Positions 1 to 64,000 of a stretch of DNA of 64,000 nt are shown here, one piece after another; positions within the stretch are counted from its first letter, which is position 1; each line of letters begins with the position of its first letter. This DNA comes from Candidatus Obscuribacterales bacterium (GTDB taxonomy: Bacteria; Cyanobacteriota; Vampirovibrionia; Obscuribacterales; Obscuribacteraceae). Below the pieces are notes generated by a model. It was not told the origin of the DNA. It made no database searches and saw only the letters and a program-made list of their open reading frames with translations. The position numbers were made by a program, and so were the translations under genes. The stretch lies in assembly GCA_965228855.1 (NCBI GenBank), contig CBDDIJ010000003.1:2848001-2912000 (forward strand), written 5' to 3'.

Positions 1-3000
1 GCAGATCTCATTGCTGCCGAGTCAAGTCTGAGAGTAATCGACAGAAGGATAGAAGAACTCGCGAGACAGGGTGAGGCACCACCTCTGGAGCTACTGCGCC
101 AGAGACAGCAGATGGAATCCTATAGAGAGCGCATGCTCCAACAGGTCGAAAGGAACCGACTAGACCGTCCGGACCATGCCTTCTTCTACGATAAACTTCA
201 ACAGTTTATAGAACAGACCTATGAGAGCCGCGATCAAGCTTCTCCGGCTCGCCGTGGAGATAGCGAGACTCTGCGAGAAGATGGTAAGCATAGGTTCCGA
301 GAAAGAGGAGCTGAAGAGCAAGTTCGTCCGATAGAGGGCGATCTTGAAGCAAGAGAAAGAGAAAAGCAGATTGTCGAAGATGACGATGATGGTGGCATTT
401 CTTCGAACTACTCGAGATTCGCGGCCGTAGATGTCGAGGGAAATCCTGCGACGATTATCGATAGAACCGATGATGGCAAATTCATCGTAAACCGTCCGAA
501 GCACGATGGAGACCCTTCACCTACCGGCTTCGAACCGCCTCGAGATCTATACTCAAATCTGCGCTACCGTGAGCTGAAAGTTGCGGAATTAGATGGAACC
601 CTGTCTAAAGCTCGCTACTTCCGTGACACTGCCAGTGGTGAGTTCTTCAAGGTGGAGCAAGTTTATGGAGAGCAATACCTCCGGTTTCCGGCAGATGAGA
701 TCGCAATAGTAGAAGCTAACAGTCTGCGACCGAGACTGGTTTCTGAATCAGTACGAATAAACACCAATCGCCTCAGAATGATTGAGGACATAGCAGACCA
801 GGTTCCATTTCTACCAGAATTACCAAGACCTCGAATCGAAGAGCTGAGCGCAAGATTGCAACAGCAGGAGTCAGAGGTCGTTCAGACAAGAGGTCTGAAG
901 CCTGAATTTTCGGGCTTCAGCTACGATGAAATGATCTCGGCATTCGAGAAATCTGGAATTACGAGCTATAGCGACTTCCTGAAAATGGGACTTTCCGATG
1001 AGGTCCCAGAAGCGATGAGCGTCTACACACTCAAGGGTCGCGAAGACTTGAAGATTTACGTATCTGAGTCTTTGAGTGCAGTACATGACAAAATTCGAGA
1101 GCTACGCGCAATCCAAGAGTCAGGCTCACCTGATGATAGCCTGAAAGCAAAATTCCTGCTCAAGCAACCGGAGTACAGGCGTCACGTTCTACCTGAAGAT
1201 CTCATCGCCGACTTCGCTACGTTGCCGGACGGAGGAGCCTCAATCAAGAAGCTTGTCATCTCCGGACAGCCCGACCCCGATAATGCCTGGTTGACCTACC
1301 AGCACAGAGACAAACAGGATCACTTCTTCGTGGCGCGAGCATCAGCCAACATCGACAGTGGAACGATCACGTTCTACGAAGGTTCCGGCGGCAGTCGCAA
1401 ACCGGTTGCCGATACATTGAGACATGAATGGGCCCACGTTCTCGAAGGCCAATCGCCCGAACAACGCAGAGCTCTGGACGCCGCTCTCCGGATAGAAGAG
1501 GAAAACGGCACTCCCTACAAGATGCGGGCGTATGCCAAGTACACCGAGAGTGAAGATTGGGCCGTGCATGTAGGCGAAGTAATGCTGGCCCAGGATTCCG
1601 ACCCATTCTTCGACATGGTCGCAAGCGCACATGGCACGGATTCGCGATACAAACTGCTGCTTATGGCGAATGCCATCGAAGAGTCTATGACTCAAGCCAA
1701 TCTCAAGGGCTTCGAGATGCACGGCGCAGAAGAGATGAAATCCAGACTCAAGTATCTGCGCGATCAGCTTGAACCGGGGGCGAAAGAGCGGCTCTTGGAG
1801 ATTCTTAAGGAGTCAAAGACTACACACATGTCGGCGAGCGATGCCGGCAATCTTCTGCGCGCACTCGCGAAAGAGGGTGATCTGGAAACATTGAAAGCGG
1901 CAGTCTTCGATGTAAAGACTGAAAATGGTCTGACCTCCATTTTCGACGCGATAACAGACATTACCGGGGAGAAAATACCGGAAGAAATACTCGGTCGGAT
2001 GATCGAGAATCGCAGTCCAGCGATGACGGGTGCTCTCCGAAGGATTCTTCTATCAGACGATTACCCACAACTCAAACCATCTGTGCTCGAAGAATTCTAT
2101 AACGGTGCAATACCGCGGGCGGTGGCAGAAGCGAATTCTCCTGGAGCGGACTACATTTTCCACAACTTCATCCTCGACCAGGAAAAACAAGGAAAGGGGA
2201 TAGAAGCGTTGAGAGCCGTGGCAAACGGTCTGGAAGGTCACCCTGAAATGCGTGGAGAGTTCCTTGCAGCCATCGTCTTCGATGAAACCGATGCCCTGGC
2301 AAAAGCAGCGCTGAATATACTCGAGGAATTGCCACCGCTTATTTCGTCCGAGCCACATGTAAGGATCACTCTGGAATCCGAATACCACGAATTCGCGAAA
2401 GACCCTGAAGCTCAAGCTCAGATGCGCAGAATTCTAGATAGAATCGAAGCACTACCCGAATTCAAATCGCGTCAGACCGAGGGAGACTCACCGACGAAAT
2501 CTTCGGATCTCGCAATGCGAGGAGACGATGACTCCGCGGAGCGGCTGCGCCCCGTCGAAGGCGACAAGGTAAAGTGGACACCGACCGAACGAGCACAAGA
2601 TACTGCTCGCTGGGCTAAACAATTCGTCGATAGATTCAATAGCGGAGACTATCAAGAGGCGTATCGGTATCTGCTCGACCATGATGCATATCCATCTACC
2701 ATTGAGGTCAGACTCAAAGACTTCCAGATAAAAGCATCCGAACTGCTTGCGGTATCTACGGACGGTCAATTCAGCGAATCGCTCAGGGATTTCATGCGTG
2801 AAAGTGGACAAGCCGCGAGCTTCAGACCTCAGGGATTCATCAGAGACCACAAAGCCTGGGACTGGGATACCTACTTCATCGATAACCCCAGGACGGTGGT
2901 TGAGCTGAGCAGTGGCACGAAGATTGACTTGATGCATCCTGACACTACTCTCGATGCCAAGCCGCTTACCAGTGAGGCGGACCGAATAGAAATCAGAACA

Positions 3001-5271
3001 ATTCTCGAAAGCCCTGCAGCGAAAGAGTTGATGGCGCGACACGCGGTCATTCTCGCCGAAGAAATGGCCCACGTCCGTCAGACTGACAACAATTTGTTCG
3101 TAGTGTCCGAGACCTATTCCCGGATGATGGAAGCCGCGTCAGACCCAGAAAACGCTCTGCGGCTCGAGGTCTTCGACATGCCGGTAAACCGAGATAACTG
3201 GGGCTACAGAGACTTTTTCTCCTTCGAAGAGGAGATTCCCGCCATCTTCGCTGATGCTGGCATGTCGATAGAGCACCTCCGCAAGTACTACAGCAATTAC
3301 GATCACAGAGGACCGCTGCTCGACTTTATCGAACAAACACAAAAATCACAAAGGGATGGTTCTGGTTCTAACGATCTCGCTATGAGGGGTGATCGACCGG
3401 AAGCAAATGATCCGACGAATCGCCGATCCAAACTGACCGAAGAAGATGCTTCCAGAATCAATGACGAAGTCGTATCTGCCCTGATATATGAGCGACAGGC
3501 TGTTGAACAAGACATGTGGGATGAGCTCTACAAAGCTCGCGGCAACAAGCTATCGCCCAAAATGGAGCGAGGAAGACAACAGGCTATAGAGCTATTAGGA
3601 CCTGTTGTGGAAGAGACCGCGAGGAAGTTGGGTCTGCCACCGGATTTGGTGACACCAGACATGCTGACTATATCGCTAAGGGATGATCATACCGGCACCT
3701 TCGGAACCGACGGAAAAATAGAAGTAAGCATCTTCGCCAATGATCCAGTTTTCGTGATCGAGCATGAACTCAGACATTTCAAAGAAGCTCTCGCGCGAAC
3801 TGCTCTGAAGGAATCGAACCCTGAGCTGTTCACGCAAATAATCCAGGAGCAAGTCATCGACGCAGTCGGCAACGGCGGTCGGCGAGCCATAGGAGAAGAC
3901 GCAAGACCCAGACCCCAGATCGCAGATCCAGAAGCGCGGCAGACGATGAAGGACCTGGTGCGCGCAGTCCTCTCTGACAACTCTCTAAAAGGAGCTCGAG
4001 ACATACAGCGGTGGCTTAAAGGCCGCGATATTCCCGACGCCCTGATCAAGGAATTAGGCTCGATGAGGACGATCGCGACAGAGTTGGAACTCGAGAAAAC
4101 TCACTTTAGCAGAGCTATGGAAGAAGCCACTCTTGAGATGGAATCAGACTCGCTCAGCGACAAAACCAGGGCATATATCGATAGACTGGCAGCAGAGACA
4201 CAACCACACTCTAAGGAGTACGCCAGACACCTTCTCAAAGGCGTAGCAGCAGACGCAGCGGGAATACTAAACGATACCGGACACTACAGAATGTCCAGAG
4301 AGGAGATTAGAGCCCGACGCTTCGAGATCTCACGAGACTTATCTCGGAAGCTGGATGAAACGATTGGAAACGATGATGCAGGGCTTTTAGCCGCACTCAA
4401 GTTAGAAGGTTTGCAAGAAAGATTGCTCGACCAGTTGGAAAGGGCGGATGCAGGAGGCGACAATGCACCTGAAGCGCAAGAGAGAGCGCGGGAGTTAGCT
4501 GTCGAACTGCTTGGTAGTCTTCCCGTAGATGTCGATGGTAAGCGTCTCAGCAAGGACGCGATCATAGAGATGCTTGACAAAGGGCGTCTCTCCGAAGCGG
4601 ATTTCGTTGGAGAGGTCCCACTGTCAGGAGTAGTCAGCGTTCCAACTACGAGCGTAGATACGCTCAAGTTCATTCTAGATAGAGGTCTCATAGACTTCAG
4701 CGAACTCGATGGTACTTTATTCGAAAGTATAACCCCGATGCTCAAGAAGGAGCGTCGAGAAATTATGCAGACCGAGCTGGAGCAGCGAAACTGGCGCACA
4801 AAAGTAGACGCATCTGCCGAGACGGAAGCGGCAATTCTCGACGGAAAAATAGACCCTGCCCTCACCGGCGGTGGCGTTCCGCAACCTGATGGCTCGACGA
4901 AATATGCACTAGCGCAGAGCGCAGAAATACTGATCGCTACAGATCAGGTGGCGACAGTCAAATCTGTTTCACTCAAGGATGGAGAGTGGCGGTTCGACAC
5001 TGAGACACCAGACGGTCGCAAATTGAGTGAGCCAGTAGCAGATGTTGCCTACCCATTCCAGCATATTCTCGAGCGGATCGGTCCCAGCGATCCCAAGGCA
5101 GTTGCAGACATCCTGGCATTTCATGCCGCTACCCTTGAAAAACTGAGCGAAAAGAACATTCCGGCACTCGGAATAGAATCCGATGGAACAGGCAAACTAC
5201 GATTCAGGGACCGCGCTTCGAGAGACTCAGCCGCAGAGACAGCGCCAGAACCAACACCTGCAAGAAGCTGA
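1..5271 (+). CDS. Giant multi-module protein with three zincin-like metallopeptidase motifs (polyvalent/effector-like); 5' end lies outside the window
   Basis: Frame is open from base 1 (no stop before ATG 112). Motifs HEWAH (1423-1437), EEMAH (3058-3072), HELRH (3763-3777); linker DLAMRGD at 2506-2526 and 3373-3393. Confidence 0.8.
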   Translation, partial: ADLIAAESSLRVIDRRIEELARQGEAPPLELLRQRQQMESYRERMLQQVERNRLDRPDHAFFYDKLQQFIEQTYESRDQASPARRGDSETLREDGKHRFRERGAEEQVRPIEGDLEAREREKQIVEDDDDGGISSNYSRFAAVDVEGNPATIIDRTDDGKFIVNRPKHDGDPSPTGFEPPRDLYSNLRYRELKVAELDGTLSKARYFRDTASGEFFKVEQVYGEQYLRFPADEIAIVEANSLRPRLVSESVRINTNRLRMIEDIADQVPFLPELPRPRIEELSARLQQQESEVVQTRGLKPEFSGFSYDEMISAFEKSGITSYSDFLKMGLSDEVPEAMSVYTLKGREDLKIYVSESLSAVHDKIRELRAIQESGSPDDSLKAKFLLKQPEYRRHVLPEDLIADFATLPDGGASIKKLVISGQPDPDNAWLTYQHRDKQDHFFVARASANIDSGTITFYEGSGGSRKPVADTLRHEWAHVLEGQSPEQRRALDAALRIEEENGTPYKMRAYAKYTESEDWAVHVGEVMLAQDSDPFFDMVASAHGTDSRYKLLLMANAIEESMTQANLKGFEMHGAEEMKSRLKYLRDQLEPGAKERLLEILKESKTTHMSASDAGNLLRALAKEGDLETLKAAVFDVKTENGLTSIFDAITDITGEKIPEEILGRMIENRSPAMTGALRRILLSDDYPQLKPSVLEEFYNGAIPRAVAEANSPGADYIFHNFILDQEKQGKGIEALRAVANGLEGHPEMRGEFLAAIVFDETDALAKAALNILEELPPLISSEPHVRITLESEYHEFAKDPEAQAQMRRILDRIEALPEFKSRQTEGDSPTKSSDLAMRGDDDSAERLRPVEGDKVKWTPTERAQDTARWAKQFVDRFNSGDYQEAYRYLLDHDAYPSTIEVRLKDFQIKASELLAVSTDGQFSESLRDFMRESGQAASFRPQGFIRDHKAWDWDTYFIDNPRTVVELSSGTKIDLMHPDTTLDAKPLTSEADRIEIRTILESPAAKELMARHAVILAEEMAHVRQTDNNLFVVSETYSRMMEAASDPENALRLEVFDMPVNRDNWGYRDFFSFEEEIPAIFADAGMSIEHLRKYYSNYDHRGPLLDFIEQTQKSQRDGSGSNDLAMRGDRPEANDPTNRRSKLTEEDASRINDEVVSALIYERQAVEQDMWDELYKARGNKLSPKMERGRQQAIELLGPVVEETARKLGLPPDLVTPDMLTISLRDDHTGTFGTDGKIEVSIFANDPVFVIEHELRHFKEALARTALKESNPELFTQIIQEQVIDAVGNGGRRAIGEDARPRPQIADPEARQTMKDLVRAVLSDNSLKGARDIQRWLKGRDIPDALIKELGSMRTIATELELEKTHFSRAMEEATLEMESDSLSDKTRAYIDRLAAETQPHSKEYARHLLKGVAADAAGILNDTGHYRMSREEIRARRFEISRDLSRKLDETIGNDDAGLLAALKLEGLQERLLDQLERADAGGDNAPEAQERARELAVELLGSLPVDVDGKRLSKDAIIEMLDKGRLSEADFVGEVPLSGVVSVPTTSVDTLKFILDRGLIDFSELDGTLFESITPMLKKERREIMQTELEQRNWRTKVDASAETEAAILDGKIDPALTGGGVPQPDGSTKYALAQSAEILIATDQVATVKSVSLKDGEWRFDTETPDGRKLSEPVADVAYPFQHILERIGPSDPKAVADILAFHAATLEKLSEKNIPALGIESDGTGKLRFRDRASRDSAAETAPEPTPARS

Positions 5272-5560
5272 GACGTGGCATAGAAAGGGAATGCACAGTG
5301 GTATGGGTTGACACGCCTTTCAGATACAACCAGGGAAGCAGATCTTCAATGCTTTTTGTTCGTCTCAAATATGGCGGACGTTTAGTCGAAGTGAACCGCA
5401 CCTTTGCTCCACTCGTCCGTCTATCTGCCACTCTTGGTGCTTTAACCGTGATGTCGCCAATTCCAGTTTGTATAGTTCGCTCATGCGATTGCCTTGTACG
5501 CGGACGGTTAGCGCCGAGCTGCGCATCGAGGGCGCCTACGCGACGAACACATCGAAATAA

Positions 5561-6733
5561 TTATTTCAGGTCGTCGCTCAGAGCCAATCGCACGCCGCGC
5601 TTCTCAAGCGCCATTTTGAGTGCCGGCAAACAGTTGCGCGCCGCCTGTTTTCCAGCTTCCAGTGCTTTGATGGAATCGGAAGGTTTTGTCGATAACAAAC
5701 CAATTCCTTCCACTTTTGGATGAATAACCATGTCGGCGTCACGCATCGCGGCATGGTCCTTATTAGCCAGCTCCAGCGTTATGATGCGGCTAGCGACACT
5801 TCCGACTTTCAAAAACTCTTCGATCGGTTGTTCGGTAAATCGTTCGTCGATATTAACTGCGATAATAAAATTGGCACCAAGGATGGTGCGCGCTTCTTTC
5901 ACCGGCAGATTGCAAATGACACCACCGTCGACGAACAAAGCATCGTCCATTCGTACAGGACGTTTCAAAACTGGTACAGCGGAACTGGCTTGCATAGCCA
6001 AAGCCAAGTCGCCCTTTGTGAACGCGTAAGGACTTCCGTTCACCAGGTTTAGTGCCACCGCGCAATACGGAATTTGCAAGTCTTCAATGTTTCTACGATC
6101 TTCGGGTAGCTGTTTGGTGATAAAGCGCTTGAATCTGGTGCTTTTCTCGAGTCCATCAAACCGTTTTATTCCGAGTGCTCTTGGGACAAATTTTACTGGG
6201 GCGATTGCCACCTTGATGGGGATCGGAAGACCGACGAAAGCTTTCAGTACTTTATTTTTTCGCATTATGTCTTCGAGTGTATCGAGTGGCACGCCTGATG
6301 CATATAGCCCGCCCACAATCGAGCCGATACTGGTTCCCGCAATGCAGTCAATCGGGATGCCCGCTTCAGTCAGGACTCGGATGACGCCCACATGAGCTGC
6401 GCCTCTGGTTCCGCCTCCTCCCAAAACTAACCCAACACGCGGCGTGCTCGGTCTGCTGCGCCTTTCGAGGGAAGCCTGATCGAGGAAATCCCCTAAACTG
6501 TCCTTATAGATTTGTCCGGGCAAGCTGATTCCCCCAGGCATCACGAGAGAAACGTCTGTCTCCGCAGCGCATGCATCAGCACTAGCGGCGAAAGCGTACG
6601 CCAACAGTAAAGTCAAAGCTGAGTGTCGCTTCGAGAACAGTTTGTGATTAATTTGCAATTTAAGCGCCTGGAAGGGTTGCCGTGTTCGTCGAAGCAGTTG
6701 AGACTCCGACTCCTTCAGGGTAGCAGATGTCAA
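5561..6733 (-). CDS. Patatin-like phospholipase (RssA/NTE family)
   Basis: GGGGTRG oxyanion loop, GTSIG nucleophile, DGG catalytic Asp; the true start may be downstream of 6733. Confidence 0.92.
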   Translation of the reverse strand: MTSATLKESESQLLRRTRQPFQALKLQINHKLFSKRHSALTLLLAYAFAASADACAAETDVSLVMPGGISLPGQIYKDSLGDFLDQASLERRSRPSTPRVGLVLGGGGTRGAAHVGVIRVLTEAGIPIDCIAGTSIGSIVGGLYASGVPLDTLEDIMRKNKVLKAFVGLPIPIKVAIAPVKFVPRALGIKRFDGLEKSTRFKRFITKQLPEDRRNIEDLQIPYCAVALNLVNGSPYAFTKGDLALAMQASSAVPVLKRPVRMDDALFVDGGVICNLPVKEARTILGANFIIAVNIDERFTEQPIEEFLKVGSVASRIITLELANKDHAAMRDADMVIHPKVEGIGLLSTKPSDSIKALEAGKQAARNCLPALKMALEKRGVRLALSDDLK

Positions 6734-6780
6734 CGACTATTGAAGTTAACTAAGTCCACAAGTCTTAGTGATCGTGTCTC

Positions 6781-7030
6781 TTAGTCCAATTCCAGCTCTT
6801 TTGATTCAGTGAGATTTTTTATTGAGCACATCCCGATTGCGTGCACCAGGTCGACTTGTGAAATGTTGTATTGCATAGTGGCATTAGCAAGACTATTTGT
6901 GATTGGGTGAGGTCTCTTTGAGCGATTAGAACATCCAGATGAGTGCCTAGCCCAAAATCAAAACGTTTTCTGGCCGACCGCAGTTCTTCCACGGCTGAGT
7001 CCACTTGTGACAAAGCTTTCTGCAAGCGGC
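6781..7030 (-). pseudogene. Frameshifted C-terminal remnant of a TolC-family outer membrane efflux protein
   Basis: AVEELRSARKRFDFGLGTHLDVLIAQRDLTQSQ continues in another frame near 6895 as SLANATMQYNISQVDLVHAIG...* (stop 6781), resembling the TolC C-terminal repeat; no N-terminal part. Confidence 0.7.
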
Positions 7031-7146
7031 GCAAGTCTTTCTTGAGTAGTCTTGAGCTAAATGAAGATAGGAGTTTTACGTAGTCAAGCAGAGCGCCAAA
7101 GGCCTTGCCCTGACTGGCTTTACGGACCAAAGAATGGTGCTCAAAA

Positions 7147-7155
7147 TGGTATAAT
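7147..7155 (+). promoter_or_regulatory. Extended -10 promoter element (TGnTATAAT)
   Basis: TGGTATAAT about 70 bp upstream of ATG 7225, which has an RBS-like GAGGAG. Confidence 0.45.
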
Positions 7156-7224
7156 TAGAGTGTAAGTTTCACTTGGCGAACAGGATTTGTTTCTCGCACC
7201 AACGTGCAGAGGAGAGTTTTTCGC

Positions 7225-7875
7225 ATGGCAAAAACCACGCTGGAATCGGGTTCTTTTAATATAGACTCAATTAGTTTTGACCTGACGAATTACGTTCAGA
7301 AGATCAAACAAAATGACAAATACGGTTGGCTAGATGAAGAGAGAGGGGTAGCAAATCTTCTCAGATTCAATTCAGAACCGGCGTCATGGACGTTCAAAGT
7401 AGATGAGCTTGACAAGGCGTCGCAGTTTTACGGCGAGCAATGCAGTACCGCCGGTGGTGCCATGCTGGTACTGAAGAACATAGAGGTCGACGGGCGGGAA
7501 GGGCTTTATGGGATTTTCAAATATCGCGCCACGCCTGGGCAAATGCCCCTGATGTACGTTGGAATAATCTGGATTCCGTTTGACAACTGCATTTATCAAA
7601 TCAATGTTGAATCGCTGGAACAGGGGACCACAGGAACGCGCGAAGCCGCCATCATGCTGAAATTGGGCGACGATTGGCCGATGAGCGACGAACCAGCCGT
7701 CGTGGTCCAAACTGCTGAGGAATTGTTCTCACGGATGAGAAACGCCAAATTAAGAGTGCTGCCGTCGGATCGTGAGGAATACGATGAGCTGTTTCCTGAA
7801 CATCCGCTGACTAAGGTGAGAGCGCGTCTGCAAAAGATTCTTGACACAGTTAAGTTTGAAGCACCCAATAACTAG
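7225..7875 (+). CDS. Hypothetical protein
   Basis: Long ORF, RBS GAGGAG before ATG 7225; conserved-looking segments GTTGTREA and YDELFPEHPL. Confidence 0.75.
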   Translation: MAKTTLESGSFNIDSISFDLTNYVQKIKQNDKYGWLDEERGVANLLRFNSEPASWTFKVDELDKASQFYGEQCSTAGGAMLVLKNIEVDGREGLYGIFKYRATPGQMPLMYVGIIWIPFDNCIYQINVESLEQGTTGTREAAIMLKLGDDWPMSDEPAVVVQTAEELFSRMRNAKLRVLPSDREEYDELFPEHPLTKVRARLQKILDTVKFEAPNN

Positions 7876-8051
7876 CCGGTATCATTGGCGGTGCCAAGAA
7901 CATGAGCGCTTTTAATTAGTTGGAATCAATGGTCTGTTAGCCATCCGCGCGCAACCCGGGCTGAAATCCTGGCTGAAGTAGCAAGAATCGATAGTGAAAC
8001 GGACACTGGTTCGATCCATACTTGTATTAACCCTTAGCTTTTGGTGATTCT

Positions 8052-8486
8052 ATGTTCTACGCTCTTCAACCGGTAGTTCCAGGAATGTTAGGAGAATGCA
8101 CTGGCGATCTCCAGGCACGCCCACCAAGAGTCGAAAAACTGCATTACATCTTTCTCTACGGCTATCTCGACGACATCATCCAGGACGTTGGTATTTTCCT
8201 AGCTACTGATGCCTTCCAAAACGCTGTCAATTCGCTGAATCCAAGCGGCGCAACATTCACCCTCGAGAATTTGATCGTCGAAACTGACCACTATCAATTC
8301 GACGAACTCTGGCCAGAACTTGTGCCACGAATCAAAGAATATTCTTGGCTTAAACCATCGGGTGTGCCAGGCGTAGACGATTTCGGCATTACTGAAGACT
8401 GTGTGCTCGTGATATCGGCACGTGTAAAAAAAGCAATTGAGGAACTGGATCTGAGCAGATGCCAGATTGAGTTATACAGTTCCTGA
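8052..8486 (+). CDS. Hypothetical acidic protein, possibly an orphan immunity protein of a polymorphic toxin
   Basis: 144-aa ORF; N-terminus FYALQPVVPGMLGE..PPRVEKLHYIF..DDI resembles small proteins recalled next to toxin genes (unverified). Confidence 0.55.
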   Translation: MFYALQPVVPGMLGECTGDLQARPPRVEKLHYIFLYGYLDDIIQDVGIFLATDAFQNAVNSLNPSGATFTLENLIVETDHYQFDELWPELVPRIKEYSWLKPSGVPGVDDFGITEDCVLVISARVKKAIEELDLSRCQIELYSS

Positions 8487-8806
8487 ATTCCGAGTAGCAA
8501 TTGGCTGTAAATCTGTTTCCAAAATATCAGACAAACTCCAAGCCTCTCTGGTCACGATAGGTTCAAAAGACTCTCTTGATGAAGGCTTTGAGCGACATCA
8601 AATACAGAAGTCTTGATGAAATTCGATAACGAGGCGTCGAGCAAACGGTAAGTAGTCCGTTCACACGACGCCAAATATAGATCCGATGCAAAGCAGATAT
8701 CTGCACATAAACCGACTATAATTCCTACATTGTTCAAACAAAACGGTTGCGGGCATTGCATCGCAGACGCGGAGCAGCATTACCGCCTTCCAGGGAGAAT
8801 TAAAAA

Positions 8807-9712
8807 GTGCCTCAAAATCAAAAGTCGCCAACCAAAGTTTTTTATCGCACAGTCAAGATTGAAAAACTGGATATCTTCTACCGCGAAGCTGGCGATAAAA
8901 ATTCGCCGACGATAGTTTTGCTGCACGGTTTTCCAACAGACTCGCATATGTTCAGAAATTTGATTCCGATGCTCGCGCAGAAGTTTCACGTAGTCGCGCC
9001 TGATTATCCCGGTTTCGGACAGAGTTCAATGCCGTCCGTCAAGGAGTTCGAATACAGTTTCGACAATCTCGCGAACATCATGGACAAGTTCACAGAGGCA
9101 TTGAAACTCTCGAAGTTCTCGATGTATGTAATGGATTACGGCGCGCCAATTGGTTATCGCATTGCGGCTAAACACCCCGAGCGCATTCAGGCGATTGTTG
9201 TTCAAAACGGTAACGCATACGACGAAGGCATCGACAACGATTTCTGGAAGCCTATAAAAGAATACTGGAAAGACAAATCCGCAGCTAACGCAAATCCACT
9301 AGTTCCCCTAGTCGCACTCGAAGCCACAAAGTGGCAATATCAAACCGGCGCACAAAACCTGGAAGCCATCAGCCCGGACGGGTGGATTCACGATCAGGCA
9401 GGCCTGGATAGACCCGGCAACGCTGAAATTCAACTCGAACTTTTGTACAGCTACGGGTCCAATCCGGTGCACTACCCGCGGTGGCAGGAATATTTCCGAA
9501 CCCATCAACCACCAATGCTAATCGTTTGGGGCAAGAACGACCAAATTTTTCCTGCCGCTGGAGCTGAGCCTTACAAGCGCGATTTGAAGAATCTGGAGTT
9601 CCATTTATTTGAAACCGGTCACTTTGCCCTCGAAGAGTTTGGTCAAGAGATTGGCGAACTAATCAGCGAGTTCTTGAGCAAGGTTGTACCAGCACCCGTG
9701 AAAGTCTCTTAG
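8807..9712 (+). CDS. Alpha/beta hydrolase (epoxide hydrolase/haloalkane dehalogenase-like)
   Basis: [16 protein letters not shown], nucleophile elbow [14 protein letters not shown], catalytic GHFALEE. Confidence 0.93.
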
Positions 9713-9743
9713 GCGTCGACACAAGGTCCAGAAGCCAAACGTA

Positions 9744-9774
9744 TGTCCCTAGCCGTTTGAAACGGTTAGGGACA
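9744..9774. terminator. Hairpin between convergent genes, likely bidirectional terminator
   Basis: TGTCCCTAGCCGTT-TGA-AACGGTTAGGGACA: 14-bp stem with one G-T pair; no clear U-tract. Confidence 0.6.
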
Positions 9775-9808
9775 GTGTGTAGACAAATCGAGGACAATGC
9801 CCCGACAC

Positions 9809-10567
9809 CTAGTGCCAGGAACCGAACTCGACTAATGATGTTCCAAACGCATTTTCCAGATCGAGTAGGAAGTCTCGGCTCTGCATTCGACCGCTCCACA
9901 CGACGGTTTTCGGATGACACTTACCGAAGTCGATGAACAATGCGGCTTTCCAAACCGAGATGTCTGGTGCCTGATTGTCCCGACTTGGTTTAACTCTTTT
10001 AGTGGCCGGCTTAATTGTGCCACCACAGTCGCAGACCGAGGGGCAGATGTTACCATGCTCGATCATGGCAGGCATCCATGGATCATCTATTTCCTCTGCA
10101 GTTTCGCCACAGTCAGCGCACTGAAACTGTTCTGTCTCATCAATTTCGAACATTTCATATGGATCGTCGAAGATTTTGAAATTCGGTCCGAGCTGCAGGT
10201 GAACCCACTGAATCTCCGGGGTCTTCTCCACGCCGTTGTATTCGAAATCGCGACCGCCAATTTGCTGTACAGATTTCGAGTCCTCGGCGGGCTTCCAATC
10301 GATGCGACGCTCCTGTTCAAAAAGTGGTGGCACGCCTTTGCGAAGCAATTGATTTTTTTCTTTCCACTTTCCAACGTCTCCGTTTTTATCCAGATTACAC
10401 AATCGCTTCGTGCCGGTTCTCTTTTCGACGCAATCTTGCACGATGCCCCATTTAGCTAATACCTCGGAAACTCTCTTTTCGATAGTTTCAAACTCTTTCT
10501 CTGTTTTGGGAAGCCAATTCAAATCAGCTACTGCAAAGCCATGTCTATATTCAACGCCCATGTTCAT
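9809..10567 (-). CDS. Hypothetical protein with zinc-ribbon-like Cys motifs
   Basis: 252-aa ORF, RBS AGGAGAG; CADCG and CPSVCDCG. Confidence 0.7.
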   Translation of the reverse strand: MNMGVEYRHGFAVADLNWLPKTEKEFETIEKRVSEVLAKWGIVQDCVEKRTGTKRLCNLDKNGDVGKWKEKNQLLRKGVPPLFEQERRIDWKPAEDSKSVQQIGGRDFEYNGVEKTPEIQWVHLQLGPNFKIFDDPYEMFEIDETEQFQCADCGETAEEIDDPWMPAMIEHGNICPSVCDCGGTIKPATKRVKPSRDNQAPDISVWKAALFIDFGKCHPKTVVWSGRMQSRDFLLDLENAFGTSLVEFGSWH

Positions 10568-10732
10568 GCTCTCCTGACCTCTACACCGGTACGATGATAC
10601 ATCGGCAGATGTTACGAAGTTGTTTATTGGTTGCGCACGGAGTGGGGTTCCTACGATCGCCAGAACAAGTCCGTAAAAGGTGTAAAGATGCTAGGTAATT
10701 GAAATCTGCTTAGCCGGTGTTATGATCGGCAC

Positions 10733-11296
10733 ATGAAGACGACGTCCCTTAAAGTACTCCATCTCGGATGCCTCGCGGCGGCGCTCGCCACTGCGAGCGG
10801 TATCATGTATGGTACATCTCGTCCAATAGCACCGCGCCAGATATCCTGGGTTGAACTACAGAGCCTGATGGACAAGCGGAATGCTCGCAACATAAAGAAA
10901 ATAGTTTGTCGGTGCAAGTTTTTTCCAACTCCGGATACAAACAGTCTTGCAATCCAATTAAAAAACAGCGAGTGCGAACTCATAGTCTCCTCAAGCGAAA
11001 TGCCGGTGGCTCTGATAGGAACATCAGGTTGCGGCGCCCTCGGTCATGAGCGAAGTCAGGTCAACAAGAGGCTAATCTGGGTTTTCCAGCAAGCACTTGC
11101 GAACGGTATCGACCTTGAACTAAAAGCGCACGCACCAGTAAATGGAAATAAATATCTGACTTCGAGCTTGATTTACAGTGGAAAGCCTACGCCCGAGTAC
11201 CCGTATGGATTACTCGTAGCTGGTCCTCGAAAAGGTGAAGCACCGTGGCTTGTGGATAAGCCAAGCGCATCACGAAAACCCTCTTCAACCATGTGA
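10733..11296 (+). CDS. Hypothetical exported or membrane-anchored protein
   Basis: 187-aa ORF with N-terminal hydrophobic segment. Confidence 0.55.
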   Translation: MKTTSLKVLHLGCLAAALATASGIMYGTSRPIAPRQISWVELQSLMDKRNARNIKKIVCRCKFFPTPDTNSLAIQLKNSECELIVSSSEMPVALIGTSGCGALGHERSQVNKRLIWVFQQALANGIDLELKAHAPVNGNKYLTSSLIYSGKPTPEYPYGLLVAGPRKGEAPWLVDKPSASRKPSSTM

Positions 11297-11428
11297 CCGG
11301 GCATACACAATTACTATCACGCCGGCGAAATGTTCGTGCCTTTTAAGAGTGGACTTTCGGAAGAAACAGAGCCGGAGTCACTTTGAAGTGCAGCCCGAGT
11401 TTGACGCAATGCTCTTTGACTACGACTG

Positions 11429-11998
11429 TCAATCGGCCGCTTGCTCAAGAACTCGATCAAGCAAATCAGAAATTCCAAGCTCTTTTGCCCTGTCTTGCAT
11501 ATACTCCAGGTTCAAGTTAGCTCCCTGTAATTTGATCACGCCACTAATATCGTTCCACTGACGATCTGATACTTCTTCTCCTGCTCTGTACCATTCGAGT
11601 TTGGCAATAATTGTATCTTCCGGACTGGCAAAGAATGCCATGTCATCGTTTGAGACTGCGATCTGTACTCTATTCGAAAGTTGCATTTGATCGAAATTTC
11701 GATTCCTTGGAATGAAAATGTCTACCTTAAAACCAGTCGAGTAATCGATGAGATTGAAACTAGAACATCGACTGATTGCCTGGAGAGCGGATTCCTTCGA
11801 CACGTAGAAATCCGCCTCCAGAGCTGCTACGAATTCGTCTACGTGATCGGTTTTCAGGTCTGCAGGAATATCAGCATTGGCCGTAGCCCTGGCCAGACCA
11901 TGAGTTGAGCTAGCAAGCGATCCTCCGATCAAATATGGAACTTCCAGACGCTCTAAAACCCGAACAACCTTAAGTGCGACTGAGATATCGTCATTCAT
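11429..11998 (-). CDS. Nucleotidyltransferase-superfamily protein (putative TA component)
   Basis: PYLIGGSLASSTHGLARATANAD NTase loop, KVDIF, EDTIIAKLEW..SDRQWND; overlaps the upstream ORF by 8 nt. Confidence 0.75.
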   Translation of the reverse strand: MNDDISVALKVVRVLERLEVPYLIGGSLASSTHGLARATANADIPADLKTDHVDEFVAALEADFYVSKESALQAISRCSSFNLIDYSTGFKVDIFIPRNRNFDQMQLSNRVQIAVSNDDMAFFASPEDTIIAKLEWYRAGEEVSDRQWNDISGVIKLQGANLNLEYMQDRAKELGISDLLDRVLEQAAD

Positions 11999-12356
11999 CG
12001 AGCAATCGTTTTTCTAGTGGGAGTTCCTCACTGATTGAATAATTTGGAGGACCGTATACTGTCTCCGCGAGAGCCTCACCTAAAACTTGATCCATTAGTT
12101 TGCGGCGACACTGCTCTTCATTAAGCTCCGGATGTCTAAGCGCAATTCCGCTCATCATGAGCGTCCGCATCGTATCATTCATATTGCTGACCATCTTCAG
12201 TTTCTCGGCAGGCGATTTTTTGCGCAATATTGCTAATTGCACCTGTTCTGCTTCGCGACTGGTATCACTAAGTGGCTTGACTTCGTGTGGTTTCTTTTTC
12301 GACAGTGCCAATTGTCTCAGGCTCATCACATCAAATTCAGGTAGTATCGCGTTCAA
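11991..12356 (-). CDS. Small partner protein of the NTase (putative antitoxin)
   Basis: SDTSREAEQVQLAILRKKSPAEKL..GIALRHPE pattern recalled from genes preceding this NTase type; translationally coupled; start uncertain. Confidence 0.65.
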   Translation of the reverse strand: MNAILPEFDVMSLRQLALSKKKPHEVKPLSDTSREAEQVQLAILRKKSPAEKLKMVSNMNDTMRTLMMSGIALRHPELNEEQCRRKLMDQVLGEALAETVYGPPNYSISEELPLEKRLLDE

Positions 12357-12627
12357 AGCTCCATCTTACCAGACAGAGCCCGTCTAAAACCAAAACGTTC
12401 CCAGACAGCCGTCAACGGGCTTCTCCGGAACGGAAAGTTGTTTTCCTCGGCAAGAAAGCAGGCTTGTTCAGTAACCGCTTAGAATCTCTTCTCTCTATGT
12501 GCGGTCTTTAAACAACTACCGAAATTAGCTGTCGTCTCGGTCTTGGCTGGAATAGGCATTTTGAAAGCATGGGTACAACTATTAAAGACTCCCGCGATCG
12601 AGAACCTAATGTTAGAGGTAGATACTC

Positions 12628-13710
12628 ATGCAAACACTTTCGAAGAAACTGCCGAAGCACTGGAATTTGACCGGCACCAATAGCGCTCGCTTCGAGGTTT
12701 GCCTCGATCAAACCACCATGCATGACGGCAAACCGAGTCTGCTCATCCAGTCAAAAACCGCCGGCGAAGAAGACTATGCATATTTCTATCAGCTGACCCA
12801 TTGTACTGAGTGGATTGGGAAGAGACTGCGTGTTAGTGCATATTTCAAGACAGAAGCGGTAGAGGGTCATGCAGTCATATCTATAAACTTGCAGACACAA
12901 TCTGGAGAAGTTGTCGTATACGACGCCATGATCGATCGATCTCTGAAAGGTGATAATGACTGGTGCCGGGTTGAAACTGTTTTTGATGTCCCGGTAGACT
13001 GCCGTTTTCTCTACTTTGGTCCGGCGCTCTGGGGGCGTGGCAAAATGTGGGTTGCCGATTTTACTGTCGAGCCGGTCGCTCGAAGTGTGAGGCGCACGGA
13101 CAACCATGGTACTAATGCGCTGCTGGCTCTCCATCCAATAAATCTGGATTTTGGCGACGGCCTACCGCCTTCAGCGAAAAGCACTACTTTTGAAACCGCT
13201 CATGGTTGGAGGTACGATGATGCAGACTCTGCATTATACGAATACAAACTGATACCGGATGCTTTTAAAGGAAAACCGGCGATAACCATTCGCTCAAAAA
13301 CACATCTTGAGCCGCTCATCGACGACTCCAGCCCCAATTGCGGTTATGTCACTCAAACATTTTGCGCATTGCCATACAGGGGCAAGAAAATCAAGCTTTC
13401 TGCCCAAATCAAGACTGAAGACTGCAACGACATGAGTGGGTTAGTTTTGATGGTACTGGGGCCATTTTGTAAATGGACGTCGATAGCGACTATGTTCAAC
13501 GACTGTCTTTCCGGCACAAGCGACTGGCAGAAAATTAAAAGAGTACTGAACGTGCCCGAAACCGCCTATGGCATTAGCATTTGGCTGCAATTAAATGGCG
13601 GCGGTAAGAGCTATTACAGCGACGTCAAAGTAGAAGAAGCGGCGGCGAGTGAGCCAGTTACGGATAAAGGTCCCGGACTGAACAATCTCGATTTCCTTGA
13701 GACTGAGTGA
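12628..13710 (+). CDS. Protein with two tandem galactose-binding-like (CBM-like) jelly-roll domains
   Basis: Two internal repeats GK(R/K)xxxSAxxKTE...GxxDW..V.DVP/NVP...GxG..W/Y.D..VE, each ending in NLDF; RBS GAGGT. Confidence 0.7.
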   Translation: MQTLSKKLPKHWNLTGTNSARFEVCLDQTTMHDGKPSLLIQSKTAGEEDYAYFYQLTHCTEWIGKRLRVSAYFKTEAVEGHAVISINLQTQSGEVVVYDAMIDRSLKGDNDWCRVETVFDVPVDCRFLYFGPALWGRGKMWVADFTVEPVARSVRRTDNHGTNALLALHPINLDFGDGLPPSAKSTTFETAHGWRYDDADSALYEYKLIPDAFKGKPAITIRSKTHLEPLIDDSSPNCGYVTQTFCALPYRGKKIKLSAQIKTEDCNDMSGLVLMVLGPFCKWTSIATMFNDCLSGTSDWQKIKRVLNVPETAYGISIWLQLNGGGKSYYSDVKVEEAAASEPVTDKGPGLNNLDFLETE

Positions 13711-13978
13711 AGGACGCAACATAGGCATATTAATCCACGATGCCGTTTGGATGGGTGTGACATAACGGCGCATAACACCTCGTAGATAAACTGACGTGGA
13801 CGTGCCGCGGGAGCGCCACCTGGCAGCCGGGTCCCAACTGCCTACACAGTGGCACCGAATCTGGTGGCACCCGTGATGTCTTAGACATAGTACAACTATT
13901 CACAATTCCGAAGTAATACGTGAACTTCGCATAAACTTCTCAGGTAGCTTTTATTGCAACCATGGGTGACGTAAGTTG

Positions 13979-14006
13979 GGTTTCGCATGGCGTATAATGC
14001 GAAACC
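13979..14006 (+). promoter_or_regulatory. Palindromic operator overlapping a TATAAT -10 box
   Basis: GGTTTCGCAT-ggcgtata-ATGCGAAACC; TATAAT at 13993-13998; core conserved in copy 2. Confidence 0.6.
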
Positions 14007-14033
14007 GTTCGCACCGCTCCGGAGATATAAAGT

Positions 14034-14744
14034 ATGCGCGAGGTTCAAGTCGCTAAACTCGAGTCCGTTCATGGCACGCAGCAGTCGCCCATTAACATCA
14101 CGGCGCGCGAGGCGTTCTCTGTTGCAGACCAAATTTCAGGAACCGGCTACGACCAGAACTCATTCAAAGGACACGTAGTTGAGAACGCAGAGCACCACTA
14201 CTTCGAACTTTCCGAACGCAATAACAAGAAGTTGCCATCAGTTGAATTTCGCTCGACGCGCGCTGTCTTGAAGAGCATCCACTTCCACGCGCCCAGTGAG
14301 CACCAACTCGAAGGCAACGAATACGACGCGGAATTTCACTTCGTGCACGACATCGTTTCGAAAGAGGTCACGGGAAACGCACACGTCCAGGAGCCGTCAA
14401 CAAAACTGGTGATCGGCGTCTTCGCCAACGCCGTCAAGAGCGCGGAAGAAATCGCATCATTTTGCAACTCGCTCAAAGTGCTCAAAGAAACCGGCAAACC
14501 ATGCCCGAAGGAATGCGAGTTTCCCGCAAAAATTCTCAACGACATTCCATCAAAATTTGGAAGCTTCTTCCATTATCGTGGCTCACTCACCAGCGGCGAG
14601 CATCTCGAAATTGTTTCCTGGATCGTTTTGAAAGAGGCGATCGGAGTTTCGTCAGATCTCTTGGAAGAAATTGAGTCGCTCGACCAACCAACGCGCGAAC
14701 TGCAATTATTGAACCGCAGAATCCTTTTGGTAAGCGGGACGTAG
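14034..14744 (+). CDS. cah: Alpha-class carbonic anhydrase, copy 1
   Basis: QQSPINI, Zn ligands IHFH and EFHFVH, SEH, YRGSLT, C-terminal RELQLLNRR. Confidence 0.88.
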   Translation: MREVQVAKLESVHGTQQSPINITAREAFSVADQISGTGYDQNSFKGHVVENAEHHYFELSERNNKKLPSVEFRSTRAVLKSIHFHAPSEHQLEGNEYDAEFHFVHDIVSKEVTGNAHVQEPSTKLVIGVFANAVKSAEEIASFCNSLKVLKETGKPCPKECEFPAKILNDIPSKFGSFFHYRGSLTSGEHLEIVSWIVLKEAIGVSSDLLEEIESLDQPTRELQLLNRRILLVSGT

Positions 14745-15006
14745 CCCTAAGTGCGAGCCCCGCGTTCTCTTGTTCTGCTAGTGCGCAGCTGGATTTATCA
14801 ATTTCGGTCAAGCAATCCAAGAAACTCATGGTACTAGCCTCCCGCCATTCTCATAGCTTTGCCACTGCTGGGAGAACATTGTCATTTCCCAATCTTTGCG
14901 GTGGCAATTCATGTTATGCATTTTGCCGTTTCACTTGCGCTATTGGACATTATTGGCTATAATTGGCTGTTATTGGTCAAACAATTGGCTAGGGAGATTT
15001 TGACCG

Positions 15007-16062
15007 TTGAGACTGGAACGTTTTCGACCCACTCTCGAAATTTTGCGCCTGGTTGCAGAACTGGACGAGTTTAAAGGAGCCTGGCGATCTTTATCCAACA
15101 TATCACCTGAACGACTGGCCGCCCTGAAACACATTGCCACCATTGAAAGCATTGGTTCGTCAACGCGAATCGAAGGGGCAGCGCTTTCCGATGAGCAAGT
15201 TGAAGCGCTTCTGTCCGGCATCCAGAGGACATCTTTCCGGTCAAGAGACGAACAGGAAGTGGCTGGTTATTCAGATGTAATGGATACCGTCTTTGAGAGC
15301 TGGCCACAAATTCCTCTAACTGAGAATCACATTAAGCAATTGCATCGAGATCTATTGAAGTACAGTCGCAAGGACGATCGACATAGAGGCAACTACAAGA
15401 CATTACCAAACAACGTTGAAGCCTTCGGACCAAACGGTGAGAGCCTGGGCGTGGTGTTCAAAACGGCAACGCCCTTCGATACGCCGTACAAAATGACGGA
15501 AATTATCTCGTGGACTAACGAGATGCTTGATGCCGGCGCAGTGCATCCGCTTTTGGTTACAGCGGCATTCGTAGCAGTTTTTCTTGCAGTTCATCCGTTC
15601 CAAGATGGAAATGGCCGCCTTTCGCGTGTTCTCACTACGCTAATGCTGCTCAAGAAAGGCTATGCCTATGCGCCATACAGTTCGTTGGAAAGTGTTATTG
15701 AGTCGAATAAGGAGTCGTATTACCTCGCACTTAGAAGAACTCAAGCGACGCTGGAATCAGACAAGCCTGATTGGGATCCGTGGTTTCACTTCTTTCTGCA
15801 GGCGATGCAAAAACAAAAGGCAAACCTGCAACTAAAACTTTCGAGAGAACGTATTTTCGAAGGCGAGATGCCAGCGCTTTCTGTGCGAATTTTAGAGCTT
15901 GTACGCGAGCACGGGCGTGTGAAGACTTCCGATATTGAAAATCTAACCGGTGAAAGCCGAAGCACCATCAAGGTTCGCCTTAACGAACTGGTTCAGCGAA
16001 GACTATTGGCACGCTTTGGCAAGGGACCTGGAACGTGGTATGCGCTTGCGAAAGAGACGTGA
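15007..16062 (+). CDS. Fic-family protein (class II) with C-terminal HTH
   Basis: Canonical HPFQDGNGRLSR; N-terminal inhibitory motif STRIEG; C-terminal winged-HTH-like segment. Confidence 0.93.
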   Translation: MRLERFRPTLEILRLVAELDEFKGAWRSLSNISPERLAALKHIATIESIGSSTRIEGAALSDEQVEALLSGIQRTSFRSRDEQEVAGYSDVMDTVFESWPQIPLTENHIKQLHRDLLKYSRKDDRHRGNYKTLPNNVEAFGPNGESLGVVFKTATPFDTPYKMTEIISWTNEMLDAGAVHPLLVTAAFVAVFLAVHPFQDGNGRLSRVLTTLMLLKKGYAYAPYSSLESVIESNKESYYLALRRTQATLESDKPDWDPWFHFFLQAMQKQKANLQLKLSRERIFEGEMPALSVRILELVREHGRVKTSDIENLTGESRSTIKVRLNELVQRRLLARFGKGPGTWYALAKET

Positions 16063-16108
16063 CTTTTAGTTGCAAGTGCGCTCACCGGACAAATGAGAGC
16101 AGCGCTCG

Positions 16109-16270
16109 CTGGACCATTCATGAGGGAGACGAGGTGACTGCCGAAGGACAAGTCGTTTGGGACGACAAGCAAAAAGGTTTTGTACTGAATGCGCCATCAT
16201 TGATGGTGGCACCACTCAGCGCCGGGCTGATTAAACTTCGCGTTAAAAACGGCCCGGAAACTTTTTAACT
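16109..16270 (+). repeat. Direct repeat B, copy 1: orphan 3' tail of the 21893-22681 gene
   Basis: 162 bp near-identical to 22522-22683, encoding WTIHEGDEVTAEGQ...KNGPETF*. Confidence 0.95.
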
Positions 16271-16391
16271 TGCGCAAAAAAACTTTTCGTATACGGTTTG
16301 GCGGACAGACCAGACATCCGGCAACGCTCAACACTCGGTAGCAATGCGCATTCCATGCTAAGCTGGTTCCTAGTCCTGTGTGGTAATTGCA

Positions 16392-17078
16392 ATGCTCAAA
16401 ACGGTCGCAATTCGACAGTTTCTTCACGTAAGCCTACGCAGCGCTCTTGTCCTCGCCTGCTGTTTTTTCCTCAGCGAATCGCACGCGTCAAGCAACGAAT
16501 CGGTCCCGAGCAAAAACGCAGACACGCCGAAGAATGAAGTAAACGACCCAAAGTTTCACAAACAACTTCTACAAATTGCGGCCGAGTATCAGGGTTACAG
16601 CAAGGTCGACGATATGACGCGCTGGGCTCCGACGTTGTGCATTATGCCACCACCGCCGAAGGCACGTCTAAGCAAAAGTAAAGACTCGGGAACTCACGGA
16701 AAAAAGCTTTATTACTTGTTCGCGAAGCATCGCAACGAGTATATGGAAAACAAAACTGATGTCGCTGGCCAAGTGGTTGTTAAGGAATCGTGGGGTGCTC
16801 CTTCAACGGAAGCACTAAAAGCAAACATAGATAAAAGCGCAGCAAAAGCCACTGCCAAAGAAACAACCTCTGCATTCACAACAGATGTTTTGGGAGCGAA
16901 AAGCGGTTTATACATCATGTACCGCGCCGATGCCAAGTCACCAGACACTGATGATGGCTGGATTTACGGAACCGTCACTGCCGACGGCAAAACTGTCACT
17001 TCCGCCGGACGCGTGCAATCGTGCATGAGCTGCCACATTAGCGCACCACATGGGCGATTATTCGGTCTACAGCACTGA
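16392..17078 (+). CDS. Exported c-type cytochrome, cytochrome P460/c'-beta-like
   Basis: Signal peptide; GQVVVKES, GLYIMYR, DGWIYG and C-terminal CMSCH heme motif. Confidence 0.7.
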   Translation: MLKTVAIRQFLHVSLRSALVLACCFFLSESHASSNESVPSKNADTPKNEVNDPKFHKQLLQIAAEYQGYSKVDDMTRWAPTLCIMPPPPKARLSKSKDSGTHGKKLYYLFAKHRNEYMENKTDVAGQVVVKESWGAPSTEALKANIDKSAAKATAKETTSAFTTDVLGAKSGLYIMYRADAKSPDTDDGWIYGTVTADGKTVTSAGRVQSCMSCHISAPHGRLFGLQH

Positions 17079-17091
17079 ACGGAATACGCGC

Positions 17092-17345
17092 ATGAATCTA
17101 TACGCTTGCATCTTTTCTATCATCGCTTTTTCTGGGCTATCATTTAGCCCGGACACTTGCCCGGGAGACCCGGTTGGTCTGTCAGATCTTAAGGGACGCG
17201 AATTAACTCCGGCAAAATATTCAAGCATTCGGCACTTTGGGCATGGTTTATACTTTGCGCGCTCCATCAACGCAGAGAATAAATATTTCCTAGGCGATGA
17301 GCGGTTTCTTCTCAATGGCAGGGGGCGCGAATTCAAAATACGGTG
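17092..17345 (+). pseudogene. N-terminal remnant of an exported, possibly WG-repeat, protein truncated by the convergent gene
   Basis: Signal-like N-terminus then GLSDLKGRELTPAKYSSIRHFGHGLY, resembling a WG-repeat unit; frame runs into the antisense of 17355-18389. Confidence 0.45.
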
Positions 17346-17354
17346 CCAGCCGAT

Positions 17355-18389
17355 TCAACATTTCACGAGCCTCCTCGGCTTCGGATGGAATTCGAACTGT
17401 CCATTCGCCCCGGTTAGATGAGAAAGGATAGCCGCTGTCTTGAGGATACGGTTGGCGACGGAACGCGCTCTCGTATCGGACGAGTGCATTACGGCTCTAA
17501 GTGGTTTGATCGCTTGCACCGCATACGGTACCGAGAACTCGGACGTAAATACCCAGTTGCCGTGTTCAAGATCGCTCTTGACGATATTTCGGTGCATTAA
17601 GCATTCAACCGGATTCACATCGGAGTATCCGTTCACATCACCCTGACCAACCAATAAGTGGCGTCCGGGTGCCAGAGTGAAGCTTCTGTCGCCGGTTTCC
17701 ACCGTGATGCTGCGCTTATGCGTATCGTGAAGGTCATATACAGCAAGCTGTTGCTCTGTGAGGACGAGGAACGCAACTGAGCCGGCACCAATCCTAACTG
17801 TGCCTTTCGGTGTCTCAACTGTAGTGTCACTAGATGGAACAAAAATCCCACGGCCCTGTTCGAAGGTCATTTTGGGACGGCAGGCACGCGATACATATCC
17901 TCCTTCGAATCCACATAGCGAGCCACTCTCACTACAGACGTCCGCATCAGTTTCGACTTGAAGCGGTGTCGCAGGTTTGATAAGCGAATCGTCCCCAGCT
18001 GAGCGATTAGCCATTTGACAATTTAGTTCAGCAGTCGCCAGATTTGTGAACTGATTCGACAGCATTTGATTGCTGTCACTGATGGAATTTGGCAGAGACA
18101 GAAGGTTTAAAGCCTTAACTTCATCAGCCACGCTGGCACGAGGAAGTGATATTGCCTCCTGGAAATTGCCTTTGCTGGACGAAGCAACTTCAGGTGCAGC
18201 AGTTATGACCTCGCTGCTTTCCATAACTGGAGGGTCGGCTGTGATTGTCACGTTGGAGCCGATAACTGCATTTTTCTTGGAAAACGCATTCGAGAATGTC
18301 ACGTCGGCACCCTTAGCTGTAATTGTGATGGGACCGGTCTTTGCCTCCCACTTCTTTTTGCCCCAATACACCACTCGTGGCATCGGCAT
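17355..18389 (-). CDS. Hypothetical protein with FecR-like beta-rich C-terminal domain
   Basis: 344-aa ORF; GIFVPSSDTTVETPKGTVRIGAGSVAFL..AVYDLHD..LAPG; may be the C-terminal part of a larger adhesin-like gene. Confidence 0.6.
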   Translation of the reverse strand: MPMPRVVYWGKKKWEAKTGPITITAKGADVTFSNAFSKKNAVIGSNVTITADPPVMESSEVITAAPEVASSSKGNFQEAISLPRASVADEVKALNLLSLPNSISDSNQMLSNQFTNLATAELNCQMANRSAGDDSLIKPATPLQVETDADVCSESGSLCGFEGGYVSRACRPKMTFEQGRGIFVPSSDTTVETPKGTVRIGAGSVAFLVLTEQQLAVYDLHDTHKRSITVETGDRSFTLAPGRHLLVGQGDVNGYSDVNPVECLMHRNIVKSDLEHGNWVFTSEFSVPYAVQAIKPLRAVMHSSDTRARSVANRILKTAAILSHLTGANGQFEFHPKPRRLVKC

Positions 18390-18940
18390 TTAGGATGGTT
18401 TTTCAATCACCGGCAACTGCTGGAAGCACGTTGAACAGCAAGCGTTTAAAGCAAAACAGACAACCGGGATCCACCACTGGAGAACTCAATCCTGAGGATG
18501 ATTTTTACAAGAATGCAGAAAAAAGTTTGACCATCATGAGTTATTTGGTTTCAGCTCTTCTCCGACCCTCATTCGATTAGCGCTGACCACCACAACAGCA
18601 GTCATCGCCCGCAGCACAAGCGAGCGCCCGATCAACGGCAGTCGGTCAAATGCTGACATGATAGACGTCACGGCTCTAGGAGCGATGCATGGTGCCGCTC
18701 TCAGGGTTTTACCGCGATCAGATGACCCGTGTTCTCTCGCGTTTTACCGCACCGGAGAAGTTTCGAGCGGCGAATTGCGTTACGAATACTCGATGCCGCG
18801 GGAAGTGATGTCGGCGACCAATGAGAAAAGAGCGAATGGGCGATCAACGGATATTTAAACTCGCCAGGGTTCGTGATTTTGGTGAAACGTTTAACGTCTT
18901 CTTCCTACGGGGCAGATAGTCACTGTTTAAATTTTTATGG

Positions 18941-19879
18941 ATGGCAGAACGCTTGAAAAATATTCGAAATACGATCAGCTTCATGCTGGCTGTTGGGGCG
19001 TTGAATGTTTCCGCACTAACGGCTCTGGCGGCTGAGGAGGATGCGGCGACATCTCAAAAAAACTCTGAGGTCTCTTCAGAAAACAAGAATCCGTTGAAGG
19101 CTGAATTCACCGAACAAGCCAGAAACTACGAAAAGTTATTCGCTGACGGCAATGCCGAAGCCCTCGCAGATCTCTGGACCAGCGACGGACAGCTTGAAAC
19201 TAGTTATGGTCAAGTTTGTCGCGGCAAACAGCAATTAAAGGACTATTTCGCTCGGAATTTTGCAAAATTCGGCAAGCAACCCTTGAGGGTCACTATAACT
19301 AGCCTGGAGAGTCCGGCTGCAGGAGTCGTGATGGAGAAGGGCACTACTTCGATTGGCAGTACCTCACCATCCGGCAGGTACACCGCTCTCCACGTCAAAA
19401 AGGACAACGGTTGGAAAATGTCCTGGGTAATGGAATCAGCATTTCAAGACCGCGACATTACCAGTGTAAAAGCACTTGGCTGGCTTTCCGGTAAATGGAA
19501 ATCGGCGCCGTTAAAAGGTGACACCGTCGAAATCACAGCGAAGTGGATCGAGAATGGCAGCTTTTTAGAGTGCACCACTTACGATACCGAGCTGAAGTCT
19601 GAGGTCAAGCAGATAATCGGTTACAGCCCTCTTCTGGGGACGCTTGTCTCCTGGCACTTCGCACCTGGCGGTTTTGGTCAGGGCGAGTGGTCGCGACTAC
19701 CCGACGGATGGAGACAGCAATCTAACGGAGTCTCGCAAAACGGTACAAGAACGAGTGCAACCTACACACTCAAGCAGAGATCAAAAGACAGCTTTACCTG
19801 GCAGTCTACTCATCGATCGATCAACGGTGTCAGTATCCCAGACTCGGCAATTCTGGTACTCAACAGAGTGAGCGAATAA
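18941..19879 (+). CDS. Exported SnoaL/NTF2-like (SgcJ/EcaC, DUF4440) domain protein with C-terminal beta domain
   Basis: Signal peptide; YEKLFADGNAEALADLWTSDG..GRYTALHVKKDNGWK; LGWLSGKW second domain. Confidence 0.75.
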   Translation: MAERLKNIRNTISFMLAVGALNVSALTALAAEEDAATSQKNSEVSSENKNPLKAEFTEQARNYEKLFADGNAEALADLWTSDGQLETSYGQVCRGKQQLKDYFARNFAKFGKQPLRVTITSLESPAAGVVMEKGTTSIGSTSPSGRYTALHVKKDNGWKMSWVMESAFQDRDITSVKALGWLSGKWKSAPLKGDTVEITAKWIENGSFLECTTYDTELKSEVKQIIGYSPLLGTLVSWHFAPGGFGQGEWSRLPDGWRQQSNGVSQNGTRTSATYTLKQRSKDSFTWQSTHRSINGVSIPDSAILVLNRVSE

Positions 19880-19891
19880 AAGAGGCTTTTC

Positions 19892-21028
19892 ATGAAACAT
19901 TTTACTGGTGTTAAGGTGGTAGCATCGATATTGGCGTTCTCATTGACGCTAATCCAGGTCTCCATCGCTCCTTTTCCAGCTGATGCGCGTGGCGGTGGCC
20001 GCGGTTTTGGCGGTGCAGGATTTGGCGGACGTGGTGATTTCGGCGAACGAGGATTTGATGGCGGTAATCGCGGGGAGTGGTCAGGCGACGGCGGTTTTCG
20101 AGATGGAGGCTCTCGTGACGGCATGGCAGGCCGCGACGCGGGCTTCGATGACAGGCCCAGAGCCTCGGACGACGAGCTAAGAGCTGGCGCCAATCAAGAC
20201 TATCATTGGTCCAACCTCCCCACGGACGGCGGAATGGCACGAGCTGCTGGCTTTGATGCTCCTCGTGTTACGAGCAATGTTTCTACCGCCAGTCTGGCAG
20301 CGCGAGGCGCAGCGGTGCGAAATAATTTTCACCGAGATGATCTTTTTACTCGTGATTTCTGGAACCGATACGACCGAGCCTGGTGGTATCCCGGATGGGG
20401 CGAATATTGGCCCTGGGGATATACCGGCTGGGGAGACCTGTGCTCGTTCTGGGGCTATCCTGAGTCGGCCGAGCCCGTGGAGTACGACTATGGAAACAAC
20501 ATTACATACCAGGACAATCAAGTTTATTACGGAAATCAGCCTTACATGTCCGAAAATGAATATTACACGCAGGCGCAGACTCTAGCGCTTTCAGCACCGC
20601 CATCAGTACCGCCCGCGACATCAAGCACCAAAAGCAGTACTAAAAGCAACACGAAACCCGGTACCAAAGCCGGTGCGTCTTCGAAAACAACCGAGAAAGA
20701 ATCTGATTGGAAGCCACTCGGAGTGTTTGCATTAACACAGGGAGATCAAACGGATTCAAACTCAATTTTCCAGCTCGCCGTCAACAAGAAGGGTATCATT
20801 CGCGGCAACTACTTCAATCCGCTGACGCAGGAAGAACAGCCCGTGCAGGGGAAAATCGATCAAAAGAGTAAACGAGTAGCTTGGACGGTCGGAAGCAACA
20901 AGACCGTTGTATACGATACCGGCTTAGCTAATCTTCTCGCGAAGCAAAGCTCATTACTCATTCACCTGAGCGGTTCTAAAACACAACAGTGGAATATCAT
21001 CAGATTGCAGCATGGTGCTAGCACCTGA
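19892..21028 (+). CDS. Exported Gly/Arg- and Trp/Tyr-rich protein ('protocadherin-like' family of Planctomycetota annotations)
   Basis: Signal peptide ending ADA-RGGGRG; YDYGNNITY..VYY; WKPLGVFAL..FQLAVNKKGIIRGNYFN..KRVAWTVG. Confidence 0.7.
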   Translation: MKHFTGVKVVASILAFSLTLIQVSIAPFPADARGGGRGFGGAGFGGRGDFGERGFDGGNRGEWSGDGGFRDGGSRDGMAGRDAGFDDRPRASDDELRAGANQDYHWSNLPTDGGMARAAGFDAPRVTSNVSTASLAARGAAVRNNFHRDDLFTRDFWNRYDRAWWYPGWGEYWPWGYTGWGDLCSFWGYPESAEPVEYDYGNNITYQDNQVYYGNQPYMSENEYYTQAQTLALSAPPSVPPATSSTKSSTKSNTKPGTKAGASSKTTEKESDWKPLGVFALTQGDQTDSNSIFQLAVNKKGIIRGNYFNPLTQEEQPVQGKIDQKSKRVAWTVGSNKTVVYDTGLANLLAKQSSLLIHLSGSKTQQWNIIRLQHGAST

Positions 21029-21121
21029 TGCCATGACCGGAGAAACGAATAGAGTATCGTATAATAGAAAATCACGCATGACCGCAAAAGGTTTTATCAG
21101 GGTGACGTGAGTTTCGTTTCG

Positions 21122-21145
21122 TTTCGCATGGCGTATAATGCGAAA
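21122..21145 (+). promoter_or_regulatory. Palindromic operator and -10 box, copy 2
   Basis: TTTCGCAT-ggcgtata-ATGCGAAA. Confidence 0.6.
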
Positions 21146-21174
21146 TCGTTTCCACCTCTCTGGAGATATGAAGT

Positions 21175-21885
21175 ATGCGCGAGGTTCAAGTCGCTAAACT
21201 CGAGTCCGTTCATGGCACGCAACAGTCGCCCATTAACATCACGGCGCGCGAGGCGTTCTCTGTTGCAGACCAAATTTCAGGAACCGGCTACGACCAGAAC
21301 TCATTCAAAGGACACGTAGTTGAGAACGCCGAGCACCACTACTTCGAGCTGTCCGAACGCGATAACAAGAAATTGCCATCAGTTGAATTTCGCTCGACGC
21401 GCGCTGTCTTGAAGAGCATCCACTTCCACGCGCCCAGTGAGCACCAACTCGAAGGCAACGAATACGACGCGGAATTTCACTTCGTGCACGACATCGTTTC
21501 GAAAGAGGTCACGGGAAACGCACACGTCCAGGAGCCGTCAACGAAACTGGTAATCGGCGTCTTCGCCAACGCGGTCAAGAGCGCGGAAGAAATCGCATCA
21601 TTCTGCAACTCGCTCAAAGTGCTCAAAGAAACCGGCAAACCATGCCCGAAGGAATGCGAGTTTCCCGCAAAAATTCTCAACGACATTCCATCAAAATTTG
21701 GAAGCTTCTTCCATTATCGTGGCTCACTCACGAGCGGCGAGCATCTCGAAATTGTTTCCTGGATCGTTTTGAAAGAGGCGATCGGAGTTTCGTCAGATCT
21801 CTTGGAAGAAATTGAGTCGCTCGACCAACCAACGCGCGAACTGCAATTATTGAATCGCAGAATCCTTTTAGTCAGCGGGACGTAG
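21175..21885 (+). CDS. cah: Alpha-class carbonic anhydrase, copy 2
   Basis: Same protein as 14034-14744 except one N/D change (ERNNKK versus ERDNKK). Confidence 0.88.
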   Translation: MREVQVAKLESVHGTQQSPINITAREAFSVADQISGTGYDQNSFKGHVVENAEHHYFELSERDNKKLPSVEFRSTRAVLKSIHFHAPSEHQLEGNEYDAEFHFVHDIVSKEVTGNAHVQEPSTKLVIGVFANAVKSAEEIASFCNSLKVLKETGKPCPKECEFPAKILNDIPSKFGSFFHYRGSLTSGEHLEIVSWIVLKEAIGVSSDLLEEIESLDQPTRELQLLNRRILLVSGT

Positions 21886-21892
21886 ACCTAAT

Positions 21893-22681
21893 ATGGACGA
21901 CTTTAAGAAAAAAAACGAAACCAAATTGACGCCACAAGTCGGTGAAGTGCAGGACCTGAGCAATGGGACATCATCGCAGATAAGCTCTATCGAGTCAACG
22001 GACTCGCAGAGTTCAATTAACGATGAGTTTGAGCAACGCATCCCGCACTCTCGCCCGAATAGTGCCACGACCGCCGGCACCACAGTAATGGCGGTGCTTT
22101 GGCTTGTATTGTTTGCGGCTTTGATAGGCTGGGTCTCCAATTATTTGATGACAAAAAGAAGCGCAGAATTTAATTCACCTGGCGCTCTTAATCAGATGTC
22201 GGCTCTAAGAAATTCAGCTGACAAGGCTGTGCTGGTCAAAATAAAGGGACAGGCTTCAAAATCCATATCAACTCCGAGTGATGAAAAAATTGTTTTTCAA
22301 TTTTTGAGAGCGACCGGACTAACAAAGTATTCGGGTATGGCTGAAGAACGCTTTCCACAGTATTTTTCCGTTGATACCGATCAAGGTTCAATTTTGATCA
22401 ATAGCTCACAACTTGCTGAATTCGTCGAGCCGAAAAATCCATCCGATCCGGCAGAAATTATCGATCAATTGCGTACTCCCAAAGTTTTGAAAATGTTATC
22501 CGAAGGTCATAGACTCAAACTCTGGACCATTCATGAGGGAGACGAAGTGACTGCCGAAGGACAAGTCGTTTGGGACGACAAGCAAAAAAGTTTTGTACTG
22601 AATGCGCCATCATTAATGGTGGCACCACTCAGCGCCGGACTGATTAAACTTCGCGTTAAAAACGGCCCGGAAACGTTTTAA
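21893..22681 (+). CDS. Hypothetical single-pass membrane protein (gene X)
   Basis: 262-aa ORF starting 7 nt after the CA stop; TM segment VMAVLWLVLFAALIGWV. Confidence 0.75.
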   Translation: MDDFKKKNETKLTPQVGEVQDLSNGTSSQISSIESTDSQSSINDEFEQRIPHSRPNSATTAGTTVMAVLWLVLFAALIGWVSNYLMTKRSAEFNSPGALNQMSALRNSADKAVLVKIKGQASKSISTPSDEKIVFQFLRATGLTKYSGMAEERFPQYFSVDTDQGSILINSSQLAEFVEPKNPSDPAEIIDQLRTPKVLKMLSEGHRLKLWTIHEGDEVTAEGQVVWDDKQKSFVLNAPSLMVAPLSAGLIKLRVKNGPETF

Positions 22682-22683
22682 CT
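22522..22683 (+). repeat. Direct repeat B, copy 2
   Basis: Near-identical to 16109-16270. Confidence 0.95.
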
Positions 22684-22883
22684 GGACTAACCGTCCTGCT
22701 GAGCGTTTGCTTCTGATGAAGACAGTCGATCGCATTGCTAAATGCAACACAGATGGTAGTTGGATTCACAAATGAGGAACCATATCTATAATTATCAATT
22801 TCAATAAATTGAATGGAAATGGGCAATCAGGATGAGTCAACGCCTGCGAAGAGGTCTTAGGAACTTGAACTTACGCTTTCATT

Positions 22884-23153
22884 TCATAACAAGACTTTGA
22901 ACAGCGGATAGATTGTGATTCGAAACAATCCGGTCGCCGCCAAACAGAGCACTGCTGGGATCCAAATTACGGCGCCATCAATCTCGTTCCAAACCAGACC
23001 GCCAATAATGGAAACTGCTATTAGGATTATCGCCGGTAGCAACGGACGATTTCGGCATACCCGCTGAAAAAGTCGACACCAAACGAGAAAGCCCAGGACG
23101 GTTGACGCGACGAGAAAGGGCCCAACTAACAGCATTAAGGTAATCGGATGCAT
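22884..23153 (-). CDS. Small hypothetical membrane protein (about 3 TM)
   Basis: 89-aa hydrophobic ORF with RBS-like AGGGGGA. Confidence 0.6.
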   Translation of the reverse strand: MHPITLMLLVGPFLVASTVLGFLVWCRLFQRVCRNRPLLPAIILIAVSIIGGLVWNEIDGAVIWIPAVLCLAATGLFRITIYPLFKVLL

Positions 23154-23212
23154 TTAGTCCCCCCTAAATTCATCTTACCGCGGATCGAATAGTATGAGGC
23201 AAGGTCTTAAGG

Positions 23213-23368
23213 TGTAAGCTCATAGAAGAACAGCGAGGATTTTATGAGCAGAAACGACGAAACTTCAATTCCGCGTTTAAGGCAAAAGTAGAGCTGGATG
23301 AGCTTCGGGACGAGCAGACAAAGGCGGAACTAGGGAAGCTAAGTTCTATCTGCAAATCGCGCAACTGA
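23213..23368 (+). mobile_element. Degenerate IS3-family transposase OrfA remnant
   Basis: ATG 23244 then frameshifted KRRNFNSAFKAKVELDELRDEQTKAELG, resembling the IS3 OrfA HTH start; TG-starting TGTAAGCT at 23213 may be the left end. Confidence 0.6.
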
Positions 23369-23434
23369 ATTTTAGAGTCTGGTCGCGGAACGCGAGAGCC
23401 AACGAGCTCTGCGCTGACTTGGAATCCCGGTCAT

Positions 23435-23735
23435 TTACGAGTCGAACAGCGGTATATTTTCAATATCCATCTTTGAGTGGAGCACCCGCACTATGAAGAC
23501 ACCACTGGCGGTACTAATATAAAGGATTACATAGTTCCCTTGCGTAATGCTTCTTAGCCCTGGTGTAAGCTCGTCGCGCTTGCGACCTACATGTGGCATA
23601 TCAACCAGTGGCAGGTTGGGAGAATCTCAATGAGTCAATCACACGCTCGGCAGCGACTTCATTGTCTTCGGAAATGAAATCATGGATTTGCTGCAAGTCC
23701 TTACGAGCCGTGTTGGCAAACTTTAGCCGGCTCAC
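23435..23735 (-). pseudogene. parE: Frameshifted ParE/RelE-family toxin
   Basis: GTG overlapping the parD stop gives MSRLKFANTARKDLQQIHDFISEDNEVAAERVIDS; a second frame gives DMPHVGRKRDELTPGLRSITQGNYVILY..IVRVLHSKMD..*; 301 nt total; absent from the ORF track. Confidence 0.88.
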
Positions 23736-24007
23736 TTCTTCTTCGCTTTCGCCTTTTGTGCTTTCAGATTGCGCTCACGCAATTCTTGAAAAACCTCATC
23801 ACCATCAACGATTTCGCCACGCTCGATTTCATCCATTCCTATCTGCACCTCACGCTTTAACTCGCGCATTCTTATCTGCCTTATCTCATCCTGTTCCTTC
23901 AAGAGTCGGAGACCTGCACGAATTACTTCGCTGGCGGAGTTGTACATACCGCTTTTGACTTTTTCCTCAATGAGTTGTTCTAATTCTGGTGATAAGGAGA
24001 CATTCAT
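23732..24007 (-). CDS. parD: ParD-family ribbon-helix-helix antitoxin
   Basis: MNVSLSPELEQLIEEKVKSGMYNSASEVIRAGLRLL..G.DEIERG; directly upstream of parE. Confidence 0.92.
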   Translation of the reverse strand: MNVSLSPELEQLIEEKVKSGMYNSASEVIRAGLRLLKEQDEIRQIRMRELKREVQIGMDEIERGEIVDGDEVFQELRERNLKAQKAKAKKK

Positions 24008-24039
24008 CGATTTACCGCCCCTCGACTGTAAGTAAGCAC

Positions 24040-24070
24040 ATTATAACAAAAATAGCACATTTTTTGTTAT
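24040..24070 (-). promoter_or_regulatory. parDE promoter -10 box with inverted-repeat operator
   Basis: Minus-strand TATAAT at 24040-24045; perfect IR ATAACAAAAA-N8-TTTTTGTTAT at 24043-24070. Confidence 0.65.
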
Positions 24071-24260
24071 TGCCGTAACAAGGGTCAACCACAGCGTACA
24101 TGACAGAAGGAGGCACACCTCCCTCTGGACATCGAACGCCTGCGAGCACAAAATTCCGCGAGCTTATCACTATGGGTTAAAAACTTGATTACGGAGCGAT
24201 TCCAATACTTGATCGGCGAGTCGTATTGAAGTCCAGTCACTTCAGAGCACACCTGCGGTG

Positions 24261-25784
24261 TCAATGGGTGGTGGCACCACCAATGGTTCCACCGTCAGGT
24301 TGAAACCGAGTCAAAGGTCGCAACCTACTCTCCGGACCACGCGGGATCGCATTCAAGCGATCGGCAAGATACGGGTCGTCAGGCGAGATTCCGTATCCAT
24401 CGACGTAAATGCGTCTGGTCATATAAGCGATCTCATCGCCTGTAACCGTTCGATTTCCAAATGGTTCAAACAGCATCGCTCCCGGGATCGCACCTTCGCC
24501 AGGTATCTCCCGTTGCGGAATATAATTGGGCGCGTTATCCGGCTGGAATAGCGGAATGTCGTACGGATCAATAGCTTCCTGAGCGCCATTTCTTGAGTAA
24601 AAATCGCGCCGCCGTGCCGGTTGACTGCCGGGCAACTCTCCCAAGGTAGATTCGATTTCAGTGACGATGCCCGACGATTGAGGGTTATTCGCGCGAACTT
24701 CTTGGAACGCTTTTCGCATATGCAAACCACCGATGCCGATGCTCTGCGCCGATCGTGTCGTTGCGAGATAAGCGTTTAAAAAGAAATCGGGCTTATCGTG
24801 ACCTGCCCCGGCATAACGCTCGACGATATTCCAGCTCAGCATGCGACCATTTGGCGCCACGGTGCCGTATAGCTGCAGGGTTCCCTTGTGCAACAAATCC
24901 TGCAACTCAGCGATGGATTGCTGCTCTTCAATCGGAAACTCCGACTTGTAAGAGGGTATCCACTTCTCATTGCTCGGTGATTGCAATTCAGTTTTCAATT
25001 GAGACGCTTGTTCCGGAGTTATCTTTGCTGGTTTGACAAAACGTTGATGCAGCGGCGTCGCGATGTTGAACATGCCGTTGAACAGTCCCAGACTGAGCGC
25101 TTGTTCACCCATCTCCTGTACATTGGCGAGGCGACCATCTTGACCGATCGTATCGATATTTGCATTCACCGCCCCTGCCACCACTCCGCTCACAGCACCC
25201 GTAGCAAAATTGGCAGGCAATTCCTTAGAGATAAAAGCAGTCAAACTCTCGGATGCACCAAGACCGCTTCGCATAAGAGCTTCGCGCCCTAATATGTTGC
25301 CGCCGTTGAGAATCGTGCCTGTCGCAAAACCCTTCGCGACGTGTCGCATTTTCGCATTCCAAAAGTCACCCTCCCCCTCGTGGATCGGAACAAATGCACC
25401 TTCAAAAAGCGCCCCTGTACCGCCACCTTGAACGACAGCCACCTTAAACAACTCAGCGCCAGTGCGGGTTCCGAGCATCTCAGCTGTCTTTTCCACAGCT
25501 ACAGGATTACTCATCGTCATTCCAACGGCTCTATACAATGCATAGGCAGTCAAGGCGCTTCCGCCCAAGCTTCCGACACTGAATGCGATGCTCGTGTTGG
25601 AGTCGTCGACGAGGTGCATCTCCGGCAGTGAGACGGAACCTCCCGATGCGTGATTCGCCAACTGAGTCAATCCGTTTAACGGACTTTGAATGGCACCATA
25701 TACGAAACCACTCCCGACATCTATCGCGTGGTCAACAAGTGTTTTATTAGAGGCTGATTCGTCCTGGACGATAAAGTCTGACAT
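24261..25784 (-). CDS. Effector-like protein: Gly/Ala-rich helical N-terminus plus C-terminal GNAT-like domain
   Basis: Likely ATG 25784; LNAYLATTRSAQSIGIGG (GNAT motif A), GIVTEIES, RRRDFYSRNG. Confidence 0.65.
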   Translation of the reverse strand: MSDFIVQDESASNKTLVDHAIDVGSGFVYGAIQSPLNGLTQLANHASGGSVSLPEMHLVDDSNTSIAFSVGSLGGSALTAYALYRAVGMTMSNPVAVEKTAEMLGTRTGAELFKVAVVQGGGTGALFEGAFVPIHEGEGDFWNAKMRHVAKGFATGTILNGGNILGREALMRSGLGASESLTAFISKELPANFATGAVSGVVAGAVNANIDTIGQDGRLANVQEMGEQALSLGLFNGMFNIATPLHQRFVKPAKITPEQASQLKTELQSPSNEKWIPSYKSEFPIEEQQSIAELQDLLHKGTLQLYGTVAPNGRMLSWNIVERYAGAGHDKPDFFLNAYLATTRSAQSIGIGGLHMRKAFQEVRANNPQSSGIVTEIESTLGELPGSQPARRRDFYSRNGAQEAIDPYDIPLFQPDNAPNYIPQREIPGEGAIPGAMLFEPFGNRTVTGDEIAYMTRRIYVDGYGISPDDPYLADRLNAIPRGPESRLRPLTRFQPDGGTIGGATTH

Positions 25785-25976
25785 ATTGAATGATTTCTCA
25801 GAGGCGTAGTGGTACTGCAGTTTTTGGTGCAGCAGGTATGGTTGCAAACTGAGCAAATGCTAACCAGCAAATATGACAATTTTGAACCAATGCGATTTTT
25901 TCGAGAGGTTCGATTCGTGTTTGCTCCGCAAAATCTAAAACGGTTTCGAGCAGTACTCAGGGTAACAATCTCTGCC

Positions 25977-26879
25977 TCATTCTAGGTTAAGCGCACCCAC
26001 ACATGGCTGAGCCTCAGTCACGAAAATCGCCAATCCTCGATCATCACTATCCGTCAAAAGCCACGGATGACTCTCGTAAGTCTCCTGCTCAAATATTCCA
26101 GACGGCTCGATCGTGCCCTTGAGTTGCCGCTCACCGTCGTAATCTATCCAATAGACCTTCACCATCATATTGGTCTCGTTCTTAATTTCGATAGGCACAG
26201 GCACGTTCCAGCGTATTGATTTGATTTTGCCTTCTTTACTTGCCGACAAGCTTTTCAGATGTTTCCACTTACTAGTGTCTGCACTGCGGTGATGGTTTTC
26301 CTGCTCGTCCTCTTCACCATCTTCGAAGTTAAGATTAACTCCATTCTTCGCGTTACTCACATTGCGACAGCACGGACAGTCCGTCGTCGGCACACTACGG
26401 TCCACGACCTCAAAAGAAACATCATCTAGCCAAAGATGTCCCTCGCCACCGAGCATGATACCAAACGCGAGATTCGTACTCGCTTTCGGAACATCTAAAA
26501 CCGTTTCGTACCGGGTCCAGTCGGTGGTGCCGACAATTTGTCGCCTGCAAAAATTATCGAACGACAATGTCTCGTCCTTCTTCGCACCATCGACGCGCAT
26601 CCACGGAGCGACCCAACCGGAAACGTTCTCGGTTTTCACCCAAAGCGACATTCGCAAGCGTTGCTCAAGGTAGTCGACTGGACTCATTTGTTGCATGAGC
26701 GTTCCCCACTCATTTTTGTCCTTCAGACTTTCGTTGTGAAACATGTGCGCGCATCGCGTTCCGCTGTGGGCGGTCGACGTGTCAATTTCCGCGTCGAACG
26801 AAGCGGGGTTTGCGCCGGACATAATCCAACCTTTCGGCAATTTTGGTTTACTCGATTTGGATGTTTTGCGTTGAGCCAT
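25977..26879 (-). CDS. CBM-like jelly-roll domain fused to a VHL beta domain
   Basis: N-domain paralogous to 12628-13710; C-terminal IKNET..VKVYWIDYDGERQ..TIEP..QETYESHPWLLTD; RBS GGAGGAG. Confidence 0.8.
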   Translation of the reverse strand: MAQRKTSKSSKPKLPKGWIMSGANPASFDAEIDTSTAHSGTRCAHMFHNESLKDKNEWGTLMQQMSPVDYLEQRLRMSLWVKTENVSGWVAPWMRVDGAKKDETLSFDNFCRRQIVGTTDWTRYETVLDVPKASTNLAFGIMLGGEGHLWLDDVSFEVVDRSVPTTDCPCCRNVSNAKNGVNLNFEDGEEDEQENHHRSADTSKWKHLKSLSASKEGKIKSIRWNVPVPIEIKNETNMMVKVYWIDYDGERQLKGTIEPSGIFEQETYESHPWLLTDSDDRGLAIFVTEAQPCVGALNLE

Positions 26880-26981
26880 CACTCCTCCAAGAAAGTGCAG
26901 TTTGACCGAAACGAATATTCTAAGCCTGGCGATTGGGTCAAGGACTCAAGAAAGTCAGCCAGCATTTGGGTTCTCAATTGC

Positions 26982-28025
26982 CTAACCCATTCCGCAGGCG
27001 CCGCGTAAAGTCAGTTTTTTGACCTGCCACCAAACCAAATGGCCACAACCTGCGGATTGCGGATACAAGAGGCTGTCGTCTTCTGCGCCGACTAGCTCGA
27101 AGAAAACCAACTTTGCTTTATCCGCCAAAGAAGGCTTGTCGAGTCTCGTATACCAGAGCACAAGGTTACGATGCGCCATTCTGCGGTCTTGGTTATCAGA
27201 GGGAAAACGATCCAGCAATGCCACGGCTCTCAGCTTTAAATTTTGCGCCTTCTCAAACTCTTCCGCAGAGAATGGCTTGACGTGCGGCTGTGCCTGTGCC
27301 CATTCGTCCATGTCAGCGGGATTGTAAAACGGTATAACTACCTGAATGATATCGTTTGCCATCGCATTGAGAACAAGCGCGATAGCCTCTACTTCTTCCT
27401 CGCTGGGCGCTTGATTCTCCTCGCACGCCTTCGTCACTTTCTCTACATACTGCAAGCACTGTTGAGCGGAACCAACCTCGCCAACGCGCTGAAACATCCG
27501 TGCCGCAATATACATCAGCGCAATTTTTTTCGGATTCTCTGGCGCTTCATTCAACAAAGCAACGGCATCTTCGGTCGCTTTCAAACCGAGAGCCTTTCGC
27601 TCTTCAAATGAAAGTCTGCCTGGTTCAGCTTTTATTTTCTCTGAAAATTGGTAATTCTCTGAGTTGAATTGATCGGAGATATCTTTTACCCAAGTAGATA
27701 GACCGGTCGCATTTGCCCCACGCTGAGCCTTGGAGAGCACGAGCTTTGGTTCGACAGACGCTCTAGGGTACAGATTCTGGAGTTCAGTTAGACTCCAGCT
27801 ACCAAATGTTACGCGGTAAGCTAATTCAAGAAGATAGTAAGCTCGTCCTTGTGGCGAAATATCTTGTTGCTGTGAGATTCGCTGAATGACTGCATCTGGT
27901 TTATCCGTCGAACTCGCGGCTAAGGCTGGCGAAGGCGCACTGACTAGCGACGCTGCAAACAACACCGCCAGTGTCGCCATACTTCGATTGGATTTGCTAT
28001 CTGCCTTTTTCGTCGTCACTAGCAT
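26982..28025 (-). CDS. Exported helical (TPR-like) hypothetical protein
   Basis: Signal peptide ..SPALA; helical composition; C-terminal GCG..ACGMG. Confidence 0.7.
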   Translation of the reverse strand: MLVTTKKADSKSNRSMATLAVLFAASLVSAPSPALAASSTDKPDAVIQRISQQQDISPQGRAYYLLELAYRVTFGSWSLTELQNLYPRASVEPKLVLSKAQRGANATGLSTWVKDISDQFNSENYQFSEKIKAEPGRLSFEERKALGLKATEDAVALLNEAPENPKKIALMYIAARMFQRVGEVGSAQQCLQYVEKVTKACEENQAPSEEEVEAIALVLNAMANDIIQVVIPFYNPADMDEWAQAQPHVKPFSAEEFEKAQNLKLRAVALLDRFPSDNQDRRMAHRNLVLWYTRLDKPSLADKAKLVFFELVGAEDDSLLYPQSAGCGHLVWWQVKKLTLRGACGMG

Positions 28026-28231
28026 GGCGGCTCATCTCTATTTGACTCGCTTCGCTCATCTTACTTCAAAGTCTCAAAAACTTCATCGACCAGAAACCTA
28101 CCGTTGCCATTTGACCCGCACGCCCGGTGCGCATGACCGTATTTCCACCATGGCTGGTCATCAGCTGTAACGATGCAGTCACGCTAAACCTCTAAAACAG
28201 AATTAGCTGTTTCCAGTATAGGTTTGAACCC

Positions 28232-29527
28232 ATGGGTTATGACAAAGTCGGTGCAGGTTCTGAAGGATTCGACGAACGGACGGCGCCGCTCTACGCCGGC
28301 GAAGCTCGCGAGAATCTGTCTCTGGATGCCGGGTTAGGGAAACCCGCCTCTGATGACTTATCGACTATGGCCTCCAAGTTCGGATTGAAAGTAAGGGAAA
28401 CCGCCGGGCAAGACGAGTTTTACTTTCGCGCCGACGGGAAAGACAACGTCGTGCTGAAGCTTCCTGCGCAGGAAACTACAACCAATCTCGCAGAACGACA
28501 GATTACAGAAGCCCTGCAGAATCGAGTCCACGAAATCGAAAACGACTACAAGGTGCAAATTGCGATGCCTGGCGAGCCTGTTGAGAAGCAAACAGTCAAA
28601 AAGGCTGACTGCTCAACAGAGCCCGGGGAAATGGTCTACGCCACGCAGCCGACATTCTCGGGGTTGTATGCGGTGAAGGAAGCAATGTCACGCTCGCAGC
28701 CAAGTCAGCTAACCGCGGACGGGAAGGATGGGATCAAGATCTACTTTCTCGATAAACAGATTTTGCCACAGCCGGTTTATGGAAACAAATATGCGCTCGG
28801 TCTGTACATTCCGCAGGACAAGGACCGGCACATCTCCATGTACATCACCCCGGACGGGGCGAAAGCACCTCCAACAGCCAAAGATGTTACCTCCGGCCTA
28901 GATCGGAATTTGCAGTGGATACTTACCCATGAGGCTACGCATAACAGTCAGGCGAACTCCTGGTCCACCACTTTTCCTTACCTGCCGAAGGGTTTGCCCG
29001 AGCAGTTCGGCTGGGAGACGATCAACCACATTGAGAAGGACGGCAAGGTTGTATTCGAAGCATATTTGCTCAATGGCAAGAATGGCGAATCTTACGTCAA
29101 TGTCCCGGCGTCCTGCGCAGAGGAGACAAAGTGGATCTCCGTAAAGGATGGAAAAGTGGTCGGCGAGGACGGAAAGCCCACTGACGATAAAGATAAGGTT
29201 AGACACTTCACCAACGAAGAAGTAATGGAAAGAGCAGCAGTCAAACCTATCAGCTATTACTTTCCCAACCCCAAGGAGATGCTGTCCGAGGCGCTCTCGG
29301 CATATCGCGGCGGGCAGGACATGCGGCGGTATCTCTACAGGGAGAGCCCGACTTTATACACTGCAACTAAGAACTATGACGATCAGGAAATCTCGCGCGT
29401 CTACGGGCTCGATAGCACCGGTCAAAGCCGTTTTCTGAGGACGCCGGACGGATTGCTTGCAAAGCGAGATCTTTCATCGGTCATGAATTTGCGCTCCTTC
29501 GAAGAAAGCCTCAAGAGCGAACGATAA
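28232..29527 (+). CDS. Zincin-like metallopeptidase domain protein without signal peptide
   Basis: ILTHEATH plus distal YYFPNPKEMLSEALSAY..LYRESPTLY. Confidence 0.7.
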   Translation: MGYDKVGAGSEGFDERTAPLYAGEARENLSLDAGLGKPASDDLSTMASKFGLKVRETAGQDEFYFRADGKDNVVLKLPAQETTTNLAERQITEALQNRVHEIENDYKVQIAMPGEPVEKQTVKKADCSTEPGEMVYATQPTFSGLYAVKEAMSRSQPSQLTADGKDGIKIYFLDKQILPQPVYGNKYALGLYIPQDKDRHISMYITPDGAKAPPTAKDVTSGLDRNLQWILTHEATHNSQANSWSTTFPYLPKGLPEQFGWETINHIEKDGKVVFEAYLLNGKNGESYVNVPASCAEETKWISVKDGKVVGEDGKPTDDKDKVRHFTNEEVMERAAVKPISYYFPNPKEMLSEALSAYRGGQDMRRYLYRESPTLYTATKNYDDQEISRVYGLDSTGQSRFLRTPDGLLAKRDLSSVMNLRSFEESLKSER

Positions 29528-29670
29528 AAAATTCGTGATGGATGAATAATATAGAATGGTGGTCCCCTATAGACATTTCCTTCGGTGTAATTCCGAAGCG
29601 AATTCAGCAATGTACAATTCAGATCCGATAATTGCTAAAGTTTCCAAATCACTCAAGAGACAGAGAGTAG

Positions 29671-29880
29671 ATGTACCACTATCAAACTTTTAAAGGCGCA
29701 GACGCCGTAGAATTCTGTGAGACCAAACTGGAATTACCGGAAAACTTTGACATGAGCGCAGTAGTCAAAGTAGAAATCTACAGCGCCAGCCTGCCTGAGG
29801 ACCAAGAAGATTTCTGCGAGGCTCGCGTTATCGATGCAGAAGACGTAGTGCTTTGTGTGCGCCGCATGTATTCGTTTTAA
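29671..29880 (+). CDS. Small acidic hypothetical protein
   Basis: 69-aa ORF, purine-rich leader, protein-like composition. Confidence 0.55.
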   Translation: MYHYQTFKGADAVEFCETKLELPENFDMSAVVKVEIYSASLPEDQEDFCEARVIDAEDVVLCVRRMYSF

Positions 29881-30039
29881 CTTGAGAGATCCTCAAAGTG
29901 CGAATCGACAAACGAAACAGGCTCTATGCTGATCCATCCGGAGAAGGTGTATTTAGAGCGCGCCTCCATAGGTGACGCACATTCTGAAACGAACAGAGCT
30001 TCCCTGCTCACGACTTAAACTTGTCACCGTATTCGGTGC

Positions 30040-30582
30040 TTAATTGTTGCTCTTGCCATTGGCGCGTCGCCACATGTCGATGAATTTGTCTACTCGTTTT
30101 AGGACGGCGTCTTGGATCTGCTCGCTCTTGCTCGACTCCAAAACTCCTACCGAGACATCGTCCCACATCGACACATCGACTTTGCGCGAATCTCTATCGG
30201 GCAAGTAGATCATCTGAGTCAGGTCGAGGTTGAGTGAGAAGTAGGTCTTACCGCCGTTTTTGAACGGGATGAATCTCACGACAAGCGACTTCACGTCTGT
30301 ATTGTTGAGGTACTCTTTGTCGCCGATTGCCTTCATGCCCGATGCAGTGATCTTTTGTTCTACGGCACTTGTGATGGCGCCTCTATCAACAATCATGCCG
30401 GTAACGGCAGGTACGCTGACATGAACTCCCTGGAGTCCTTCTAAAACAAATTGTCTCTCAGGTTCACCCTCCAAGGCCAGTGCTGGGGCTGCAGAGAAGG
30501 AGCTTATGAGCGCGCAGGTGGCTATCTGCAGAATGCGAGCCACTTTGTCCCGCTGTAGGGATTTTGCTGTTTTTCGAAACAT
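30040..30582 (-). CDS. Exported hypothetical protein
   Basis: Strong RBS GAGGAGGAG; signal peptide ..APALA. Confidence 0.75.
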   Translation of the reverse strand: MFRKTAKSLQRDKVARILQIATCALISSFSAAPALALEGEPERQFVLEGLQGVHVSVPAVTGMIVDRGAITSAVEQKITASGMKAIGDKEYLNNTDVKSLVVRFIPFKNGGKTYFSLNLDLTQMIYLPDRDSRKVDVSMWDDVSVGVLESSKSEQIQDAVLKRVDKFIDMWRRANGKSNN

Positions 30583-30610
30583 CGCTCCTCCTCGGTTGTA
30601 CTCATTTTGC

Positions 30611-30660
30611 TGGGTTGGGTTGGGATTGGGATTGGGATTGGGCTCTGGCTCTGGCTCTGG
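30611..30660 (+). repeat. Compound microsatellite (TGGGT)2(TGGGAT)3TGGG(CTCTGG)3
   Basis: Read directly from the sequence; intergenic. Confidence 0.9.
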
Positions 30661-31035
30661 CTCCAGTCTGGCTTGGCTCTGGCCAGGCGTGCCTCTGGCT
30701 CTGATGTTTCGCTCAGCAATTGGCGCAAACAGAAAGGATTATAGCAGCGCACTGTCGGGTGCCCGTGTCATTGCGGACCAGAGGCAAATGATTTCTTTGT
30801 CTTATCTTCTGTTAAGGTGGCTTTGTGAATCCGACACGCATAAAAGGACGTTTGTGAACGCCAGCTCGAACGCGCCGCGGGACGCCGCATTTTGGGAGAG
30901 ATTGAAGGGGGCGTCGCCCTTCGTTTCCATCGCCGGGAGCTCGAAAATGTAGCCTAAATGAAACGAATTCTCTAAAACGATGGCGAATTTTGCAGTACTC
31001 TTTTCGCCTGGATGTTCACTGGGGCAAGGTTACCA

Positions 31036-32106
31036 ATGAAAAAGAAACTCGGCTTTATCGTTTCACTTTCGACGGCGATAAGTTTTTCAATCAGTCCGGT
31101 TTTCGCGCAAGCACCGCAGGATTCCGATGACTCGCCGGTCTCCGCTTCGGTGAGCACTTCTCCTGCGCAAGGCTCGAACGCCGAAAGAGAGACAATCAGC
31201 TCTCAAACGAATTCAGTCAATCGAGCATCCAATTCAAAGAGTCGACCGAGAATCGGGCTCGCCTTAGGTGGTGGTGGCTCTCGTGGCGCTGCCCACGTTG
31301 GCGTGTTGAAGGTTCTATTGGAAGAGAAGATTCCAATCGACATGATCGCCGGCACCAGTATCGGTTCTGTCGTCGGAGGTTTCTACGCTGCCGGAGTGGC
31401 GGTCGATGATATCGCTGAAGTTTTCGTAAAGAACAAATTTACTAAAGAATTCACTCCCCTGCCGATTTTGACGCTCGCTCTTGAACCAACGCTTGTGGCA
31501 GCCAGGCTGGTAGGCTACAAGCCTTATGATGGTTTGTTTGACGGCAAGAAGTTCAGAAATTATGCCAACAAGTTGGCTGGCACTAAGAAGATTGAAGAGC
31601 TCAGCATTCCCTATGCCGCTGTGGTCACCGACGTGGTTACAGGCAAGAGCTGCAGGCTCAGTAATGGTGACCTGGGCCTGGCTATGCAAGCGAGCACCGC
31701 AGTGCCGGAGCTGAAGAGACCAGTTCAGATCGGCGATAAGCTCTATTGCGATGGTGGCTTGATCAATAACGTTCCCGTCAACCATGTCCGTGAGATGGGT
31801 GCCGACTTTGTCATTGCTGTCGATATCGACGAGAAGTTGAAAGATGTGCCGTTGGACAAATTCCGTGGGCTCGGGTCCATGGCGCGACAAGCACTTAGAA
31901 TCCAGCTGTCCACGTTCGACTTGCCGAATCAAAGAAATTCAGACGTGTTTATCAACCCGGATACAACCGGTATCAACCTCGTCTCCTTCAAGAAGAAGGA
32001 TGGACAGCGTGGTATTGATGCTGGTATCGCAGCTGCCCGAGAGGCATTGCCTGAAATTAAACGCAAGCTGGCAGCACTCGGTGTCACCCCGGGCAACATC
32101 GACTAG
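31036..32106 (+). CDS. Exported patatin-like phospholipase, paralog of 5561-6733
   Basis: Signal peptide MKKKLG..VFA; GGGGSRG, GTSIG, DGG. Confidence 0.92.
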   Translation: MKKKLGFIVSLSTAISFSISPVFAQAPQDSDDSPVSASVSTSPAQGSNAERETISSQTNSVNRASNSKSRPRIGLALGGGGSRGAAHVGVLKVLLEEKIPIDMIAGTSIGSVVGGFYAAGVAVDDIAEVFVKNKFTKEFTPLPILTLALEPTLVAARLVGYKPYDGLFDGKKFRNYANKLAGTKKIEELSIPYAAVVTDVVTGKSCRLSNGDLGLAMQASTAVPELKRPVQIGDKLYCDGGLINNVPVNHVREMGADFVIAVDIDEKLKDVPLDKFRGLGSMARQALRIQLSTFDLPNQRNSDVFINPDTTGINLVSFKKKDGQRGIDAGIAAAREALPEIKRKLAALGVTPGNID

Positions 32107-32145
32107 CCGAACTTAGTCCATTAATCTACGACAGATCGAGGAGAG

Positions 32146-33561
32146 ATGAAGGAATTGCCGGCAGCTGCCGGTCTTACCACTGGAACTCCGTTAGATCCGG
32201 AGACAAGCACGAGTTCGACGAATCCCGCCGAACTGGATTTGTTTTCTCGTGCAAGCACTGGATGCACTTTGTTACTCTGCCTTGCAGCCGCAGTTTGCAC
32301 TGCGTTTGCTGAGGTTTCGATGTTTCGCGATGGAAGCTATTACTTCCTGAAGATGTGGAACAGCGGTGAGCCGCTTATCGCGCATGCAAGAATTGCTTCC
32401 CAAATAATTGAAGCACCACTACTAGCGGTGACAAGCCTGTTTCAGAATTTCGAGTTGTCGCGTGGATGCTTCAATGCGACTTATGCCAGCATTCCGTTTC
32501 TTGCGCTTTTCGCTTGCTGGCTTCTGACACGCAAAACACAACCTGCAATGATGGTATGGCCGGTGGTGGCACTCATGGCTAGCGTCCCCTGCAGACCCGA
32601 TGGCATAAGTGAAAATAACATTGCCTCAGTGCTGGCTTGGCCGGCACTTTTCTGTTTGGTTCAAACGCCAACAAAGATGACAGCGATTGCCACATTTGCG
32701 ATAGTGGGGATGATGGCTTTTCTGCATCCGTCGTCAATTCCGCTTTTGCTGATTCTGTCGATTGCAGCATTCCACCTTTATCACAAGGAAGATGGTCAGA
32801 AGAGTCTACGAAAAATTCTGGCGTACGGCTTGGTCGGGCTCTGGCTCTTCAAACTAATTTGTTTTATAGCCTTTCCTCAACCGTATGAGAGCGGACTTTT
32901 CAACGAATCAGCCCTACGCAATTTGATCGAATGCGGACTGGCAGTTCCTTGCATTGCGACACTTGTTCCCGCACTCTTTGCGGCGCTGCTGATTCTATTG
33001 ATGACAACGACGAGAATCGAAAACAAAGTAATCACAGGCACAACAATCGTTTTGCTTCTGGCGACAGGGGGCGCAGGTATCTACTGGTCGACGTCGGTGC
33101 AATTCTGGCATCAATGTTTCTGGTATCAAAAAGTATTTTTGTTTCCCAACATGCTACTTCTGCTCTTCGCGTTCATAGATAGCCGCAAACTGCTACGTAG
33201 TCCGCTCAGTACCGGGTTCTACAAATCGCGTGCGCATATCTGCAACATGGCGGGTCTGCTATTTGCATGCGCAATCATGGTTCAAGCGAATTCATGGACG
33301 AATCTTAGCGGTGAATTTAAGCGCTCAATCGATGAAATCAACCAGCAAATAATTGAGCGAAGTCAAATTCACGGGCTCAACGAGACGCCCCTCGACCACT
33401 GGTCTGCATGCTCGTACGGTATCGTTCTACAGGCGAAGTATCCGTGCAAATATGTTCTGGACAGCGAAGAGGCTCAGATTGCGAGAGCCACAACAGAATT
33501 TCGCCTGACACCGTGGGACAGGTCATTCACCGGAAATTATTTTCGCCTGCCCCCAAGATAG
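32146..33561 (+). CDS. Polytopic membrane protein (possibly GT-C-like)
   Basis: Many hydrophobic helices; acidic motif FRDGSYY after the first TM; RBS GAGGAG. Confidence 0.65.
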   Translation: MKELPAAAGLTTGTPLDPETSTSSTNPAELDLFSRASTGCTLLLCLAAAVCTAFAEVSMFRDGSYYFLKMWNSGEPLIAHARIASQIIEAPLLAVTSLFQNFELSRGCFNATYASIPFLALFACWLLTRKTQPAMMVWPVVALMASVPCRPDGISENNIASVLAWPALFCLVQTPTKMTAIATFAIVGMMAFLHPSSIPLLLILSIAAFHLYHKEDGQKSLRKILAYGLVGLWLFKLICFIAFPQPYESGLFNESALRNLIECGLAVPCIATLVPALFAALLILLMTTTRIENKVITGTTIVLLLATGGAGIYWSTSVQFWHQCFWYQKVFLFPNMLLLLFAFIDSRKLLRSPLSTGFYKSRAHICNMAGLLFACAIMVQANSWTNLSGEFKRSIDEINQQIIERSQIHGLNETPLDHWSACSYGIVLQAKYPCKYVLDSEEAQIARATTEFRLTPWDRSFTGNYFRLPPR

Positions 33562-33626
33562 CGACGACGCTCTAAACAACATTAACGTTGCCGAGCCATA
33601 CGTGCACGCATGGCGCTGTCATTCGC

Positions 33627-35429
33627 TCATCGATTTCGGGGCACTTTAAACCAGAAGTCACCACCGGTGGAGCCACAGTTCACACCGATGGTACCATCGT
33701 GCGCCTCGACGATCATCTTACAAATCGCTAATCCGAGCCCGGTTCCCTCTTTGCGCTCGCCAGGCAGCCTCTCGAAAGCTTCGAAAATTTTCTCAGACAA
33801 TTGCTCAGGAATGCCGGAGCCGCAATCCAGAACATGAACTTCGAGATATTCGCCAGAATCGTCCGGAGTTCTTTGAACGCTGATTTGAACATCAGAGTTT
33901 TCCGGAGAGAACTTAATTGCGTTTGAAACCAGGTTATTCAAAACCTGAACGAGCTTGGTTCGATCGCAATAAACAGTTTTTGCTCTGCTCTTGTACGTCA
34001 AGTTAATGCCTTTGGTCTGAGCAGATTCACGCAGCATGCTAATTGAATCTTGAACAATTGCATCAACGTCGTGTTCTCCCATCACCATCGTCATCTTGCC
34101 AGCGGCAAGCTTCTGAAAATCAAGCAAATCGTTTACTAACGCAGTGAGATGCTCAATGCTGTTCAGCGCTCCTGAAACTTCTTTGTGAACGCTTGAGGGC
34201 AGCTCCCCGCGCACACCTTCGGACAGCAACATCAGAGAACCGTGCATCGAGGTCAACGGACTGCGAAGATCGTGAGTGATCATGTCGAGAAAATCCTGCT
34301 TAAGCCGCTCGACATTTTTCTCGTCCGTGACATCGTGAATCACGGCAAACATTTCCTGGTCAGCCGCGGAATAAACGCATGACCAGCGCGTCTCGCGCAA
34401 CTGCCCATCCTTGCAGCGCAAACGAACATCAAAGCATGAACGAGATCCGGTTTCCTTCGCTCTGTAAAATTCTTCATCTGCTCTTGCAACATCCTCTGAA
34501 TAAACAAGGTCAAAAACCGTTTGCAACAGCAGCTCTTCCGCTTTCCATCCAGTTAGTTTCGTCGTCGCCGGATTGACCCGTCGAAGCCGACCATCAGCGC
34601 TCATGATGCAAATCATGTCGACGGTTTCTTCAACCATCAACTGTTCCCTGGCAAACGCCTGTTCAATTCCCGCTGCGGCGGTATGGATGTACTGATCGAG
34701 TTCGCCTAATTCGTCATTGTTGCTAAGCGCTGGGAGCAATTGCCGCCGCTCAGACATTCGCCGCACGTTTTCCGCAATGTGCATAATCGGCTGCCTGAAG
34801 TAGATCCAAACGCCAATTGCTAGAACACTGGAAACAAATATGCTCAGGAGAAAAGCAGCAAGGACGACGTGGTGAATATTCTGTTTAAATTCTTCGACAT
34901 ACTTTTCACTGGAACGTTTCGCGCTCTCCGTGCGCATAATTTTACCGAGCTGATCGACAAAATCGAGAGTAGCGTCTTCCCACTTTTTATCGTACTCGAG
35001 ATGAACCTTCATCCATTCATCTTCGCCCTTACTTTGGATGGTAAACATCTCATCGATAATTCGAAGAAAATTATTTGCAGACGTTTCCAACGAATCAGCA
35101 TTCTTAGCCTGCCCAGGAGTGCTTCTCGTCATATCTACGAGGGTATCAAACGGTTTCTTGAGCCGATTGACCTCCGAACGAATCTTGGCCTGGTCAACTG
35201 GATTGTGGCCTGGCATGCCATCAAAAAAGGTTTTCGTTGTGTATGTCAGCACATCGACGCAAACGGTATGTGCTTTGGTTAGGAGCCGACGAGAGTGGGT
35301 CGCACGAACCAACTCGTCCTGCAGATTGGACAAATTCGCAATTAGAATGCCCACGAATACAAACTGACAAAGCAGAGGTAAAAGAACCAGAATGATGCCG
35401 CGCGTTTTCAGATTGAAGACACGTTTCAC
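33627..35429 (-). CDS. Membrane sensor histidine kinase with PAS domain
   Basis: Two TMs, HAMP-like, PAS, THDLRSPL H-box, NLVSNAIKFS, DCGSGI, GTGLGL. Confidence 0.95.
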   Translation of the reverse strand: MKRVFNLKTRGIILVLLPLLCQFVFVGILIANLSNLQDELVRATHSRRLLTKAHTVCVDVLTYTTKTFFDGMPGHNPVDQAKIRSEVNRLKKPFDTLVDMTRSTPGQAKNADSLETSANNFLRIIDEMFTIQSKGEDEWMKVHLEYDKKWEDATLDFVDQLGKIMRTESAKRSSEKYVEEFKQNIHHVVLAAFLLSIFVSSVLAIGVWIYFRQPIMHIAENVRRMSERRQLLPALSNNDELGELDQYIHTAAAGIEQAFAREQLMVEETVDMICIMSADGRLRRVNPATTKLTGWKAEELLLQTVFDLVYSEDVARADEEFYRAKETGSRSCFDVRLRCKDGQLRETRWSCVYSAADQEMFAVIHDVTDEKNVERLKQDFLDMITHDLRSPLTSMHGSLMLLSEGVRGELPSSVHKEVSGALNSIEHLTALVNDLLDFQKLAAGKMTMVMGEHDVDAIVQDSISMLRESAQTKGINLTYKSRAKTVYCDRTKLVQVLNNLVSNAIKFSPENSDVQISVQRTPDDSGEYLEVHVLDCGSGIPEQLSEKIFEAFERLPGERKEGTGLGLAICKMIVEAHDGTIGVNCGSTGGDFWFKVPRNR

Positions 35430-37222
35430 GCTTCGTCCTCCTGATCTACGAACTCAGGTATGGATAGCCAAAACGTGCTGCCTTTGCCGACCTCTGACTC
35501 TATACCGACATCGCCTCCATGCGCGTACGCAATCGCTTTTACAATCGCCAATCCTAGCCCGGTGCCTTTTATGCTCACATTGGAACTGGCTTTACTCTGG
35601 CTGAATTTCTCGAAGAGCAGCGAGCGATCGTTCTCCGGGATACCAGGTCCCTGGTCGGAGATGCGAATCTGGACGACAGCCGCACTATCAGCAATTGTGC
35701 GCTCCAGCGAAAGCGTAATAGTAGAATTCCGAGGAGAAAACTTAATCGCATTAGATAAAAGATTTACTACAGACTGAACCAACCGGCGTTCGTCACCAAG
35801 CAAAGCAAAATCGTTTTTCGGTTTCACCACCGTAACACCAGCCCTGGCAGCCATTGCATCAAGCGTTTCACAGGCTAAAACACAAACATCAAATGCGCTG
35901 ACACAATTAGTCGCGAGGACGAACTTTCCGGATTCGAGCTTTTCCAGTTCCAAAAGTTCGTTGACGAGATCAACCAGACGAGAAAGTATATCTCGTGTTT
36001 TAGTAAGCTCCTTTCGCGCAGCTGGAGTCAGTGGTTCGTTCTGTTGATCTAGCAAGCGCTCCAGAGTTATTGAAACGGACGCGAGCGGGGAGCGTAAATC
36101 GTGGCCTGCAATAGCCAGAAACTGTTGTTTCATCTTCTGTAGATTGCGAAGTTCAGTGACATCGTGAATGACGCAGAAATATTGTGATTCTACTGAATTC
36201 CATTTTACGGACCAGACTACATCACGAATGTCACCGTATTTGGTGCGGATTCTGTTATGAATTTCGCCCGCCCCCGGACCGTCACTTACAAGTTGAAATT
36301 GCGCTCGAGTTTCATCAACATCATCGGGTACAACGATGGCAGCAAGCGCCTTTCCGAGCAACTCGTCCTCAGAAAAACTCCAATCTCGAAACGCTGCTGC
36401 ATTGACGCCGGTAAAGCGCAGTTTGTGATCTAGAGAACAAATAACATCTGCTGCATTATCTAGAACCGCGTTTTCACGTTCGCGAATGTCTTGCAAGCTT
36501 CGAGATGATTCGTAGATGATTGACTCTAACGATGCAAGTTCATCGCCCTTCAAAGCCGGTGGCAAAACAGGCTCTCTGGCAGCTAGCCGATGAGCGCTTT
36601 CTTTCAAACGAAGTAGGCGATCAATGATATCTCTTGTCAAAAAATGAGCCAATGCAAATGAGACTAGCGCACTAAATGCGACACCAGTCGCCATGAGTGC
36701 CATTAACGTCGAGCGAAAACGGGACAGTTCTGCCGGCTCGGAATCTGCTACTCGTTTCTCGATAGCTATAATGCGATCCGCAATCGATCTCATATCGAGA
36801 AAACTAGTATAAATCAGTTGCCTGGGAAACCCCTCGTGCGTCGTGTATTCGCGCCGTTTTGCGGCAACCAGAGCACCGATAGCCTTTGTCAATTCCCCGA
36901 CGTCATCTTGCAGCGAGGACAGTTCAGGAAAGCGATTGTCGGAGACTTTTCCGAACGACAGCTGGGAAAATTCTTTCTCCAGGTAATCTAAACGTTTCTC
37001 GTCCTTTTTGGTGTTTTGAGTGTCGCTAAGTGCCCAGATACACGTGCTTATAACCCAGTTCTCTGTCCTGTACATATTCTCGATGGCATCCCTGGAATGC
37101 TCCATCTTCTGAAGGTCAGAGGCGATCTGATCCACAGCAAACGCCATGATAAAAATGAAGACCAACTCGAAGCATACTGGTATTAAAACCAGTACCAGTG
37201 CTTTTTGAGTTGTCGTCAACAT
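35426..37222 (-). CDS. Membrane sensor histidine kinase with PAS domain
   Basis: GHDLRSPL, NLLSNAIKFS, DQGPGI, GTGLGL; 4-nt overlap with the next kinase. Confidence 0.95.
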   Translation of the reverse strand: MLTTTQKALVLVLIPVCFELVFIFIMAFAVDQIASDLQKMEHSRDAIENMYRTENWVISTCIWALSDTQNTKKDEKRLDYLEKEFSQLSFGKVSDNRFPELSSLQDDVGELTKAIGALVAAKRREYTTHEGFPRQLIYTSFLDMRSIADRIIAIEKRVADSEPAELSRFRSTLMALMATGVAFSALVSFALAHFLTRDIIDRLLRLKESAHRLAAREPVLPPALKGDELASLESIIYESSRSLQDIRERENAVLDNAADVICSLDHKLRFTGVNAAAFRDWSFSEDELLGKALAAIVVPDDVDETRAQFQLVSDGPGAGEIHNRIRTKYGDIRDVVWSVKWNSVESQYFCVIHDVTELRNLQKMKQQFLAIAGHDLRSPLASVSITLERLLDQQNEPLTPAARKELTKTRDILSRLVDLVNELLELEKLESGKFVLATNCVSAFDVCVLACETLDAMAARAGVTVVKPKNDFALLGDERRLVQSVVNLLSNAIKFSPRNSTITLSLERTIADSAAVVQIRISDQGPGIPENDRSLLFEKFSQSKASSNVSIKGTGLGLAIVKAIAYAHGGDVGIESEVGKGSTFWLSIPEFVDQEDEA

Positions 37223-37287
37223 TTAACGACTACCCTCGCCCGACGCAGGATCCGACGAGTCGCGACGTTTGCACCAGGTTTTCGCTT

Positions 37288-38523
37288 CTAAACTTCGCTT
37301 GCAACCTTACCGCCATACTTCTCGTGAACATATCCTTCCACGAGTTGTATGAAATCTCTCGCCAATGTCGGTCCTTCAAGCGTTTTTACATGGCGACCAT
37401 CAATGTAAACGGGCGCACGCGGCTCCTCGCCCGTTCCCGGCAAAGATATGCCAATATCCGCGTGCTTCGATTCGCCCGGACCATTCACAATACAGCCCAT
37501 CACGGCGACTTTCAGCGACTCGACTCCTGGAAAGCGCTCAACCCAAACTTTGCGATTGGCGGCGAGGTGAACTTCGATTTCTTTAGCCAGACTTTGAAAT
37601 ACAGTGCTCGTCGTTCTGCCGCAGCCCGGACACGCTGTCACTTGCGGAGTGAAGGAGCGGATGCCCAGCGCCTGCAAAATACTCTGGCAGACACGCACTT
37701 CCTCGCAGCGATCGGCACCTGGTTCAGGAGTCAAACTGACCCGAATCGTATCGCCGATACCCTTCGCCAGAAGAATCGATAGCGCTGATGCGGAATACGA
37801 TATTCCTTTCATGCCCATCCCTGCTTCTGTTAGACCTAAGTGCAACGCATACTCGCACTTCGCGGCAAGCTCGGTATAAACCGAAATCAGGTCAGGCACT
37901 TCAGACACTTTCGCAGAAATGATGATCCGGTCAGCCGGCATACCATAGGTTTCCGCAGTTTTAGCTGATGCAATGGCGCTTTCTATAATCGCATCGATGA
38001 GAACCGCATGCGCATCTTTAGGGTTCGGGAGCGTGGCATTCTCATCCATCATGCGAGCCAGCAGTTCCTGATCCAGAGAGCCCCAGTTGACGCCAATTCT
38101 CACCGGTTTATCAAACTGCAACGCGGCATCGATCATGCTTTTAAAATTGGTATCGTGCTTCTCGCCACGACCGACGTTGCCTGGATTGATGCGGTATTTC
38201 GCTAATGCTCTGGCGCAATCGGGAAACTCGCGCAACAACAGATGACCGTTGTAGTGGAAATCGCCAACGAGAGGAACATCCACGCCCATGCCATGAAGCT
38301 TCTCCACGATGTGCGGAACGGCTTTGGCAGCCTCTTTAGTATTGACTGTTATTCGAACAATCTCAGAGCCGGCATCATACAGTTCTTTGACTTGCTGTGC
38401 CGTCAAATCCGGATCTTCAGTCGGAGTGTTCGTCATGGACTGCACCAGGACTGGTGCATCACCACCGATTAGCTTGTCGCCAATTTTTACCTGGTGAGAT
38501 TTGCGTCGTTTGATTTCAAACAT
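37288..38523 (-). CDS. ispG: 4-hydroxy-3-methylbut-2-en-1-yl diphosphate synthase
   Basis: [56 protein letters not shown]. Confidence 0.98.
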
Positions 38524-38555
38524 GATTTTCTTCAGGCTTCCGGTCGGTATCGTCG

Positions 38556-39047
38556 CTACATCGCCCAGATCTCGGGATGTTGCTCCCTCAAACTATACCA
38601 GTCATCGAGATAACCCGCTCCGATTATCAAATGATCGATAACATTAACACCCATAAACTGTCCCGCCTTCACCAACTGCTTAGTGGTTTCAATGTCCTCA
38701 TCGCTTGCCTTCAGAGCCGATCCGGACGGATGATTATGGCAGACTAATATTGCAAAACTGTTGGCAATTAACGCCGCCTTAAACACCTCACGTGGATGCA
38801 CCAGGCTTGCCGAAAGCGTTCCATGTGAAACCTCGTGAAGACCAAGCACCTCATTTTTAGCATTCAAATGCAGAGCCATAAAGTACTCTTCGCAAGCCAA
38901 TGCCAGCGGCGCAAAATACTTAACGGCGTCCTGTGGACGCGTTATCGTTATCGCATTCCCTCTATCCATCGGTCTTTCCTGAACTAAACAAAGTTTGAAT
39001 TTCGGTAATTGGTATGTAAGCTCATCGATCATTACTTGACGCTGCAT
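38556..39047 (-). CDS. radC: RadC-like JAB domain protein (short form, no HhH region)
   Basis: [32 protein letters not shown]. Confidence 0.9.
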
Positions 39048-39373
39048 AGTCGTGTTCCTCCGCGACACCTGATGGTGCCTCTCATTCCGCCGTGCCAAAA
39101 CTGCCTCTAATTTCAAGTACGTATAATCAGAGTAAAAAGTTCAACGAAAATCGAACCAATTTGCAAGCGCCTATTGGCTCTAGAAACACAAACAGACAAG
39201 ACCCTTTTCTCGAAATAATCCAAGATATCGAATCGAAGTGAGAGACTCTAATCATAGGCGAAGAGACCAAGCCCGCAAGGAGCTAAACTCCGACGAAGAC
39301 AGGCGAACCGCAAACGAGCTGAACTCCGATGTTCAAGCTCTAAGAAACGGCATAGAGACGCAACGGCAAAGTC

Positions 39374-40765
39374 CTAAACTTTGACGAGCTTCCAGACGCC
39401 AGTTTTATACCGCCATAAGGCAAGAAGACCCAGCACCACAGATGATGCGGCAATGCCCATCCAACAGCCCATCGGACCGTCGTAAACCCGCCCGGTGAGA
39501 AACCAGGAGAGCGGCAAGCGCAAAAATATCAGCGAAAAGATGCCGACCCACATGGGCCACGCCGTATAGCCCGCGCCCTGCATTGCACCAAAGAGGATAA
39601 TGAATAAGGCGACGAACGGCTGCGACAATCCCACGACCTGGAAATATTGCGTCGAATACAGAATCACAGTCGGATCAGAGCTCATGGTTTTAGAGATGGT
39701 TTCCGCGCCAAAGAAAAGCACAAGTGCGATCACGACGGTAAATCCAAGCCCTACCCAGGTACACTGCCAGCCCGCCTGTTCTGCGCGCTCAGGTTTTCCG
39801 GCGCCAAGATTCTGACCCACGATCGGTGCCACGGCCGCACTGATTGCGTGCAAAGGCAGGCAACTGATGATTTCTTCGAGGCGGAACCCAATTGCCCAAG
39901 CTGCCTGGCAAGCGGTTTTGTTGACGGTTTCGGCAAATATCAAAAACAACAAGAAACATCCGCCGACCCAGGCGAGGTCCATGATGCAAGATGGAATGCC
40001 GATCTTCAAGATGCGGACGAACCATTCTTTCTGAACTCCTTCGCGAAAGAGAAGCGGCAAACTCGTGCAGCTCGCCAGTTTCGTTTTCCGAAGCTGAAAG
40101 AAGTTGAGCGCGACACCAACAATGGCGGCAACCAGCCATGCGGCTCCGATGCCAGAGATTCCGAAGTTGAAAGGTTTCACGCACAGCACAAAGTCGAGAA
40201 CACAGATGATGCAAGTCATGATCATCCAGTTCATCATCGGCGCACGGGCGTTTCCCATCGCACGCCAGAGTGAGTGCGAAACCCAGCAGAGCGTGAATGG
40301 AAACTGTGAGAGCAGGTCGACGCGCATGTACTGCCAACCGAGTTCTTGCACCTCAGGAGAGGCGCCCAACCAGGCCACCAGCGGTCGACAAATCAAAAGA
40401 CCCAGAGACATCGAAGAGATGCCGAAAACCAGCCCGAATAACATCGACTGTTTCGCAGCCTTTTCGGCCATGTCCATCTCACGCGCGCCCCAGTAACGGC
40501 TCACGAGCGCAGTCGTGCCCGCGGACAGCGCCACGGTCATGAGAATCATGAAAAACCAGATTTGCCCGCACAAACCGATCGCGGCCTGCGCGTCGGAACC
40601 GAGGACATTGCCGGCAATCCAGACGTCGCAAAAGCTGGCGATGGAAACGCTGGACATCTGCAGAAGCATAGGCCAAGCCATGTGCCAGATTGCCTGCCAC
40701 GTGGAACCGTTGATGATTACATCATCAAGCTTTTCCTTTGACTCAACCTCTTGACAGGCTTCCAT
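39374..40765 (-). CDS. MATE-family efflux transporter
   Basis: About 12 TM; AWPMLL, DVWIAG, TALVSRYWGA, LKIGIP, VGQNLGAG; RBS GGAGG before ATG 40765. Confidence 0.95.
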   Translation of the reverse strand: MEACQEVESKEKLDDVIINGSTWQAIWHMAWPMLLQMSSVSIASFCDVWIAGNVLGSDAQAAIGLCGQIWFFMILMTVALSAGTTALVSRYWGAREMDMAEKAAKQSMLFGLVFGISSMSLGLLICRPLVAWLGASPEVQELGWQYMRVDLLSQFPFTLCWVSHSLWRAMGNARAPMMNWMIMTCIICVLDFVLCVKPFNFGISGIGAAWLVAAIVGVALNFFQLRKTKLASCTSLPLLFREGVQKEWFVRILKIGIPSCIMDLAWVGGCFLLFLIFAETVNKTACQAAWAIGFRLEEIISCLPLHAISAAVAPIVGQNLGAGKPERAEQAGWQCTWVGLGFTVVIALVLFFGAETISKTMSSDPTVILYSTQYFQVVGLSQPFVALFIILFGAMQGAGYTAWPMWVGIFSLIFLRLPLSWFLTGRVYDGPMGCWMGIAASSVVLGLLALWRYKTGVWKLVKV

Positions 40766-40980
40766 GCTCCTCCGCCTCAACAATCGCGTCGCAAGTCCTG
40801 AGTTTAGTTACGAGCGCTAGCCCGCATCCCAATCTACTTGCGCACTAATCCACATGAACGAGAGCTCACGTGAAGCTGGTCGCATCGACTTCTCGAATCG
40901 GCCAGCATTGCTCTACAATACAGCTAATCGCCTCACAAGGATATTGATTCCTGACTACTATCAAGAAACTTCAATCGCAC

Positions 40981-42291
40981 TTGCAAGAACAAATTTCCAA
41001 CTCCGAACAATCTGCATTCGACGCAAGCCAATTGCGAGTAGCCACCGAAGCAGAGCTCTGGACGGTTCTTTCGCGCCTGCTCACATTTGAAGAGCCTGCC
41101 GACCGTTCCCAACAAATTCGCAAGGCGATTAGAAAACACCTCGATAAGAAGGCGCCTTCCATAGACGCCTTACCGATAACGGAACAGGGAAAAGTTTTCT
41201 CAGCAATTTTCGGCCGAGAAAAAACCGCTTGCAACGGCCGCCAGGTTCACCGCCCCGACGGCGGGTTGGAAACGGCTTCGATAAACGCGCTCGTCAACTT
41301 TGCTCTTGCATTCGAAGACCTGGGACGGTTCAACAGACTAACGTTCGATTCTTGGCTCAAAAGCGAATGGCAGAACGAGGTAGTTGCAGACGTGATGCTG
41401 CTGCCCGACGCCGATTTAAGTCCGGCAGAACGACTATGGCTGTACAATTCCACGATTTGTGTTCCGGACTGGTCTAAACTCACAGAGACCGGTCCGTGGT
41501 CAGACACGCCGCAAGCGCGCTTCATCGCCATGTTCGTCAACACCGCGCGATGGACGTTTCTCAAAGAAGAAAAGGAAGCTCGGCTCGAAGCCAACATAAC
41601 ATTTGCCGATGGCGGCGACTCAAACAAATCGCAGTACGCATTCGATACTGTTTTCTTCGAACGCGGTCTCACGCTCTGGCGTAAATTGATCGAAGAAAAC
41701 CGTCCATGGTTGCCGGGTTCATTCTTGCCAAAAATTATCGTGCTCGCCGAAGGTCAGACAGAGGCATTGATGATGCCTACATTCGCGAAGTTAATGAACA
41801 CCAGCTTCGACGAACTCGCCATACAAGTCGAGGCCTGCGGTGGCGCAAAACAAGTCGTGAAACGTTATCTCAACCTGAAGGAACTGACCACTCTCCCGAT
41901 CGTTTGCATCCTTGATGCCGACGTCAATGAGTTCGCCGAGATCATTCAAGACAGCCTGCGCTCGGACGATCGCATGGTAACAGTGACTCAGGGAGAAATA
42001 GAAGATACCTTCACGACGCCTGTATTCCACCGCTTGATCAACTTGTATTTGAAGGAAAACGGCTGCCTTGAACCAATCCCTTACATAGAATTGCTCAACG
42101 GCGATGGCGACCGCAACGACACGCTCGACAGACTTTTCAGAATTCGGGGGCTGGGAAACTTTGATAAGATCGGGTTTGCGGAGATAGTCGCCGGCAATCT
42201 AAAAAAATCCGACGTGCCCGAGGACGGCAAGCGCATCATTGGAGCAATTGTAGAAACGTACAATGACGGAATCAACCTCCGATTCCAATAA
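40981..42291 (+). CDS. Protein with C-terminal OLD-family TOPRIM nuclease domain
   Basis: IVLAEGQTE, CGGAK, ILDAD, GEIED, FDK motifs; no Walker A motif. Confidence 0.75.
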   Translation: MQEQISNSEQSAFDASQLRVATEAELWTVLSRLLTFEEPADRSQQIRKAIRKHLDKKAPSIDALPITEQGKVFSAIFGREKTACNGRQVHRPDGGLETASINALVNFALAFEDLGRFNRLTFDSWLKSEWQNEVVADVMLLPDADLSPAERLWLYNSTICVPDWSKLTETGPWSDTPQARFIAMFVNTARWTFLKEEKEARLEANITFADGGDSNKSQYAFDTVFFERGLTLWRKLIEENRPWLPGSFLPKIIVLAEGQTEALMMPTFAKLMNTSFDELAIQVEACGGAKQVVKRYLNLKELTTLPIVCILDADVNEFAEIIQDSLRSDDRMVTVTQGEIEDTFTTPVFHRLINLYLKENGCLEPIPYIELLNGDGDRNDTLDRLFRIRGLGNFDKIGFAEIVAGNLKKSDVPEDGKRIIGAIVETYNDGINLRFQ

Positions 42292-42730
42292 CTCGCCGCC
42301 AAAGAAAGCAAAGTCAAAAGCGGTGAAAATTGCCGGAGCACTATCTACGGTGCTCTGGATAATCGGATTTGTGCTGCCGTTTATTCTGAAACCCGGAAGT
42401 CCGTACGTGTGGCTATCGGATACATTCTTGCTCTGCGGTTTTTGGCCACTACTATTTGTTTATCGCCCCGGCTGGACGTGGTTCATTTTCGGCGTGTTGA
42501 ACATGCTCATCGGTTTCGGCTTGGAGCTCGTGAAGTACCTGGTCGTTTCAATTCCGGAAAGCTTCTGGACCCCGGATAAGATCGCGATGAAACCCGCATT
42601 CGAACACATGAACCAGCACATCGCCGACATGCACCCCTGTATGCCCTGGATCCTGATCGGCGCCGCCAGCACCATCTACGGTGCCTTCCGAATAATCAAA
42701 ACGATAGTCAAATGGCTCCTCAAAAAATAA
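42263..42730 (+). CDS. Hypothetical membrane protein (about 4 TM)
   Basis: Hydrophobic ORF overlapping the upstream gene. Confidence 0.75.
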   Translation: MTESTSDSNNSPPKKAKSKAVKIAGALSTVLWIIGFVLPFILKPGSPYVWLSDTFLLCGFWPLLFVYRPGWTWFIFGVLNMLIGFGLELVKYLVVSIPESFWTPDKIAMKPAFEHMNQHIADMHPCMPWILIGAASTIYGAFRIIKTIVKWLLKK

Positions 42731-42731
42731 A

Positions 42732-42969
42732 GCCTCCCTGAAAAGGCTACTATCAAATTTAGGACAAGCCAAACCTGTAGAAGCTTCCACAGAGATGCTT
42801 TCAGGGATTCGCCTCTCAGAACGGCTACGCTTTGTCTATCCTGCTATGCCGCCTCCCCGAAAAGGCTACTATCAAATTTAGGACAAGCCAAACCCGCAGA
42901 GGCTTCCACAGAGATGCTTTCAGGGATTCGCCTCTCAGAACGGCTACGCTTTGTCTATCCTGCTATGCC
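42732..42969. repeat. Tandem duplication of a 119-bp intergenic unit
   Basis: 42732-42850 and 42851-42969 differ at 4 positions by eye. Confidence 0.93.
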
Positions 42970-43007
42970 GCTTTTCGCAAATTCCGGCATCGTACGATAG
43001 CCAAAAG

Positions 43008-43589
43008 CTACTCGGCTTTCTCAACCTTCTTGCCGCTGCCGCCGGCAATCTTAACCGGCACGGATCCATCCTCAGCAATCAAAACCTTTTGCAGATATTT
43101 GTGCGGTCTTTCGAAACGCTTCGGAATCTGCCCGGTCAGCTTATCGAGGTGATTGGCTGCCTGCCCCTTTTGATCGTGAAATTCAGACTTCTTCCAAATG
43201 TAATACCAGTTCTTCACGCAGAAATTGAAGAGCTTCGGGTCACGCTTCGAAGACTTCTGCTTCATCAACTTCTTCTCCAGCGCGCTGGAGTAAAGAATGC
43301 GCCCGTCCATGTCGCCAGGCTGCATCTCAAGCGCCTTCTGCAACAACAAAATCGCTCTGTCTGTGTGCCCGAGACGAATCGCTTGCTCGCCCTCGAGTCT
43401 CAAACCATCAGCAGAAACCATTCCGAGTTCAAGCAGCTGGTCCGACATGATATGACCGTTCGAACGTCCAACTTGCGAAGTATCGAAGATGTAGTCGGGG
43501 TCTTTATCCGCCGACTGCGCAGGCGAGCAGCAGAATGCCGCAAGAATCATCATCACCGAGGCTGTTCTAACTTTAGTAATCACTCGCAT
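43008..43589 (-). CDS. Exported TPR-containing protein
   Basis: Signal peptide; GHTDRAILLLQKALEMQPGD TPR pattern. Confidence 0.75.
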   Translation of the reverse strand: MRVITKVRTASVMMILAAFCCSPAQSADKDPDYIFDTSQVGRSNGHIMSDQLLELGMVSADGLRLEGEQAIRLGHTDRAILLLQKALEMQPGDMDGRILYSSALEKKLMKQKSSKRDPKLFNFCVKNWYYIWKKSEFHDQKGQAANHLDKLTGQIPKRFERPHKYLQKVLIAEDGSVPVKIAGGSGKKVEKAE

Positions 43590-43641
43590 CTTTGCACCGT
43601 TTCCTTCTGCTATTACTCTATCGATTTAAACTTACTTCGCC

Positions 43642-44367
43642 CTAACAGCAATCATCGCCTTTATGCGCTCCAGCTGCGGCTTTTGCCCCATCAGTTTTCG
43701 GAGACGCCTTTCCATCCGCTGAATTTTTCAAACCTTGAATCGCGCCCTCCACTGAAGGCGCTCCGTAAACGCTACTACCCGCTACGACCACATTCGCTCC
43801 AGCGTCGACAACCAGTTTCACGGTATCGTCATTGATACCACCATCCACCGAAATCAACACATCTTTGAAGCCGGCATCATCAAACATTTTTCGTATGGCA
43901 GCAATCTTCGGCACCACTTCGGAGATAAACTTTTGACCGCCAAACCCTGGGTTCACAGTCATGACGAGAACCAGATCGATGTCTTTCAAGCAATACTTGA
44001 GAGCAGTCTCCGGCGTACCCGGATTCAACGCTACTCCCGCCTTCTTGCCCATACTCCTGATGTGCGAGAGCGTCCGCTGCAAATGCGTCGCAGCCTCGGC
44101 ATGTACTGTTATGTAGTCGGCACCTGCCTTGGCAAATTGCTCTACGTACTCGTCAGGGCGCTCGATCATGAGGTGAACATCAAGCGGCAGTTTCGTCGCA
44201 GGTCGGATGCTTTTTACGACGGGAACGCCGATGGTTATGTTGGGCACGAAGTGTCCATCCATCACATCAACGTGAACCCAATCGGCTCCGCCGGCTTCCG
44301 CACGAGCGATGTCCTCACCGAGCCTGGTGAAATCCGCCGACAATATTGAAGGTGCTACTAGAACCAT
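43642..44367 (-). CDS. rpe: Ribulose-phosphate 3-epimerase
   Basis: APSILSADF, HVDVMDGHFVPN, DVHLM, MTVNPGFGGQKF, VDGGI. Confidence 0.98.
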   Translation of the reverse strand: MVLVAPSILSADFTRLGEDIARAEAGGADWVHVDVMDGHFVPNITIGVPVVKSIRPATKLPLDVHLMIERPDEYVEQFAKAGADYITVHAEAATHLQRTLSHIRSMGKKAGVALNPGTPETALKYCLKDIDLVLVMTVNPGFGGQKFISEVVPKIAAIRKMFDDAGFKDVLISVDGGINDDTVKLVVDAGANVVVAGSSVYGAPSVEGAIQGLKNSADGKASPKTDGAKAAAGAHKGDDCC

Positions 44368-44730
44368 CTCTCAGTCACTACCAGTGATACCAGAACTCGC
44401 GAAACCTCTTGAGAACAACAATTCAGCAAGGCTCCGCGCCAGCGTTATCATGACTACCGCGCTCGCGATGGTCAAGTGGAAGTGTCCAAGCTTCCGAGGG
44501 TGTTTCTGAAAATTTCCTCATACGCAAGCGTCTCGAACAATCGAAACGCTCGCCTCTCCACACTTTAAACAGCCACAGACAATTGCAAGAAACCCTTGAA
44601 ACACCGGCTTAAAAAGTACTCACAGAAGACAAGAATTGAAACCAGATCTCATTCTTAAGTTCCGAAAGTCGCGCGCCTCTGGAAAGTATAGTTATATAGA
44701 TCCCAACGGCGTACACAAGAGGATTCACCG

Positions 44731-45852
44731 ATGCCGCATCTCAAGCTTACTGAAGAGCGCGAACAGTTCAGACAAGTCGCGCGCGATTTCACCGAGGGTG
44801 AAATCAAGCCCAAAGCTGCGGAGTACGATTCCAGCGGAAAGTTTCCAGCCGCTATCTTTGAAGAGGCGTGGAAAACTGGTCTCGTGAACTTTCAGATTCC
44901 AGAACGCATGGGCGGGTTGGAACTGGATGCCCTTTCATCGTGCCTTATCCTCGAGGAGCTAGCAGCTGGCTGCTCCGGTATCGGAGGAGTGATCGAAGCC
45001 AGCACTATCGCTCAATTGCCGGTGGTGATGTTCGGCAATCGCGACTTGAAAGAAACATATCTGCAGAGCCTCCTGGACAAACCTCAAGTAGCCGGTTACG
45101 CAAGCTATGACACCACCAGTGATGACCTGGCGCTTCGCATACGCGGAGAAGATTACGTATTGGAAGGTCATCACGACCTGGTTGTAAACGGTGGAGAAGC
45201 CGCCTGGTACCTGGTAAACGTCAAAGATCCACAGAAGGGCAATCGAACTGTTTTCATCGTACCTGCAAATGCAGAGGGTCTAAAGTTCGAAGATAAGGCT
45301 TTTGCTCTCGGACGAAAGGCTAGAGTCGCTCGCAGAGCAACATTCTCAAACGTTCGACTGACCAGCGATCACATCGTTGGGAACGAAGGACAGGGAGATT
45401 TGATCAGAACTAAAACCTGGCCGCATATCTGCTGTTTTATCGCAGCAGGCGCCACCGGAGTGGCTCGCAGTGCGATGCAACACGCTATAGCCTATTCAAA
45501 AGAGCGCAAAACATTCGGAAGACCGATTTCACAGCACCAGGGTCTTGCATTCATGCTCGCAGACATGGCACGCGAAATCGAGGCAGCTCGCCTGCTCACA
45601 TGGCAAGCAGCATACCTGCTCGATCAGGGAGAAAACGCATTAGACCTTGCACTTTCAGCAAAGGCATTCGCTCAAGACGTAGCCATGAGGGTGACCACGG
45701 ATGCCGTTCAGGTATACGGCGGTTACGGATATACCAAAGAGTATCCTGTAGAAAAATTGATGCGAGACGCCAAGCAATACCAGATCGCAGAGCAAACCTC
45801 ACTGCAATCGAAAGTCGCTCTGGCGCGCAATCTCGTAATGTCGGGCAGATGA
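44731..45852 (+). CDS. Acyl-CoA dehydrogenase family protein
   Basis: ERKTFGRPISQHQGLAFMLADM, AVQVYGGYGYTKEYPVEKLMRDAK. Confidence 0.93.
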   Translation: MPHLKLTEEREQFRQVARDFTEGEIKPKAAEYDSSGKFPAAIFEEAWKTGLVNFQIPERMGGLELDALSSCLILEELAAGCSGIGGVIEASTIAQLPVVMFGNRDLKETYLQSLLDKPQVAGYASYDTTSDDLALRIRGEDYVLEGHHDLVVNGGEAAWYLVNVKDPQKGNRTVFIVPANAEGLKFEDKAFALGRKARVARRATFSNVRLTSDHIVGNEGQGDLIRTKTWPHICCFIAAGATGVARSAMQHAIAYSKERKTFGRPISQHQGLAFMLADMAREIEAARLLTWQAAYLLDQGENALDLALSAKAFAQDVAMRVTTDAVQVYGGYGYTKEYPVEKLMRDAKQYQIAEQTSLQSKVALARNLVMSGR

Positions 45853-46115
45853 AGGAACGCCTGCAAAAAGGGCAGCTTCTAGTAGTAAAAGTTGCTCCGC
45901 TGTACGAGAAAGAATATTTCTATCAAATTACCAGCGCTGGTGAAAAACTGGTGCGCGCCGATCTGTTTCACTCACCCAAAGTGAAGAAGAACTGGACCAT
46001 AGAAGAGCTGGAAATCCTGATGGAACATGGCATTGTCCGGGTGGCACGCGATGATGAAAAACCACCGGAGCCACCGTCCGCGGCAATCCAAACTGAAAGT
46101 GACGATGACGACTGA
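45849..46115 (+). CDS. Small hypothetical protein coupled to the acyl-CoA dehydrogenase gene
   Basis: ATGA overlap at 45849-45852; MKERLQKGQLLVVKVAPLY... Confidence 0.7.
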   Translation: MKERLQKGQLLVVKVAPLYEKEYFYQITSAGEKLVRADLFHSPKVKKNWTIEELEILMEHGIVRVARDDEKPPEPPSAAIQTESDDDD

Positions 46116-46151
46116 TCGGCACGGCACCGTATTTAGTATCAATTGCACAAA

Positions 46152-46733
46152 CTAAGACTTGTCGACTTTCGACTTCGACGTCTTCTTTCGCTTCTTTGAT
46201 TTCGTCTTTTTGTTTTTCGCGTCCGCTGCTTTCTTGTCGGCGGCAGCCTTCTTCGCAGCAGCAACCTTGCGCGCCTCTTCTTCAGGCGTCGGCGTAGAGT
46301 CGATAATCACGACCTGATCGTCAGGCATCTTCTTAACTTCAGGAAGGTGAATTGAAGAAGCTTTCTGTTGGAAAAACTGAAACATCTGCTCCATTGGAAT
46401 TCGCGTCTCTTTGAATTTTCCGGGAAAGACCATCTCCAGACTAAATTGAAGAGCGACGTAAAACAGCCCTGTTGCGACGAATAGATAGAGCGCGTTTACG
46501 AAAACAAAACGCGAGCCCCTCTCTAATTCATGTGAGCGTCGCGAACGTCGAAATCGCGCGACCGTAATCAACTCATCAAGACGGCGCGTAATGTCAGCCG
46601 GTCGGAATCCGCCCCGCAAGCCGCCTCCGACCTTGCCCATCGAATCGATCGTGACATGGCGGCCGCAAACCACACAAAACTTGAGTCCGAGGTTGAGTTT
46701 AGCTCCACAATAAGGACAGGTCGCTGCAGACAT
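46152..46733 (-). CDS. Zinc-ribbon membrane protein
   Basis: CPYCG..KFCVVCG, one TM, Lys-rich tail. Confidence 0.8.
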   Translation of the reverse strand: MSAATCPYCGAKLNLGLKFCVVCGRHVTIDSMGKVGGGLRGGFRPADITRRLDELITVARFRRSRRSHELERGSRFVFVNALYLFVATGLFYVALQFSLEMVFPGKFKETRIPMEQMFQFFQQKASSIHLPEVKKMPDDQVVIIDSTPTPEEEARKVAAAKKAAADKKAADAKNKKTKSKKRKKTSKSKVDKS

Positions 46734-46859
46734 TTATCGGCTCAAATCAAAATTTCCAAAAGAAGACAAGCAGTCACTGGCTTCGTTCTATATTACATTG
46801 TCAAAACGCCTTTGCCCACAAGCAACGGCTCATACAAACACCGGACAGGATTTTAAAAA

Positions 46860-47105
46860 CTAGTCTTTCCCACCAGGAGCGTAGCGACTGAACATCTCAG
46901 AGATGGATTGCTTGTCGTGTGCGAGCGTGTCCTGCTTGGCGTTAAGCTGAATGATGCGCTCCTTCAGCTCCTCGATTTGCTGTTCAATCACCTTGACTTC
47001 CTCGGTGATCTCCGTTTCCGTCAGAGTAAGAGCGTCCGATAGGGTTTGAAATGCATTCTCAAGCTCGCTCTCTGCCAAGGATCTGTCCCCCAAAACCGCT
47101 GTCAC
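46860..47105 (-). CDS. Small coiled-coil hypothetical protein
   Basis: Heptad pattern VIEQQIEELKERIIQLNAKQDTL. Confidence 0.65.
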   Translation of the reverse strand: MTAVLGDRSLAESELENAFQTLSDALTLTETEITEEVKVIEQQIEELKERIIQLNAKQDTLAHDKQSISEMFSRYAPGGKD

Positions 47106-47176
47106 CGACTTATTTTACTCTGTTCTCTTTTTCGAACAGAATAAAGTGTTCTCGAAAGTAACACTACTGCATTTCG

Positions 47177-47935
47177 TTAGATACCCGCTCCCTGAAGAAA
47201 AACATCAACGGGATCAGAATCATCATCATTATCGCCTTTGTTTTCATCGCCGAGATCGGCTTGAGCGGTTTGATTTGAAAGAGGCGACGCTTCTTTCAGC
47301 GAATTCAAACTCTTCTCAAGCGAGTCTATACGCTGCTTCAGACGTTTAATAGCTTCCGCTTCAGGATCGGGAGTCTTGTCGTCGACACGCTTTCCGTCCT
47401 TGTAGATAATCCGACCTGGAACTCCGACAACGATAGAATTATCGGGCACATCCTTGAGCACAATCGACCCAGACGCGACCCTTACGTTGTTGCCAACCAC
47501 TATGTCGCCCTGAATCTCAGCACCGCTACCGACAATGACTTCATTTTTCAAAGTCGGATGGCGCTTGCGCCCGCGTGTCTGCTCGCCCTGCCGCGCCTCC
47601 GCACCAGCGCCCAGCGTAACTCCCTGATAAAGAAAACAATCGTCTCCAATAACGGTTGTTTCGCCAATCACAACACCCATGCCGTGGTCGATGACGAAAC
47701 GCCTGCCAATCGTTGCACCTGGATGAATTTCAATGCCGGTAATCATGCGGGCGAACTGCGATATGCAACGAGCCAGCGTAAACTGCTCCTGTTTGTAGAA
47801 AACATTTGCGACTCGATACATAGTCACGGCATGAAAGCCCGGGTAGCAGAGATAAACCTCCAGCATGCTGCGAGCTGCGGGGTCTTTTTCGAGAATGGTC
47901 TCGGCTGTTTCTTGAATTAAACTCCAGTCGATCAC
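47177..47935 (-). CDS. cysE: Serine O-acetyltransferase
   Basis: DPAARS, YPGFHA, TGIEIHPGA, IDHGMGVVIGET, QGVTLG, KRHPT, VGVPGR. Confidence 0.96.
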   Translation of the reverse strand: MIDWSLIQETAETILEKDPAARSMLEVYLCYPGFHAVTMYRVANVFYKQEQFTLARCISQFARMITGIEIHPGATIGRRFVIDHGMGVVIGETTVIGDDCFLYQGVTLGAGAEARQGEQTRGRKRHPTLKNEVIVGSGAEIQGDIVVGNNVRVASGSIVLKDVPDNSIVVGVPGRIIYKDGKRVDDKTPDPEAEAIKRLKQRIDSLEKSLNSLKEASPLSNQTAQADLGDENKGDNDDDSDPVDVFLQGAGI

Positions 47936-48335
47936 TGAGAGTTCTCCTGGTTCTGATATTGCGGATGGCTGTTTCGGCTCGTCGGTTTAAAGCTTACACC
48001 TGACGAATCCCTCCGCACATCTTACCAATACGGCTTTTGCGCCAATAGTCGCGCGTTTTAAGGTTTAAAAACAGGTTCGTGCAGGGTATCTAAGAGAATA
48101 GAGATCAGAAGATCATTAATTCTGACGTTCCTTTACATATTGATGGCGACGCATACGTATTTTCCCCATGTAAAACGGTCGGTTTGCCGGTATTCTGGGA
48201 AAAATTCCTCTTTGCATCTGTCCAAAATCCAGCCCAACCGGATAGATGCGTTCACGAGACCATTACCAAACCGGACTCGAAACCCAGCCAGAAGGGCAAT
48301 AACTGGAATAAGCGGCGGCAACCAACTGAAATCCT

Positions 48336-51300
48336 ATGTCTTCCCGTACAAGCGATTTATTGAAAGATAGCAAGCCGGAGCATCACGACTCCGGCTCTGA
48401 CGCGAATGCGCAGCCGTTATCTTTGACTTCGGTTTCTGATAAACCGAAATCGTCGCCTGCGCCGGCAAAAACAGACGTCGCCGCCGCCACGCCTGCCGCA
48501 GAAAAGCCCGCAGCGCCCACCCTTTCGACCGCTTCCTTGTTCACCGCCAGTCTCGCCAAGCCGACAGCCGCCGCCCCGATGTCGAAATTGGCTTCTCTGG
48601 TCAGTACCAACAACGAAGCCCAAACGAGATTCGAAGAGAAGAAAAGCGCCAATGTGTTCGAGCGCTTCGGAATGGGCGCAGTCGAAAACCTCAAAGGTCA
48701 GGCCCAGGGTCTGTCGGAGATGGCATTCGGCAAGCGCGACACCATGGACGAGCTCAACTCGACGTTGACCGGTAAGAAAACCGGCAACGAGCATGCCCTT
48801 ATAAATGTAACTAAAACGACCCTGACGGTCGGAGGCGTTGTCAAAGACCTGGCCGCCGACACCGTGGGACTCGGCGACGGCAAAACATCCGCCGCGCTCA
48901 GCCGAGCTATCACCAAAGCCAAAGATGATTTCAGCAAAGGCTCGCTCGGTGACAAAGCCGAGATGGCCGGTTCCGCATTCGCATTCCTCGGCACTCTTGC
49001 CATAGGTGGCGGCGGAACAGCAAAAGGCACCGCTGGTTTGGCGACCGACGTCAGAGCGATGCGCACCTTGATTCAAACAGAGAAACAGACCGCAGCTTTG
49101 ACTGAAGCTGTCAGCGGTATGAGAGCTCTAAGAGCGACAGAGAAAGTTGTCGCAGCCGTCGACCGCATGGCAGTCGCCGGAGGCGACGACCTCACAAGAG
49201 TTGCGGCAACTACAGCCAAGACGACCACAGTGGCACAGCCCGGAACCTTCACGCGTGCCTTCTCGTGGATGCGCGAAGAGGCAAGATCTCTCGCCAATAC
49301 CTTTGTCATGCCTGGAATGGAGCCGGCCTTGGCAGGCGGCGCGCCGATGCGCCTGTCGTCGCGCACGATTCCGACTCTCGAAAGAGCCCCGGGCACGATT
49401 CTCAGAGCGCCGGTTGAAGATGCAGCTCTCGCGGGCAAGAAGCTCGGCGCGACACCGCTATCCCGCATCGGCGGCACCGCCGACAACCTGGTACCCGGCG
49501 TCACCCGCACGGAAGTTAAGCTTCCGGGTCTTGTCGCTGACGCCAAGGGCACAGTGCCAAGACACGTAGAGGTCCCGACGCTCCGCCCGCACGCTGACGT
49601 TCCAACGGTCAGACCTGTTGGCGAAGCGCCGTCGGTTAGCATCACTCACGTCGAAGTTCCACCGGCCAAAGTCACAGGAGCTGTCGAAGTTCCACCTGTA
49701 AAGGCGCACGGCGTTGAGGTCAAAGCACCACACCGCGTCGAAACCCCTGCCGAAATTCCGTCAGCAAAATTGCCAAAAACAGGCGAGAACGTCGTCGACG
49801 ATGTCGCAACCAGAAAGCCGGCAACCACGGACGCGAAGGTCGCGCCGAAAACCGGCGAAACAGTCGTTCCGCCCGCTGGTGAAACAAAAATTGTCCCGCC
49901 CGCAGGTGAAACCAAAATCGTCCCGCCCGCTGGTGAGACCAGAATCGTTCCGCCCGCCGGTGAGACCAAAATCGTTCCGCCCGCTGGTGAAACCAAAATC
50001 GTCCCGCCCGCCGGTGAAACCAAAATCGTCCCACCCGCCGGTGAAACCAAAATCGTCCCACCCGCTGGTGAAACCAAAATCGTCGCTCCGACTGAAGTGT
50101 CGGCTCCCCGAGTTCCGGGCGCTAGCCACGTTGACGACGTCAAACCGCCAGTCTCACGTCTGGAAGATGCCAGCGCCGCTCCGAAAGCGCCTGCTTCCGT
50201 CATCGACGATGTTAAAACCGCACCGAAGACACCAGCAACGATCGTTGATGATGCGACGGCAGCACCGAAGACACCCGGCGCGAGAACCAATGCAGTCGAG
50301 CCGTTGAATCCTGCTGAGCGTCCGGCAGTCAAGCCGAGCGAAGTGCGCCCCACCGAAGTTAAGCCAGCAGAAGTTCGCGCTGTTGAAACGCCAGCTGTCG
50401 AAATTCGTCCGCTTGAAGTGCCTCCGTCTGCGGTGGCGCCGAAGCTGGAAGCCGGAGTCGCAAAATCCGTCGAAAACGTCGACCAGAGAATTGCTCGCAT
50501 CACCGAGAACCTGGCTGGACCGGAAGCTGCCGCCGTGAGAGAAAACCTCACGGTTCTGCAGACCAACACCCGCCAGCTGGTGAACTCGGCTGACGATGCC
50601 GCGAAAGTGAACGCAAATATCGATCAAGCTCTCAGAAATCTTGAAGTCGCCGTCGGCAAAAATCCTGTCGCAGACGATGTTGCAAAACTGGCTCGCGAAA
50701 CTCGCGAACTGCAGACTACGGTTAGCACTTCGCGGAACCTGGCGGTCGTCGAAAAGAACTCGCAGGTGCTTGTACAAACCGGCGATGACATCGCCCGTGA
50801 GATAACGGCGATCGGACCCAAAGCTGGTCCAGCAGCAGCTGACGATGTTAAAGAAATAGCTCGTCTCGGTCAAAATCTCGGCAAGGGCGCTGACGATCTG
50901 GTCATCGTCAAACAGATCAACGAACGCGTCTCCAACATCGCCCGGACCGGCGGACAGGATGTCGCCGACGATATCGCTCGCGCGCTCAAACCGAGTCTCC
51001 AAAAGGCCGAGGGCGCAGCACTCGAATCTGCAACAGCTAAAGCCGCTACAAAACTAGAACAGCGCGTCACTGCTCTGACGGAGAAAATGGCCGGACCTGA
51101 ATCGGCATTGGCTCGCCAGGACGTCGCCACCATTCAACGCAACGTTCAAAAGTTGCTTAGCGGCACGGATGAAGCGGCGGCGACAAGAAACATCGAACGC
51201 GCACTCACCGACTTGAGAAACAGTGGTGGCAATTCCAAGTATGCTGACGACATTACAAAGTTGACACAAGAGACCCGTGAAGTTCAGCAAGCAGTCAGCG

Positions 51301-54300
51301 TTTCACGTAACGCAGTTGCCGTCGAGAGAAACGCGCAGACGTTGGCGACCACCGGAAAGACTCTGGGTGACGACGCATTGCGACTTGGCGCAGATCCAGC
51401 GAAAGTCGCCGCCAAGGCTGATCTTGACGAGATCGCGCGCCTTAGCCAAAATCTCGGCAAGGGCGGAGACGATATCATCGCCGTCAATAAAATCAATGAG
51501 CGCATTGCTAACATCTCGAAAAACGTCAGCTCGGAAGTTGCTGATGACATCTCGCGTACACTCAAGCCTTCGATTCAGAAAGTCGAAGCCACCGCTATCG
51601 AAAACGGCACGCTCAAGTCAGCTAATAGACTCGAACAATCAATTGCCAAAGTTGCCGAATCGGTCACCGGTCCTGAAGGGGCGGCAATCAGAAACAATCT
51701 GGAAACGATTCAACGCGCTACTCGCGGTCTGGTCAACGGCACCGATAACGCAGCCGTGCATAGCGAAGACATCGCTCGTGCCATTAAGAATCTCGAAAGC
51801 GTCGGAGCAAAGACCGGTGCAGCAGATGATATTGCCAGAGTTGCTCAAGAGACTCGCGAACTTCAACAAACAGTCAGCGCCTCGCGCCGCCTGACCTCTC
51901 TGGAAAACACCACAAAAACCCTGGCCGGCGAAGGTCGCAACATCGGCGACGAAGCAGCAAGACTCAGCACCGTCCCTGGTGCCAAAGCTGTCAAAGGCGA
52001 CCTCGACGAAATCTCGAGACTATCCAATAACCTCGGAAAAACCGGCGACGACCTCGAAACAGTTAGAAAGATCAATGACCGTATCGCGAACATCGGCAGA
52101 ACCGGCGGCGCCGATATTGCGGATGATGTTGCTCGCAATTTGACGCCCAAAGTTCAAAGAGCAGAAGCGACAGCCGTTGAAGCGTCGCGCATGAAGTCAG
52201 CTCACACTCTGACCACCGCTGTTGAAACCGAAGCTAAAGCGGTCAGCGAAGTCACAAAAGACATAATTAAAGGACTCGACACGAAAACGACTAACGGTCG
52301 CGTTCTTCAACAACAACTACAAGCGATTCAGCGCACAGCAGACGAACTTCCGACCGCCGTCAATCCGGCAACAGAAGCTACTCGCCTGCGCACCATGGTA
52401 CAAGCGGTCGAGAAATCGGTCCCAGCTACCGAACGCGCGGCGCTGAAAGCGACCGTCAACAATCTCGATAACGCCGCAACCGAACTCACCGCAGTTCGAA
52501 CAATGGGTCAACAATCCCGAGTAATAGAGGAAGCAGCTACCACGCTTCGTGGCACCGTATCGAAATTCCAGGATGATGTCACCCGCGGTGCAGCGGTTGT
52601 TAAGCCTGGAACGGAAGAATCAGTAAGACGCGCAATCCAAACTGTCGAAACGAACAGCGCCTCAGTCACTTCAAAACTGGGCACTACTCAGAGAATCGAC
52701 AGCGAAGTTAGAGCATTACGCAATGCTGCAACTCAACTGGAAGAAGCCGGTCAGGTTCAACTTGCTCGCCAGGTCTCTACCGAAGTCAAAGCGCTCGAAA
52801 AGGCTGAGACCATTCGCGGACTCGAGATCACTTCGCAGCAAGGACCGATCCTCTCTAACATCGCTTACAATCAAACACTCGCGACTCGCACAATCGAACA
52901 GGTGGAGCGCGATCTCACCTCTTTGAAGGCATTCGGCAACATCAGAGGCGTCGGCAGACTCGACACCATCTCAGAATTGCATGAAAACCTTCAGATGCTG
53001 CGCTTCCTCGCGAAGAATGATGCGCGCTTGATGACCTATGTCGACGACGCCCAGCAAGCTCTGGCAAAAATCGAGATGTCCGCACTCAGCAAAGGCAGTC
53101 GTGCCCTCGACGCTAACACCAGCAAGCTTCTCGCCATGGCCGAAGCAGGCGATGTTCAAGCTCTCAACAAACTGTTTATCAGAGGTCTTCAGAGCGATAC
53201 ATGGAACATGCGTTCACTGGCGGCAAGCGCTTATTCAGAACCGGGTGCATTGCTCGGACGCATCGGCACTGCCGGTCTCAACAACATCACCGCCGCAGGT
53301 CGCGTAATGCTGCGACCGGAAGCATATGGAATTCTGGCTCGCTCGACCGGCAACGCCGCGATGGTCGCCGGCGGTGCCACCATGCTCTACGGCAACTTCA
53401 AGTATCACAGCCAACTGCTTTTGAACGCAATCGAGCGTCAAATGCAAGCAGCACCGTCCATAAGCGCAAGCACGACTCTTGAAAAAACACAGAGCGGCGA
53501 CGCCGACAGGTCAGTGGAGGCTTCTGTCTCTAATCCGGAATTGAGAGAAAGTCGCGATAACAGCCAAAATCCTGTCGATACAAACAACGATACGGACCGT
53601 CGCGCAGACCTCGACTTCGCTCCGAGCGTAGGTGCAATTTCAAGACGCATCAACTTCAGCAGCAACGGCACCGGCATCGCCGCTCGATTCAGCTTCTCGC
53701 CGGATGACCTGGACGCAGAACAAAAAATCGAATCGATTATTGAAACCGGTAAGATCCGCCGCTGGGCACAACTTGGCGTCACAGCTGTAGCGCAAGAAGC
53801 ACCGGTAACACAAAATATTCCAGTGGCAAGGTCAATCAGAATCAAAGGAGCTGACGGAGTTTCATCAGACCCGAATTCTCACCAGAAGACAGCCGTAACA
53901 AACTTCAGCTTCACACGCGCCATGGCGCTCACAAATCAATTAAAACTCATGACAGGCAACGGCGATAATCGCGGTGGTTCGAGCAGAGGCACTGGCACCG
54001 TATTCGGTGGCGGACCCAATCCATCGGCACCTTCTCTATCGCAAAACTTAAGAACAATGGTAGCGTACAACTCGCTCCGCACAGATGGTAATACTGCGTC
54101 GACCACACACCGCGAGAGCACCGAGGACAGTGGCATCGACCAATCAAGCTCTGGCGGCGGCAACACCGCGCCGCAAGGTCCTACAGTGGTTGCAATGCAG
54201 AGCAATCCGCCGGCAATGGTCACGGCATCAGCACCAACTTCCGTCTCGGCTAGTTCATCAGACCCGGACAATGGAGTTGATGATGCCACCGAACAGCAAG

Positions 54301-54308
54301 CAGTTTAA
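48336..54308 (+). CDS. Giant (1990 aa) repeat-rich orphan protein
   Basis: Single long ORF; no signal peptide; Pro-rich 9-aa repeats and three 192-aa helical repeats. Confidence 0.85.
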   Translation: MSSRTSDLLKDSKPEHHDSGSDANAQPLSLTSVSDKPKSSPAPAKTDVAAATPAAEKPAAPTLSTASLFTASLAKPTAAAPMSKLASLVSTNNEAQTRFEEKKSANVFERFGMGAVENLKGQAQGLSEMAFGKRDTMDELNSTLTGKKTGNEHALINVTKTTLTVGGVVKDLAADTVGLGDGKTSAALSRAITKAKDDFSKGSLGDKAEMAGSAFAFLGTLAIGGGGTAKGTAGLATDVRAMRTLIQTEKQTAALTEAVSGMRALRATEKVVAAVDRMAVAGGDDLTRVAATTAKTTTVAQPGTFTRAFSWMREEARSLANTFVMPGMEPALAGGAPMRLSSRTIPTLERAPGTILRAPVEDAALAGKKLGATPLSRIGGTADNLVPGVTRTEVKLPGLVADAKGTVPRHVEVPTLRPHADVPTVRPVGEAPSVSITHVEVPPAKVTGAVEVPPVKAHGVEVKAPHRVETPAEIPSAKLPKTGENVVDDVATRKPATTDAKVAPKTGETVVPPAGETKIVPPAGETKIVPPAGETRIVPPAGETKIVPPAGETKIVPPAGETKIVPPAGETKIVPPAGETKIVAPTEVSAPRVPGASHVDDVKPPVSRLEDASAAPKAPASVIDDVKTAPKTPATIVDDATAAPKTPGARTNAVEPLNPAERPAVKPSEVRPTEVKPAEVRAVETPAVEIRPLEVPPSAVAPKLEAGVAKSVENVDQRIARITENLAGPEAAAVRENLTVLQTNTRQLVNSADDAAKVNANIDQALRNLEVAVGKNPVADDVAKLARETRELQTTVSTSRNLAVVEKNSQVLVQTGDDIAREITAIGPKAGPAAADDVKEIARLGQNLGKGADDLVIVKQINERVSNIARTGGQDVADDIARALKPSLQKAEGAALESATAKAATKLEQRVTALTEKMAGPESALARQDVATIQRNVQKLLSGTDEAAATRNIERALTDLRNSGGNSKYADDITKLTQETREVQQAVSVSRNAVAVERNAQTLATTGKTLGDDALRLGADPAKVAAKADLDEIARLSQNLGKGGDDIIAVNKINERIANISKNVSSEVADDISRTLKPSIQKVEATAIENGTLKSANRLEQSIAKVAESVTGPEGAAIRNNLETIQRATRGLVNGTDNAAVHSEDIARAIKNLESVGAKTGAADDIARVAQETRELQQTVSASRRLTSLENTTKTLAGEGRNIGDEAARLSTVPGAKAVKGDLDEISRLSNNLGKTGDDLETVRKINDRIANIGRTGGADIADDVARNLTPKVQRAEATAVEASRMKSAHTLTTAVETEAKAVSEVTKDIIKGLDTKTTNGRVLQQQLQAIQRTADELPTAVNPATEATRLRTMVQAVEKSVPATERAALKATVNNLDNAATELTAVRTMGQQSRVIEEAATTLRGTVSKFQDDVTRGAAVVKPGTEESVRRAIQTVETNSASVTSKLGTTQRIDSEVRALRNAATQLEEAGQVQLARQVSTEVKALEKAETIRGLEITSQQGPILSNIAYNQTLATRTIEQVERDLTSLKAFGNIRGVGRLDTISELHENLQMLRFLAKNDARLMTYVDDAQQALAKIEMSALSKGSRALDANTSKLLAMAEAGDVQALNKLFIRGLQSDTWNMRSLAASAYSEPGALLGRIGTAGLNNITAAGRVMLRPEAYGILARSTGNAAMVAGGATMLYGNFKYHSQLLLNAIERQMQAAPSISASTTLEKTQSGDADRSVEASVSNPELRESRDNSQNPVDTNNDTDRRADLDFAPSVGAISRRINFSSNGTGIAARFSFSPDDLDAEQKIESIIETGKIRRWAQLGVTAVAQEAPVTQNIPVARSIRIKGADGVSSDPNSHQKTAVTNFSFTRAMALTNQLKLMTGNGDNRGGSSRGTGTVFGGGPNPSAPSLSQNLRTMVAYNSLRTDGNTASTTHRESTEDSGIDQSSSGGGNTAPQGPTVVAMQSNPPAMVTASAPTSVSASSSDPDNGVDDATEQQAV
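49866..50084 (+). repeat. 27-bp coding tandem repeat, about 8 units (VPPAGETKI)
   Basis: GGTGA(A/G)AC starts at 49878, 49905, 49932, 49959, 49986, 50013, 50040 and 50067. Confidence 0.95.
50455..52190 (+). repeat. Three diverged 576-bp (192-aa) coding repeats
   Basis: GPE anchor codons at 50517, 51093 and 51669; shared ETRE.Q, EI.RL..NLGK..DD, IN.R..NI, ADD. Confidence 0.9.
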
Positions 54309-54342
54309 CGCTGGCTGATACAGTTTTGAGCAGGCGTTACTT

Positions 54343-55608
54343 CTAAGCGCCGGCCTTCTTCATGATGAGAACAGTGTTGTGACCGCCGAACCCGAGCGCC
54401 TCAACCATCGCATGTTTCAACTTCATGGGACGGCTGGCATTCGGCACATAGTCCAGATCGCACTTGGGATCGGGGTTGATGTAGTTGATCGTCGGGTGAA
54501 CGATTTGCTCCTGCAACGAAAGTGCCGTAGCAGCTGCACCGATTGCTCCTGCACCGCCGAGCAAGTGACCGACCATGGACTTCGTGCTGGACATAGCCAT
54601 CTTGTAGGCATGTTCACCGAAAACGTTCTTCAAAGCGAGCGTCTCACGCTCATCATTTAACGGCGTAGAGGTGCCATGGACGTTGACATAATCTATGTCG
54701 GTAGGTTGCAATTCGGCGTCGCGAAGAGCTTCTCTCATAGCTCTAGAAGCACCGTCGCCGGTTTCATGTGGAGCGACTATGTGGCTCGCGTCGCAACTGG
54801 CTCCGCCACCGACGATCTCAGCGTAGATATGCGCGCCTCTTCGCAGAGCGTGCTCCATTTCCTCAACGATCATGATGACGGCGCCCTCGCCCAGGACGAA
54901 ACCGTCGCGGTCGATGTTGAATGGACGGCTCGCTGTTTGCGGGTCGCTGTTTCGCTTCGACAATGCCATCATGTTATTGAAAGACGCAACCGTGAAGCTG
55001 TTTATACACGCTTCGCAACCACCGGAAATCATTACATCGGCGCGATTGTCTCTTATGTACATAAAGGAGTCGAACAGCGAATCCAAGCCACTCGCACAAG
55101 CGGTTGAATCACTCTTAGCGCGACCGCGGGCACCATATTCGATGGCAACCTGTCCGGATGGCGCGTTCGGCATTAAACGAATTACGGTGCGCAGTCCCAG
55201 TTTCTTCGGTCCCTGCTCCATCAATCGAATATAGTCGGCAGTGGTTGTGATCAAACCGCCCACGCCGGTTCCAATGAAAGTTCCTACACGCTCAGAGTTG
55301 GTTTGCCGAATATCGAGCTTCGCGTCTTCCATGGCGAGCTTGGAAGCAGCCATCGCGAAAAGCGTGACTCGATCCATTTCCTTGAGCATGGACCCCCATT
55401 TTCGGCGGTCCGGATAAAAGTCAGCGATGTTGAAGTCTTTCACTTCAGCAGCAATCTTGACATCAAGCCCGATGTCGTCCGGATTGAACTGCGAAATATA
55501 ATTGACGCCGCTTCTTCCTTCGAGAAGCGCCTTCCAGCAGTCTTCTCGTCCGATGCCGACGGGCGTGACCATGCCGATGCCCGTGATAACAACTCTTCTT
55601 ACGTTCAT
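54343..55608 (-). CDS. fabF: Beta-ketoacyl-ACP synthase II
   Basis: RRVVITGIG, TACASG, DGFVLGEG, HGTST, KSMVGHLLG, GFGGHN; likely ATG 55608. Confidence 0.96.
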   Translation of the reverse strand: MNVRRVVITGIGMVTPVGIGREDCWKALLEGRSGVNYISQFNPDDIGLDVKIAAEVKDFNIADFYPDRRKWGSMLKEMDRVTLFAMAASKLAMEDAKLDIRQTNSERVGTFIGTGVGGLITTTADYIRLMEQGPKKLGLRTVIRLMPNAPSGQVAIEYGARGRAKSDSTACASGLDSLFDSFMYIRDNRADVMISGGCEACINSFTVASFNNMMALSKRNSDPQTASRPFNIDRDGFVLGEGAVIMIVEEMEHALRRGAHIYAEIVGGGASCDASHIVAPHETGDGASRAMREALRDAELQPTDIDYVNVHGTSTPLNDERETLALKNVFGEHAYKMAMSSTKSMVGHLLGGAGAIGAAATALSLQEQIVHPTINYINPDPKCDLDYVPNASRPMKLKHAMVEALGFGGHNTVLIMKKAGA

Positions 55609-55864
55609 TGAACGAATTAATCCTAAAGCGGTGCGCGGTAAATCAGTACTTCGACTGGGGTACGCATCCGATTTCGCTGCGTCGTTGCCAGAAGACTCTT
55701 GCATTCTACCGTGCTTTCACAGGCATAAGTGAGCTTCTGTCACAATAGGTGATATTTTTTTATTTTCCACAAGCCAATAATCAACGGCTTTTCCATATAC
55801 GAGAAACTGTCAAGCCATATCCACACGCAGTTTAAACGCCAGCATTCTAGACAATCTTCGCGTA

Positions 55865-56551
55865 TTAGGCGGAGCTTGCAACAGTGTCCGGCACGAGAGA
55901 ACCGCCACTTACGGTGCCAAATTGGGCCTCGTCTTGATAATCGAAATCGAGACAATCGAATTCATCATCCACGATAAGAACGCTCTTGTCTGCCGGACCA
56001 TCGTTTGGAATCGAAAAGTCTTCTGAGTGTTCGCCTTCAAAGCCGTTCATTAGAGGGTTCGACAACAGCAGTTTTGGACGCTCGAGCCGACCGGTGATTG
56101 AGTTCGGCAATTGAACCGGCGAACGGTTCATCTGCTCTTCGCGCACGTTGCGCTTGAAAGCAAGATCGAGCTGCTTGCCGATTGATTTGTAATTTGGTTC
56201 GAATTTCTCGACGTGATTCCAAAAGGTTTTACTGTGACTGGCTTCCAGGACGTGCGCCAGTTCGTGAATCACGAGATATCGACGACCACGTTCAGGGACG
56301 TTTTCAATCGCGTATCGCGAGAATGTGATCACCCTCGTTTTAAGGTTAATCTGGGCCAGGCGCGAGTATTTCGCTGAGCCTATGCGAATTCCGCCGAGCG
56401 TCACATTGAATGTGGCTTCGTTGAGACGCCGAACGTAACCTGTCATGAACGACTGATACATTTCGAGCGTTGAGTTGTCGAGCCCCGTAGAACCTTTACC
56501 GGTGGCACTGTGGCGGCTAACTGAGTATTTACTTGTATAGTTGTTTGCCAT
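55865..56551 (-). CDS. YgjP/DUF45-like (SprT/M48-type) metallopeptidase
   Basis: YLVIHELAHVLEASHSKTFWNHVEKFEPNY; likely ATG 56551. Confidence 0.85.
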   Translation of the reverse strand: MANNYTSKYSVSRHSATGKGSTGLDNSTLEMYQSFMTGYVRRLNEATFNVTLGGIRIGSAKYSRLAQINLKTRVITFSRYAIENVPERGRRYLVIHELAHVLEASHSKTFWNHVEKFEPNYKSIGKQLDLAFKRNVREEQMNRSPVQLPNSITGRLERPKLLLSNPLMNGFEGEHSEDFSIPNDGPADKSVLIVDDEFDCLDFDYQDEAQFGTVSGGSLVPDTVASSA

Positions 56552-56636
56552 GTGAAAATTAAAAAATGCTTTTAGATTTGACCGATTGCATAAAGATTCT
56601 ATATAGAAACTAGGTCCAGGTGAAGGATACTGAGAA

Positions 56637-57269
56637 TTGTCTAACGAAGCCGTTTCAGCTAGCCCTGAGTCCACGCTCGAAAACCTCACAGTCATCACAG
56701 GCGGTGCGCGTTCCGGCAAGTCTCTGTTCGCGGAACAACTGGCTCGAAACTCAGGTGAGCCTGTCAGTTACCTTGCGACGATGCCAAGGATTCCCGACGA
56801 CGCGGAGCTGGAATTCAAAGTCGAGATGCACAGGGTCAGGCGCCCCTCCAGCTGGAGCACGATCGAGGCGGAGCTTTCCATACACAAGGCGCTGGAAACG
56901 CTCCCTGCGGGTCCTGGAGTCTGCGTCATAGACTGCTTATCCCTATATGTGTCCAACATGATGCTGGACTCTCTTAAAGATGCCGATGTGTCGGTTTCAC
57001 CAGAGTTACTGCGCACGCTGGATCAACGGGTCAGCGAAGCCATCAGGATGCTGGCGGAAACGGTCCAGTCCCGACCGGACTGGAATTTCATCGTGGTCAC
57101 CAACGAAGTGGGCTGGTCCGTTGTTCCTGATAATAAGATGGCCAGGATCTACAAGGATTTGCTTGGCTTTGCCAATCAGACTCTAGCTACGAAAGCCTTT
57201 ACCGTTTATCTAGCTTGTGTGGGACTGCGCATTAAGTTGAAAGAAAACGGTGTCGGCAAGCTAGAATGA
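56637..57269 (+). CDS. cobU: Adenosylcobinamide kinase / adenosylcobinamide-phosphate guanylyltransferase
   Basis: ITGGARSGKSLFAE, YLAT, H..RR...W.TIE, IDCLSL, VTNEVG, NQ.LA. Confidence 0.95.
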   Translation: MSNEAVSASPESTLENLTVITGGARSGKSLFAEQLARNSGEPVSYLATMPRIPDDAELEFKVEMHRVRRPSSWSTIEAELSIHKALETLPAGPGVCVIDCLSLYVSNMMLDSLKDADVSVSPELLRTLDQRVSEAIRMLAETVQSRPDWNFIVVTNEVGWSVVPDNKMARIYKDLLGFANQTLATKAFTVYLACVGLRIKLKENGVGKLE

Positions 57270-57301
57270 GTTTATAGCTAAGCGCATAAGTTTTTACCTG
57301 A

Positions 57302-58297
57302 ATGCTCGAACCGAAATCACTGCACGACGACACACGCAACTCGCCGATGCACGACACTACAGAAGCGAAGAAACGGCTCGGTCCATCGGTTTGGATAAAA
57401 ATTCTGCGTCCAAGACAGTGGACGAAAAACCTTATCGCCTTTGCGCCACTACTATTCGCCGGTCGACTCGGCGATGTCGAGGCGGTAACAGCCACCACCT
57501 TTTGCACATTGTGCTTGTGCCTGGTGTCCGGCTCCATGTACATCGTCAATGACATTAAGGACCGCGAGAAAGATGCGCATCATCCGGATAAAAAATTCAG
57601 ACCGATCGCATCCGGTCTCGTACCGACCAGGTCAGCTTTAATAGTCGCGATTGCAGCGCTTGCCATCGGGTTAGTCGGCGGATTTCTGGTGCGACCGGTA
57701 GTCGGCTTCGGCTTGATGCTCTATGTGCTTCTTCAACTCGCTTACAACTACAAGCTGAAAAGTCATGCCATAATCGACGTGTTCAGCATAGCCTCGGGCT
57801 TCGTGTTGCGTGCCGCCGCCGGCGGTGCAGCCGCACATGTCGCACTTTCAGGCTGGTTCCTAATCTGTACGTCGCTCGGAGCCTTGTTTCTCGGTTTTGA
57901 GAAACGACGTCAAGAATTGCTCGTCCTGGGAGAGGATGCGAACGCTCACCGAAAATCTTTCGAGAAGTACTCATTGCCGCTAATTGATCGAATGGAATCG
58001 GTAGTGGTACCGTCTCTGGTGACGTCTTACTGTATTTACTGCTTCTTTTCACCAAGCGGTCAGTGGATGCTTTTAACTGCACCATTCGTGCTCTTCGGCG
58101 TTTTGCGCTATCAATTATTATCTACAAAGTATTCGTCAACCGGAGCACCCGAAGAAGTTCTTCTCAAAGACCGCTCTATTCAACTCTGCATTCTGAGCTG
58201 GCTCGTCATTTCGATCGGCGTCGTCCACGGCTGGATCCCAGACGCGATCACACATCTGGTCAGTGCCGTCGATTCGCTGGGCGTTCATCCTCGTTGA
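57302..58297 (+). CDS. UbiA-family decaprenyl-phosphate phosphoribosyltransferase-like protein
   Basis: LRPRQWTKN, YIVNDIKDREKDAHHPDKKFRPIASG, GFVLR, KRRQEL. Confidence 0.9.
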   Translation: MLEPKSLHDDTRNSPMHDTTEAKKRLGPSVWIKILRPRQWTKNLIAFAPLLFAGRLGDVEAVTATTFCTLCLCLVSGSMYIVNDIKDREKDAHHPDKKFRPIASGLVPTRSALIVAIAALAIGLVGGFLVRPVVGFGLMLYVLLQLAYNYKLKSHAIIDVFSIASGFVLRAAAGGAAAHVALSGWFLICTSLGALFLGFEKRRQELLVLGEDANAHRKSFEKYSLPLIDRMESVVVPSLVTSYCIYCFFSPSGQWMLLTAPFVLFGVLRYQLLSTKYSSTGAPEEVLLKDRSIQLCILSWLVISIGVVHGWIPDAITHLVSAVDSLGVHPR

Positions 58298-58362
58298 TTG
58301 GAACGCTTGCTGGTACCGGATCTGCTGTGAAGAAAACTTGCAGGCGGAGTGTCCGAATAGAA

Positions 58363-58734
58363 CTATGGCTCTGCAGTCTTCGGAGTACAGCGCAGCTCTC
58401 TGTCACCACTGGTAGGGTCTACAACTCGTTCGAATTTCCATTCAGAACTAATATCGAGAATCACAAGTTCGACCGTAGTGTTCACAATAGAGCCGCGCCC
58501 CAGGTGTCCGGCGAGGACCTTTCCATCGCTGTCGGCGACAGAAACGTGAATGTGGGGGCCATCACTACATACGGTGCCTGTAACCGAAACGATTTCGAAT
58601 GGTCCTCGTAAAACCGTAGCTTCGGGCTTCATGGCAAAACGGATGGAGGCAACTTTGAGCGAGCCGACCATCGATAGCACCACGCCCGCATCAATCTTTT
58701 CATCGCGAGCACAGTTCTCGATAAACTCTCGCAA
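58363..58734 (-). CDS. PPC domain (DUF296) protein; true start probably upstream
   Basis: VGSL, FEIVSVTGT, HIHVSVAD..G...AGHL, TTVEL. Confidence 0.88.
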   Translation of the reverse strand: MREFIENCARDEKIDAGVVLSMVGSLKVASIRFAMKPEATVLRGPFEIVSVTGTVCSDGPHIHVSVADSDGKVLAGHLGRGSIVNTTVELVILDISSEWKFERVVDPTSGDRELRCTPKTAEP

Positions 58735-58778
58735 ATCTGTCCCGGGAGTCAGCCGATAAGCCTTGTAATGTCCGGATT

Positions 58779-60266
58779 TTACAACGGGCGTTTTGGTTTG
58801 ACAGTCGAGACTCCCGCTGTCGCTGGAGACTTTTTTGCGGGCGCACCATTAGCTCCGGTGACTGAAGACGGCTTCACTGCGGTTCCACTTTTGCTTCCGC
58901 CTGCAGACGCGAATCGTTTGGAACCTGTGCGTTTAACACCACCAGCGGTACGTGAGGAATTCTTCAAGGAATTGGAAAGTTCTTTAGCGGAAACATTCGC
59001 ACTTATAACGAAACGCTTCCAAACCGGACAGGACAATACTTCTTCGAGCATGGTGTTGCGAATATTCAAACCTTTTGTGCCCTGCTCAGACGCTATGCGC
59101 GTGGCAAGCAGTAGCTTTTCTGATTCGTTTGCGTCGGTGTACAGGATGCGAAACTTTGCCCAACTGAGCGGAAAATCGTTCATAGCCGCCTTGTCACGCT
59201 CTGACGGGGCATTTTGAAATTTGTCGCGAACAATCATTTCGTATAGTTCGCGATTATCGTCGGCATCAACGGTTTTACCCTCATGGTTGTGTTCGTAGAG
59301 AAAAACAGCCATATCTGTATACGCGTTGATTGCGTCCTCGGTGAGAGGCGGAGGTCCAGGTTCAGCAATACGTTTGGGTCCGAGCGCTTCGGCGAGCATC
59401 ATTCTTTCCTCGGGATTGATATCCTTGGAATCGACTCGCATACTTAGCAAAGCGCGAAACAGCACGCGGTAATTGGAGCGGTGATCGACATCCTCCATCA
59501 ACTTGGAGAGAGCCGGCCAGTATGAACCTATGTAGCTGAAACTGGCACCCTCAGGACCGTTCAGAAGCTTTTTCAAAATGACGCTAAACTCGTTGCGCTG
59601 CGTACTCGACAATTGAATAGAATAGTCGGGACCATTGGGCAGACGTCCATGAGCGTCGATCTGACCGACCAATCCGAGAATGTTAAGCCATGCGGAGATC
59701 AGCGGCCATTGCGGGTCTGTCTGAGCGATACCGCTTCCGGTGGCATCCGGATTGACGGAAACTTTCCCGCCGATGTTGTGTGCAGGATTATTTTCATCGT
59801 AATTGTTCTGCGCGCCGTACTCATCAGGCTCAGTCATCGTCCCACCCGAGGGCGAGACATCTCCGTCAGGAGAGGCCAAACTACCAGTGGTGGCATCAAG
59901 ATGTTCCGCTTCTTTCGGCGGAGATTTAGGCATTTTGAGGTGATCGGGAAGTTTTTTCGGAACCTGCGGCTTCGGAAAATCCCCAATATCGTTGATATCA
60001 TTCATGCGCTGTTGAGCTGGGTCTTCGGGCTCTGATTCAACTTCCTCCTCGGGCTGAAGCGCCGCGGGCGGCTTCAGAGAAGGAGTTTTTTTGGTTTTTT
60101 CGGTACGGTCGAAACCATATTTGTTGGTTTCGGCAAATTCGCCGTCATACCCCCAATCCGCAGCCGGCGCCTGTTGAACGACGAACTGCGCAGCTATCAG
60201 CAGGGTCAGGGCACGAAGCGCAATTGCGCGACCGGAGGACGTCCTTATCAAAAGCAGCTGACTCAT
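58779..60266 (-). CDS. Exported hypothetical protein
   Basis: RBS GGAG before ATG 60266; signal-like N-terminus; Pro/acidic linker followed by a helical domain. Confidence 0.75.
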   Translation of the reverse strand: MSQLLLIRTSSGRAIALRALTLLIAAQFVVQQAPAADWGYDGEFAETNKYGFDRTEKTKKTPSLKPPAALQPEEEVESEPEDPAQQRMNDINDIGDFPKPQVPKKLPDHLKMPKSPPKEAEHLDATTGSLASPDGDVSPSGGTMTEPDEYGAQNNYDENNPAHNIGGKVSVNPDATGSGIAQTDPQWPLISAWLNILGLVGQIDAHGRLPNGPDYSIQLSSTQRNEFSVILKKLLNGPEGASFSYIGSYWPALSKLMEDVDHRSNYRVLFRALLSMRVDSKDINPEERMMLAEALGPKRIAEPGPPPLTEDAINAYTDMAVFLYEHNHEGKTVDADDNRELYEMIVRDKFQNAPSERDKAAMNDFPLSWAKFRILYTDANESEKLLLATRIASEQGTKGLNIRNTMLEEVLSCPVWKRFVISANVSAKELSNSLKNSSRTAGGVKRTGSKRFASAGGSKSGTAVKPSSVTGANGAPAKKSPATAGVSTVKPKRPL

Positions 60267-60598
60267 TTTGAGCTCCACATGACAGTGCAGGTAAATGCTA
60301 CCTCGCATCGACGCCGGAGAGCGCGTGGGAGCGCCGAAATTGACACGAAGAATACTTAATATAGGAAACCAATCAGCACCGGAAAATGTTAAAAATGCAG
60401 TATATGCCGGGCTTTGGTAATTCGAACCAACTCGATGCGAACCGCGAAACGGTCAGTTAGCCTGGTCTGAGACCCAAGACATCTTGGCAAGGGTGTGGTA
60501 CTATCGGCGAAGAAGCCCGTGCGGCTGAGCTTTCACGGCCCACGACTTGACAATTATAATCCTGCCAGCGAGCAGAGTTGCGGAGGCAACCCTTACCC

Positions 60599-61195
60599 AT
60601 GAAGATGAAGTTGAGATTCTATCCGGACCCAGTGCTGAAGCAGAAGGCTAAAAAAATTACAACCTTCGATCACTCGGTCAGGAAGCTCGCCCAAGACATG
60701 CTCGACACGATGTACGAGGAAGATGGCGTCGGTTTGGCAGCGCCTCAGGTCGGTGTTTCGAAGCAAATCATGGTCATTGACGTGAATGCAGGTGATGAGG
60801 ACGAAACCCGCAAGCCAATCGTTTTCATCAATCCCGTTATCATCGAGCGCGAAGGTGAGATGGTCGGTCAGGAAGGTTGCTTGAGCTTTCCCGGTGTTTT
60901 CTTCGAAGTGAAGAGAGCTCGTCGCATCGTAGTTCGCTATCAAAACCTCGCAGGGAAAGATTTGAAATTAGAAGCTGCGGACAATCTGCTGTGCCGGGCA
61001 ATTCAACATGAGATCGACCATCTGACCGGCGAACTGTTCATAGACAAAGCATCGTCGGCGCTGCAACGCGACCTTGAGATGACGAAAAACGGTTTCATGG
61101 AGGGTGACGTAGACGCCATGGAAGCCGAACTCAAAGAAGAAAAAGGCACCACCATCAAATTGCCGCAAACGCAGCAAGAACCGGTAATAGGCTAG
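60599..61195 (+). CDS. def: Peptide deformylase
   Basis: GVGLAAPQVG, EGCLS, QHEIDHL. Confidence 0.98.
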   Translation: MKMKLRFYPDPVLKQKAKKITTFDHSVRKLAQDMLDTMYEEDGVGLAAPQVGVSKQIMVIDVNAGDEDETRKPIVFINPVIIEREGEMVGQEGCLSFPGVFFEVKRARRIVVRYQNLAGKDLKLEAADNLLCRAIQHEIDHLTGELFIDKASSALQRDLEMTKNGFMEGDVDAMEAELKEEKGTTIKLPQTQQEPVIG

Positions 61196-61217
61196 AAGAC
61201 CCGGACAGGTATAAATC

Positions 61218-61541
61218 ATGTTCTGGAGTTTCCACGAAAATGCAGGCAGCTTGAGCCATATGCTCAAAGGCTGGCACAGAGCCATTTTTCGAATCCCTGT
61301 GACCAAGCATTTCGATGCGCTCGCACAGAAAACCGACAGGATTCGCTTGCTTCTGGATGACGATCAAAAGCCGGTTGGCTGTAAATCGTGCGGATATGCG
61401 ATTGCTCGCTTGCTTTACGCTGACGGATGGGAAGTTGAAGCTTGTAGCGCGATCACGGCGCCCAAGCTGGTCGGCAACAAAGAATTTGAACAATGGGTAG
61501 AAACCATGCCGCAACATCGCATCACAAGCGATGTCCGGTAA
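61218..61541 (+). CDS. Small hypothetical protein
   Basis: 107-aa ORF in operon-like position; CKSC. Confidence 0.55.
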   Translation: MFWSFHENAGSLSHMLKGWHRAIFRIPVTKHFDALAQKTDRIRLLLDDDQKPVGCKSCGYAIARLLYADGWEVEACSAITAPKLVGNKEFEQWVETMPQHRITSDVR

Positions 61542-61606
61542 CGTTGCACCTCGATTGCCTCAAGGCAAATTTGTCACTATACTTCTGATAGAGCACCGCG
61601 AAGAAC

Positions 61607-62071
61607 GTGAATATGTCTGACTCACAAGGAAATAACGCTAAAGCACCACTGACGGTGGAGATAGTATCGTTCGGCTTCAAATACGGCACGCCGCCGATTG
61701 CGAATATATCGCTTGATGTGCGGTTCTTAAAGAACCCCTACTGGGTCGATGAGCTGCGTCCGCTTACCGGGCTCGATGAACCTGTGCGCAAATATGTTCT
61801 CGATCAGGGTCTAGCACAGGATGTGCTGGAGAATCTGGAGAAGCTTGTCGAGCATACCGTGCCTGCAATGCTGAAAGTAAAATCAAACTCCTTTGTGATC
61901 GCTCTGGGTTGCACGGGCGGACAACATCGCTCACCTGCAATGGTGGAAGCTCTAGCAGAGCGAGTTCGCAGTCGCTTTTCGCAGTACCAGGTCACGAGCG
62001 GACACAGAGAATTAGAGCGCATGCACGACGATAAAACAGCGTCGCTCACCGCTCAGGGGAGCGCGAGCTAG
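61607..62071 (+). CDS. RapZ/YvcJ C-terminal domain-only protein
   Basis: SFGFKYG, DVRFLKNPYW..LRPLTG.D, GCTGGQHRS, HREL; no P-loop domain. Confidence 0.9.
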   Translation: MNMSDSQGNNAKAPLTVEIVSFGFKYGTPPIANISLDVRFLKNPYWVDELRPLTGLDEPVRKYVLDQGLAQDVLENLEKLVEHTVPAMLKVKSNSFVIALGCTGGQHRSPAMVEALAERVRSRFSQYQVTSGHRELERMHDDKTASLTAQGSAS

Positions 62072-62074
62072 TTG

Positions 62075-63496
62075 ATGAAACACACCCTCGATCACCAGCT
62101 GAAACGACTCATGCTACCAGGCTTGAAACGCTGGATATGCATCAGTTTATTCGGTATCGCGGTGATCGTTATCGGAGCCCTTTTGCTTCTGGGCTACCAC
62201 CCGATCACAGTCACAGGTATGTTCATGCGCGAAGTGCTTGAGCATGCCGCAGATGTTTTACCACACAGAATAAGTGGACTGATGGTCATACTTGGCGGAG
62301 CGATTTTGATCTTCGCATCGACCCAGAAGATGATTAGAAACGTGCTTCGCGCCTACGTCTCGGATGACGAACGCGAATCGATTCCGGACGTTTTGTACAA
62401 ACGCCGGCATCTGGATCGCGGCGCAAGAGTTGTCGTCATCGGTGGTGGCACCGGTCTGTCGACTTTGCTTCGAGGATTGAAAAACTTCACGACCAACATC
62501 ACTGCAATCGTGACAGTTGGAGACGATGGCGGCAGTTCCGGCCGACTGAGGCAGACACTGGGGATAGTACCACCAGGCGACATCCGCAACTGTATAACAG
62601 CTCTCGCCGATGAAGAAAAACTGGTCACGGAACTGTTCTCCTACAGATTCGAACAGGGTGACGGACTGGAAGGGCACAGCTTCGGAAATCTATTTCTCAC
62701 GGCTGTCTACTCTATGACGGACGGCGACATGCTGGAAGCCGCTCGCGTGGCGGCCAGGGTTTTGAACAGCAGGGGAACGGTTTTACCTTCTACCTTGACA
62801 CCGATTCAATTGATTGCCGAATTCGAGGATGGCAGCAAAGCAGCCGGAGAGTCTCAAATTCCGCTTGCTCAAAAGAAAATTCATCGGCTGACCTTTGAAC
62901 CGGCAACTACCAAACCGACACCGGAAGCGATTGAAGCGATAATGGACGCGGAACTAATCGTTCTCGGTCCGGGAAGCCTGTACACCTCGATTATTCCGAA
63001 TCTTCTGGTACCCGGCATTGCTGATGCAATTAAACTGTCGCCCGCCAGAAAAATATACGTATCGAACGTGTTGACGCAGATTGGAGAGACAATCGACTAC
63101 TCCGTGGGAGATCACGTGCAGGCGCTGCTGGATCACTCGAAAACAATTGTCGGCGAAGGACAAAACTTGATTGAAGCCGTAATCGTAAACGACCGCATCC
63201 CGATAATCCCATCAGACTCGACAGCCAATGCCGTACTGCTGGACGCGGAGCGCGTCGAAGGTCTGGGCGTAAGCGTGGTCCACAGCCCGCTCGTCGGTGA
63301 GAAGACCTTCGGACATCACGACTCCGCAATGCTTGCCAAAGCTATTATCGAGTGGTTCGAGCGCGAGAAGAAAATTCCTAAAATGCAGAAAGCGACTTCA
63401 GCAACCGTCCACGACGCTGATGACGAGCAAAGTTCCGAATCGACTCACGACTCAACAGCAGCAGTCGAAGAAGAGCGTAAAGCTCAAGTCGTTTGA
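62075..63496 (+). CDS. yvcK: YvcK/GlmR (UPF0052, CofD-like) UDP-GlcNAc-binding protein with N-terminal TMs
   Basis: IGGGTGLS, TVGDDGGSSGRLR, PPGDIRNC, GHSFGNL, GPGSLYTSIIPNLLV. Confidence 0.93.
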   Translation: MKHTLDHQLKRLMLPGLKRWICISLFGIAVIVIGALLLLGYHPITVTGMFMREVLEHAADVLPHRISGLMVILGGAILIFASTQKMIRNVLRAYVSDDERESIPDVLYKRRHLDRGARVVVIGGGTGLSTLLRGLKNFTTNITAIVTVGDDGGSSGRLRQTLGIVPPGDIRNCITALADEEKLVTELFSYRFEQGDGLEGHSFGNLFLTAVYSMTDGDMLEAARVAARVLNSRGTVLPSTLTPIQLIAEFEDGSKAAGESQIPLAQKKIHRLTFEPATTKPTPEAIEAIMDAELIVLGPGSLYTSIIPNLLVPGIADAIKLSPARKIYVSNVLTQIGETIDYSVGDHVQALLDHSKTIVGEGQNLIEAVIVNDRIPIIPSDSTANAVLLDAERVEGLGVSVVHSPLVGEKTFGHHDSAMLAKAIIEWFEREKKIPKMQKATSATVHDADDEQSSESTHDSTAAVEEERKAQVV

Positions 63497-63610
63497 TCTG
63501 CGAAGTTTAGAAGTTTAAACAAACATTCGGGAAACATTCGCCGTTTCGGACTTTCGCAACGAAGCTAGCATATAATTAGCACCTCGATTTATTACCAGTG
63601 GAGGTGCTGA

Positions 63611-64000
63611 ATGGCTTCGACAGACGTGAGCGCGATGGATCCCGCATTGAAGGAGCGCATCGGCGGCGCCATTGGAAGGATGGCGAGTGGCGTTTACATC
63701 ATTACCGTCGAGGACGAACAGGGTCGCGAAGGGATGCTCGCCACCTGGGTCACGCAAGCCGCGTTTGCACCGCCCTCAGTGACGATCTCAGTCAACAATG
63801 CTCGCCCCATCCTCAGCCGGCTGAAGAAAGGCGCCAAGGCGTCATTGAACGTGCTGGCAAAAACCAACAACGACATCTTCAAGAATTTCGTCAAGCCTCA
63901 CACCGAAGGCATGGACAGATTCGAAGGACTCGATCTTGTTGAGAACGACGGCTTCCCGCCTTCGTTTGCAAACTGCATTTCTTCTATGTTGCTGGAGATC
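63611..64000 (+). CDS. Flavin reductase-like protein (3' truncated by window edge)
   Basis: RBS GGAGGT; translated by hand as MASTD..AIGRMASGVYIIT..GMLATWVTQAAFAPP...LNVL; absent from the ORF track. Confidence 0.88.
   Translation, partial: MASTDVSAMDPALKERIGGAIGRMASGVYIITVEDEQGREGMLATWVTQAAFAPPSVTISVNNARPILSRLKKGAKASLNVLAKTNNDIFKNFVKPHTEGMDRFEGLDLVENDGFPPSFANCISSMLLEI

Follow-up and report, generated by a model that had tools for sequence, protein, structure and literature searches.

The cysteine protease domain of MARTX toxins cleaves after leucine (PMC2780291, PMC5218395). Polyvalent proteins carry many unrelated domains, among them one to five zincins that profile searches link to lethal factor (PDB 4dv8); dividing the protein into units by cleavage has been proposed as the role of these zincins (Iyer et al., 2017, PMC5512222). 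For the giant proteins of Omnitrophota cleavage is suspected, and the preprint gives the cleavage points as unknown, a gap that it says blocked analysis (West-Roberts et al., 2023, bioRxiv 10.1101/2023.11.21.568195). A literature search that left supplements aside found no paper on the linker motif described here or on giant proteins of the Obscuribacter lineage.

The window, which is the whole stretch of 64,000 nucleotides that was analysed, begins inside a giant frame. Positions 1–5271 of the forward strand, on which all features below lie, encode the last 1,756 (P0001) of the 8,543 codons that make up one open frame of an Obscuribacteraceae genome (G000:C3:2827640-2853268); the frame is open from the first base of the window and extends a further 20,361 bases upstream of it. 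Residues are numbered along the giant (g) or along the part within the window (p), with p = g − 6787, and the first residue in the window is g6788. Among the 80 open frames of at least 1,500 codons in this genome the giant ranks second in length, and no other has three HExxH motifs; the part within the window contains exactly two. Comparison of the giant with Pfam, NCBIfam, PHROGs and a PDB sequence library gave no match above noise, and P0001 matched 0 Pfam families at E values up to 1 and 0 NCBIfam families. A Pfam RHS_repeat hit at giant residues 2346–2375 (E 0.028, 15.3 bits) fell below the cut-off of 22 and is followed by approximately 5,500 residues. At the giant locus a tyrosine integrase is encoded 2.6 kb upstream, with no tRNA nearby. 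The C-terminal tail (4621–5271, p1541–1756) had no relative in the loci examined.

A preliminary description of this DNA had reported three polar linkers that share a motif and delimit a string of separable modules, each of a zincin type. The motif coordinates that it gave were all exact. Linker 1 (250–342) runs from RRGD at 250–261 to RPIEGD at 325–342, linker 2 (2503–2565) from SDLAMRGD at 2503–2526 to RPVEGD at 2548–2565, and linker 3 occupies 3370–3411 with the sequence NDLAMRGDRPEAND. The shared motif is borne out for linkers 2 and 3, both of which contain the DLAM core that linker 1 lacks. Linker 1 is the weakest of the three, since it has no DLAM and has only RGD and RP[IV]EGD in common with linker 2, and since the G007 orthologue (97% identical) is the sole relative to retain it; it is absent before module A in G001, G002, G005, G006 and locus L027. 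The G007 orthologue keeps all the sites, an observation of little weight at such identity. RP(I/V)EGD was rejected as a general linker motif, the only related sequence being an NPVKGD just before module B of G002. The use of different synonymous codons by the two DLAMRGD copies, noted in that description, is borne out and affects four of the seven codons. When the count was carried upstream, one more copy of the DLAMR core was found 1.4 kb before the start of the window: DLAMRDE at g6331, whose Leu and Arg codons differ again.

The significance of this repeat was examined within the genome. DLAMR occurs 16 times in the 16,436,090 six-frame residues, three times in the giant frame and 13 times elsewhere, while DLAMRGD is restricted to the giant frame and RP[IV]EGD occurs three times, two of them in that frame. 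Residue shuffles of the giant with no motif preset gave some 5-mer three times in 227 of 1000 cases and some 7-mer twice in 148 of 1000, as would suit a chance repeat in a very long protein of biased composition; the joint event, a repeated 7-mer containing a tripled 5-mer, was seen in only 29 of 4000 shuffles. Judged within this genome alone, the repeat is thus only moderately unlikely by chance. The question was settled by the recurrence of the motif in other genomes, where the giants contain 28 further sites with additional conserved flanking positions, and the chance explanation is regarded as refuted.

The exact heptamer DLAMRGD was absent from 60 other family genomes. When the scan was extended beyond the window with the pattern [DENQ][LFM]AM[WR], 31 sites were found in giant frames of three genera of non-photosynthetic relatives of cyanobacteria, where the motif stands between the modules of proteins of 5,000 to 18,000 residues. 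The sites are distributed over G042 (14), G100 (5), G066 (5), G005 (2), G006 (2) and the present genome, G000 (3); VLAMR at residue 6027 in G042 and SLAMR at 11780 in G100 lie outside the pattern and were left out. Positions that the pattern did not impose were also conserved, with Gly at −1 in 23 of the 31 sites, Arg or Lys at +6 in 17 and Ser at −2 in 11, although the compared sequences are kin and these counts overstate their independence. DLAMR(G/D)(D/E) is the local, Trp-to-Arg form of a wider motif, S-G-[DE]-[LFM]-A-M-W-x-[RK]. Only six to eight residues are conserved per site and the flanks are unrelated. Gly is common after the Trp or Arg of the motif (9 of the 31 sites), and a reading of RGD as an integrin-type motif was rejected because Gly is merely frequent at this position.

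The 18,420-codon frame of G042 contains 14 [LFM]AMW sites compared with 0.33 AMW expected, together with the variants GDMLMW and GDFGMW, and the 13,497-codon frame of G100 contains five sites compared with 0.23 AMW expected. The five sites of G066 lie in large frames on three contigs, and the giants of G005 and G006, which belong to the same genus as G000, each carry two [DE]LAMW[RS]R sites in linkers rich in Pro, Thr and Ser. Codon usage varies among the 12 strict sites of the G042 frame as it does between the copies at this locus, and the use of different codons indicates that conservation is at the protein level. The motif also has a uniform flavour within each lineage: Arg replaces Trp at all three sites in G000 and in G007, Trp is present at 28 of 28 sites elsewhere, and Phe occupies +1 at all five sites of G100.

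A search of 104 family genomes with G-[DE]-[LFMIV]-A-M-W gave 25 matches against 11 for the control; 20 of the 25 fall in the giant frames of G042, G066, G006 and G100, and the other five lie outside frames of at least 300 codons. A scan with [DE][LF]AMWR gave 12 matches against 10 for the control, three of the 12 in giant frames. The giants of G001, G002, G063 and G066:C6 yielded no copy of the motif, no [DE]LAM was present in loci L022–L041, and the best 150 of the 897 representatives of the module A family (178,666 residues) lacked the motif. It occurs in giant frames of 3 of the 37 sampled genera. The distribution of the motif is therefore patchy, and it goes with the C-terminal arrays of particular giants, not with any single module.

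The position of the sites relative to module boundaries was examined by sequence comparison and by structure prediction. In eight giant frames or fragments, with 25 residues required on both sides of a site, homology blocks between genomes cover 8 of the 31 sites, where positions drawn at random within these regions would give 17.9, a contrast that the low-complexity filter and kinship may inflate. The AlphaFold model of p119–855, built from a 35-row alignment, had a mean pLDDT of 90.6 and a pTM of 0.83, with values below 50 only in p119–133 and p832–855. The model of p856–1540 (24 rows) had a mean pLDDT of 76.9 and a pTM of 0.54, with values below 50 in p1122–1145, in two loops inside module B and in short stretches of the tail. 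The alignment for this second model (A7) was derived from A3 by dropping 7 of the 30 relatives' rows, namely the module B rows L074–L077 and the stray module C rows L030:7859-8770, L029:2282-3562 and L068. Linker 2 falls within p832–855 and linker 3 within p1122–1145, and the models thus support the proposed placement of both at the boundaries between modules A and B and modules B and C, where they fall in low-confidence segments, low pLDDT not being proof of disorder. The separable nature of the modules is supported by their distribution, with A, B and C each found singly in further large proteins, both within the genus and across the family. Modules also occur in differing orders among the giants.

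Module A (400–2493, p134–831, the recurring unit extending over p about 119–831) consists of an N-terminal β-rich part, a zincin core (1021–1704, p341–568, model residues 223–450) and a helical-repeat tail of HEAT/ARM type (1762–2487, p588–829). The HEWAH motif (1423–1437) lies on helix 351–366 of the model, which follows strands 329–332 and 337–340, and its H357, E358 and H361 (model numbering) are invariant in 35 sequences. The distal ESEDWA (1546–1563) contains the candidate third ligand, E400 (p518, 1552–1554), which is likewise invariant in the 35 sequences and lies on the later helix 398–410. When the core was compared with known structures the first match was the catalytic domain of anthrax lethal factor (1yqy_A; Z 9.8, rmsd 3.6 Å, 166 residues aligned), followed by PPEP-3 (9g0j_A, Z 7.2), the lethal factor centre (2l0r, Z 6.7) and a Bacteroides metallopeptidase (4l7a_B, Z 6.6). 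Foldseek alone, run with the module A model, gave nothing at E values up to 0.001. The tail matched alphaRep/HEAT chains with a best E of 2.2e-10, and repeat proteins aligned over model residues 470–711. Module A accordingly has a zincin fold of the lethal factor type with a HEAT/ARM tail, and is a putative metallopeptidase. None of the Pfam or NCBIfam peptidase families, such as the lethal factor family, scored above its curated cut-off against P0001. The module A family comprises 897 representatives at E values up to 0.001, 280 of them at E values up to 1e-30, mostly proteins of approximately 1,000 residues, and HExxH is present in 148 of the 150 best. A profile search found no relatives of module A in viral contigs.

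The zincin assignment, which is well founded for module A, did not extend to every module. Module B (2566–3360, p856–1120) contains EEMAH at 3058–3072, previously taken for a degenerate HExxH, and, from 3226, E(E/Q)E(V/I)P..DAGM, a stretch that its family conserves. The family does not bear out this reading, as six of its seven members keep EExx(x)H..Q and none of the seven has HExxH. The module B profile matched neither module A nor module C, and its Protein Atlas leads, none above 0.90, were phage hypothetical proteins, LPD23 (0.88) and Peptidase_M26_C (0.87). Module C (3421–4620, p1141–1540) has HELRH at 3763–3777, on a helix preceded by three short strands, and a distal Y.FS.EE..AR that is conserved in the family and includes EEIRAR at 4300–4317. 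In 26 sequences both His of the module C HExxH are invariant and the Glu is nearly so. Comparison of modules C and A with hhalign gave a weak match over the strands and the HExxH helix (probability 37%, E 3.6e-4), and module C is a candidate zincin. A Foldseek search of the B and C fold against PDB and BFVD gave nothing at E values up to 0.001, and wider fold searches returned matches filled by the helical tail 599–685, or lethal factor chains only, at E values of 0.5–1.4.

A common plan was observed in the giants of G000, G042 and G100, in which a hydrophobic segment comes after a long N-terminal part and precedes, by about 690–700 residues, a zincin-like HExxHxxQD motif. The first linker motif lies 1,140–1,282 residues after HExxHxxQD in these three, and the remaining sites are further downstream in a variable C-terminal array, which in G042 also includes a PRTase-CE match and 12 FHA stretches. 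All nine giants examined contain HExxHxxQD, among them the motif-free giants of G001, G002, G063 and G066:C6. A domain with a conserved Cys-His-Asp triad (g6030–6320) directly precedes the first site of G000 and has relatives in the giants of other genera; the Cys is invariant in eight of eight sequences and the His and Asp are kept in all seven rows that reach them. The domain is followed directly by the motif in G100 (KDFAMWAKD) and G042 (GQMAMWSRS), and by GEMQSW in G063, while the G066:C6 copy has no such motif after it. A search of its profile against PDB gave nothing, and the Protein Atlas gave no usable match. The domain was not found in the motif-bearing giants of G005 and G006, both from genomes that are 92% complete and both cut by contig ends, and in G005 the slot before the first site carries an unrelated domain. 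The Cys-His-Asp domain was therefore set aside as an obligatory protease. Prediction of a complex between this domain and a 43-residue linker 2 peptide gave no verdict (score 0.00). Another module of the giant, with HELVGH at residue 6735, was considered as a DPP III-like HExxGH site; this identity was rejected, the His being replaced in G100 (MREIVGR) and G042 (MRELVGR). Finally, a divergent gene pair, P0003 and P0004, with about 200 codons per gene, is conserved next to the giant in G000, G042, G100 and G063.

The uniform flavour of the motif at every site of a lineage, with Arg in place of Trp in G000 and G007 and Phe at +1 in G100, suggests that a single reader would recognise all the sites of one protein. 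Our leading reading, held tentatively and a little short of an even chance, is that a protease would recognise the motif and, by cutting there, split the chain into its modules. The reader would then be a peptidase, for which the HExxHxxQD zincin within the chain and the Cys-His-Asp domain before the first site are candidates, and the released modules would act as separate effectors. A peptidase is ranked first because several peptidase-like domains are present in the chains, because the polyvalent proteins provide a proposed zincin precedent (PMC5512222) and because MARTX toxins release their effectors at Leu sites. Among the giants examined there was no strict co-occurrence of the motif with either candidate protease. 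The same change of Trp to Arg throughout a lineage would fit any single reader, including one that binds and does not cut. The linkers might be gripped by a chaperone, a secretion adaptor, one of the giant's own domains such as a HEAT/ARM tail, or the products of P0003 and P0004, keeping the chain competent for export or arranging its modules. An exposed Met-Trp in a polar linker would suit a pocket-binding peptide, the HEAT/ARM domain at the end of module A adjoins linker 2, and the divergent gene pair is kept beside the giant in four genomes; however, one of these four is G063, whose giant is motif-free, and HEAT tails were not found beside most sites. Such an uncut docking site is considered unlikely.

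The motif could also be a mark without any reader, a stretch at module borders that is kept by descent and by the recombination that swaps modules, in the way that polymorphic toxins have VENN-type motifs at their variable ends. The shuffling of modules among giants, the position of the sites at the ends of homology blocks and the different cassettes in the slot before the first site of G000 and G005 are all consistent with a junction of this kind. It would, however, have to guide recombination with no identity at the DNA level, as codons differ between sites, and with only six to eight conserved residues between unrelated flanks, and the uniform lineage flavours are hard to explain without a common constraint. 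We regard this explanation as rather improbable. Returning to cleavage, a more complete picture can be drawn that is doubtful as a whole but possible, in which these giants would be chromosomal self-processing polyproteins of 8,000 to 18,000 residues. Each would combine a membrane-associated delivery core with up to about 15 effector modules, released at G-[DE]-[LFM]-A-M-W by an in-chain peptidase with which this cleavage code would co-evolve in each lineage, as from Trp to Arg here.

For the question of whether bacterial giant proteins act as one chain or as cut pieces, the motif names the exact residues to mutate or to look for in proteomic data. It further supplies an in silico rule for dividing giants into foldable units. 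Several families without earlier characterisation are also defined in this little-known lineage related to cyanobacteria, among them the zincin of lethal factor type with its HEAT tail, an EExxH family and the Cys-His-Asp domain.

When compared with described systems, module A resembles anthrax lethal factor and the Pro-Pro endopeptidases (MEROPS family M34) in its fold and in an HExxH followed by a Glu approximately 40 residues later. It differs from these enzymes in having no Pfam peptidase match and in the β-rich N-terminal part and HEAT/ARM tail attached to the core. The polyvalent proteins are similar in that lethal factor, to which their zincins are tied, is also the best structural match of module A. 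In contrast to them, the giant contains no LPD or other polyvalent Pfam domain, module A is not seen in viral contigs, the giant locus is conserved together with its neighbours on chromosomal contigs of different genera, and a linker motif is not named in the available excerpts of PMC5512222. With MARTX toxins the giants share a very long chain, a conserved delivery part and a variable effector array, released in MARTX at short linker sites, and the Leu/Phe/Met-Ala pair at the core of the giants' motif parallels the Leu cut site of MARTX. Unlike in MARTX, Pfam found neither RTX repeats nor Peptidase_C80 in the whole giant, the longer motif has Met-Trp at its end, and the host is an environmental member of the Obscuribacteraceae. 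The giants of Omnitrophota differ in phylum, modules and motif, and are alike in the giant, multi-module build of a bacterial protein.

An uncharacterised domain, residues 6030–6320 (G000:C3:2845727-2846689, upstream of the window), lies directly before the first inter-module motif site of the giant protein encoded by the 8,543-codon open frame. The conserved residues of this domain are, in sequence order, a cysteine (ANCxNC), a histidine (HTF) and an aspartate (LD). The domain is present in giants from at least four genera, and searches of Pfam, the PDB sequences and Atlas gave no match.

Further towards the N-terminus, an HExxHxxQD motif at residue 5191 was found in all nine giants examined, and follows a hydrophobic Ala/Gly/Met-rich segment (residues 4503–4560) at a fixed spacing of approximately 700 residues that is kept in the source genome G000 and in two other Obscuribacteraceae genomes, G042 and G100. 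Internal helical repeats with a unit of about 60–70 residues occupy residues 3612–3976, and a beta-rich repeat region extends over residues 1700–3000, approximately, where a match to RHS_repeat was sub-threshold (E 0.028).

The largest relative is an 18,420-codon frame on G042:C1 (L103–L106), in the C-terminal half of which 12 FHA stretches and a PRTase-CE match, together with weak SprT-like and methyltransferase matches, lie between the motif sites. On G002:C93 (L012, L025) module A, the lethal-factor-like zincin, is split between frames of 9,257 and 1,078 codons, and since these are separated by 10 bases and lie in different frames, the split represents either a frameshift or two genes. Stand-alone relatives of module A (G000:C2:869643-872876, 1,078 codons, HEFGH) and of module B, the EExxH family (G000:C2:889764-891665, 634 codons), both have, over roughly their first 300 residues, a hydrophobic region rich in Gly/Ala, which hints at a common delivery or membrane part.

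The giant starts 2.6 kb downstream of a tyrosine recombinase gene (L003:12027-13055, G000:C3:2824026-2825054), assigned from Phage_integrase and Arm-DNA-bind_3 and adjoined by a Uma2-family gene. Neither the 16 kb upstream nor the window's first 20 kb contains a tRNA. Immediately downstream of the giant is a patatin-like phospholipase gene (window 5561–6733, minus strand, E 2e-31), which overlaps a plus-strand frame of 141 codons (window 5298–5723) with no family match. Two genes of about 200 codons each, P0003 and P0004 (L003:14181-15413, minus strand), are divergent from the giant, and in G042, G100 and G063 their relatives occupy the equivalent position next to the giant. Both could be partners of the giant, and P0004 shows a weak similarity to arylformamidase (E 1.7e-6) that falls far short of the cut-off.
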